A stretch of DNA of 58,657 nt, filler included, from Sphacelaria rigidula (taxonomy: Eukaryota): the NCBI GenBank assembly GCA_964200075.2. It is 6 parts of 6 records of this genome, joined end to end, with 100 filler letters (N's around TTAATTAATTAA, not from the genome) between each part and the next. Parts side by side here need not be neighbours in the genome. Positions count along the whole stretch, not along the records: positions 48,967 to 58,657 come from CAXNAA020007954.1; 5 more parts are not named here. One strand, 5' to 3'. The translations under genes were made by a program, and so were the position numbers. Under the pieces are notes generated by a model. It saw only the letters and a program-made list of their open reading frames with translations, was not told the DNA's origin and did no database searches. The first letter of the stretch is position 1; every line of letters starts with the position of its first letter. This document shows positions 1 to 58,657 of this stretch, in pieces.

Positions 1-2278
1 CAGTGGATTCTGGAGAAGTCCCTCACTGAATAGCCCTCTTGTCCAGATCGTCTGGCAGAGGCTATAGTTCACAGCCTCGTCCTAACGGCCGAGCACTTGT
101 CTGAACCTTGCACGGGAGCAGACCGGCGGTCAAGGCAAGTAAGTTCCCACGTGTTTTTGCTGTTTGGTACCAAAAGGGCGTGATTGTGCGTCTATAGTGG
201 CTAAGTCGTCGGTTAAAAATTCAATAAGGGTGCCCTCAAATGACAATTCGGCAACAAAAAAAAATGGAGCCGGCATTGATGGAATAGCCATCACTATTAC
301 ACCTTCATTTCTCGTGCGCGAAGCACGATGGTGTCTTTCGCGTCCACCTTGTCTACCGTGCATTTTTTTCACTGTAGCCTGCTATAGTAGTGAAGGCACG
401 GTACAATAGCATACAAGTAGGAAGCGAAACGCCATCATTACTCATTTTGCGCGAGCAGACACTGTGGCAACCGCCTCCTGACTCAAACAGTCCGGCAGCT
501 TACACTACTAGCAAACGAAACGACAGCACCCCTCAATGTTTCAAGTACTGTTCGTCACGTCGTCATCGACACATGGATTCGCAGAGCTTTGGGCCACCCG
601 ATCTGTACAACTCAGCTGCTGTTATTTAGATCTACATCGACTCTACAGCACAGCCAACGCTGTTGGGCAACGCATAGTGGTGCTTCACCAAACTAAACAC
701 AGTGCTAGCACCCCCCCGCCACCGGGCGTGTTTCGGCGAAATGGAGTTTTGTAGCTATGGCTCCTGAGAATTGATTGTAGGTGCGATCTATATCATTATA
801 TGAACGATCCATTGGTTGTTGAAAACTTTGGTAATTCGATGAGTGATGATTCCATGTATCGACGTATCGATACTAGCCGATACCTGATACATATTTTTAC
901 TCTCTGGGCCTCCTACGCCAGTGTCTGCTGAACAAATCTGGTTTAATATTTTGAGAGCAGCAATTTACCTCCGATGAATTTGCGATTTACCCGGGAAAAC
1001 ACGTGTGGACTACCCGAATTTACATTTGGCTGGACGCCTCCATGTTTCTGTTCAGCAACGCGATACCCGTACGGTAAGCAAACGGCATAAACACGTGCGA
1101 ATTTTCCACAATATTTGGGTTCACGCCTCCATATTCATGTGCGGTGATCCGGGGTACCCCCAAGCAAACGACGTGTACCTCCATCACCGATTGAAAACGC
1201 GCGTGGAGTACATTCAATACCGTATGATGCGTCATAGTGCACGATATTACATGCAGCGTGTTATCAATATTAGGAGGAAGAGCAGGAGGAGTTGTCGCTG
1301 GGACGGACACCTCCTTCAGTAGCAGCCGAAGTTTGCACCCAAGGTTCATCGTCCGTAACGTAGCATCGGCAAGACATCACTCGCTTGATGATAGACAGCG
1401 TTGACATCGAGTATACTGCGTACTGTGTCGAACCGAATGTCTAAAGTGCGATAGGCAATAGATTCCATAATGTACGAAGTACAGTTTTTGCCAATGTAAT
1501 CCGTTGTCCATGGTGTGCAAGACATACTCTACCTATGTGGCTGTTTCCGTGTGTGCCTCAGCTTTTTTAATTCATGGCACAGGCACACCACGCCAGGGCT
1601 GGGGGAATGGGTACAAGCTGAATTCAGGAGAAAAAACAAAATAATAAAATGCAGAAAGGAAAGCCGTCTTCCCACCGAAACAGGATCCCCCGCCTTAGGC
1701 GTTTGTGTTGGTTGACAAGCTTTGCATCATGACTTCCACAAGCCGTCGACTGGGCGATGTGATCGACGTCGTTTTGGTGTGTATATGTCATGTTCCGAAG
1801 TATTTTCTTTCGGTTGTCCTCTTTGTGCCTGTTCCACCTTTCTGTTTTCTTCACTTCCCTTCGACGAGTGTTTCCGTTTTGTTTTTTTACGTCGTGTACG
1901 TGTATCATATGGATGATGACCACGACTGGATGGATCCCTGAGAGGTCAGTTAGCCCTTTTGGAACCGGTGATTAAAAAATGACGATTTACGATTGACGTT
2001 TTCTGGGGCAAAATATGTTTTTTCTTTCTGAAACTGTTGATAATGCAGCCCCACCAAGACGGCGCACCACTCGAAGTTCATTTATTCAAATGTGACAGAT
2101 TCGTGCACGGAACTCGAAGTGACTGTTTTCCGGTGACGAAAACCCGCATATGGGAGTTGTCCTGTCACCCACGAGTTCCAAAAGAGTCAACGTGGACAAG
2201 TAAAAATAAAAAAGACAACGAATCATCAACTAAGTACGCTGAGAAGTGTTCCCTCCATCTTTTATGCTTGTTATGCAG

Positions 2279-5200
2279 AGGCACATGGACGACAAGCGGT
2301 TTGAGCGAGAGCTAAAGAACAAAGAAATCCTCCAGGAGCAGGCAGACCATGGGGCCAGCAAGGCCTCGGACCAGGTACTTACTGTAAGGAAAGGCCTGTA
2401 CTCTAGTTGAAAACAATATATCAAACAAATGAAGTGTGAGGGGAAGTTGGTCTAACGATAGACATCGGTCGATGGATCGACTGACTGAGAGTCGGTTTGA
2501 CCCTTTTGACCGCTAGCATTAGATCATCGGTTGAATCAGCACCATTTTCACTTGAAAAGTTGGTGTACGACCAGATGCCCTATCCTCGCGGTCAAAGGGT
2601 CAACCGTTGGACAGCGAGTGTCGCCTCGGAACGGTTTCAAGGGTCGGACGAAGCAATGATTCGTCTGGAATTCCTTGATTTTGTTGTGATTGGTTCGTAC
2701 CGTACGAATTAACCCTTAGGCTTTGTTTTCAGCGTCGCAACCCCAAATGTGGCATAGTCCAACTCAGTCCACCTGCGGGGCGGTCGCTGTCTAAGGGTTA
2801 CGGCATGAAAATTGCTCACCGTGGATAATCACGAAAGAGGTTGGCAAAACGTGTACTGCGCACCGGGCACAGTTACTGTCGCACTTATGCCTCACGTGTT
2901 TCTTTATCCGTTCATTCATGTTGTTCACATGACCGGTATCTATTATATACTTCCATCCAACATTTCACAGGTCGGACAGCTCATGAGCTAGCTACCTGAA
3001 AGATCTAACCGTGAATTACTCTTAGATCCCTCGTCCAAGAACACAAAAGTACGTGACAGCGGGGTCCGAGAAGCCAAGAAGCGCTACAGTGTACACGTTT
3101 GCACACCCTGGATGATGACAATAGGTTGCATCGTCAAAAAGTGTACTGCGCACAGTATCGACTATTGCGCTTATTGCAACAGATATAAGATTCCATACTG
3201 TACGCAGTACAATTTTTTACAATATTATGCGTTGTCATCATCCAGAGTGTGCACGTTAGCGCTAATCCGCGTGCTCGGTCCGCTGTGGAGAGCAAAAAAA
3301 TGGGAAAACGAGCCAAATTAGCCATTATAGCTCATGTTCCGGATCAGTACACCAACGTGATCGTCATCTTTAGGTAGCTCATGAGCTGTCGGACGGATGC
3401 AACATTTAGGGGGCGAGATACTATTGATGAACTTCAACATTACCTTTGTTTTTTTCCTTTTTTTATTTTTTCTTTCTTTGGATTGTTTTTTTTTCTTCAT
3501 TTTTATTTTTTCTTTGCTGTTTTCCTGGCTGGAACAAAAATTGCAGGCCCCCAGTGCGACGTATGACGCGTTCATGCGCATGCAGACAGGGCAGGAGACT
3601 CGCACCATCGCCGACAAGATCAACGATCCGAACCGAGTGTCTTGGGAGCAGTTCCGTAAGGTGGCGATCGTAGTTGTATACATACCAGGGTTAGGGAAGT
3701 TGCATGCGGCCTTACGCTGGCGCAGATATTTTGGAAAAATAGCGCGCAGCGCAGATTTTTCGGAGGAGGTTCTGCGGCTTGCCGCAGAAAAAAAATGGGC
3801 TGCATTTGTTTCGCCGAAGGCGTTTTGGGGGGGGGGGCGGGGGGGGGGGCTTTTTTGGGTAAACTTACAGTGTTTTTGTAAAGGAAAAGCCTGCGCAAGC
3901 GCAAAACCAGAAGCCCAAACTTTTCTGACCCTGATACATACGTACACTTCTTGACTAGTATCATACTACCTACACACAGATGATTGATTCATTGATTGGT
4001 TGGTTAGTTGCAAGGGGGCGGATGAATTTACCATTCGTCTGGAAATTACTTGATTTTTGTCTAATTGAGTCGCACCGTATGAATCAATCCTTTGGCTTTC
4101 TTCACAGCGCCGCAACCAATCCCTGAGGTGCGCGCACCCCAGGCACGTGAAGTGGCGCAAAAATTGCGCACCCTGTACTATACGTGGCAACTAATACACT
4201 AGAACTTCGATTTACTTGGCAACTAGGGACAAAAATGACATGTTGACCCTCTTGGGACCGAACTCCCAGAAACATGGTGTTTGCACGCAAGGGCCTTGTT
4301 GTGAATCGGCGTCATTTTTACTTGAAAACGACTGAAAATGGTCCCGATTCACAAAAAGACCCCTGCGTGCAAACACCATGTTTCCAGGAGTCCGGTCCCA
4401 GAAGGGTTAATAATACGACCGCGGGCCATAGCCACGGGGGCGAATTTTGCGCCATCTCGCGCTGCTGCGCGCAGCACATTGGGAGCAAGACCGGTTTGAG
4501 CGCTAGTTAGTTGTCTGAATAATCGCAACTACGTAGTTGACCGGGCACATTATCCGCAAGTAAAGCTCAAGTGAACTAGATAGGTGTACAGGGTGTGGAA
4601 AAATGCGCGGAGTCTTTTTTTTACAAACGGTCAACTTTTTTTTCTCTTATTCGAGTAATCAGTAGGCTTTTACTTATTATGCTAGCACGGTTTTACTTAA
4701 TAGCGACCCAACATCATTCTCGAGATGAACGAATTCTTCAAAAACCGTGCTAGCATGATGAGTAAAAGCCTAGTAATCAGGCCTCAAAAACCGTGGATTT
4801 GGTCGTTCGAACCGGCGATGATTCGTCCGAACCGTAGGTCGTTAGTTGGTTGGTTGGTTGATGATCGCACGCTGAACGATGGTCGAGGAATCCAGCCGTG
4901 GTCTTTGGATGAAAAATATACGTACGTACTCGAGGTGAAGAAAACGGCATCGCCTGGTAGAAGAGAACATCTCGAGGGGGAGTAGGCAGGAAGAAAAAGA
5001 AAAGGTAAACCGAAGGAAGTGAGCTATAATTAAGAAAAACGATGAGTCCAACCAAATCGGAACAGGAAGACAAAAAGAGGAGAAGGGGAAAGGAAAAAAA
5101 TTGAAACGGAAAGGGAAAGAAAGGAGGATGATACGGCACAACAACAAAAAACGGTCCGAATAAAAATAAAACAGGTAGAAATTATGACGAGAGGAAGAAA

Positions 5201-7506
5201 AAGATGAAATAAAATAAAATAAAACGAATGTGATGTGATGTTGTCAACGCGGATATTACGCCTTTTGTTTTATTTCGTTTTTTTTTTTTGTCTTTTGATT
5301 TCCTTCGGGCCTGTCTCGTATAATTAGTGAAGCCATCGTTTACTGTTCGTATTGTGTCTATCGTGCGTCTTTTTTTTTTTCCCCGAGAAAGTGTTTCGTC
5401 CGCAAATACGGGGTTCGAAGAGTCATACTCCATCCTACGGAGGGGAGGAGAGAACGAGGGGTGTACTGATGATCTTGCATCCCGTAGTCATGAGACCATT
5501 GATCTTGCATCCCTTCATTCAAAACCGGGACGGAGCACGCCGGGTTTTCGCCGGACCAGGCTCGCAGGTCTCGAGAGCGAAGCGCCGTTATGTGTTCGGC
5601 GAGTCGCATGAGGGGTGACCTGCATCCTGCCAAGATTGCTCGGGTCTTAGCACAGTAATTATCTTGTATACGGAGGACAGTCTCGAGTGAGTTGCTTCAT
5701 TTTTTAGCATCGCCACTTCCACAGACAGCCACGGGTTCCGCACTGCCTTATTTGTGTCTGTCTCACCATATGTGATGGGAGGGGGGGAGGGATGGGGTAC
5801 TCATTTGCCCTGCCTTACTGATTTGACCGTTGACCACGCATCCCTTTCGAAACGGGAATGGGGTGGGGTGGTGCGGGGGGGGGGGGTCAGCTATTTCTTG
5901 CACGGAAATACTACTTCGAATCGTCGTCGAAAGCAGCAGCTTTTGCTCGAACGCTCGTGGTACAGTACCAACGAGACACTTTCATCAATACTGCTTGACA
6001 CCGTTTTGGCCGAAATACAAGCACACACTGCGAGTGCGTTAGGTTATCTGACATCACTATGAGCTCCTGTTTTCCGTGGAGTCGAACACCCGCCTCTCCC
6101 CTATCTTTCAAAGAGAGTAGAAAGTGGGAAGGGTTTTTCCGTGTGGAAAGGGAAAAGGTGAGCAGCAAATGAGTACGACCCCCAACCCCTATCGCATCAT
6201 GGTCCGGCGAAAACCCGGCGTGCTCTGTCCCGGCTTGTTACGGATGCGGGGTCAATGGTCAGATGACTACGGCATCAAGATCATGAGCACACGCCCCCCT
6301 ATCGCGTCTCCACTCCGCACTAAAACTCTTCTTGTTTTATGCATGTTAATAAATCGTTTCAATTTTGAGTACCCCGCAGTCAAGACAGTTTCAACTGACT
6401 CGCTTTTAGTTTTTTTTCTTTTTCCCAGTGATCATTGTCACTGAGGGATAGGCTTTTACCTACTTCCTCCGTCCCATAAGTAAAGGTACCTAACTTTGTA
6501 CGGGCCCTTATCGATGTCCGATCTTCTTTTCTTTTTCAATAAAGTCTACGGTGTTTTTTGGGTCGAGAAAATGTGTTTCAAATTTGCAGCTCGTGCTTCA
6601 ACCATGCCACCGAACGACTGCAAAAAAAGTAGTCGGCCCCAAAATGGCCGTTTTTTGCCCCTTTCCCAGGGAAAAATAGTGTCGATTTTTATGTTTTATT
6701 TTTTTAATCGCCCCCGCCCTCACCGGGGCTTGCTGCCAGGAAGTCCCACGCGATTGAAAAAAACCAGGAAAAAAAAAATCGACACTTCTTGTCCCCTCGG
6801 AAAGGGGCAAAAACGGTCATATTTTGGGCCGACTACTTTTTTTGCAGCCGTTCGGCGGCAAGGTTGAAGCACGAGCTGCAAATTTCGAAAAACACTTTCT
6901 TAACCAAAAAAACACCGTAAAGTTCATTAAAAAAAAAAACGATCGGACATCGTCAACCCTTAGACCGCGAGATTAATCTTTCTGGATCATGCATATTTTT
7001 TTTCACTTGAAATTGATGCTGATTCAACAGAAGACTAACCTCGCGGTCTAAGGTTTAAGGGCCCGTACAAATTTAGGTACCTTTACTTACGGGACAGAGG
7101 AAGTATTATGCTAGCACGGTTTTACAAAAAAGCGACCCAATATTATTTTCATGATGAACGAATTTTTCGAAAACCGTGCTAGCATATTAAGTAACAGCCT
7201 AGGGAGGGAGTACTTGAATCTCGGAGTCCCAAAGGGGTTTTAATTATTTCACCGTTTTTCATTCTTCATAAACAATCGTGTCAAAATTCAGTACTTTCAC
7301 AACCAAAAGATCGACGGACTCTTTTCTTCTTTTTTTCTTCTTTTTTTCTCCCTCTGCTGTGCTTGTTTCCTACCCCGTCCAAGGATAACGCAGACAAGCT
7401 AGACATACCCGGAGCGGACCGCAAAAAAATGGTCGAGTACCGTGCTCAGCTAGATGCAGAAAGGGAGGCTGCCCTGGCAAAGGGCAGAAATCGTCCGAAA
7501 CGGAAG
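2279..7506 (+). CDS. FAM133-like protein, partial spliced gene (3' exons not found in this contig)
   Basis: GT-AG, phase-0 exons 2279-2374 (RHMDDKRFERELKNKEILQEQADHGASKASDQ; possible ATG at 2285), 3547-3660 (APSATYDAFMRMQTGQETRTIADKINDPNRVSWEQFRK) and 7384-7506 (DNADKLDIPGADRKKMVEYRAQLDAEREAALAKGRNRPKRK) join in frame. TI-D---P-R-(T/S)WE and EYR--LD-ERE resemble the FAM133 N-terminal region. Confidence 0.75.
2501..2599 (-). mobile_element. ~100-bp piggyBac-like MITE (family pB100)
   Basis: CCCTTTTGACCGC...GCGGTCAAAGGG termini with TTGA/TCAA (TTAA-like) flanks. Internal sequence is the reverse complement of the copies at 6957 and 47911/48016. Confidence 0.7.
3102..3251. mobile_element. Palindromic MITE with CACACCCTGGA termini
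   Basis: CACACCCTGGATGATGACAA...TTGTCATCATCCAGAGTGTG; related degenerate pieces at ~1375-1520 and ~2815-2890. Confidence 0.7.
3686..3933. mobile_element. hAT-type MITE
   Basis: TIRs CAGGGTTAGGGAAGTT / AACTTTTCTGACCCTG; perfect 8-bp TSD ATACATAC (3678-3685, 3934-3941). Confidence 0.85.
4247..4406. mobile_element. 160-bp foldback piggyBac-like MITE
   Basis: CCCTCTTGGGACCG...CGGTCCCAGAAGGG with near-complete hairpin; flanks TTGA / TTAA. Confidence 0.75.
4663..4772. mobile_element. 110-bp hAT-type MITE (uninterrupted copy)
   Basis: TIR TAGGCTTTTACTTATTATGCTAGCACGGTTTT and its inverse; perfect 8-bp TSD GTAATCAG (4655-4662, 4773-4780). Confidence 0.85.
5460..5860. repeat. Repeat family B (5460-5750) followed by related short family A (5795-5860)
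   Basis: B also at 6200-6298, 7640-7935, 22835-23130 and 48967-49035. A also at 7556-7622, 9645-9695, 11165-11232, 29460-29532 and 41706-41775. Confidence 0.8.
6463..7103. mobile_element. Stowaway-like (Tc1/mariner) foldback MITE
   Basis: TA-CTTCCTCCGTCCC...GGGACAGAGGAAG-TA; TA TSD; inverted arms over 200 bp. Confidence 0.85.
6957..7054 (+). mobile_element. ~100-bp piggyBac-like MITE (pB100) inside the Stowaway right arm
   Basis: CCCTTAGACCGCGAG...CTCGCGGTCTAAGGT, flanks TCAA/TTAA; absent from the matching left arm. Confidence 0.8.
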
Positions 7507-7555
7507 GTGGGTCATTTTCCAGAAATATTATGGTTTTGACGAAAACGTTCTTCAC

Positions 7556-7935
7556 GGGGGGGCTTACTCATTTGTTGCTTGCCTTAGTCGCTTGGCCACT
7601 GACCACGCATTCGTTTCGAGACATATTTCACGGGGGGGGGGGGTACTCATAATCTTGGATACCTTGGTCATATGACCATATTGATCTCGCATCCTTGCAA
7701 AGCCGGGACCGGGCACGCCGGTTTTTTGCGGGACCAGGCTCGCAATCAATCACCAAGCACGAAGCGTCGTGATGTGTTCGGTGAGTCGCATGAAGGGTGA
7801 GCTGCATCCTACTAAGATTGTTCGGTCCGAAGCGTACGGATTATCTTGCATTTGGATGATGGCCTCGAATGAGTTGCTTCATTTCTAGCATCGCCACTTC
7901 CAGAGACAGCCACGGCTTGTACACTGTCTCATGGG
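7556..7935. repeat. Repeat family A (7556-7622) followed by family B (7640-7935)
   Basis: Colinear similarity with 5795-5860 and 5460-5750. Confidence 0.8.
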
Positions 7936-8384
7936 TTTCTCATCATTTAAACACTACGTGGTACGAGTATCTCCTTTGCGCGGGGTCGAGGCTCTCTCAC
8001 CCCGCATAATCTGATGTAGCTCGACCGCCATCATGGTTACCGCGAAAAAAAGGCAAGCGCGTAAAACGAAATCGGCAACCTGGTTGCCCAGGTCACGCAG
8101 TGACTGGCGCGTTTCAAAGCGTCATCGCCAACCGATGCGAAGTGCAGGGGGGCGGAAATGGTGTCGATGAAGATTTTTCATGTGCAACGCATGTCTCGTA
8201 TGGGACCAGCTCTTCAATTGGACGGCAGATGTGCAAATCTCACGTGACTCATCTTTGAACGGGACACATTTTTTTACGTGCGTGACTTGTCATGGCTTGT
8301 CTGTGCACCGGCCTGTAGAAGTAGGGAGTCTCGTGTCACCTATTTCCGAACCGGACGGCAGACGTAGGAAATTTCACCTGAATA

Positions 8385-8780
8385 TCTTTGAACTGGGTAC
8401 TTTACAAAGATCTTCCTACCAGATGGAGCTATCTTTATATCGGGTACAGCTATCTTTGAATCGGGTGCAGCTATATCTGAAACCAGGCTGAACTATCATT
8501 TGAACAGGGTACACCTATGTTTGAACCGGGTACAACTGTCTTTGAGCGGGGCACACCAATCTTTGAACCGCGTATAACGATCTTTGCACCGGGCACAACT
8601 GCATTTGAACCGGGTACAACGATCTTCGAGCCAGGTACAAATATGTTTGAACCGGCTACAAATATCCGGAACCGGGCGCAACTGTGTTTGGACCGAGTAT
8701 AACTATATATAAACCGGGTATAACTATTGGGTACAGCTATCATTGAGCCGGGTACAGCTATCTCTCGACCGGGTACAACC
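8385..8780. repeat. 21-bp minisatellite, consensus ATCTTTGAACCGGGTACAACT
   Basis: About 17 diverged tandem units; the TTGAACCGGG motif continues dispersed to ~9620. Confidence 0.9.
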
Positions 8781-9695
8781 ACCACAGACATTACCTTCCT
8801 CGAGCTGGCGGCGGGAAAGTAGTAGAAATCTTATATGACGGGATTTGAACCGGGCAGGTGAAAGTGGGAAGCTCACGCGACTATCCTTGAACCCGGCATA
8901 GCTATGCCATGACTGTATTTGAACCAACCGGGCGAGAACAAAAGTCGTAAAAAAATGGACTCCAGCTTTGAATCGGGCGCATCGATCACATACATACGTG
9001 ACTGTCTTAAAACCCAACGGCCATGTTGATGACAGCTTGCTATCCTTGAACCGCGGGCATAGCTATCACACACATGGCCGTCCTTGAAGTGGGCTGGGGA
9101 AAAAGTATTTGAGGTGGAAATCTGGAAGTTATTTTATCTTCATCAGAGATCACTTTGGGCGGAGAAATTGTAGTGGGTTCAAAGTGTGGGAATCGCCTGT
9201 TCCTGTCCTTGAACTGGACTGGAAGAAAAATGGGAAGAAAATTGACGTGACTTTGTCTCCATCAATGGTCACTTTTGGGTGGAGTAGTAGTAGTAATGGG
9301 TTCAACGTGTTGGAATCTCGTGTTGCTGAATTTGAACCGAGTACGGTTATAATATCATATACATGGCCGTTCTTGAACCGGACTGAGATTAGAAGTGGCA
9401 AAACAAAACCCAACGTGACTTTATCTTCATCAAAGGTCACTTTGGGCGGAGTAGCAGTATTGGGGTTCAAATCCCGACAGCAGTGGTGGTCTGTTATCGT
9501 CTACAAGTACTCGACCCGCTCATGGAAAGGGTGAGGACGTGCGTACAACGCCTACAGTTCTGACCGTCTTTGATTCGGATGGAGAAGGAGGAAAGTCCGC
9601 GTGACTTGAACTTTGAGCCGGTTCGGGAACATGAAGACGCGAGTTGGGGGGGGGGGGGGGGGTACTCTTTTTTTGTTTGCCTTTGTCTTTTGACC

Positions 9696-9795
9696 NNNNN
9701 NNNNNNNNNNNNNNNNNNNNNNNNNNNNNNNNNNNNNNNTTAATTAATTAANNNNNNNNNNNNNNNNNNNNNNNNNNNNNNNNNNNNNNNNNNNN
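9696..9795. other. Artificial contig-joining linker (N44-TTAATTAATTAA-N44)
   Basis: 100-nt spacer with stop codons in all six frames; identical to the other four linkers. Confidence 0.98.
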
Positions 9796-10440
9796 GGGGA
9801 AATCACTGTTTGAGACTTGAGCCTCATCTCGAAGTTAAACCTCAATTCGCACAATTTGTTGTTACATGCGCAATTTGGATATTCACTCGTTTTCTACTGC
9901 TGTGAATGAGGCAGCTCGCGGATAGGCTGATAGTTTCCACCGCACGTAATCAATATCTCAACAACTCGCACACAGACTCGTAGCATCAGCTGGGTTTTCA
10001 GCCTAGATACATCATTTGCATTGCTTCCAACCCTGGGAGTGTTGGCGACTTCCATACCAAGTTTCATGAAACAAGGCAGACACTCGCACTGTTGCGCAGG
10101 ACAGGTATACGTGTACGGGTATACATTTGGTCCTCATAGTAACAATCATTTTTCAATAATTCGCAAAGTATATCCAGGATTTATTCATCCTTCTTCTACC
10201 CCCAAATACGTACATCGATATTTACACCAAAGGAAATAAATACTGACAGCTACTTCAGAATCACAGGAGCGCTGGAGTGAATAATAAGAGGTTTCGAAGG
10301 GTACAGGTACATGTCTCATGTTGTAACAAGAGTTGAATTTTTCAGGTGCAAAGCTGCTATAGAGAACCAATGCACCGCGCTTTCTCATTTGTTATACCTG
10401 GACCTCTACATTTTCGCATTTTGCGAAACATGGGCATTGC

Positions 10441-10748
10441 CGCGCCCCGGTGGTGTAATGGTCCGACTGTCGCCATAAGGGTGGAGAGAACGGGGGTTCG
10501 ATTCCCGATGCGTTGGGGTTTTTCTTCGTAATGTATGATTTCCATCGTGGAAAGCGTGAGAACGTGAGTAAACAGAAGTAGTTGACTGGGTTTGTGTGGC
10601 GTGAGTTGACGCGGTGCGGGAGTGCTGATCCAATCCGCGAAATCTAAAAGAAAGGCACGTACCGGGGGACAAATGGGTTGATCCCTTGAGACCACGGACT
10701 CATCCCGTGGAAGGAGAGGGGTTCAAAGTGTGAGGACAAGAAAAACAA
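10441..10748 (+). mobile_element. tRNA-derived SINE
   Basis: A box TGGTGTAATGG, B box GGTTCGATTCC, ~230-bp body and A-rich tail; colinear with 41065-41390. Confidence 0.8.
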
Positions 10749-11524
10749 TTGGGCGACATGGCTACCCATAGATCGTTGGCATGTTCACCTTTGATTGGAT
10801 ATACCTATGAAGGGATTTCAGTGGCTTCAGTGCTGCCAGTAGTGTCGTGGTAGATGACCATTTCGAGTCTCTTGACTTTATCAGCACGTAGGGATCAACC
10901 CTTTGAGTCGATTTCGCACCCTACGGTTGAGCTCTACGCAGTATCGGTGGTCGTTGAGACACATGGGAAAAGCTGGACGAAACTTGTCCAGTGCAAAACG
11001 CCCAAAGCTCTTTGTTTGTCGACCTTTGCACAAACGTGTTCAACAGTCGCTCACAATGCATATCGAATAAAATGGTTTGAGATGTTGATGAATGGTCGAT
11101 ACAGACACAACAAATGTACAGCCATGAGTCTTTCTACAATCCCCCCCCCCCCCCGAAAATACTCCGTCTCGAAAGGGATGCGTGGTCCATGGTCAAATGA
11201 CTAAGGCAAGCAACAAATGAGTACGCCCCCCCCTATCGTAGGATGACTCCTCACGCGTGGTTTGACCTGTATACTACACACGAATCATAGACCTGTTACG
11301 GAATTGTCTATACGTTCCTCTACGTGGTCAAAGCACAGTAGCACTGTGTTCACGCATTACCCATGTTGTACGTCTGGAGAGTTCAGTCGGTATAATATGT
11401 GCCAGTTGGCGTGTAACGTATGCGGAAAGACGGATGTAACAGAGTATGTCAACGTTGACGGATGTAACAGATTACGTCAGCGTTGACGTAAATAGCAAGA
11501 CCCTACATTATATTGCCGGTAAAC

Positions 11525-12940
11525 TCACATAATACTCATGGCAAAATTACGGTGAAACGTAAAATTTCCCGTCGGCAACACTCTCGTCAAGAAATCGGCA
11601 TGCTGAAATTCCGATGCTACATGGATAAGCGAAATCTCTTTCCTTGCTTCAAGTTCTCTGATGAAATGATGTCGCACGTCAATGTGCTTGGAGTTGGAAT
11701 TCGTCACAGGTATCTTCACAATCTGGATAGCCCCCTCATTATCCTCAAACACGGGAATGCACGGCATGACCATCTCCGGCAACATGAAACGCCAAACCTG
11801 TCGCAAAAACAATACCTCCTTGAGGACATCAGTGATGACAACGTACTCAGCCTCCGCTGTGGACACCGTCACACACTTCTGCGTCCTCGAAAACCATGAC
11901 ACATATCCACCCTCACACATAATCAATCCCCCAGCCACCGACCGTCTGTCAGCTGCCTTGCTTGCATGGTCTGCGTCACTGAGCACTTGAGAGCTCAATC
12001 CAGCAAAGCTACCTTTGTAGAAGGTGATACCTACTGAACTTGTATGCTTCACATATCCCAAGATTCCAAGTGCAGTGCGCCAATGAATGAGTTTGGGAGA
12101 GGCACAATATCTGGCCACTGCACGCACCGCGTTAGATATGTCTGGCCTCGTTTGAGTTGCCAGCCACATCAATGATCCTACCAATTCCCGAAATGTAAAA
12201 GTCGTTGTCTCTTCTTCTGCACTAAACTCTTCAAGTTTCACACTCGCTGACATGGGAATACTTTCCCCCTTCTCTACGTTGTACTCCTTCGCCAACTCTT
12301 CCACGTATGTCTGCTGCGAAATCTTAATAGCCCTTCTCTCGATGTCTCTCTCATAGTATAGTCCAGAGTACGCAAATCTCCAAGATTTTTCATTGGAACC
12401 ATCTTGCTGAGTTCCAAACCGAACTCGTCACACCTATCCTTGTCTCCCACCGCAAAGATGTCGTCTACATAACCTACGATTGTGATGATCACCCTACTAT
12501 CCTTCATCAATCGAAATACACATGAATCCGCCAAACATTACTCAAATCCCATGCCTCTCAAGTAATTTTGCCAAGTGGGTATGTAATTGCCTACTCGCCT
12601 GTTTCAACCCACATAACGAACGATTCAATCTTACTATCTTACCAGACAAGCTACCACAACCAGGCGGCAAGCGCATGAACACATCCTCTTCCAACTCGGA
12701 CTGAACAAAAGCTTGTTCTATGTCAAACTGACGCAATGCAAGATCCTGTTCACAAGCCATAGCCGCCAACAAATGCACACTAAAAACAGCTACGGTGGGG
12801 GCATACAGTTCTCCGAAATCTACGTTCGCTCTCTCCATGTCTCCTCTTGCTACTAATGTCGACTTCATCTTCGTGGGCCAGCCAAATTCATCTGCCTTCC
12901 AATTATATATCCATTTGGCATGGATATAATGTTTTACTAA
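11525..12940 (-). pseudogene. Copia reverse transcriptase / RNase H (frameshifted)
   Basis: LVARG, FDIEQAFVQ, LCGLKQA, GYVDDI, ELVGSLMWL, SDAD, STAEAEY, EDNEGAI, SKHIDVRHHFIRE and ADFLT motifs across ORFs 12542-12868, 12274-12534 and 11525-12304. Confidence 0.92.
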
Positions 12941-12943
12941 TTG

Positions 12944-14700
12944 CTATTCAGCCGCTTCGACAGTCCCTGCGTCCAGATTTCCCCACCACTCCCGGTCCAT
13001 CGAGTGCTTCCAAAGTGTACCGTACTTGAAGGTCACCGCTTTTGTGTAGCTCTTCGGCACCTTGAGGTCCTTCGCCGGGCACTGAGGAAGCTCAGGCGCG
13101 TTGTGCGGCGGGAGCTCCTCGTGCTTGGCTACTTCGATGTCCTCGCGCGTCGCCAGCGTCGGCGCGTTCCGCACTGGTGTCCCCCCTCGCCTCCCTGATC
13201 TAGTGCCCTTGCTCTGATTTCCCGCGTTGACGACGTCGCGCGTGAGGAGAGCAGACAGCAAAGACTGCTTGTCCAGCTGCTCCATTAGTGCAATGCTATG
13301 ATGTACAAATGCGGAGTTTTCTGCGTTGTACTGCGCGGTCCTCGAACGCGTGCGTCCTGGCTGCCGGGGATCTGTCTCCCGACGCAACTCCTTCACGACC
13401 CTCGGCGGGAGAGGCGAGAAGAAATTGCCTCCAGTAGCAGATGGTGAACGCCCGGTTGAGGGAGGTGCTAACGGAATCGGCGAGGACCCGGGAGTGCTGG
13501 TGAATATCGGGGGCGAAGTCGGTGTCGGCGGCGTCGGCGGCGACTGCGATTGCTGAGGACGCGGCGGCGGCGGCGGCGGCGGAGATTGCTGCTGGCTCGA
13601 TGACGTCGGCGGCGGCGGCGGCGGCGGCTGCGAAGACGGTTGCGCGATCTCCAGAATAATTGAGTGTTGTTGTGCCGGTGGCGGAGGGGATTGCGTTGGT
13701 GGTGCAGCTACAGCAATCGCATCTTCCCCCTCCTTTCCGGCGAGCGGCGTCGCTGCCGACTGCAGGGGTTGACGCGGGACGGTCCACACGACGTTGTTGA
13801 TGTAGCAAACAACGCCAGTTGCAGCCTTCACTACCTTTACGGTTGTGGAAGAATGGTTGCTGCCGTTGTTAAGATAACGGCAGGCAACAGACTGCACATC
13901 CGATTTGTGTCGGCGGTTCACCCGCATCATACCTGGCTGGAGAAAAGGTATGATCTGCACAGGCGGAGCCTTTCCGGTGAAGACGCGATAGGGAGACGTC
14001 TGCCCCGGGTTAGCCGTTGTTGCCGAGCGGTTGAAGCCGTCCGCTGTCCAGACAGCTGCCTCCAGCCACAAGCGTTCCAAGTCATTTCCAAGATGAGGTA
14101 TGTCCCCGATACCGGCGTCCGGAAAAAGGCGAAACGCCTCCCGACGCGCTGCGTGCCCCGCCTTCATTACACGCCAAATTGCATTCTCAGCAACGCCCTC
14201 ATGCTTCGGGGTGTCCGGAGCGGTGTACTCGCGGCAAATCCGGGACTCATCGCAGAAACTGGCGAACGCCGCGGATGTGAACTCGCCGCCGTTGTCCATC
14301 CGAAAGCAGCGCGGCGAACCGATCACGCTCACGTCAGCGATATAGCGCTTCACTTTCGCGAGCGTGTCGGCCTTCCGCGATAGCCCGTACAGCATCATGA
14401 ATCGTGATTTGCTATCCACACAGGCCAGCATATACGTGGAGCCGCCAAGCGTCCGTGGATGTGGACCGGTGAGGTCGAGATGTACCATGCCGAGCACAGT
14501 GGTAGCGCGCAGACCTAGACGCCGTGGAATGCCAGTCCTTCGACCCTTCGCCTCTAGACAACCAGAGCACGGCTGCAGTGTACCAGTGAGCGTGATACCC
14601 TGTTATTCAGCAGTGGCTCGCAATAGGGCTTCATGGGCGTGTGCAAGGCAAAGGTGGAATAAGTTCATATCCACTTCACGAGTGGGTTTCCCTACGGTAA
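12944..14700 (-). pseudogene. Copia integrase (HHCC zinc finger + DDE core) with Pro-rich linker
   Basis: HLCLAH...CSGC, HLDLTGP, VDSKSR, RMDNGGEF, TAPDTPKHEGVAE; in-frame stop at ~14603. Confidence 0.9.
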
Positions 14701-15438
14701 AAGGGCTTGCATTGGGGGCAAGAATAGCCAGGGCCATACTCTCATCGATTGTATCATGAGATTCATTCATACTCGAGAGACGTGGAAACAAATCTTTGTA
14801 CGGGGTATCGTCAAATCCTGCCATCAACCTGTGATCTTCAAACACCCTCAAGTCTGGAAGCAAAAGTCCTTCTACAGCTGCAAGGCCTGAAGAATTCTCG
14901 ACAGCTACTTGACTACCTTGGGGAGTAGCACCGTTGCACACTTCGGGGGACCTAGCTACCGTAGTCCTGTGCTGACTGGACGAGACACAAACACTGGGGG
15001 AATGATCTTCTGAGCTTATGAACGGAGCAGATGGTACACGCATATCGCGGGAAGAATTCGCGACACTCTGTTGTGGAGTAGGTGGAAAAGCATGACCGGC
15101 GGGGACAGGTACAGTGCTGTTGGTCTGAGTAGGTTTTGAATTCACACCGAGGGAAGAACCTTCTGCACCATTAGTCAGAGCAGGGGGCATGCACACACCG
15201 TGGGAACGAGCTATACAGTACTGTTAGATGAAGTAGGGACACGAATACAGGGAAGGACCTACTGTATTGCTGGTTCAACCAGGCGCACACACATTGGGGG
15301 CGGTAGCGACTGTGACAGCAGGCGCAGCAAGAGGACAGTGAACATATTCTGGCGAAAGCCTGGTCGCTCGCTGAGAAGAGGAGCGTTTATTCCGATCAAA
15401 CCGCAACTTGCCGTCAAACAAATGAACGCCTGATCCAC

Positions 15439-17741
15439 TCAGTAGTGTATCCGTCTTTTTTGTACCTGATGCAAGGAAAACAAATTAAACGGAATACCTT
15501 CAACTACGTCTGTCATTTGTACACAGAAATCGGAAGGGGGGGCGTCAAAGGTACCAGGCATGTGGAACTTGAGTTTCAAGCTCCCTACAGCGATCACAGG
15601 AAGTACGGTATCATTCCCTACGGCTACGTACTCATTTCCTGTTGGGGGAGGGCGAAGATCAAGCATTCCATCCATGGATCCAGTTGTGTGGTGACTGGCT
15701 CCGTTGTCAGCCAGCCACTCTTCCGTTCCATCCCCTACCATGTCTAGCCTACCACCCTGGGAAAGCAACGCAAGATTCTCCGAGTCTACGTTGTCTAGGT
15801 GAAACCTGGAAACACTCACAGATTCTGCCATACACAAATGCAAAGGCGTCGAAAAGACTGAACTGGCAGCGGCTGCGTCGACAGAGGGTGCAGGTGAGGG
15901 CAGTTGTTGCTGTTGGTGGTGGTGAGGGGAAGGTAGTTGATGCTGTTGGTGCTGCTGTTGGGGAAGTTGATGTTGATGTTGAGGTTGACTGTACTGCACC
16001 GGGTTGGACGACTGCACACAATGATCAAAGCCAGATCCACTGAAACTGCTCTGGGTTTCCTCTTCCGGACCGTATCAATTGTCGTCGTAGTAGTAGTAGT
16101 TGCTGGGATCATCGTGCGGTTGACTGGCTTGTGCTACACCGTACGAGTGTGGCAATGCTGTAGGTAATGTTGTAGACCGAGAGTGGGGGTGTTGTACACC
16201 ATAACGAGGTTGGGCATCATGTTGCGAGGTGTGATGAGTCTGCTGCCGACCTCCTGTACGCCACGAACAGTACGTATGCATATGGCCCAACTCTCCGCAA
16301 GAAGTGCAACGTTTTCGAGGATCCGCGAGGTGAATGGGCGTCTCATTCCCAAGCGAGCGGTATAGCCCCACAGGATACCCCGAGTAATCGTAACCTTCCG
16401 GAGGGGGATCGTAGGAGGGCAGTGGACTGCCCGGGTGTGGTGATGACTCGACATATCTACCACCACGTACATCATCACCATACCTGGGATTCTGCCCACG
16501 TCCCGGTCCTCGCCGTCCTTGTCTTCCTTGCTGTTGAAGTCCCTGGGGATACTGTTGCGGTCGTCCAGGTCCATGTACCATCGCTCGGCGTCCTCCTACG
16601 AAGTCCGAGTATGACGGGGTATACCACCCCTTACCACCACGGCCTGCTTGTGGTTGTAGACCGCGGCGAGCAGGACAGTTGGAGTCATCGTGATGGTTGG
16701 TGTTGTGGTAGTTGCAGAAGGATCCATGTTGATGTTGGCGGCGTCTCGTTCCTCCGGAGTTCCGCCCGTTCTGAGTACTCCCGTCACGACCACCACTGAT
16801 CGCCACGACGAGGGCGCTGCCCTCCTGGGCGTCCCCTGACCTAGCTCGTGCCAGTTCATGTTCTCCGTGGACCATTGTCACACAACGCTCGACAACTCCA
16901 AAATCAATATCCTCTGTACCAAAAAGCATGCTCTTTTGAATATCGTACTCTGCTGACAATCGACGTACAATGTGTCTACACGCATCTGCATCCGACATGG
17001 TTATCCCATGTTTCGCCCGTTTGTGTCGAATGAGTTTTGCTCTGGTGAAAAACATGAGGGGGAGCTCTCCTGCACTCACTTGAAGCGTGTTCCATTCGAT
17101 TTCCAGTCTTGCCTTTGCGGTGTTCACGGGAGTCTGATAGAACTTTACGACGTGGTGTCAAGCCTCACTTGGTGAACCAAGCATTGTAATCTGCTCTACG
17201 AGACGGGGGTACATAATGTTTTCAATAATTATGTCCAAGCCCTGATAGCCTGGTCCACGTCGCCTGAATCATACTTCATTTTGATTTCTTCCTCGCTCTC
17301 GAAATGTACTTTTATGGGAACACGGGGGATCAACGCAGACACACAGTTCTCTTGCCTAAAATAGTTCTCCAACTGTACCTTGAATACAGTAAACTTCTCA
17401 CTCAATGTCTCTCCATTCTTTGCCGAACCGTCCCACGGGGTAATTGAGCTTGATGTGCGGAGTTTAAACAAGTTGGCTATCTGGGCGGGATTGAACACTA
17501 GAGGTACTTGCTGTCGGAGGTTTGCTGTGGGTCCTTGCCGAAGGGTTTCATCTCTACGGGCATGAATTGCCTCTTCAAGGCATTGGTTTCTCTCTTCAGC
17601 CATCTCTCCAAGTAGGGTCTCATTCTGTCGTCTCAACGCTTCAATCATATTCTTCTCCTGCTCACGTCTCTGTTGCTCAAACAAATCCCGAAGAAGTTCC
17701 TGCGTTTCGTGAGGCAGGGCCTCGAGTTTTGAGTGATCCAT
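15439..17741 (-). pseudogene. Copia gag and aspartic protease (interrupted)
   Basis: Zinc knuckles CNYHNTNHHDDSNC and CTSCGELGHMHTYC; protease motif WLADNGASHH; NLFSL motif. Confidence 0.85.
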
Positions 17742-18341
17742 ACTACACTCTCCTCTCCAAGTGAACCAATCTCAAGCTAATCCCTTGGCTGCTAGATCCT
17801 ATAAGCTACTCGAGCTAGCGTAAGTGCAAAAGGTGCACTTTCGTGCCTTGTAGCGGGAAGCTACGGGTGCAAATGTTACACAGGCAATGATGCTTTTTAG
17901 CAGGGTGCTACGTGAGCGATCACTGCAATGCTTGTTGAGCCAAAAACAGATGGCAACATATGCTATTATAACCTCTGTATGACCCGACCAGCTTACCAAT
18001 AAACCCGGGTCAGTCAACCCGAACCATCTTTCCCGGGTCTGTCACCCTGGGACTGTCATCCTCCAACCCCCAGTCTGGGATCGTCATTCTCCCGTCTCGG
18101 GAGGTATCCCCGTGGGTGCCTCCCCCACCCTGTCAGTTCTGTGCCTCGACCCAAACCGGCTTGCAAAGTCCGTCCTGTTCAAGTCCACGTCACGGCTCCG
18201 CACACCCCTTACCCTTTCACCGAGTGAGAAGCTACTACCTACCTACCTACACACACACACCGTCCGGGTAGGATAAGTCACATTCACTGTCCGACTGTGT
18301 CTTATATTGGCGTCTTGACGGCAGCGATCTAAGCTCTGATC

Positions 18342-19489
18342 ATGTCAAACCCTCACTCCATCGACACCCTCCTCAACCACGGTTTGGACTTTGAGCCACC
18401 TGACACTGCTGACACCATGCCCAACTCCGGTACCGAAGAGTCCAAGGGTGACACCCCGGCTGACAACGCGCACGAACACATTCCCCTTGCCGCCGCCGCG
18501 GCTGCGGCAGCAGCTGAAGTAGCTGAAGCAGCCGCGAACCCGTCCCCACAGACCGCAGCCATGGCAGCAGCAGCAGCTGCAGCTGCAGCAGCCGCGCCGT
18601 CTCAGCCGACCCCTTCTTCCACGGCGTCACCTGCCTCACTTCGGACCACCACGTCACCCCCAACTGCCACCACGTCACCTCCCCGCGCCACTTCATCTTC
18701 CACGTCGACTTCAACCTCCGACGCACGCAGCGACGCGATGACTGCAATGTGGCGTACCGTACAACTCGAGTTCGAGAAGGTCAACACTGGTCAAACCCCT
18801 GAGGTATCTGCGCATGTCCGACAAATAGCATCAGATCTTGCCAAAATGTCCCGTACTGTGACTCGTAGCGGCGGTAGCTCAGTTGATGCCCTAGCAGATC
18901 GTTTGTCGACGGTGATGTCCGACCATTTCCAGAAGGTGTGTCATATAACACCAGCTGACCTCAAACACTGCCCGCGCATCATTGATACTACAACTTGTAC
19001 AGATCTCCCCCAGGTTCTGAGTAGTTACCGTATTAAAGTTGGCTTCACAGCTAAATCTTTGCGCCCCAACGACCCCTCTTACGGCCATGTCCTGGCCTAC
19101 GAACACCTCTCTCTTATCCTCGACGGGGGTAGCTTGTTGGTGTATAATCAGTTAATGGAAGGCCAGATTGATTGGGCGTCAGACCGTGTCACGCCGGACG
19201 ATGTGCGTTTGTCATGGTTCGATACTTACCACCTAGGTGGGGAGGTGCCAGTTCAGTGGGCACCGGGGCTAGAGAACCCAAACACAATCATTAGTATCGA
19301 AGCCATTGAGTTCGACATTACCAAGTGTAAAGTCAGCCACCGCACCAGTGGTCAGGTGGAATGTCATGAGCCGCGCAGGCTGCAAGACAACATGTGTTGC
19401 ATGAAGGTCAGGCTTACATTTGTGACGACCAAAAACAACAAATTGTGCGAATTGAGGTTTACCTCCGAGATGAGGTTCAAGCCTAAAAC
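18342..19489 (+). CDS. Uninterrupted gag/ORF1-like ORF of an unclassified retroelement, truncated by contig end
   Basis: Intronless ORF of ~380 codons with Ala/Ser/Thr-rich N-terminus, preceded by a PBS-like TGGCGTC (18308) after a possible LTR. The last ~95 codons look like read-through into other repeats. No diagnostic motif recognised. Confidence 0.4.
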
Positions 19490-19589
19490 NNNNNNNNNNN
19501 NNNNNNNNNNNNNNNNNNNNNNNNNNNNNNNNNTTAATTAATTAANNNNNNNNNNNNNNNNNNNNNNNNNNNNNNNNNNNNNNNNNNNN
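19490..19589. other. Artificial contig-joining linker
   Basis: N44-TTAATTAATTAA-N44. Confidence 0.98.
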
Positions 19590-21602
19590 CCCCAATTTGG
19601 GTACTTCAGATACGACTTTCAAAATACCCCGCAATTGAGTATACTCTACTCGACCTACCCTTGGACATTTGTGTTTTTCCATGAGAGTGTTTGATTTCCG
19701 CCGTTAGAAACGCGAGGATATGAGTATCAAAGAACAGCAATAAATCATTTTATGAGAGTCCACGCGGTGTTGGAGGGATGACCATTCGCGGTGCCAAATA
19801 GATGTAAGGTGTCTACCGGAGGAGAAATGGGTTCACCCGTCGAGACCAAGGGCCCGTCCGGAGGGAGGGAAAGAGTTGAGAGTTCGGCGTGAAAACAAAT
19901 GTGGCCTCAGCGCCTCAGCGGATTGCCGTAATATCGAATATCTTGATACCGAAGACAAGAAATGGAAATCCAGCAACAGTCGATCTCTTTGGGATATGAA
20001 AGGGCGGATACATGAAAGTTATTGTCACATTCAGTCACCGGTGCGATATATACGAAGTACTCTTGGAGTTGACCTGTTACCTGTTGTCTTCAGTTGAGTC
20101 TCGGTTTCGAAAAAGTCGTCACCGGCATCTCCCAGTATTTCAAAACAAGTCGACCGTCAGATTCTCATCCACCTAGTTCTTGATGGCAGGCCGCGTCTGT
20201 TTTCACTATTTGAAACCTGGAATTGCAAGAACTGCCGTGCGATGCCACCGATCTCTCCAGCCACGCCGCATGCAGCATGTCGCAGACCTTCACTACGTGT
20301 TGCATGCCGCCGGTAGAATAGCAAGAGCATCTATCGATAGGGGCATGGGCGTTTCGCTGCTCCCCCCCTCCCCCTCTCCTATGTGTTTCCATGACGCATG
20401 CATCCGCGGCACGCAACAGCTGGCGAGTAGAACCTGTGTTTTGTGTCTCGGCACGTGTAGTAAGCAAGAGTCACTTGCTGCTCAGCACCCTCAGTCAGAA
20501 TGTGCACCGTTCGAGCCGTTGAGTTGCAGGCACTCAATCCCCAAATCAAAGTCGGCCCTACAAGTCACCTTCCCCGCCCGTGTACAACCAATGCGACGAG
20601 ACTGTTCTCACATGTCTTGACAGACAGCAGGAGCAGCTGAGGCACCGCTCAGCAATGATTGTTCAATGTTGTTCTAAAGCAGGCACCTTACCCGCACGCT
20701 GCATTTCCGCCGCATACATGTACTCGCCAGTAGCGGAGATAGCTAGACAGTACCGTCGTGCTCTCCGGTATGCTTCTACGGTTGACGATATTTTGCAGGC
20801 AGCTTTTGTTTTGCATCCCACAGCGGGTAGTGCACAACGGTAACACCTTCCACAATGCACTCAGTGCGACCAATCGTACAGCCACCTGCGAAAGTCCGGG
20901 AAAACGGGCCAATATGGTGATTATCGTACTGGGTTTGGATACGGTGGCAGAACTTCATGGCTCAGCAGAGGTAGTGATGGAGTACCCTTCCATCGACCGC
21001 TTGCAATGTCTCATCCCAGAACTCAAAATTTGTGGCCGGTCCGCGTCAATTTTGTCCGTCTCTGTAGAAATCCTGTGTGTGTGCGTGTTGTCCCATCTAT
21101 TCTGGGCGCCGGTCTACACCTTTCGGTATATGTCCGTGCACCAGCCGGGGTCACACAGGAAGGTAAACACGGAAGCTTTTTCTTTTTGTTTATTATTACT
21201 ACCTCACCTTCTTCTGCGGTGCTTGCCTTTATTTTTTATCGCGAGAGGGGTTCAGCAGTTCCTTTCCCTTGTCGACCGTTATTCCTCAATACCTTAAATC
21301 ACAGACCTGAGGCGAGATGGGCAAGCAAGTTGGTGTCCTTTCCAACAATACCATCCGTTTTGTGTAGTATGCTGTATGTAGCGAGCAATTCATGATCCTG
21401 CTCGTCCTACAACGCGACGGCAGTTGTAATCACGTGGGTATCCTGCCTTGAAGCACGTCAAGAACGAAACGCATTTGTTACATTACTCCTTATGGTGCGC
21501 AATCAGCTATACGTTTTGCATTGCTGTCCATGCTCGAGCCTAAACTACACAAGGTGATCGGATCACCCCCTGACCCGTCGCCTCTCCCTACTTCCGTCAC
21601 AG

Positions 21603-24600
21603 ATCTTGAGAGGAAAAGCTTTGCGTTCCGACACGGACACTTTGGAGGAGGCAGGTATTTTCCCGCGCTCTAAAGCAGGGGTGGGGACAAGTTCCACAGT
21701 TCACACACCCCCGCGACTGATGCTGGTCGGGAGCACGCAATCCGAAGTGGAGGTGGCCCGTTCCGGCCCGCCGGGTCTTGGGAGGAATCTGGCGGTCCGG
21801 AATGATCTGAATGGAATGGCCATACCCAAAGGATACAAGCGAGTATCGTTGAATTATCAGGCGTCACCGGATGACTCGCCGTTTTCGCCGTACAGGTGAG
21901 ATGAGACAACCAAACCATCAGTGGTACACGTCGCGGTAGATGGTGTAATGTGTGATGGTTGCGTGAACGTTGGCACCGATGGTTATGAGGGGTGGACTGA
22001 ACATGCGTCGAGTGGTGTTGGCGTGGCTGGTGAGCTCGGGGATTGCAAGGGTCATTCTACATCTCAACCTACTATGGTGATGGCGCCCGTAACAGGGCAA
22101 ACAGAGGTGGCACGTAGCTGAGGGCTATAACAGCACCTCCCGCGACGGTCCTTTTGGGTACAGCTGGAAATCAATCAATTATGGTGACGTATACGCGTGT
22201 GTTCCGTTGGGCACGAACTCGATGCGGAAACAGAACAGTGGCGCGTTTATGTGTTCTTGTTTTCCTTCTCAAGCTAGAGTGCGAAATGGCTTTCTTGATA
22301 ACGTACTGCGAGTTTTTTTTTTGTGGAGACTTGAACCGCGAAAAAAAGTTGGAGCCGAAATATAAATGAGTGATCCCGTGCACACACCGTTCACGTCACG
22401 TTCGAAATGTGCTCACCGCGTACTAGGTTCCAGAAGATCGAAACTTTGCCTGGACTACCTGAAGAAGAAACCGCGCAGAAAATTCTTGAGACGCTGGCAG
22501 ACGATCCCGGAATAAGGGCTGTGTTGGAAAAACACCGGTGGACCGTTGGGGCTCTTTGCGAGCTGTATCCCGAAGGAAAGGTGGGGATTTCCGTGATGGA
22601 AATGGCCGCTGTGATTTCCACCTTGATCGCTGGGCACCGGTGCAGAATACGGTACACCGAGAAGGGACAGAGACCATTTCCTGCGAGACGCTCTTGTACT
22701 CAGCAAGCGTAAGCTAGGCATCCAGGTTGCCTTGTTCATCTCGTCCGTTTTTTATTGCATGATGTGGGGTGGAGAAATTCAACCAACTCTGTGCATCGGG
22801 GAAGATCGTACCACGCATTGTTTGAGTGGAATACACCCGTGAGGCAGTGTATGAGCCGTGGCTGTCTTTGGAAGTGGCGATACCACAGGATAAAGCAACT
22901 CATTCACGGCTTTCATCTATATGCAAGATAATTGGTATGCTTTGGGCCGAACAATACTAGTAGTATTCAGCTCAGCCCTGATGCGACTCGCTGAACAGGT
23001 CACGGCTTTCCGTGCCTGGTGACTGTTGGTCCGGCGCAAACCGGACGTGCCCCGTCGCAGCTTTGTAGGGATGCGACGTCAATGGTGTTGTGACTACGGC
23101 ATGCGGGATCATGAATACATACACCCCCCTCTCCTTGTCACCTTGTCCTCTAGGTCGGTATTAGCGATAAGTGCGTTTTGGGACTGAACCAGAATCACGG
23201 CCAGAAGATCCTTCTGCGGCTGCGAACAGACGATCTACGAGGGTTCCGCAAGGTGTGTCGTGTTCTTCGTTACAAATTTCACAGCTAGTACGTAAAAGCG
23301 AGTTGAGCCAAACAGTCGGGTATGACAATATTTGGTGGTGCGCGAGATCAGCGAGAGACCGGTGAGGTTGGGCAGTGAAGGAGGGCTACGCGTCATGACT
23401 AATATGCCCTTTACATCGTCGTGATCGACTGGACGTTTGAGCATGAAGCCTCACATGCATGTCTGGATGTGTGGCACGTCTTCGGCGCCAGTACATGCAG
23501 CGGCATACGGTTACGAAGCAGGAGGTGATATAAAGCGTCGCTGACCTTGCACTTTGAGAGACGTGACCTGTTGCTGGTTCTGTACGCATGTTTCCGGGCT
23601 TGCTTCTTGCTTCGTGTTCTGTTCACGCCACGGGTGCAGATGTTGTCAATTCGCAAGGTATTATACCACGAGCTGGCGCACAACGACATCAGCGACCACA
23701 ACAACGAGTTCTACATGCTCATGCGACAGGTACGAGAATTTTGTTTTATTTCACTTTGCTTTTTTCCTGTTGAGGTTCACTGCACACGAGCAGCGGTGGA
23801 AAATACCGGAGGGCAACACCTCATTTTGACTGTAGTACGCGCGCGTCCAGGACGGACGAACGTAGTTGAACATACAGCTAGCCACCGTGCCATCGTGCGA
23901 GACATACGGTGAGTTGTACCGATGTACGCAGCTGAAAAACTTTGAGAGGTGCCAACGGAACTGTGGATCTCGACACTACAAACATACACGCGTGTGTGTA
24001 CGGCAGATGTTGACTAATCTCTGTTGATAATAATTCAAATGTCGAATTCCGTATGATGCGTCGGCCTACAAACCCTTGCCGCTCGCTCGACCCTGGTGAC
24101 TTGCCGTCAGCAGCCATGTACCGGGACACGAATACTCACCCCTTTGTCCTCCTTTGCATCCGTCCATCCATATCGTCGTTCACACATTCCTGTGTTATCC
24201 CAACGGCTACAAAGTAACGAACGATTCCCCCCCCCCCCACACACACAAGAAACTACGGCACCGCAGACGTTCGCAACTTACCTCCCCACACCACCTTCCC
24301 TCTTCAACGTTCATTTCACGCTTCAAATGGTCAGGTGGAAAACGAAGCTGCCGAACTTGACTGGACGAAGCAGTCTGGCCGGACGGTTTCCGGCGGGGGA
24401 CCATTGGCCCGCGCGGAGGGCGCAGACGGCGGCGGTGGTTACGTCTTGGTGAAGGAAGCTTTTGAAGGGGGCTCGGGCCGCCTCGGCGGTGACAGCGATG
24501 CTCTCAAGCATGTGCGTGTTCGTTGCTCGAAGTGTGATCCCTTAGCGGGGTTCCGGAATGATGAGGGGATCTAATACTCGACCGACACCAATACCCTTTT

Positions 24601-27341
24601 GTGGGCGGGACTGCACCCTTGCAAGAAGAGTATATCTAACTTGTTCCTGGTTTCCTGCCGAATGGTACGGGCAAATACGAGCTTCAAGATGGGCCGCACA
24701 CTTCCCACTAACAATCCTATGTTCCTGTGTGCTACTTATCGCCAATATCGTTGATGAGTGTGCTTAACGTGGAGAACCCTTACGATGAACAAAATCATCC
24801 CGCGGAAATAGAATGGAGATCGTACCACACCAAGCGATCCCAGACCTTACACATGCGTGAAACTGAACGAACCAAACAAAATTGAATGCGTCCGCAACAC
24901 AGATGTTTTCTGCGGCGGAACTTGCGGGCCAGGCGGCCGTCGCACGCCTGACCCCTGAGGAACAAGAAGTCGAGGAGTGCTGCGGTCACACGAGCGCCAA
25001 CAAAGAGGCGGCCGAGGCTGCAGCAGCGGCCACACGATCTGGAAATGCAACATCGCAGTCGGCGCGTGCACCCGAAGAGTTTGAGGGGCTGGAGGCGGGG
25101 CATGTGTCGGACGCAACCCCCGATCTTCCTCGTCCCTGGAGCAGCAGCGGAGAGGCGAAGGCGGGCGATGTGGAGGAGATGACAGCGTCGCCAGATGATG
25201 CTGCGGCGCAGTCATTTGGTGACAATGCACAAGAGGGCGACGGCTGTCTACGCGAACTAAGCGGGGATGGAAATATCGTTTCGGATATATGTGAGGGGGG
25301 AGAATTGGCGAAGCCGTTAGCAGGAACAACAGCAATAGAGGCGGTAAAGCGAGAGGAGGTCGATAACGACATGCAGGGTATTGATGCTGCTACTCCGGCA
25401 GATGAAAGAGGCCAACTGCAAAAATGCCCCCAAATGGCGACAACAACGGGCTCAGGACAGGAGCGGCCAACATTGGTACCTGCTGATCCAGCGCGACGCC
25501 ACTCTGAGATTCCCGATGAGGGATCTTTGACGACAGTTCAGCTTTCCAGCACGAGCGAACGAATGGACGTGGATGGCGATGACGCGGACGATGAAACGGG
25601 CGCCGCGTTGTCTTCAGAAGTTGCGGTGGCGTCCGGTAGTGCAGCACCGGCAAACCCGCAAAAAATCTCGCGAACAACACCACCGCCACCTGTACAGCAA
25701 CCCCTTACCCGACCAACGGCGCCTACCACCGCAGGAATACCACAGCCCCTCGACGAACTCTTGGCGATGGGATTTCCAAGAGAGGATGCGGTGTTGGCGC
25801 TGTCGGCGACGGGAGGATCCATCCCAGACGCAGCTTATCGATTGTTAACTGCGCCAGCCGCGACAAATACATCAGGATCCCGGGGACAAACAACAGTGGG
25901 AGCGGAGATGGAAGTGGATGGAGTGTCTTACCCCGAGGGCGGCGGCAGAGGGCAGAAAGCTGAGGTGGTGCGGGTGTCGCGAGACGTGCGCCTTCATCGG
26001 GCGGCAGAGACCATTGCTGGGCACCGCGATGTAGTCGCCGCTATTCAGGTATATTTATTTGTGAGGGAGGAAGTGGGGGGGGTGGAGTCGAGAAAGATTT
26101 TGGTGTGGTAGACGTGCAGTAGAGCAGGTTCAAGCCTCCAGGCTTCCTTGGCCTAGCCGGACGGTTGCAGGAAGAAATGTTCCGCTAATTCGCGGTTTTC
26201 GGTGTTACCTAGGGTTCGTCGTGCAACTGTGTATGGCCCTCGTCATGAATATGACGTGATCGTAGCGCACCATTTTGTGCTGTTGCCTTTGCTTGTCGAT
26301 GGCCTCCACCTCGATCTGATGTACGATGCGGAAGTTGCCGGCGAAGTCACCCTGAAGTCCGCGTGCTTATTCTCCAACATCGCGGCCCTCTGTATCCTGT
26401 CGCACGGTCGGGTCGAGCTTGTTTCCGCACAAGTGGGCACTCGACGTGTTCAAGATGTGATATTTTTTCGTTGAAACCGTATACGGAGAAAGGACTTCGC
26501 TCCACCCAACCGTTCTGGTGACGAGGAGTATGCCACAAAATGTTCTACACCTCATGATTTTGAGGGTACTTGAAGCCCCATGAATTCGTCTCGGTGTCCT
26601 TTCGCCATTTTGGCGTTTGTATTCTTACTCCTCCTCTTTGGTCTCTCTTGCCGTGCTTCGCCGTGCGACGGTATCATCTGCAATACCGTAAAAATCAGTG
26701 CTTGAAAGTGTTAACAGGAATGTTCCGGAATCTGATGCAGCATCCGGGAGAGGAAAAGTTCCGCAGGATACGACGCTCCAATGGAAAGTTTAAGGTAACA
26801 CGAGAAGGAACGAAATCTGTGCGCATCTCCCCCCTCCTCCCCTCCCCCCGTACCCACCCCTGCGCCTTCCGAGGGATGTCGGTAAACGACTTTTGTATAT
26901 TGTCGCTGGTATTTTGGATTGTCACTGATATTTGGAGTTTCGCCCGTCAATTGAAAAAACCTCATGAAGCCCCTGTCCTCTCCCGGGAAAGAGCGATATT
27001 GCCACGAACAATGACAGCAAGTACCGTTGAAATGCACGTTACCGCTCCGTCTATTCCTGTCACTTCTCGCTGGAATTTCCATCTCTACTCGACCGTATGC
27101 TGGCGTCGTGCAAAAACCCTCTCTGAACACGGTACCTGTGTCCGCCACATTGTGCTTTGCCCATCAGGCGTCGGTGGCAACAATCCCCGGCGGCATCGAT
27201 GTTTTATTGGCTGCTGGCTTCGAGGAAAGAGGTGTTGACACTCTGGAGCTCGGTCGCCAGGATCCCGGTTTAATTTGGTTGGCCAAGAGTACTCTCGAGG
27301 CGTGTATCGAGAGGCTTGCGGTTAAAGGCGTAGACGTTTGA
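21603..27341 (+). CDS. WSS1: Wss1/WLM-family zinc metalloprotease with UBL-like N-terminus, UBA and PUB domains (5' exon(s) unresolved, ~20.9-21.3 kb)
   Basis: In-frame GT-AG exons 21603-21895, 22427-22580, 23154-23252, 23640-23729, 24335-24511, 24903-26048, 26699-26794 and 27168-27341. Motifs: ILRGKAL..DTL (UBL-like); LADDPGI..VL..HRWTVG.L.E, LGLN.N.G..I.LRLR and HELAHN..H (WLM); LLAMGF.R.DA..AL..TGG (UBA); N...HP.EEKFRRIR.SN..F..GG..VL..AGF (PUB). Confidence 0.92.
22835..23130. repeat. Repeat family B copy (inverted) in WLM gene intron
   Basis: Reverse complement of 7640-7935 and 5460-5750. Confidence 0.8.
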
Positions 27342-29282
27342 TGTTATCGTCAATTTGAGCAAACTCGGGTAGACTAGGTTAATGGTGTCGGCAACTCGGC
27401 TGCTAGCGCGTGTTCCCCGCGAGAGAAAGTATGTTTGTCCCCCCTCCCTCCGTTTGTGCCTCTTGTTGCCGTAGTTTTTTGTTGGCCCAGCTCCCGATGC
27501 TGTAAAACACCTGTACAGTGGATGTAGAGGAGATTGGGTTAGATAAAGGAATTACATGTCCGCTGTATATTTTCGGCGCTTTTTTCTCGTCGTTGTGGTC
27601 TTCCTGTCTGTCATACGGTCTGTGCGGATGTTTATACTATAATAGAGCAAACACATTTTTTGTACTTTTTTCCATGAACTTTGTAGACAGCTTACGCCGA
27701 TTGTGAACGAAAGCTGATTTTGTGGGACTCGTTCCATGCTCCCGCCTGCGGTGTATGCTGCTCGGGCACGTTTCGCGTCCATTGTAGAGTATGGCTGCCC
27801 TAGCTGATTCAGTCCGTCCTGTTTCGTGTGTCGACTTGCCTTTCCCGTACTTGCGGTAGAATATTGAAAACGCCCTCTTGCTGTACTTTCTTGCTGTACT
27901 TTCGTGACGGCCAGGAGTAGGTCGGATAAGTCGTCGATGTAGATGTCTCCATGTGACTGGTCGTGTTGTGCGGTGTGCAGTGTTATCTCCCCGTTTGTGT
28001 CTGATAGTCTCCTACTGGATGTCTGTATCGTACCTCAGTCCTCCATTCCTCCCATGCAACGTGAGTAGTCGTCGCTGCTGCTGTACGCGGCCGTCGATTC
28101 CCACCAAAGTCGATATGTTCCTTCCCGTGTTTAGTCATCTGGTTTACTACAGAGAACAGAACAAAAGAGTACAAAGTGTCGTGTGTGGAGACGTCCATGA
28201 GATGGCTGAGCGTCGTGCTCAATCCGTTATGCGCAGAGGTTGCTTCCTTCAATCGTCCGTTGGTGTCTCTCTCGTCGTGGTGTCATGATCACATTTTAGG
28301 GGTAAGATGGGCGGTGAGCTTGAACCCCCGTGAACCGGTTGGCGAATTACTCCCCTTTTCCCCGTGAAGGTTTGAATTTACGTTGTTTCCCTGTATTTTC
28401 GATTCGTATCTGGTCGCCGCCCCGCCGCTACCGCCACTACCACTATCATATGAAACATTAGAGAGTTTCAACATTGAGATAGAGTCTGTGGGAAAAGCGC
28501 GTTTCTCCGGTGGATTTGCTCCGAAGTACCGAAAATTGACCCCTGAAGAAGCGAAGACACAGTGAATCTTGTAGGCTGCTTTCGTAGCTTAGGTGAGATG
28601 AAGGCTGCCCATAGCTAGCAACCTGCCACCGAAAGCACCTCGGAGGCCACCGTAACGGTTAGCATCTCGTCTCTCCCTGCGGGGTGATGGTGGTCCCTGC
28701 GGGGTGATGGTGGTATAGCACCCGCAAATGGTTGTGGTCTTCACGCCAAGTGTTACGGGAAGTGGTTTATCTGTGTCGGGAGTATTTAAGTAACGGTTTC
28801 GCTAGGTTGAGTGACGAATATTTGATTTGATGGAGGCTTTTGGTAGGAAAAGTTGTTTTACTATGTTTCATTGGTGCATCAAACACTGAAATGTCTGAAT
28901 GTCACATGCAAATGGTGTCGATTCAATAGATCACCCACGGTCAAAGGGTCAACACGAGTGACGTTGAGGAACAGATCTGAATTTGGAGTCGCTAGCTACA
29001 CGAGTATTTTAATACCACGTTACGTGTTGTTCAACTGGCATTATAAAAAATGAAGCGATGATACCAGCCATCGGGACATTTCTCTCGTTAATGCATCGTT
29101 GTACATCGAGCAGGTTCCGATTATACGCCGCACATCATAGCATGCATTCCAACATTATTTTCCCCCTTGATACGTTGCGTGCGAGTGTAGGGTATATTGA
29201 CCTACCGCGTTTTATCAGGATGGTATTTTGGTAATGTGTCTGGTAAGGAATAGCAGGGACGGTAGTGGAAAGGCGAGCCTAC

Positions 29283-29382
29283 NNNNNNNNNNNNNNNNNN
29301 NNNNNNNNNNNNNNNNNNNNNNNNNNTTAATTAATTAANNNNNNNNNNNNNNNNNNNNNNNNNNNNNNNNNNNNNNNNNNNN
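29283..29382. other. Artificial contig-joining linker
   Basis: N44-TTAATTAATTAA-N44. Confidence 0.98.
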
Positions 29383-29654
29383 CTATTTTAATCGACGGGA
29401 TTAACTGGTCCAATTTACAGCCCTGGGTCTTCTAGTATCACGTGGTTTATCCGGTTTCCCCCCGTCTCGAAAGGGAGGCGTGGTCAATGGTCAAATGACT
29501 ACGGCAAGCAACAAATGAGTACGCCCCCCCCCCGCCATCAACCATATTCGCGTTGTTGGATAATCTTGTACTTGGTTTTGGTTACCATCAAACCCGTTGT
29601 GGGCAACCGTCGAACGTAACCGTCTTATCCAAGGCGTCGCCCATAGACATGTTA

Positions 29655-29962
29655 TTCATTTCTTTTATTTTTGATGTTTTCAATCGTTCCCCTTCCTCGG
29701 ACGGGTACGAGTTGTGGTCTCGAGGGATGATCCCATCTCTCCCCCGGGACACGCCCTACGGTACGGGCTTTGTCAGCACTACTCTAGGACGGCGTCGACT
29801 CACGGCAAATGACCTCTTTTTTGCTACTCACGCTCTCACGTTTCAACGACGGGCGTGAAGTATACTAGCCAGAAAAACAATAGATGCATCCGCCGGGAAC
29901 CGAATCGGCCTTGTTCCGACCTAACGGCGCATAGATGCACCACTATACCACCGCGGCGCACG
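29655..29962 (-). mobile_element. tRNA-derived SINE, divergent subfamily
   Basis: Minus strand GGTGGTATAGTGG (A box) and GATTCGGTTCCC (B box-like); body AAACGTGAGAGCGTGAGTAGC...GAGACCAC shared with the 10441 copy. Confidence 0.7.
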
Positions 29963-30047
29963 CGCGCTAAGAAGAGAAGGTACTTGGTGTGTTCTCAGTG
30001 CGGCGTCGTTCGTTGGTTGTGGTGGGGATGAGATGTAGTACTGCTAG

Positions 30048-33000
30048 AGCCCCTGTGATGGCTTGTCCCGACGGTGGGTTGAGAACGCGTCGCCCTGGCC
30101 TGACGAGTTTCGGTGAATTTTCCGCCCTGCTGTATGCAACATGCTTGATTTTGGTGACGAGTCGCGCCATGTCTGCCCTAAGCAGAGAGTGTCAGGAATT
30201 TTGATCAGTGTGGCATGCATTAGACGTGAACAAAATATAATTTGCGCGGTATAGCAAAAGATGGGGTGATCCCTTCAGACCACGAGATCGTCCCGAGGAA
30301 ATCGAGAAGTTGGAGTTGAGAACATGAAAATTATGTTATTTTTTGTTTTCCTACGCTGCGGAGCTCTGTTGTAGTGCACCTCATTACTGAAAAGGAATTA
30401 TATGTTCCGAGGTATTACAGGGTGCAGTTGTCAACCTCATGGCATAGGCCTTCAATATCATCATGCAGGCAAGTTCAAGTGATCGTCATTCACCCGCGCA
30501 CCGAAACGCCGGACACTCGACGTCTCTCGTCGTCTCCCTATGGATTGCCGAGCTTCTGATGTGGCGGCGTTTATCGCTGTGTTTTCGTCTAGTATCGCTG
30601 CGTGGTGCGCAATAGATTCTCATTCTCTGAGCTTACGGACATTGTTTTTCACTTCGTGTGCAGCCAACCACTGGTTTCATGTGGCGGAGTGCTTTACCGG
30701 TCTGCGGGCGGGATTGGAGGCAGCAGGAACTATCAAGGGCGGAAACGACACGGTCTACCTGCAGGTTCGTTCGCTGTTGCTGTGGTGTATGTGGGTTCCG
30801 CTTTCAAAACATATGACTTCATCATGAAAGAGCGAGAAGTGACCTTGTTCTTGTTGTTCCTCACATCAGACTTTTCCCAGAAATCTAGCTCCCGCGGTCA
30901 CGCAGCCATGGCACCAAATAAATAACACGAGGAAAAAGAATAGATACGCCCACGCACAGGAAAACACGGCATCCCGAAGGGCGGGATTCTACAACCACGT
31001 ACGTCAAGGGAGGAAATACGAAAATGTATGTACGGCTCAAAATAATGAACTAGTATTGAGAACAAATCGCGACATAAGAGGCCAGAGAGCCAAAATAGGG
31101 AAACTGTATAAATCGGGAAACCGAACAAGTCAGAACAGGGCAAGGTACGCCAAGACGAGGCAATGGTTCAGGCATCGCGATGTGGCATCGTTTCGAAACT
31201 GCCGCGCGACCGCGAAGAACGCACCCACGTACATTACAAACACGACTTTTTTGCCAGTAAACGAGTGCCGTACGCTCTTATCCTTCACGCTTGTGCTATT
31301 TTGGCCATGGTACACTGCGCGAATGTTGAACCTCTCACTTCCTTGATTGATTGTCGCGATTGTGTAATGTGTCGTTTTGAGCGGGCAGGCGAGAAGTGTT
31401 TCTAACAGAGAGAACGGCCGTTGCACAACCCCCGAACATTTTGGTATTCTAGCAATTCTCCTCGAGAACAAAAGGATTTATCTCGCCGCGGTCTATTTGC
31501 TTGGGTGTAAGCACCTCGACCTCCTACTCCTGCGTTACGTCACGCTGCCGGAATGGGCGTTGGCTACCATACGGGGGGAGGAAGTATACCCTGTTTTGAA
31601 GGGGAAACTCTTTACAGATGAACGTCACTGAAATTGAGGAATCCTCTCCGTCCCGACCGGTGCGAGATATAAGCGTGCTGGGAGTTCGTCCTCTCGTTGT
31701 CCCTTTCCATTTATTTCCTTCCTCCTCCTGTTTTTCTCTCTGCACTTTTACTCTTTTTTCCTTCTCCTCCGTTCATTTCTCCCCTTTTTTGAGTTTCTTC
31801 AACGAGCTCTGCTGATTGTTTCTCTTAGGGTTCGTCTATCTATCGACCACAGCTGGATTCCTAGCGGATCATTTCATGTTGATATGCGAAAACCAATTGA
31901 TTACTTTTTGATCAATCCAAAAATAGGCTCTTTCAGTTCGACGCAGGATGTCTACGCGGGGATGCTCGCAAGCGTGACCCCACCGGAGTATTGCCCTGTT
32001 TGGGGAAAAATCTTGAACAGATGCCAAGGTTCACTACAAAACGCACGTATTCTTGCACAGTTGGGTTTCGGCATGTAAATACAGTAGAATATGCGAGTTT
32101 GGGAGCGCTCGCTGCACTCCTTCTCGGCTACCGATCAGTGCTGTTCGCCACCCCAACTGTACACAGTAGATATACTGGTGAGAACATGTGTTGTCTGCTC
32201 TGTCTGTTCCCTGAGTAATCGACTTGTGTTCAGCACAAATAACCCAGTGCGAACGCTCGCGGAGGTGGCTTTTATCGAAAGTGCGCGGCAAACAACCTGC
32301 ACAACATTATTTCGCAACGTTCGGGTTGACCCACATTTGCCGCCTTGGTCATATCGCTGTCATTGCTCGTGCAAGCTTGATCAGCTTGTACCACCAGCTC
32401 GCCACCTTTCCACAGGAGTTAACAGCTCGTAATGAAAGAGGAAAAAAATCTGGACCATCTACTCTAGAGGTCCGTGAACCCGTCGAAAAACCCTGCTACA
32501 TTTTTATCTGCACCTTGTATCCTGGCTTGTACGGGGGTGTACCACCCCACAATACCAGGGGCAATGTGTTGAAACGAATAGGGACCAAATGGAGTCACGA
32601 GCACTTTCGGGCAGTTACAGATGATCTCATCCTAGCATCTGCGCATGACTGATTACCTCTACACAGTTTTAATCAAGCTGCATTTCTCCCAGTCGATTAT
32701 TTCGTTGCTGTCGCTATTAATAGGTGAATATTGCAATACATTTGTCTCTCGTCCGCCGTTTCATGCCGTTTTTTTGTGCTGCTTTTCGAAGGTTCTGGAT
32801 CCTGAGTGGATGACCGGCTTAACGCCCATGACTCGCCTCTTCATGACAGCCGGGCTCGCGAGCACGGGTGCTGAGATCCACTTCGTCGACACACATCGGG
32901 CCTCTTTCGAGCTCCCAGAGCACGCAACACACAGTCCATCCACAGAACGTGGCGCCAAAAAATCACTGACGTCACCAGGCCAGCCACGCCCAGGTCAAGT

Positions 33001-35150
33001 TGGCGTTCTGCGATTCGGAGATCCAGGAATAGGCGAGGAATTCGTCATGTCGACAGACCAACCATTACCGGATCGGTTGACGGTTTCAGCGGGGTCTTCG
33101 CCATCGCATAGCAGGGTGGGAATGGGGCGAGGAAGGGAGACAGAGGGAGGATTGAGAGGTGATCAGGCTAGCGTGCAGTCGAACCATGGGGCGACCATGG
33201 ATGAACAAGAGGCGCGGCCTGTTTGTGTGAAGTATCTGGGGACGGTGGGCATGCAGGGCGTGCACCGGGAGGATTGGTTTCCGACCAAGGATGATGCGTT
33301 GTCCATGCGAGTGGCCATAGATGCATATTGTCCGATATCATGGTTGAGGGATGGGGGGAGGAACCGGCAAATGTCTGCAGGGGAAAGGCGGTACGGGCAG
33401 CGAAGACGTACGGAAGAGAGCAGGAACAGACGCTTGCTCATCTATCAACGAGATAAAAATCGCGTCGTGGTTGAAGTCGAAAAGGTTCGTTTCAGCCTAG
33501 TCCTAACGAATGATACCAAATCGTGCTTCGGGTGTTTCTACTCACCTCTTCTAAGCCCAGGTCATCGCGCTGCTAAAATCCCATTAATTACATCTGTATT
33601 GTGTCTTGTCGTTTTTCCCGGTATGATTGCTCATCATAACCAAGGTTTAACTTTCGAACGGCGACGAGTTGGTTGTCGAAGCAGGTATCATTTTCCCTCC
33701 TTTTTTCCCCCCTTCCCTTAGTGTCAAGACAAGCATCCTGAAAATATCAGGACTGTCGAGCAATCACCCTTGTCAAAGTTGGTGTTTGTACCAAATCGTC
33801 CCCGAACTGCCGCCAACAGGCAGTACTTGGTGTGTGGTGTACTCGCATAGTGCGGGATCATGGAAGTTCTCAAGTGGCCAGTAAGCACGCGGGGCGCAAG
33901 TTTCGGTGGTTTGTACCGTTTTGGGGAACCTACCGTTTTTATATGACTTGCTGCTGTGCATGCTGCTCGCCTCTCAGACACGTTTCGATTTTTTTGCTTC
34001 TCTGGTGGCGCCCAGCAGTGAGGCTTGCGGTTTGAGATGCCCCCCAAAAATCTCCCTCCTTCATTTTGGGGCAATGCCCCAACTGCGAGGGGCATATGGT
34101 GGGATGCACCAGTGTACTTACAGCATACTTTTTCCCGTGGGGCTGCGGCGTGCGTTGACGGCATTACGCATACCCAAGGGAATGTGGCGGACAGCTACAC
34201 CGCCATGGTAATTGCACCTGCGAAGCAAAGATTCACGTGGCGGTTATTCGCCGCAACTGCTGCGCGTCTCATGTAAACACGTCTTGTTCTTCTCTCCCCT
34301 TTAGGTCGCTGCTGAACTGGGCGAGAAGTTGGGGGAAGAGGGGTGGACCGTGGAGATTATGGTTCACGATCACGACAGACACCCGTGTGAAGTTATCGAA
34401 AAGTTAGCGGGCGTCGATGTGCTCGTTACGGCGCACGGCTTCCAGGTGAGACTGTGCTCGTAGACTGAGGGGTGAGTGGTGTGCGTAGCCGAGAGAATAT
34501 CGATGTTGTGCCAGGATTCATCTGGGTAACGGGGGATTGCGCATAGCTGGGAGGGGGGCGTGTACAAGGAAGTTTGCGGTACAGTCGTGATACTCCACGC
34601 TGATGAAAGAGATACTCCTGTGCTAAATCCAGCATGCGTGTCTTTTTTTTCGCGTGACCGTGCTGTGCGCATGGTCAGAATGGCAAATTGATAGCGGCCA
34701 CGCGGAACGATTTTACAGTTATGTTCAGTCCTCCCCCAATCGACATCTTGACCCGGCGTCTCTCCTCTCGCCCCTTACTCCACCCGTCGTTACCTCGCCC
34801 TGCCCCAAACAAAAATAACATACTAGTCCATGCTGGCCCTTTTCATGCGACCGGGGTCGTTGATATTCGAGGTCTTCCCGCACAAGTACTTCAAGGCAGG
34901 CTACGCGCCCATGGCCGAGGGATTAGGTGTGCGCCACGCATACTCCGAGAGTAGATCTCGGATGTGGTTCTTGGGATACAACCATCCCAGCACGAGCACG
35001 TGCATGAACTGGTATTGGTGTCGATGGTACGCCCGTCAATCCAACGTGGAGGTGGACGCTGAAACCTTCGAGCGCATTGTTGCGCTAGCCCTCGAAACAC
35101 GACCGTGGGGCGAAAGTGGGAACTCAAGGAGGAGACTTGGGCAATGGTGA
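30048..35150 (+). CDS. Glycosyltransferase family 61-like protein (5' end missing)
   Basis: Exons 30048-30112 (tentative), 30664-30764 (ANHWFHVAE), 32792-33484 (..LLIYQRDKNR..), 34305-34445 (DVLVTAHGFQ) and 34827-35150 (SMLALFMRPGSLIFEVFP..stop). Matches the GT61 D.LV..HG....LFM.PGS...E.FP signature. Confidence 0.85.
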
Positions 35151-36221
35151 CAGTGATGGACGGCTATCAGGGTGTTGGGGGGTGGAAGGGGAGACAGCCA
35201 ATTGCGCTGCATGCGTTTTCCTTCCCGGTGGTGATGTGATATTTAACGTTATTTAATTGCGCCGACCTGGTGCGTTTCGTGTCTTCTCCTTGTGTGCCTT
35301 GTCGAGCAGTGTCAATTGGTGGGAACCGTCGGTGGGGGTCACTAGTGTTTCGGCCCTTGCCATGACTGGTATGTGTTGCGTGGTGTCTAGAAGCTACAGT
35401 CTGTGAAAGGGTGGAGGTTGGCAGAGGTGCACAACGATCTTTCCTCGTTTGTGGTCCATCATTTCCTCCGGAGCTTGTTGTGCCCGACTTGTGATCGTCC
35501 CTCGTAGGCCTTGTACCGAATGTAATGAACTTCGAATGCGGTAAGATCACCCTGCGGACAACTTCCTGATACCTTGTGTGTTGGGTGCCTCTTGTCGTTC
35601 GCAGTAGGCTTGGACATCGATTCTTCCTCGGCAGAATAATTACTGCCGAAATATGTGATCGCTCAGTTGGTGTAAGTAGATGCGACGGACCGCCGACTCC
35701 AACAACCTCTCTGTATTTTTATGCCGTACTAGCAATGAGGGGGGGCGAGCAGCGTCAACACCAGTGAAAGTGTACTACGTCATGTCTGCTTGCTCAATTT
35801 AAGGCACGTTTGATGCGATTTTTGCCTTCAATATCTGCAAGTCACGCGTCTGTTTTTCGAGAGAGAAATGAATACATGTAGTGCACTCTCCTGCCGTACT
35901 AACAGTGAGGGGTGGGGGGGGGGGGTGGGGGGATGAGCAGCGTGAATACAAGTGTAAGTGTATGACGTTCCTGCTTGCTCAATTTACCATGCGTTTGATT
36001 CGACAATTGCCGTCGACATCTGCGAATCACGCGTGGGTTGTTCGAGGTAGAATTGAGGACATGTAGCCGTAAAAAGTGAACCCGACATATTTTCCTACTC
36101 ATCTCGCGTTTACGAGGAGTTGTGTGATTTGTGTCATTCTTGGAAGTGAGATAGAGTAGGGATTTTCTGCTCGCCGGTGTGTTCGCCGTGCATAACTCAC
36201 AAAATAAGTGTTGTGAAACGA

Positions 36222-36302
36222 TAAATAGTTAGTGCCTCCCTTTGTTATGTTTTCCTCTATTTAAATAGTTAGTGCCTCCCTTTGTTATGTTTTCCTCTAT
36301 TT
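36222..36302. repeat. Perfect 40-bp tandem duplication
   Basis: TAAATAGTTAGTGCCTCCCTTTGTTATGTTTTCCTCTATT x2. Confidence 0.9.
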
Positions 36303-38849
36303 GGCATGTTTTCCTCCCTTTGTCACGTATGATTTGGGTATAGTTTCCATCTGTTTTCATTTACACGTTTAGCTTGGATAAAAATTGTTTCGAGGTGTTC
36401 ATGGTGTGGCAGGATGTCTGTTGTCAGCTCCGCCAGCTGGAGATATCTGGCTTGACGAGTGGTGACAGCAGTGGGGCATTTTTTCGCTGTCATCCCCAAG
36501 GGCAATCAAGCGACCTATCGTCCCCACGTGAAAATTACGGGAGTCGAGGAATGGATGTGGGAACAATGGTCCCTACGTAAGAAATTGAGTTGATCGGATG
36601 GGGGGGGGGAGGGGTATCAAGAGTGTAGATGTGGAACCTATAGTCCCTCCGTAGGAAATCAAGAGGGGCAGACGGGGAGGGGAAGAATGTCCCTCTTTGT
36701 CATAACGATACCAGGGGGGCAGGCGGATTTTGTTTTCCCGCTATTTTTAGGCAGAAGTGCTTGCTTTAGGAGCATTTTATCCCCTGCTATGAGTCACGTG
36801 GTTTCGTTGTGGCGTCGTGGGAGTGCTGGGTTCCAGAGTAGTGTTTGAGAAGTGTTGGTGTTTGGGGCGGTGCCTCGAGCTTCGAGGTGCTACTGTATTG
36901 TGTCCCCTCTCACTTTAATCCTGCTGTAGTGTGTGCTTCACCGTGTATGCAGCGCTAAAAGCAAGTACTGCTTACAAACCAACCCATGCAGTTTCACCTG
37001 CTAGCGGGTGGGATCCGGCTGCAGTAGCCCTTCGAGTATCGATGACATTGTTCCATGACTTTGTCCGCTGGCGCCCCCCCGAGTTTTTGGAGATGAGCTT
37101 TTGTGCGTGAAAATGCTAGCTGGTGGACATGAGACAACTTTTACGCCATATTGAGCGTACAGCACTTGATCGACAGTGAGTTCCATACTTTTTTAACTTG
37201 ACCAATTCTTCACCGTGTGTTTTTTATCGTGGCAATGTCGTGTGCTTACAGCTACACGTCGATATCCTATTCAAGCTCATCAGAGGCTTGGTGGTGAGCT
37301 ACTATAGAAATGTTCTAAGGTCTCGTATAAGGCCTGGAGGCTGATTCACTTGCATGAATTCAGGTGTAAGCCTGAATAATTGCAGCCCGTAGCAACGCGC
37401 TCACGTGTGGTATCAATGAGGGCGATCTTATGGCTGGTCCCATTTCCACTCTCTCGCTATCCTTCACTCTGATTTAATAGAAAACACAACAACCGCGCGT
37501 GGTCGCTGCTTTCTCAATCCAAGTACTCAAGACAGAGAAAAGGAGTAGAGTGAATACTTCGAAATGTACGAGTATCGTGGCCATCTCCAGGCCCTTTGTC
37601 GCCCTGTCACTTGCAAACGCACGGCACGATGAGGATCCACTGCGTAAATGCGTGCAGTGCGTGCGGATACTATGTCGCAGCTAAGAGTGAAAATGGGTTG
37701 ACGTTGACTTGTTGCTTGGGGGTGCTGCAAATATTTCTGGCCATTGCGTCTGATACCACGTGCTGTTGCGCGATGCGGACGTTGTCAGTGTGTACTTAGC
37801 CGTAGGATCAGCACTAAACTATCAACCGCACACGAGGTAGAGTTGTCTTGAGGTGGGTACCGAAGTACTTGTTATGATGCTGGGTTGATCGTTTTATGAG
37901 AAACTCCTGTTTGGTGAACCTTCTCTGCGTACGAGTTTCTCTCTAATGACGATTATGACAAAAAAATGAATTCCGGGGAAGCTACCTGCTGTCTGTCGCT
38001 ATGTGAGTGCAAACGTATCTACCGCCCCCGCCGCTCAATCCCTCCGAACAGGATAAGCGCCAGACACGAGCGTAATGAAGCCGAGCAGGGTTCAAAGCAC
38101 AGTCTGGTCTTCGATGGGCTGGGTCGATGAAGCCGAGTTCGTGCGAGAAACAAAGTGTGTCTGCGTGGAAATGCAAACACATCGTTATGCACTCGACTAC
38201 TTGACCACCTTTACACGTTGTCGTGTGAAAACAAACGTATGGCTTCCATCACGAGAAAAGTCATCCATTTTGTATTAGTTACATGAGAGATGGTTGCGCA
38301 GAGGAGTAAAAACGACCCTGTCTCTCCCGCGCGCCCATCTTCCGTCCTCTGTGAGCCGAAGAGCGTGGAAGCATCGTGCTACTGCACATGCACATGCACA
38401 TGCACATTTATGCGGTTATGCCCCTTTCGTGTCATGTCCTTGCCAACAAGGTACTACAACTGTACCGAATCTTGATGGTCCACCGAATTCGACTGCACAG
38501 TCCACGACGGAAAGGGGCGCTAAGCACTTGTCGCGTTAAGAATGAAGGCAACCACAGAAGAGAAAACGCGGACACACGTGGATAGCACCCTGTGGAGGGG
38601 GTCTACAGGGTTCACGTACCCTGCGCAGTGTTTATGGCGGGAATTTTACTGTATAGTGTTTTCCAGCGTAGCACAGGACGCTCCACAGGGTTTCCCTACA
38701 GTAGTGGTCATGAATATTGTGCATCACAGTGTTCCGTCGCCCCGTGAAGAGTTCATCGCTGCTGGCAATGCTGTGCAGTGTGTTTGCGCACAGACACTAC
38801 CCTCCCCATGCAGCTGCGGGCGCAAGGTACTGGCGGAGGAAAGAACTGA

Positions 38850-38922
38850 TTAGGTTGGACGAAGTGTCGAACCCTCGACTTCATCGTTATATATAGTCAA
38901 CCGGTTACACACGGAGCCACGC
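38850..38922 (-). mobile_element. tRNA-like SINE head with a different body
   Basis: Minus strand GTGTGTAACCGG...GAGGGTTCGACACT, similar to the head of the 45204-45466 copy; no cloverleaf. Confidence 0.45.
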
Positions 38923-39074
38923 TTGGTAGTCATTGTGGATTAAATTTTGAGCAGTGGACTAGGAAAGGTATACCTTCTCGTCTTTTGCCCAAGAAAGGTA
39001 CGATTGAAAAAGAATTCCTAGATCAGTTATACCTGGGCGAAATTTGGCCTACAAAAGGTAAGTGGTTTCTGAAG

Positions 39075-39174
39075 NNNNNNNNNNNNNNNNNNNNNNNNNN
39101 NNNNNNNNNNNNNNNNNNTTAATTAATTAANNNNNNNNNNNNNNNNNNNNNNNNNNNNNNNNNNNNNNNNNNNN
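39075..39174. other. Artificial contig-joining linker
   Basis: N44-TTAATTAATTAA-N44. Confidence 0.98.
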
Positions 39175-39818
39175 CGCTAGGGGTGTTTTTTTTTTTTTCT
39201 GAGGCCCCCTTCGAGCAGGAGCCTCTTGATGACAAATATCTGGGCCTTAGTGTTCAACCTCAGAAACAAACTGGACTGAAAAGTGCACCCCTACTATGGC
39301 ATTACTCTGCTACGATTTTCGACGGAACGGGGTCCTTCACGGCGCAACAGTGAACATTGTATTTCGGATTTACGGTGGAGAAAGACTTCCGTAGAACCAG
39401 GCACGAGCGACGACAAAAAACACATTTTGTGCATACCCATGTGGATGCAAACGTGACATGCTAGCTAGATATGCGTGGCTTCGGGTTTGTTGCCCTTGCC
39501 AGCAGCACTTTTTCTTCAAGTGGTGTGAGTTTTTCAAGGCAGTATACATAAATGATGCATACTTCATGCTCAATACGTCGGCATCCTTTCACTTCCTGCG
39601 TTCCTTCAGCTTGTTTCGAATGAAGTTGATCCACGCAATCCAAACAGAGTACACTTGAGAGGAAACGCCGGCTGACTGTACATCAACGAGGTGTTTCGAA
39701 TACTCCATCCGCTCCCTCCCCCTCAGCCCCCTCGAGATAATAAGTCGTCCGCGGTCTAACTCCGAAGACAAGGAATATTTCTGCATGGCAAACATATCGA
39801 CGATATCCACAAACTCAC

Positions 39819-42800
39819 CTGCACCTTCGCGGCCGCCTCAAGCTCAGACCGTAACTGTGCAACCTCTGCGGTGTGCTCCGCTGACAACTTCTGGATCGCC
39901 GCTGCTGTATCCTTATTCTCAGCAGCCGCCAGCCGTAAGTCGCGCTCGGTGCGCTCGGCATCCACGCGCGTTTGTTCGACCAATGCGTGGGCATCACGAA
40001 GGTCGGCTTCGAGCCGCGCCACAGTTTCTGCGGCCGTATCGGCAGCGGCGGCTGCCGCGGCGGCGTCGGAGGCCGACTGTTCGACGACTTCATTTTTGTC
40101 CACTTGCAGCTTTCTGCATGCCTCGAGCAGCTGCTTGAGTTTTCCCTTCATCTGTAATGTTTGGTCACCATTGTCGTCATTGTTGTCGATGACATTGCCG
40201 TTTGTTTGTTTTTTCGAGTTCATCGATTATGTGGGAGGCGTAGCAACAGCATGAGAACACCGGGGGTGGGGGGGTGGGAGTGGGGTACTTTTGGAGCACG
40301 TTTTTTTTTTTTTTCTTGCGTGTTCAGTTGCTTGAATTAATATCGACGGGAAAAAGAGATGCGGGAAACATGAACGTCGTATTAATCGTTATGAAAAACA
40401 CTTCTTGACATGAATCTGCTTGCAGCACGGTACGTCAACTCTCACTGTGGCAATGACGAAGAACGCGCCGGATATAACACGGCACGTCCAACGGCCGATT
40501 CCTCGACGTCTAAGACGCCTGGCAAAAAAAACGATTTTCTGGAATCGTGACCCGCTCTCGTACCTCGGTGGCCTTCTCTTCCCCACTGTCAACCTTTGCT
40601 CGCAACGCGTCCATCTCCTCCTCGAACGCCCCGGCTCTCCTGGTCGCCGCCTCGACCGTACGCTGTGCCTCCTCGAGCTCAACCCCAAAGGCTACCTTAG
40701 CCTCGGCCATTTCGGTAAGCTTCCGTGTGGCTTCACTCCGTTCCTTTGTCAATCGGCTGTCGGATTCCTCTATCCGAGTTTTTAGCTCTGCCGACAGTTG
40801 GGCAAGCCTCGCGTCCGCGGCAGCCCTTGCCTGCTTTGCCTCCTCGGCCACCCGTGTTGCCTCCGCTGCCTCTCCTTCCAGCACATTAATTTGCGTCGCC
40901 AATTCCTTTTCCCGGTTAGCAGCCTGGATGCGTTCTGTGTCCAACTGCGACAAATGCTCCTTTGCTCCAAGTTCAAGTTTCTGCGAGAGGAACAAAGTGT
41001 TTGCAGTCAGAGCACCGTATTGAGGAGTTCAGCATTAGTTCTACATAACCACCTGTTTTGCCGCCGCGCCCTGGTGGTGTAATGGTCCGATTGTCGCCAC
41101 TAGGGTGGGGAGAACGAGGGTTCGATTTACGATGCGTTGGGTATTTTCTTCGTAATATCTGATTTCCGCCGTGGAAAGCGTGATAACGTGAGTAAACAAA
41201 GCGGTCAGCTGAGTTTGTTTGACGTGGCTTGACGCGGTGCGGGAGTGCTGATAGTCATGATCCAATCCGCGAGACCAAGATGCATGGCGTGTACAGGGGG
41301 AGAGATAGTCTGATCCCTTGAGACCACGGACTCGTCCCGAGGCAAGGAAGGGGTTCAAAGTGCGGAAAGTAAAGGAAAAAAATAATAATGAATAAATTCA
41401 GCGTGACTTGCGGTAAATTACTCGACGAGGGTTCGCCAGCGTGACTTTCGTATAGGGTGGACCATACTCTGTCGTGGATTGTTGTGTGTCAATATCAAGC
41501 CGGATCGCGGGTGTACCAATCTTTCGTTTCTGAATCAGCATGTCAGTCGTGTTATCCAACACGGCCATAAACACGGCGATGCACGATGTATCGCGAACAT
41601 GCACACGTACGGAACCGTGTACGGCCAGAGACACGGCAATATACTTCGATCCCAAACCAAGCCCCCCGCCCCCTCCCCCTTCCCCCAAGGAGTAGGGACG
41701 GTGCTCCGTCTCGAAAGGGATGCATGGTGAATGGTCAAACGACTAAGGCAAGCAACAAATGAGTACACCCCCCCCTCTCCCACCGCTGGTAAAGAGGTTC
41801 CGCTGGAGGCAGGAAAATACGTGCTTTGACCTGATTTTTTATAAAAAAAACGCCGCCCATTGCTGACCTTTCGAGCGCAACGTTTCAAGCGCGTCAAGTT
41901 CGATATACAACAAAAATGCGGGAACACGAGAGGTGAAGCATGAGGCAGCCACGGAAGTGTACGATGAATGGATATGAGTCTATCGTGCGGTTACGTGGAA
42001 GTACGCTCCCTGGGGTGTTGAGCACTACTTTTCGTTAGGGTGTTGTCATGCGCTCTCACTTCATCGATCTCGCGAAATGGAGTTGCCATCCTGCAAAAAA
42101 CGAGGGTCTGGACACGCTTTATCTATGCCAGCTGCACACACGCATTACCGCCGTGACCACGAAGGAATTGCGGGAACAATCAGGACGGATGAAGCGTCCC
42201 CAGTCACATAATTGAACAAGAGTAGGGAACGGTGGATATGATGCCGTAGGGTCTATCGCAAAGACCAGCATGCTGCGGGGATTTGCTACCCGCAGAAAGA
42301 CAAACTTGGGGATGGTCGATTCTTCCAGTAACCACCCGTGACTTGGACACACGTAGCAGTATCATGCGGCAATCCTCAATCACATACACACCCCATGCAT
42401 CATAGTACACGAGACTCGCGCACGCACGCCTAGATGTACAAACACCCATACCTCCTGCAACTTCTCTCGCTCGGCTTCGACACGTCCGACCGCCTCCGCC
42501 TTGTCCGCCTCCGCCGCTCGGACAGCTTCCGCACACGTCGTTTGCGTCCTCTCCAACTCTTCCACTGCGCGCTCAGACGCCGACGCCGCTTCCGCCACCC
42601 TAGCCTCCGTCGCAGCCAACTGCCCCTTCAGTTCCTCCACTTCGTCACGAAGACGCCCGACCTCAGCATTTGCCTCGCCGGCGGCGCCCTCCGCAGTCGT
42701 CCCGGCCGCCACCGCATCCGACAACTGCCCCTGCAGCGCTGACACCTCCGCGGATTTCGCGTCCTGCAGCTCCTCGAGCTTGGCGGAAAGGTCACCCACG

Positions 42801-45800
42801 GCCGCCGTCTTTGCCCCTTCCATTTCCGCGGCAGCAGCTTCGGCCGCTCGTGTGGTCTCCGACAGTTGACCCTCAAGCTGGGAAACGGTCTGCCTCGCCG
42901 TCGCAAGTTCTTCGTCCGTCGCGGCAGCGGCAGCGGCAGCGGCAGTCAATTCTTGTTCCTTGTCGCTCACCGCGGCAACGAGGCGGGCATTTTCCTCTTG
43001 CAGTGATTCCTTCTCCGCCAGTGCTGTGCGCCGAGACTCGGCGAGCTGCTTCGTCTTTGCCAAAACCTAATTTTGTTTGTTGTCATTGTCATCGTCGTTA
43101 CACGTGTCAGAACGGGAGACGGGGTGGGCGGAGTACGTCTCTTGTGTATGATGTGCCAGCTGGTTTAAATTGTTGATCTCCTGCTGCTGACAACCAGCGC
43201 CTTGTATCTTACAAGGATATCATTGGTTGAAGCATAACAAGGTAGTTCCTCCCGAGCTTGAGGTATGACGTTCTATACATGTGTTGGTGCCCGTCTGGTT
43301 GCAGCCGACTAGGTGGGCCTGCGTATTCAGATTATCTCTCTGTCTTCTACATACCATTTTTTCTTCCATTCATGCTTTTCTCACTCGAAGTTGACTGCGC
43401 GGAATCGGGCATACCCCAACTACTCGAACTCTGGAAGCAATCAACGTGGGTTGGGTTCATGGGCATTGCAATGAGGGCCCGAACACGCAGTGTGTACGCC
43501 AGCTCTGCACGGACATCCTAAATCTACCCCCGGACTAGCAGCCTTTGTAGTCGCGACCCACGGAGGCGTTACGGGCACAATCAGCACAAATGAAGCGCCA
43601 ACACCGGCACATATAAACATACACCAACATGAGGAGGAGCTGGACATGGTTGCACAGGGACAACTAACCAACGACGCGGTGTGGATGTGCTCTCCGCAGA
43701 AAAAGCTAACCCGGGAATGGTCGATTATTTCAGAAACTGCAAGTGGCTTCTATGCATGCAACGCCACACGGCAATCCCCATTTACACAACACCTCCCACC
43801 AGACCGTCCATGAGACCCGCGCACGCGCGTGTAGGCAGTAAAAGTGCTCGTACCTCCTGCAGCTTTTCCTTTTCGGCTTCAACACGCTCCACCGCCTCCG
43901 TAGTTTCCGCCTGCGCCGCTTGGATACCTTCCGCACACTCCTTCCGTGCCTTATCCAATTCAGCTAGGGCCCGGTCGGCCGCGGCTTGGTGCTCCGTCAG
44001 GGTAGATTCGAGCGACGCCGTCGACGCTCGCAAGTCCTTAACCTCTCGATCCGTGGCCGCAGCGGATTTCTGTGCTTTGCTCAGCTCCGTCTGCAGGATC
44101 GACACCTGTTCCGATACGCCTTGGTTCGAAGCCTCGAGCTGCACAGAAAGCCGTTCCGCTGCGGCGTTACTCTCCTCCTGCGCTTCAGTGGCTCGGGTCA
44201 GATCTGCACGCAGCTCAATCACTGCACGTTCGGCTTCCTCGCTTCTTCTCTCCGCGACTTCTACCCGCTCATGCATCTCATCGATCTGCGCCCTAGCCCC
44301 GTCGAGCTCTTCCATTGTCCTCTCCGCCGATTGCTCCGCTACATTAGCCGTCCGGATCGACTCCTCCAGCTTATCGCGTAGCTGGTCTGCAGTAGACTGA
44401 GCTTCGGACAACTCTCTTCCGCGCGCCATTGCCTCCGCAGCGGCCTCTTCTTGCATCACATTAGCCTCGCGGAGAGACTCCTGGGACACCCCCAGCTGTT
44501 GTTCGAGTTCTTCGACCCTCACGGTGGCGGCCTTCGACGCCGTCTCAAGCTCGCTCGTGCGAGTCACCATGTCCGCGTGAGCACGTTGCATCTCTTCTAG
44601 CTGTTTTTTCAACCCGTCCCTTTCCGCTCGCAACTCGGTGGCTTGCCTTCTCGCCTCGGCATCGTGCTCCTGAAGCTGCCCCTCTAGCAGTCGCTCCACG
44701 GCTACCCTGCCTTGATGCAATTCCATCAGCTGCTGATCCTGCAGGGTTTTCACCAGAAATGACCAACAGAAGAGTGACGAAACATATGTGTGAATTTGGG
44801 GACAGATAACGCGTGTATCGACGATTCACGGAAATCGTTTTCATCATGCCGCCCTAGGTGCAATTGGCGATCGGGAAGCTAGGGGCGATCATTACCCAAC
44901 GAATGAACACGTTATTTACCACGTCACAGCACGGTAACGCCCACATGATAATACTCAATGTTGAGATCAAGCGGGACAGCACATGAGCTTATCGATTTGA
45001 CTTTCAAACACTTGGGCATTTTACTGAACAGAGTGGCAGCATGCCATGTGTCCAGAAATGATGTACTATTCGGTAGCATAAAGGCAAGTGAAGGAATCTA
45101 CTTGGTGACTGTTGGAGAGACGGTTTAGAGATGACAAGAGTGTACACTGCGCTGTAGCATAGGTTGGCAACGGGGTACTGGACTTCGTTCCCGTTCCAGC
45201 ATACTTGCGACTCCACCCCTTCATCCGGACGAGTTTGTGTTCCCAAGACATGGATCCATATCTCCCTGACATTTCAGCATCGTCGCAGATGGGAACAGCG
45301 ATCCCGCACGGCGTCGATTCGTGGACTTTTACTTGCTGCTCACGCTATGGCGTTTTCAACACCAGATTCTCGACAACCCCCCTTCCCCACAATTTTCGTC
45401 AGAATTTGAACCCTCAACCTTCCGCGGTAACCGACGCAAGATGACCGGTTACACCACGAGGGCGAGGTAGCATCAAACGCGGGAACTGCTCATCATGCGG
45501 CATGCATTCAGTGCAGATGTTGCGTCGTTGAATCAAGGTTCGCTCCCCCTACACAGCCAGCGGTGTCATACAACCGTACTGCCGAGCAACACTCAGCAGT
45601 GAACACAGTACATACAGCACAGTGGTCGCGGTTTCTAGACTTGTGTGATTCACCGCCTGTGTGTTGATGTAGAGCCTGCGGCAGTGTCACTCCTTTCCCC
45701 TCCGAAATCGAAGTGTGGTCGAGTCATACGCTGCGCGATGCAGACCTCATCACGGAATATTTCGCGCGGCACTTTTCCGTGACAATCCTGGTGATGCGTC

Positions 45801-48800
45801 AATGACTTTCATCAACCTATCGGATATCGCTATTATGCGGGGCAGTCCCTTTTTCGTATTCGAAGGTGGCATGCTGCAGAAGATACACAACGTTGAGCAC
45901 TTCATCACCCGGGGCATGAAGAAAATATACCTAGATTTCCTCGTGAACTGCAGCGGCTACGCCGCCGAGAAAAGTGTCAGTGGATTCATTTCGTCGAAAA
46001 TCAGTGGGTTAAACGAGATCGTGTGTCATGTGTGCGGAGCCTTGATTATATGGGTATGGTAGATTTGGAGCCGGGGGTTCTCCAATGCGTCGGGGAGGGG
46101 GGGAACCCAATATGAAAAAAAAAATGGTGCATGATTCCATTTTTTTTTGCTGCCGTCAGCATCTCACAGGGAAGTGGCATGTCCAGTGAAACATGGTTCG
46201 GAAAGGGTAGTTTATTCATCCAGGCACAAGGGGGGTGGGGTTGGTGGGTGAGGAAGGTTTCTACAGGCTATCCGAATGCAAACTGCATGGTTTGCAGTGA
46301 TCTTGGGATGGTTTATGGCGTCCTGAGTAACACACATTGCATTCGTTCATCGGGTGCACAGAAGTAACAGGTGGCCAAACCCCACCATTTAGAGAACCTT
46401 GAACACCCGTGCAGCAGGCGTGAGAGCGGTCTAACGCATACAGATAAATAGAAAGGTGGACTGGTCTTTCCCCACACCTTGCTATGTGGTGTGGGATGGG
46501 TTACAGACGTATCCAAAACTCAGTCGCCTCACTTGTGTTCATCTACAATATCGGTATTTCTGACTATAATAACAGTCACCTATTACTGAGCCATCGAAAA
46601 CAGTGTAAATTCTTGCTTCGAGCCTAGTACAGTGGTGGACCCTATTTTATGCCGATTATTATATGCCAGATAAAATTTATGCCGAATTTTTCCAGGGTAC
46701 AACAAAAATATTTTTTTTATGCCGCCTTTCCCTTCGGCTTGGGTACACGGCATAAAGTCTGCTTCCATGCCGGTTCGGCATAAAACCTGGCGCCCAAACT
46801 TTGTGTAGACTGGGCATGAAAGCGAACAATTGAGCGAGTGCAGCAGGGCTACCGTCAGTAACACAGCAGCAAACCTGAGCTGGAAAGCCATGCCGTGTGC
46901 GGCAGGGCAACACTGCGAGTTGCCAAGCCATACGCCAGGCCTCCCTACCAACACAATACAACGTTGAAGGCAGAACCTGAGAAGTCATCGTCAAATCGCC
47001 TCCTTATGTAACCGTAGCAGAGGAGTTTGGAAAGTTGGAGGCTACAGCCAGGGAGAGTTGCATGCAAGATGAAGATGTGTCATACCACCTTGAGAAGGCG
47101 AGAATGGCATGGATCACAGCGCATGCTAGCTAGGAACAGCAAGTTTCAACAGGACGATATCCGAGGTGACCTGAGGAAATGTACATAAACAATGGTTGGT
47201 ACTATGGAGATGCCGCCAATTCTAACGCTAACCCTAACCCTAACCCTAACCCCGACCAAAGCATACCGAGAACACTCGGGCAAGAGGTGCGGAGTGTTGC
47301 CTAGGCAAAGTGTGCGTTGCCAGTTGCAGAGCTCAAATCGACGCCTTTCAGCTGCTTTTGGACCAAAACACGTTCTGGACGAGCTGAGCCTACAGTTTAC
47401 CACTGCTCACCACTGCTTACCTGCCCCAGACCATGACTTTTCTCAGAACTTTCTTGAGTCTGAAATCAACTAAAATCGAGTAGCAACCATTGTTTACGTA
47501 CATTTCCTCAAGTCTATTGCGATAATCACCCATTTTGACCCATGATACTGCACTATAGTAAATATGCGTGAGGGTGATCCGTGCGTTGGAGTAGTTGTGG
47601 GGGTGAATCGTTCTGATAGAGCGTCGCAACGCGCCACCTTAACCTTGGCGGAAAGGACCGACCGGTGTTTCTTGTGACTAGGTCTCGAGGCGCTGTCTTA
47701 AGGGCAACTGTGCATCAACAGGGGGCAGATACTGCAGATAAGACTGACGTACTGTCGTGTACAGAGAGGTAGATTGCTTGAGCAACACAAATGTTTTCAT
47801 TCATTTCGCGTAACAACATTTCATGAGACAGTAACCAATCATCCGTGCTTCAATATCCACTCAACGTCTCCCAGAACCACGCGTTTTCATGTCTACCGGT
47901 TGTTTCTCAACTCTTATACCGCGATGCGGGTAGTCCATCTGGACTACACATATTTTCTTCAAGTGAAAATGATGCCGATTCAGCAGGTGACCTACCCTCG
48001 CGGTCGAAGGGCTTACCCTGACACCGCGGTACGGGTAGTCCATCATCTGGACTACGTGTACTTTTTTCAAGTAAAAAATGATGCCGATTCAGTAGATGAC
48101 CTACCCTCGCGGTGTAAGGGCACAATGGTACTTAGCTAATTTGTCTGATTCTGGGACGAATCGGTGTAAAAGCGGACGGACCCCGTTTTTATATCGAGTT
48201 GGCATAAAATCGATTGTGTGCCAAGTCAATGTTAAGCGGGTTTTTTCGGGGTACACTACCCGGGATAAAATCGTGTCCACCACTGTAGCCTACTTTCAAC
48301 CCCTAAAACTTCACTTGCAGGGGTCTCGTTAGGTCTGGCCGCTTGATGGCCCGGATTCAGATACCTCTCCTCCTCCACCACCCTCAGATTTGGGCGTGTA
48401 GATCAAAATTGGGGTGTGGTGTACTTTTCAAGTCATGGACTGCTACTCGATCCCCTTTCAATTTGCATTCCGGGAGGTAGGCTACAAATCCGAGCAGATA
48501 CGCTGCAAAAGATGTATCCACACGCATGTGCTCAACATGACGAGAATACTTCGAAAGTCAAAGGACTGAGCTCGCACTATTCCGAAAATCAACCACGTTC
48601 TCCGACAAGAGGCGCCGTTTTACATGCATCGAAAACAAAAACACACGATAAAGCACATGCTGGTGGTTACGCTGGCTTCAACTTCCTTCACCTTGGCTTC
48701 GATCTCCTTTTGCGCCGTCGCCAGCTGCTCCTGTAGCCCAGCTTCCCTTTCCCCACCCTCCTCGACTGCGCGCTCAGACGCCGACGCCGCTTCCGCCACC

Positions 48801-48866
48801 CTAGCCTCCGTCGCAGCCAACTGCCCCTTCAGTTCCTCCACTTCGTCACGAAGACGCCCGACCTCA
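39819..48866 (-). CDS. Large Ala/Glu-rich coiled-coil protein, internal fragment (both ends outside contig or unresolved)
   Basis: GT-AG exons in transcript order: 48671-(48866, cut), 43854-44738, 42452-43066, 40564-40980, 39819-40151. All are phase 0 and stop-free, with heptad-like A/E/L/Q/R content. Confidence 0.85.
41065..41390 (+). mobile_element. tRNA-derived SINE
   Basis: Full-length homologue of 10441-10748; A box TGGTGTAATGG, B box GGTTCGATTTA, A-rich tail. Confidence 0.8.
45204..45466 (-). mobile_element. tRNA-derived SINE, divergent subfamily
   Basis: Minus strand TGGTGTAACCGG and GGTTCAAATTC; body AGCGTGAGCAGC...GACGCCGTGCGGGA...ACTCGTCC shared with the other copies. Confidence 0.7.
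47222..47253. repeat. Interstitial telomere-like repeat (CCCTAA)n
   Basis: CTAACGCTAACCCTAACCCTAACCCTAACCCC. Confidence 0.8.
47911..48120 (+). mobile_element. Two tandem pB100 MITE copies (47911-48011, ~48016-48120)
   Basis: Each has ACCGCG...CTCGCGGT..AAGGG ends and internal AAAATGATGCCGATTCA, similar to 6957-7054. Confidence 0.75.
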
Positions 48867-48966
48867 NNNNNNNNNNNNNNNNNNNNNNNNNNNNNNNNNN
48901 NNNNNNNNNNTTAATTAATTAANNNNNNNNNNNNNNNNNNNNNNNNNNNNNNNNNNNNNNNNNNNN
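48867..48966. other. Artificial contig-joining linker
   Basis: N44-TTAATTAATTAA-N44. Confidence 0.98.
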
Positions 48967-49030
48967 CCGGCTTTGTAGGGATGCGAGGTCAATGGTCTAA
49001 TGACTATGGCAAGCATGACCATGAGTACAC

Positions 49031-49400
49031 CCCCTCTGAGGGGAGGACATCACCCCTGTTCCCTCCAAAGGGTATCCACGAAGTCACTCTGGAGGGACGG
49101 AGCGAAAAAGGCGAACCTCCAGGCAGGTAGGTTGCACTGTCCTCTTGAGGGACGGGATCACTTCCAGTTCCCTCTAGAGATACAGAACAAACATCCCTCT
49201 AGAAGGGCGAGGGGTGAACAATACTCTGGAGGCGAAAGGGGAGCCAAGACTCTAGCGGGATGTCGACCCCTACACCCCGTAGGAGGCGGAGGGCATGAGC
49301 AAACCCTCCACTGGAGTTGCGGGCGCCCCACAGAGGCCAATGGCATGATATTAGATCCTCTGCACGGTTATATGACTCCCTGACACAACAGGAGGGACAT
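49031..49400. repeat. Array of spaced CCCTCTRGAGGG-like palindromes
   Basis: About 13 degenerate motifs at 24-30 bp intervals with unrelated spacers. Confidence 0.6.
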
Positions 49401-50239
49401 ATCAATGTAATTTGTTCTTGTGAGATTGAGGGTGGAGGATACGATTGATAGTGAGAAGCGGTCAATTACTGAATGATTCGTTTCAATTCCGAAATGTCCC
49501 TACATGAGGCCCGATACGCTTTATCATGTAGTAGATTGCCACTGAAGCCCTTGATACCACTGAGTAGGATATCGACGTGTAGCTGGAAGCACACCCCAGT
49601 GCTACCAGCAAAGAAAAGCCCACACCGACTTAAACATCGGTAAAGCTACAGCGAATGATAAAACCCACTTTCGATCAAGGATCTCTCAATCTCACGAGCA
49701 CATAATCACACTGTTGTCCAGCGGCTGAATACTTGTGCACGCGCCCATGGGCTCGAGAGCCCGCCTCCACAAGATGGAATGCGGCGCCACCCACCCACAA
49801 TTCGACGATTTGCTTTCGATGCAGAGAGACAACAAGTATTCAGAACCTGCGTACCCCCAAGAAAAAACAACGCAACACCTTCAACAAGACAACGGCTGCC
49901 GTGCAACGTTGGCAAACAAGGGATACACACAGAAGACCAGCGCCACTCATGAAATGACTCATTCGAACATACGCGTTGTCCCTATCCCGACAAAGGTCAG
50001 ACCGAAACCTGCTGACCATCGAAATGAGCTCAAGTCTCCAGACACTCATGTCGGTACGGGCGCATCAAAGTCCGTGCGGCATTGAAAATCCGGACAATGA
50101 CTTCCGTCATACTAAGAGTGAAAAGAAAAGCATACGCCAGTCTTGCTCCCCCCTCTCCCCGTCATTTTTTTCCCGTTCCCATCTCCACGCAACCTTCCGC
50201 CTCAGGTCGCTCCCTATAATAAACGACAAAAACAAAACT

Positions 50240-50640
50240 GGAAAAATGTCTTTTTGGAGCTTCGATGTCGGTTTACTCTCTAGAAGAGAGCTAGGCGGAG
50301 TTTGACACCTTGGAATGACTTGCTCAACTTGTTGAGTCGGTTTCAGGACATCTCCCCGTTTTCCCGTGGCCGCAGTTCTTATTTGGGTCGAAGGAAATTT
50401 CTTGTCCAACAACGGTCAAGTCTAGAAAAAAGTGCCGATTTTTTCGAGATTTGATTGTTTTTGACCGTTCTTGGACATGAATTCTTGTTTGGTCAAAATA
50501 AAACCGGCCGCCACCGGAAAACGGGAAGATGTCCTGGATCCGCCTCAACGAGTAGAGCAAGTCACTTCAAGGTGTCAATCTCCGCCTGGCTCTCTTTGAG
50601 CGTAAAACGACGTAAAAGCCTCAAAAGGGCACTTCTTCAT
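50240..50640. mobile_element. ~400-bp foldback MITE (family D)
   Basis: GAGAGCTAGGCGGAGTTTGACACCTTG... and inverse ...CAAGGTGTCAATCTCCGCCTGGCTCTC; related arms at 54240-54645. Confidence 0.7.
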
Positions 50641-53600
50641 ATATATTTATTCTCTGTAAATTTGTAAGCAGTGGCCTCATAAAATACATTTCCACGACGG
50701 AAGGGCCGTCACAAAAAAGGTATTCTGCGGCGAGGCCGCCGTTTACGTCTACCCAGCAAACTCGACTATACGCGTCTTTCGTCAACCGGACCCTTCTGCT
50801 GGCCGCCTCCCTCGACGGCGTACTCGCCGCTCTACAAGTTCACTTCGTCGCCATCGCCGCTCTCTTCGTCAGTCTTGTCGCCGCCCGACCCATCATCTGA
50901 GGGCACGTGCATGCATCGAAGGCACAGTGACGAGGGATATTGATGACATGTTCGAATGGTATGACGAGAGCTCCTCCCCTAACGTGCACCATATTGCGAC
51001 GGTGTGTTCAAACGCCTGATCGTTCACCGTTTGTTGTTATCGAGGGCGCTACAACTTCTCGGAAGGCGGCAATTCTTCTGTTTTTGAAAGCTGTTTATGG
51101 GAGCTACGCTCTAATGTGAAAATATAGAAAGTATAAAGCATCTACGAGCCCTTTTCGCTTCTGTTTGAAGTGACGACGCCAAGATATTGGCCCAGGACAC
51201 ACTGAAACCCGCAGACGAGATCTCATAATCAACGGCATCAGCGCCAAACGACAAGGATTATACCGTACGTTTATTTTTCGTGCAGTCGGGTAGGAGGTAT
51301 GTTTTCACATATTTATTACGGTCACTCTGTGCGCGAGGGAACAAAATATTTTCGCCACCACCACACCGGGGGGGGGAGGGGAGGGGGAGCTACTCGGTAT
51401 TCATGCAAAAAAATGACAACAAACAAGAAACCTTCGCTAAAAAGACCATTGCCCAAACGCTTACAGGAGCAAATATTAATGAGGAAAAGGTGTAGGGGAA
51501 AACAAGCTGACCCCGCGCACTTATGCTGAACATATAAAAGAGGCACCGAAAACATTCGCCTGCCACAGGTCGTAGTTCCTTAAATGGTAGGGGGGGTCGA
51601 CAATAGAGAAGCGGTCGACAGAGGAACCTTGACGGGAGAGGGAAATCGAGAGTAGCAAAGAGCACCGGAAAGTGATCCCAGGGCCGAGAAGAAAGACTAC
51701 TACACGAGGGCAGCTGCCGCTCTGCCCGCCCACCAAACTACTACACGTCACACAGCACCTCTGCGCTGTGAGGGGTTCTAGGCAAGCGCTTTTGAGGCAT
51801 TCCCTCTCTTTCCTCCTGTTGATCCGTGATCCATCCGCACGCTCTGCGTGAGCAAATATTGCGCTGAAACACGCGACCGCATGTACTACTGAAGATATAT
51901 ATATATATATGTACGCGGGAAAAACTGTTGCTGCTGTACTTGCGCACATAACGTCACGCCAGGGATTGAAAATGAAGATGAAGTATACCCGTGTTCCGTA
52001 CCAACTAAAGAAGACCGTCCCTACACGCCCCAACACGCACGCATTGTCGACTGCGGGATAACGGTAACCTCAGCTAAAGCGTTCGATGAAATACTCACCT
52101 ATCACGTGGGACAGAATGCTTGCACGGCGTGGACTTTCGTCACGACGTCAGCATCCATGGCAAGGAGGAACGCCACTAGGCAGCTCTCCACGTACACGGA
52201 GGCGCAGGACGATTCCCACATTCCGGTTGGACAATGCCCCCATCCGACTCTTGCTCGCTAGGGATTGATGAGTCTCCGTGTACACGACGCCGCTTCACAT
52301 CCTCAGTATCTTCGAAACAGTAAAAACAAGGTGCGGAAAGATGGAACCAGGGCGATTCTGATCGGGAGTTCATTTTTTCATACTTTGGAGACAAATTATA
52401 CAGAACCGGATATCTACGACGACACGTCTAAACGTTTCCGACAACCTAGAGGCGGCAAAAACCGCCCGAGGCCCACATTTAGCACAGTGACAATAAATCC
52501 TAATTCCTGGAAACATTGGACAGTTTTCACCCCGGTTGGGCTTCCGGAGCACTGTGTGCCCCGTAGATACTTGGCAGAGTTGGAACGTTGGTAGCTGCTG
52601 AGCTTTGCAATTTGGTATAAGAACATTGGGGGCAAAGAAGTGATAGCATGATCTTCCTTTTGACGCTTTATTTGATTATTCGAGACGGGATCGTGATGCC
52701 ATAGGACGGTACATTTACCGTGGTGAACATTTTCCCCTTCACATTGTACCATTTTTTGCAGAGACCGCAAGCGCGAACATAGCGGTAATTTTTTGGTGGT
52801 ATCGCAACATGGCGGGCGACTTATCAGCGGTACACAGATGTTTTTCAGTGTGACGTTAACCTGAGCGGTAAACTCAAACGTGGCGGTCATTTTGCGATGG
52901 TAAGCGGTTTTCAACTTTCGACCGTGCCATAAGTAGCAAGGGAAATTTCGCAGGTGTGTTGGGTTGGGTAAATACCCGGGTATTCCCTGTCTCGACGTTT
53001 GTGTTGCGATGGTCCGTTCTCCAAACTCTTTCCAACGCCTGCATTTGCCAATATTCGTATGGGGTAGGGTAAGGTACGATCGTTATACTCTGCCCAATAT
53101 CTGCGTTGCTGAGTACGATCTCATAAGTCTACCCGAGGTTTGGGTACTTGTAATAGGATTTTTTTTAAATACCCAAATGCAGGAAAAATCATCAAAACTA
53201 CAAAAGCACGACAGCACCACCTTCCAAGCTATGTGCAGGAACACACGCACAATATGCAGCCCAAGACAATCGGAGTATCATCATTAGCTATGGTGAAATG
53301 AAACAACCAAGTACTTTACAACGAACGACAACCCTTCAACAATCTCGTTACCCAACCGAAATATTCCACGCCATTCGCAGAACGTCAACCGTCGGATCAA
53401 CACTGCAGATTGACGCACAACCCAAACCGAAACACGAAAAGTGTAGGTGCGTATTGCAACCGGGAATGAACGTGTACGTTGGCACTCAAAGACAAGGGAA
53501 AACGCTTGCGGAAATGAAATATGACAGTAAACAAATGTCATCATTACTTCAAAGAAAGAAAAAAAGCAAGGGTGAAATAAAAGTACACTGCGCATTGGTC

Positions 53601-54239
53601 AGCAAATAACCTCTCTTAATACATTGCATATCCCCTGGCTAAAGAGTACAATGAGTATTGAATACTCGGGATCGAACCTGTGCGGGAGGGGGTGGGTGTC
53701 AACGGGGGTAAGTGGATGGTATGGAATTACACTCAGTGCAACATCAACACGCTTTGCTGCACAACACATCGCCCAAGCGAACCACAGGCAAACAATGGCC
53801 ACCCGAAAGCGGTTGTTGTGAGGTCATCATCGCTCCTCATGTCCTTTCACGTATCTTCTCCATACGCTGCTTTTCTTGTTCTTCGGCCTTTTTGGGGAGA
53901 GGAGAATTTTTGGTAATCTTTCGTCGGGAATTTTGGACCTGTTCTTTTCGTTTTTGGCTCCTTGTTTTTGCTTCAATTTATGTTCGACCTCAACTAGGCC
54001 AAATAAGAAGCCATTCTTCGACTACAACAAAACAAAAAGCTTTTTCGGCTGAAGCCTACGAAACACAGGCCTGAACGAAGTAGAGGGGAGCAACAACATC
54101 CATATCTTGAGACACAACGAGGGGTGAGGGGTAGGGGGTAGGGAATCTGACCTCGCAGAGGTGGGGTTCTGAAACAAAAGTGCTTCAAGGCAGGAGAACT
54201 GGCTTGCTGAGTCCGCTCATCACAGCATAAATGCAAAAT

Positions 54240-54645
54240 TGAAAGAATGCCTTTCTGGAGCCTTCACGTCGTTTTGCGCTCCAGGAGAGAGCTAGGCGGA
54301 ATTTTACACCTTGAAGTGCGTTGCTGTACTCGTTGAGACAGTATTGGGACACCTCTGCGTTTTTCCAGTGGCCGCAGCTTTTTTCTTGCCCAACCTTGCA
54401 TTTTTCCCGGCGACTGGCGATATTCCACAAGAGGCTCTTTCTCTGGTTTTTCTCGGCCGTTTCACCGCCTCAAGACATAGCTTGGTGGAGCTTGACACTG
54501 GTTGACTTCCTCTACATGTTGCAGCGGTTCGAGGATATTTTCGCGTTTTCCGGTGGTGGCAGTTTTGATTTTTGCCAATTAACCATTTTTGTCCAGAAGC
54601 GTTCAAGTCCAAAACAAAATGGCACTTTTTCCTAGATTTGGGCAC
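54240..54645. repeat. Family D arms in tandem (direct) arrangement
   Basis: GAGAGCTAGGCGGAATTTTACACCTTG at ~54286 and a second diverged arm from ~54475. Confidence 0.6.
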
Positions 54646-54811
54646 AACGCCTACACATGGGGGCTAGATTGTTGTAGTGAAATGTGAATTTCAACCAATC
54701 AAATGCCCTTCAGTGAGGAATCGGCGGAATCTAGCGCCAATCAAATGCGACCTTCGCAGTGAATTATTCAGTGAAAAATGCTTGTGATTGGCTCGCGGAC
54801 TCAAGTCACAC

Positions 54812-54891
54812 CTGCAGTGCACGCCCGGACGGAAGGAAGAGCAGCAGCGACACGAAGCTGCAAGCAGGCAAGCGGACAGCAAGCGGTACAT
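54812..54891 (-). CDS. Candidate first exon encoding a signal peptide (MYRLLSACLLAASCRCCSSFRPGVHC)
   Basis: ATG at 54891, hydrophobic stretch, SSF motif reminiscent of stramenopile ASAF cleavage sites, donor CAG|GTGTGA. Downstream exons could not be linked. Confidence 0.3.
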
Positions 54892-55481
54892 TGCCGCCAC
54901 AGTGGGTCATTACGATGCTTGTGTATCGGTATATCCCCATCTTGCTGTGGCTGGTCGTCCGGACTTTCTGTGACCGCGAGCGCTGGCGCCGATGCCAGCG
55001 ACAGCAGCCGCCATGCTGACGGGTGCAAGCAGTACCGTGGCGGGTGCAGTATATCTGCACTGTGCTGTGCGTTGCTCCTTTAATCGGAGCACGGGGTCTG
55101 GCCCAGCCGGTCGAGCGGTGGATACCGGCGCTGGTTGTTCGTCTTGACCTAGCTATGTCCGGTATCGCGCAAATGATGGATCCGAGTAACACGATGTTTT
55201 CAACAGTCAAGTGTGTGTACTGCACTGCGTCCAGACTGATCCGTTTTTTTAGAGAGGGACGAACGCAACCATACAGCACCTCATGCAATCTTGGCGGAAA
55301 CAAAACCGTCTCCGCAAGGTGTAAACACACCACAGAACAGTGCAAGGGTCGGGCGAATTGAGGATTCGTCTGAAAATTATTTGATTTTAGTGTGATTGAT
55401 TCGTACCGTACGAATCAATCCTCAGGCTTTGTTACCAGCGTTGCAACGCAGGTACGCGCAGCTCAGGCACGTGTAACACCG

Positions 55482-55935
55482 ACTTCTATGGCAACGAATC
55501 TCGATTTGTACAAATATGAGGATTTCAGCCCGTTTGCAGGCGATTTTCCCCCGTGGATTAATTTTTCGGATCTCAGTCCGTTGGGCAAGGTTTTTCGCCT
55601 AGCTGTGAGCAAACCAGATCAACTGTCCGATGTTTTGGGCGTTAACGTTCCATACACCACATTTCTGCTGAAATCGGGACACTCCAGCACCTCTCTCGAT
55701 TTTTATGAAGAAATCGGGGAAGATGTGGGGAGGGTGTCCCGATTTGGGCAGAAAGGTGGTGAACCAAACGTCAACGTCCAGATAATCGGAGAATTTATCT
55801 TGTTTGCTCACAGCTAGGCGAAAAACATTGCCCAACGGACTGGGGTCCGAAAAATCAATCCACGGAAGGAGAATCGCCTTCAGACGGGCTGAAATCCTCA
55901 GATTCGTACAAATCAATATTCGTTGCCATAAAAGT
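55482..55935. mobile_element. ~455-bp near-complete foldback MITE inserted in repeat family C
   Basis: ACTTCTATGGCAACGAAT...ATTCGTTGCCATAAAAGT; arms pair up to a short loop at ~55705. Family C resumes at 55943 (TGGCGCAAAAATTGCG, cf. 4153). Confidence 0.85.
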
Positions 55936-56328
55936 AGATCTAATGGCGCAAAAATTGCGTCGAGACGTTCTTGACCAGCGGTCAACCTTTGTTTCCTCTT
56001 TTTCGAGAACCGGGCCTGAAAAACCGTGGATTCGGTTATTCGAACCGGTGATGATTCGTCCGAACCGTGGAACAGAGATAGCTACAATCTCGTTCAGATT
56101 GAATACCCAAAATTTACTCCACGGCTAATGACGAACGCAATTCCCGGCCAATATGCACAAATGTGGTATCATACTGACCGCATGAACAGACGAAGAGAGT
56201 AACATAGCCGGATTTTTGTTTAAGGCTATAGCGGCTATGGACAAAAGTATGTTTCGACCAATCAGCGCCTTTCAAAATGTTCCGAATTTGAAAACACGAA
56301 TTCCAAGCCCAATTTCCACCGAATCTTT

Positions 56329-57784
56329 CACACCCTGGACAATACAATATGTACTATATATTGCCCGCTCAATATATCGAGGCGTCGAGTGGTCAATATA
56401 TATTAGGCGAGCAATATGATGACACGAGAGAGGATCAATATATATATATTGTGCCATCAATATATCAAGGCCTGCGACATGCAATATATATTGACCGAAC
56501 AATATATCACGACACGCGCCACCTCAATATATATTAGCCGAGTAATATGTTGGTGCGAGAAGGCACAAATATATATTTATCGAGTAATATATTTGCTGAC
56601 ACCCGAAGCGGCGATATATATTGCCGCCCCAATATGTCATGCGTCAATGCGTTCAATATATATTGGATGGACAATACACGAGGGAACCGACGGTCACAAT
56701 ATATGTTGATGTAGCAAAATATATTGATTTTCAACATATAGATTGGAAAGTATATTGGAATTAGTATTATGGCCAGTTCTTTGTTCGCGGGCGGCATTCA
56801 AAGACGTATTTTACATGCCGAAAATGCTCAATGTATTTCTCCGCAAGCGTGTTTAATATATATTGGCTACACAATAGCTATCCGATCAGCGTGCGCAATA
56901 TATATGAGAAAAACAATACTTCTGCATGGTTTGCGTTCAATATATATTATGGTAACAATATGCTACGCATCGCCTCGACTCAATATATATTGAAACTTCA
57001 ATACATACACGGCCGGCATGCACAATATATATTGAATGTTTTATTCTCGGAGCAACTGCATGTCCAATACATATTGACATACATTACTTCATGATCATGA
57101 CACGAGCAATATATGTTGTTGCTTCAATATCTCCGAGGACATCTCAACACAATATATATTGAAAGGACAATATTTGCACTGGCTTCAATACAAAGTATTG
57201 GAATCATATTGGAACATACTATATTGTCCAGGGTATAAGCAACACAGCCCTGGTGACCACAGGGGTACCAAGAGGCGCATATCGACCCGCGTTTCCTTTC
57301 GTCGTGATGTTTAACCAAGATGTTTACATTACATGCTGGAAAGGGGATGGGCGACCCCGCACCGGTGACCAGATATATATATATATATCAAACGTATTCG
57401 ACAACTTTCCGAAGTAATGCACGCGAACTTCTGCGGCTCCCTTTAAAGCTTTTCCCAATCTGCACGGGCTCCGGCATCCATCGTGTCTGGATCTCTCCTA
57501 GAGCGTGCACGATACTTATAATACCTAGTATATATTGACCGGCCATTACATCGTCACCCACGCAAACCCAATATATATTGACCGGTCAATATGTTCTCAT
57601 CAATGCGACCCTAATATATATTGGTCGTGCAATATGTTGGCGCCCACGCTGCCCCAATGTATATTGATGGGACAAGATGTGTTTAACCCAATAGTACCAT
57701 TATATATTGGGCGGGCAATATGTATGCAGTCCCACGTCATCAATATATTTCGGGTGCGTAATATACATGTGCAGTCTGAGGGTA

Positions 57785-57815
<31 letters not shown>

Positions 57816-57893
57816 TACACCAGTAATATATCGCAAAATTCCAATATGATCGACTAATATATATTGGGAACATATTGTATTGTCCAGGGTGTG
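56329..57893. mobile_element. Non-coding TIR element carrying phased CAATATATATTG palindrome-spacer arrays
   Basis: Perfect 24-bp TIR CACACCCTGGACAATACAATATGT (56329-56352 / 57870-57893); a further degenerate right end at 57211-57237; about 24 units of 42-43 bp. Confidence 0.8.
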
Positions 57894-58657
57894 GAAACTT
57901 TACATGGTTCAAATCGTAGCAACCGTCATCAGCTTGGGAATCCAACGGGAGAAACAGATCTGAAAACGGTTCCAACGGGGTCGAATTTTGCCCAAAAACG
58001 TAATGTTTCGGTGATATGGAGCTTTGGCATCGTCTAATTCCCACTAATGATACGTACCAAAGACCCACGGAGCCTCGAGATGAATGTCCTTTTATCTGTT
58101 GGAGAAAAGCTGAGATCATCCTCAAATTTGGCGGTTCCGTAGGTATTGATGCTCCAAATGGAAATTTTGTATTCTTGGCAAGAATTCAAAGTTTCTCCGT
58201 TCTGAACCGGCCTCTGGGGGTCCCAGAATTAAGACCCCAGGAAACCGGTACAGAACGCCCCAACATCAAAATGTTGATATCTGAGGGATAGATGTTATCC
58301 CAAAGAACATGTGTATCAATTTTCGTTGCTCAACTCGAAAAACTGAATCGGTTGGGGGTCTTTGATCGTAAAAACAACCCCCCAAAAGGGCGATTCTGTG
58401 CTTTAATCAAGTAGTTACAAACTTTTTAATACTTCAGCGCACGTTTTGGCATTTCCTCACGCCGTTTTTTCGAGTTAGACCACGAAAATTTGCACACATG
58501 TTCTGGAGGGCACTATCTAAAACTCGAAGGTCGGGGTTTTCAATTTTTTTATTTGTGACTTTTTATCCAAGGTCGCGGTTGACCTACTTGACCGGGGGAG
58601 GGGTCAGATCCGGACTATCTCGACACCAAAAAAAGAAAAAAAACGGTCTTCGAGTTT

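Follow-up and report, generated by a model that had tools for sequence, protein, structure and literature searches.

Non-autonomous hAT transposons with subterminal repeats are standard, and the subterminal transposase-binding motifs of Ac/Ds and CACTA/EnSpm elements are described as scattered, with no fixed lattice; CACTA elements are further characterized by target-site duplications (TSDs) of 2-3 bp and by a second binding protein. The Hermes transposase places two BED domains cooperatively on a quasi-palindrome and a third on a site nearby, phasing is critical in that a shift of one base impairs cleavage, and mutation of sites beyond bp 50 is described as having little effect (Lannes et al., 2023, PMC10368747).

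The locus described here, from Sphacelaria rigidula, is in our estimation (probability about 0.72) a 1.6-kb non-autonomous brown-algal hAT whose repeated units are iterated transposase docking sites, favouring a gene-less element in the competition for transposase. It lies in a window of 58,657 nucleotides (the whole stretch of DNA that was analysed), composed of six contigs of near-equal length separated by N runs at 9696-9795, 19490-19589, 29283-29382, 39075-39174 and 48867-48966; the real neighbourhood of the element is the last contig only (48967-58657). The unrelated contigs contain an integrase-domain ORF (12944-14602, minus strand), a UBA-domain ORF (24867-26111, plus strand) and a 21-bp tandem array (8429-8777). 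An earlier note had drawn attention to a phased array of CRISPR-like appearance, and such an array indeed exists, with 24 units in one orientation inside an element bounded by perfect 24-bp terminal inverted repeats (TIRs). The features are as follows.

56321..56328, plus strand: left 8-bp target-site duplication GAATCTTT, 8 bp being the TSD length of the family
56329..56352, plus strand: left TIR of 24 bp, CACACCCTGGACAATACAATATGT, its first 16 bases identical to those of the right TIR in the hAT loci L188 and L181
56352..56720, plus strand: array A, 9 units in the window copy (40-bp deletion) and 10 in the family consensus, mean period 42.3 bp
56739..56775, plus strand: decayed right-end-like tail closing array A, recognized by eye when the tails of the three arrays were aligned
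56854..57173, plus strand: array B, 8 units, mean period 42.3 bp
57214..57237, plus strand: inner right end, apparently dead, terminating in GTATA in place of GTGTG
57238..57525, no strand assigned: non-array interior, derived by deletion from the interior found in a non-coding subfamily of 3.6 kb (L033, L034)
57526..57835, plus strand: array C, 7 units, period 43 bp, the final core grown into an (AT)n run
57870..57893, minus strand: right TIR, perfect inverse of the left TIR
57894..57901, plus strand: right 8-bp target-site duplication GAAACTTT, a 7/8 match to the left one

Each unit comprises three half-sites, namely the inverted pair CAATAT/ATATTG and a third site located 18 bp from the unit start. 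All 23 core starts previously named lie within two mismatches of the palindrome CAATATATATTG (17 within one mismatch, six perfect), and a 24th unit, at 56352, had been missed. Scanning of the whole window at up to two mismatches revealed no such core outside the element, and half-sites numbered 57 within its 1,565 bp vs 14 across the remaining 8,126 bp of the contig. The reported period of mostly 42-43 bp was borne out by 17 of the 20 within-array intervals, the off-period ones (45, 45 and 46 bp) containing AT expansions or a 40-bp deletion, and autocorrelation at lag 42/43 reached 0.41, 0.41 and 0.51 in the three arrays, in each case above all 200 resamples. Other details of the earlier description hold in part. 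The CAATAY third half-site is exact in only 12 of 23 units of the window copy, although the family consensus is more regular, and the spacer measures 18-19 nt behind a 6-nt half-site, the proposed 16-17 nt being correct if the half-site is counted as 8 nt. The longest ATG ORF of the element encodes 97 amino acids, and an Rfam search of the element returned no match.

The element is a dispersed DNA transposon present in many copies. Its two TIRs match at 24 of 24 positions (56329-56352 vs 57870-57893), as had been reported, and the genome search proposed in the earlier note, carried out with a 17-base TIR pattern, yielded 356 exact matches vs 0 for the reversed control, a count that takes in inner ends and some sibling elements; a search with the element itself produced 778 candidates, and the 40 of these that were scored yielded 94 matches. 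Thirty loci were taken, 20 of them with both ends aligned and the remaining 10 missing one end within the stretch. Among the 20 full-length copies, an 8-bp TSD was exact in 9 and had at most one mismatch in 15, and the alternative lengths of 2-7 and 9-11 bp were exact in at most 2 (2/20 at 2 bp, 1/20 at 3 bp); the target consensus approximates RWATATWT. Empty-site joints were found in contigs of other runs, where the flanks are united with a net loss of 1,573 bp, equivalent to the element plus one 8-mer; because the flanks are themselves repeated, these empty sites are probably paralogous. Both the TSD of the window copy (GAATCTTT/GAAACTTT) and its dead inner right end at 57214-57237 are additions to the earlier note, and in the copies where this inner end was detected it is followed by the same AGCAACAC-type flank. 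The surroundings of the element (about 55800-56328 and 57894-58600) consist of other high-copy repeats, of which empty versions occur in other runs, and a long inverted repeat is located at 55482-55935. Against viral contigs, the 17-base TIR pattern gave 10 single matches, taken as chance, and a two-unit pattern had no match in viral and metagenome contigs.

A coding partner with the same TIR, for which the earlier note had suggested looking, was sought by protein search in a genome containing at least 139 matches to the hAT dimerisation domain (PF05699). This search uncovered a hAT family of which six loci, chosen from about a dozen similar matches, all end at CACACCCTG(G/T)ACAA and have unrelated flanks. 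L188 is a 6,779-bp (6.8-kb) copy with both TIRs, flanked by GAAAAATC/GGAAAATC (a 7/8 TSD), and L187, which has lost internal sequence, retains both TIRs but has non-matching flanks. The first 16 TIR bases of the window element agree at 16/16 positions with the right ends of L188 and L181 and at 15/16 with the left end of L188; over the whole TIR, the match to the family is 18-19/24 (19/24 for the right TIR). A profile of ten C-terminal exons of this clade matches Hermes (E=5e-12), and PF05699 is recognized in 8 of its 10 members, including L181 of the partner family, but not in L188 or L187; the exons of L188 itself gave no hAT Pfam match, and this copy looks frameshifted. An N-terminal exon with the pattern C-x5-C...H-x3/4-H is conserved in five loci. 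This zinc-finger exon had no Pfam or Foldseek match, its AlphaFold model (pLDDT 74) had no convincing counterpart, with ZBED1/2 reached at no more than Z ~2.1-2.2, and a VIA search did not confirm its BED identity; when an exon of L188 was compared with longer proteins no homologue appeared, a negative of little weight.

The ends of L188-type elements also carry a 42/43-bp array, with autocorrelation values of 0.40-0.41 on the right and 0.36 on the left, vs 0.28 in an internal control; the left-end signal of L188 is marginal (0.361 vs 0.358 for the best shuffle) and that of L187 clearer. Its unit is CRATAYACATGG-N7-CAATRR, with a mean period of 42.4 bp and a motif 66% alike between units, and its two end arrays, compared on the same strand, agree at 87% and are hence co-oriented, as in the window element. 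The two families differ in that the third site of L188 lies 1 bp further out and the palindrome is CRATAYACATGG instead of CAATATATATTG; spacers are unrelated across families (likeness 0.28 vs 0.29 for the null). BLAST similarity between the window element and the L181-L189 family is essentially restricted to the TIR, which makes L188 a less plausible parent without affecting the assignment to hAT. Judged from the sequences, the L188 family is not the direct parent, nor does the window element appear to be an internal deletion derivative of it; the true parent is probably a sister family missed in the fragmented assembly. Among 70 hAT loci (drawn from the 139 PF05699 matches and close relatives), none had the window TIR as its own end.

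Several leads were discarded in this search. The 699-aa ORF in L046, a long copy, belongs to an inserted copia-type reverse transcriptase and is not the transposase. The interior of the 3.6-kb subfamily contained no transposase remnant, and its match to hAT loci corresponded to a different dispersed repeat. A TIR 1.4 kb behind the hAT ORF of L078/L074 belongs to a composite repeat that also occurs without the hAT, that hAT itself ending in CACACGTCGGACAG, and a lone TIR behind the L143 hAT match comes from a 170-bp sibling that is truncated. The ends of related hAT families read CACACGTCGGACAG or CACGGTTAGGACAA (L074/L103, L075/L081, L080/L082/L083/L084/L086/L108), with a CAC-n5-GGACA terminus in common; their transposases have relatives in several brown algae, the named matches being in Ectocarpus, Scytosiphon, Ascophyllum and Hapterophycus. 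Another family among the hAT loci (L106:2575-6893, L114:124-2268, L117:3439-5305) shows TAGGGTTGCTCATCAAC TIRs and perfect 8-bp TSDs.

The history of the units was reconstructed from the family consensus, which spans 1,648 bp and contains arrays of 10, 8 and 7 units (25 in total) with mean periods of 42.3, 42.3 and 43.0 bp. The notion of a cassette with variable inserts did not survive the alignment of copies: orthologous linker and spacer were found in 435 of 440 slots (22 units in 20 full-length copies), four of the others being absent and one less than 60% identical. Mean slot identity was 0.92-0.98 at every array position, with no polar end. Thus, the alignment check for gain or loss of spacers at one end, run on these 20 copies, revealed positional inheritance without polar gain. 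Changes of unit size were confined to three of the 20 copies, as deletions of 40, 41 and 86 bp, and the remaining indels of at least 10 bp do not correspond to whole units. Nor is this an ordinary minisatellite decaying uniformly from one 42-bp consensus, an outcome by which the earlier note would have been refuted, as identity from unit to unit is 89% in motifs vs about 33% in spacers. Linkers and spacers differ between units, as had been noted, yet the spacers are not unrelated, since identity between neighbouring spacers is 0.40 vs 0.305 after shuffling (reached in 0/500 shuffles). The likeness is evident in the right array (0.43 vs 0.27, 0/500 shuffles) and not significant in the left array (127/500 shuffles). 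Compared with 473 kb of other DNA of the genome, spacers showed no excess of exact matches (longest 11.2 vs 11.1 for shuffles). The weak spacer likeness together with the 89% motif identity indicates that the units are old tandem duplicates in which linkers drifted and the motif did not, and their origin through old tandem duplication is statistically established.

A right-end-like tail closes every array, being decayed after array A, near-intact and ending in GTATA after array B, and functional after array C. Copies with two or three tandem right-end modules were also observed (L031:134-2008, C266 and C18635 of G000, and L007), from which end duplication appears recurrent. Taken together, the array tails and the extra modules of other copies suggest that the element grew by duplication of an "array plus right end" module, and that its three arrays would derive from repeated events of this kind.

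Whether the motifs are under constraint depends on the stage considered. Divergence of inserted copies from the consensus was 0.044 in cores, 0.041 in half-sites, 0.044 in N6 linkers, 0.040 in spacers and 0.046 elsewhere; motifs and spacers thus decay alike after insertion (~4%), neutrally, which implies no detectable host function. A different picture emerged between subfamilies. The 3.6-kb subfamily is longer and has its arrays in common with the 1.6-kb element, and its consensus, built from 10 left and 8 right arms, differs at 0/45 positions of the TIR, 9/297 of the core, 16/194 of the third half-site, 17/148 of N6, 47/361 of the spacer and 54/377 outside the arrays (motif vs variable positions, p=3e-5). 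With A/T sites only, the difference was 9/313 (2.9%) in motifs vs 38/221 (17%) in spacers (p=1e-8); at G/C sites (5/65 in motifs vs 31/294) constraint was not significant (p=0.65). Selection for mobilisation would be expected to constrain lineages that transpose and to leave resting copies free to drift, and the data point to selection during transposition, although gene conversion among the cores of master copies could mimic part of the signal. The earlier proposal that a TIR element harbours a phased scaffold for binding, maintained by selection, is strengthened by this constraint and by the period shared with a transposase-coding element having the same TIR start; binding itself would be the function that best fits these patterns.

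The mechanism we propose is as follows. The element would move by cut-and-paste, relying in trans on the transposase of a hAT from the CAC-n5-GGACA-terminus clade; its copies carry 8-bp duplications at RWATATWT-like targets. Mutation would have scrambled the linkers, motif and spacing being kept in lineages still transposing, presumably by selection. Each unit has a Hermes-like geometry of palindrome pair plus third site, at which transposase may bind. A period of 42.3-43 bp places successive clusters on about the same helical face, where N-terminal zinc fingers of the transposase could dock iteratively, three sites per unit as in the left end of Hermes. Such a docking array would raise the affinity of the ends, allowing a gene-less element to compete for scarce transposase.

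An unlikely reading, though one that several observations invite, is that the element is the same non-autonomous hAT but its lattice is kept by concerted evolution among AT-rich palindromic cores, with no binding function beyond the terminal units. The unit-length deletions between cores, the slippage of cores as (AT)n runs, the confinement of constraint to A/T sites and the lack of long arrays in short siblings would all fit. Nevertheless, conservation extends to the third half-site, which stands apart, and to the lengths of the linkers, while the intervening bases diverge, the same period occurs in the coding hAT despite a motif that varies substantially between its units, and homogenisation is not visible after insertion. 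There is a still smaller chance that the units serve a host protein or the organization of chromatin, aiding end pairing through a DNA-bending protein or through nucleosome phasing (four units correspond to 170 bp). The period equals about four helical turns and the AT-rich motifs alternate with linkers of 58% GC, as might be expected in that case, and a host bending factor has been proposed for distal end sequence in the Hermes study (PMC10368747). However, the CAATA motif doubles as the inner part of the TIR, and it differs between two transposon families of one genome, as expected if it tracks each transposase rather than a single host protein.

Assignment to another superfamily with CA..TG ends, namely CACTA/EnSpm, KDZ (Kyakuja-Dileera-Zisupton) or P, is very improbable. 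The earlier note had invoked CACTA/EnSpm, an identity contradicted by the 8-bp TSD and by a partner-type element that is a hAT. The CAC..GTG terminus of CACTA is indeed present, as CACAC..GTGTG, but it is also the terminus of a brown-algal hAT. Since Ectocarpus EnSpm families have 2-bp TSDs (supplementary table of PMC12477816), the 8-bp TSD excludes CACTA/EnSpm. KDZ elements also have 8-bp TSDs (lengths taken from PMC12730594) and, in Ectocarpus, tandem-repeat termini; however, KDZ termini there are of the GGG or CAGTA type, P elements there have a 7-bp TSD, and the start of the window TIR is identical to that of a hAT in the same genome, so that L188 largely refutes these assignments. Searches for KDZ (PF18758) and for the P-element RNase H family gave no match, the controls being likewise blank. 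Finally, a CRISPR-like cassette array acquiring foreign spacers and yielding guide RNAs is scarcely credible, since the constant motif and length with differing spacers that suggest it in one copy are accompanied by orthologous slots without polarity, related neighbouring spacers and spacer matches no longer than those of shuffles.

Returning to transposase docking on a non-autonomous hAT, the short relatives of the element bear on how much of the array would be required. An abundant sibling of 130-143 bp has CACACCCTGGACA-type TIRs and 8-bp TSDs (L073, L087, L104, L111, L128, L156, L158, L187), which agree at 7-8 of 8 positions in all nine examples picked, and a 170-bp sibling is also present, the pattern covering it giving 384 matches. 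These siblings of 130-170 bp are too short for a long array, yet they moved; their spread with similar TIRs, together with the small contribution of distal Hermes sites, suggests that the array need not be complete. At L047:217-2811, the TIR start recurs on the end of a longer element that has no array cores and, to the eye, what resembles a large internal inverted repeat; its other end is off the contig.

The target preference of the family resembles its own core. In L044:1852-3699, a full copy is inserted in the palindromic core of an array of another copy, with the TSD TTCAATAT, and in L043:1928-2097 a 170-bp sibling is inserted in an array core, with the TSD CAATATAT/CAAAATAT. A broader proposal, which we put forward tentatively and regard as doubtful in its entirety, is that a brown-algal hAT clade turned a Hermes-type single three-site cluster into a lattice with one cluster per four helical turns, on which several transposase rings would be loaded next to one another along a single DNA face. 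Non-autonomous elements would then lengthen the lattice through end-module duplication and out-compete or sequester transposase, and the cores, because each resembles the preferred target site, might serve as landing pads for their own kind. If true, the lattice would constitute a phase-encoded end code.

With regard to known systems, the likeness to CRISPR arrays lies in the look alone (constant repeat, variable spacer, fixed period), since here no acquisition or polarity was found, comparison with 473 kb of the genome gave no sign of foreign origin, and the spacers stem from tandem duplication; a candidate eukaryotic CRISPR-like array is thereby removed, as it is transposon end DNA. A nearer relative is hAT-2_Ec32 (Repbase hAT-2_ESi) of Ectocarpus (Dinatale et al., 2025, PMC12477816), likewise a hAT of a brown alga, which ends in CACAC-GTGTG and has a short TIR (21 bp vs 24 bp here). 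It is described as a single autonomous copy of 8.9 kb whose TSD is only assumed, and its table entry, by which alone it was compared, makes no mention of a subterminal array. The CACAC-terminus type of hAT, listed for a single Ectocarpus copy lacking a TSD, is thus extended to a family that is abundant and whose 8-bp TSDs are clear. Ac/Ds and CACTA/EnSpm subterminal repeats likewise provide many short direct and inverted motifs near the ends (Ac as cited in PMC10368747). The left end of Hermes (Lannes et al., 2023, PMC10368747) resembles each unit in its quasi-palindromic pair and third site at a fixed distance, its AT-rich context and its exact phasing. Hermes, however, is described with a single cluster, adjacent to its left TIR, its other sites being scattered, whereas clusters are iterated here every 42-43 bp and co-oriented at both ends, with about 10 per end in the coding element and 25 in the non-autonomous consensus, and the motif is CAATA/CRATA instead of AAGT.

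In the literature covered, to which most subscription journals and Repbase did not belong, no description of phased or periodic hAT subterminal arrays was found. The locus offers a natural test case for the open question of why hAT elements need hundreds of bases beyond the TIR, as this region is here a strict 42-43-bp lattice, constrained only while transposing and represented by two versions of the motif within a single genome. The ordinary part of this comparison is thus a hAT that carries subterminal repeats, and the unusual part is the existence of 10-25 strictly phased units at 42-43 bp, common to coding and non-coding elements.
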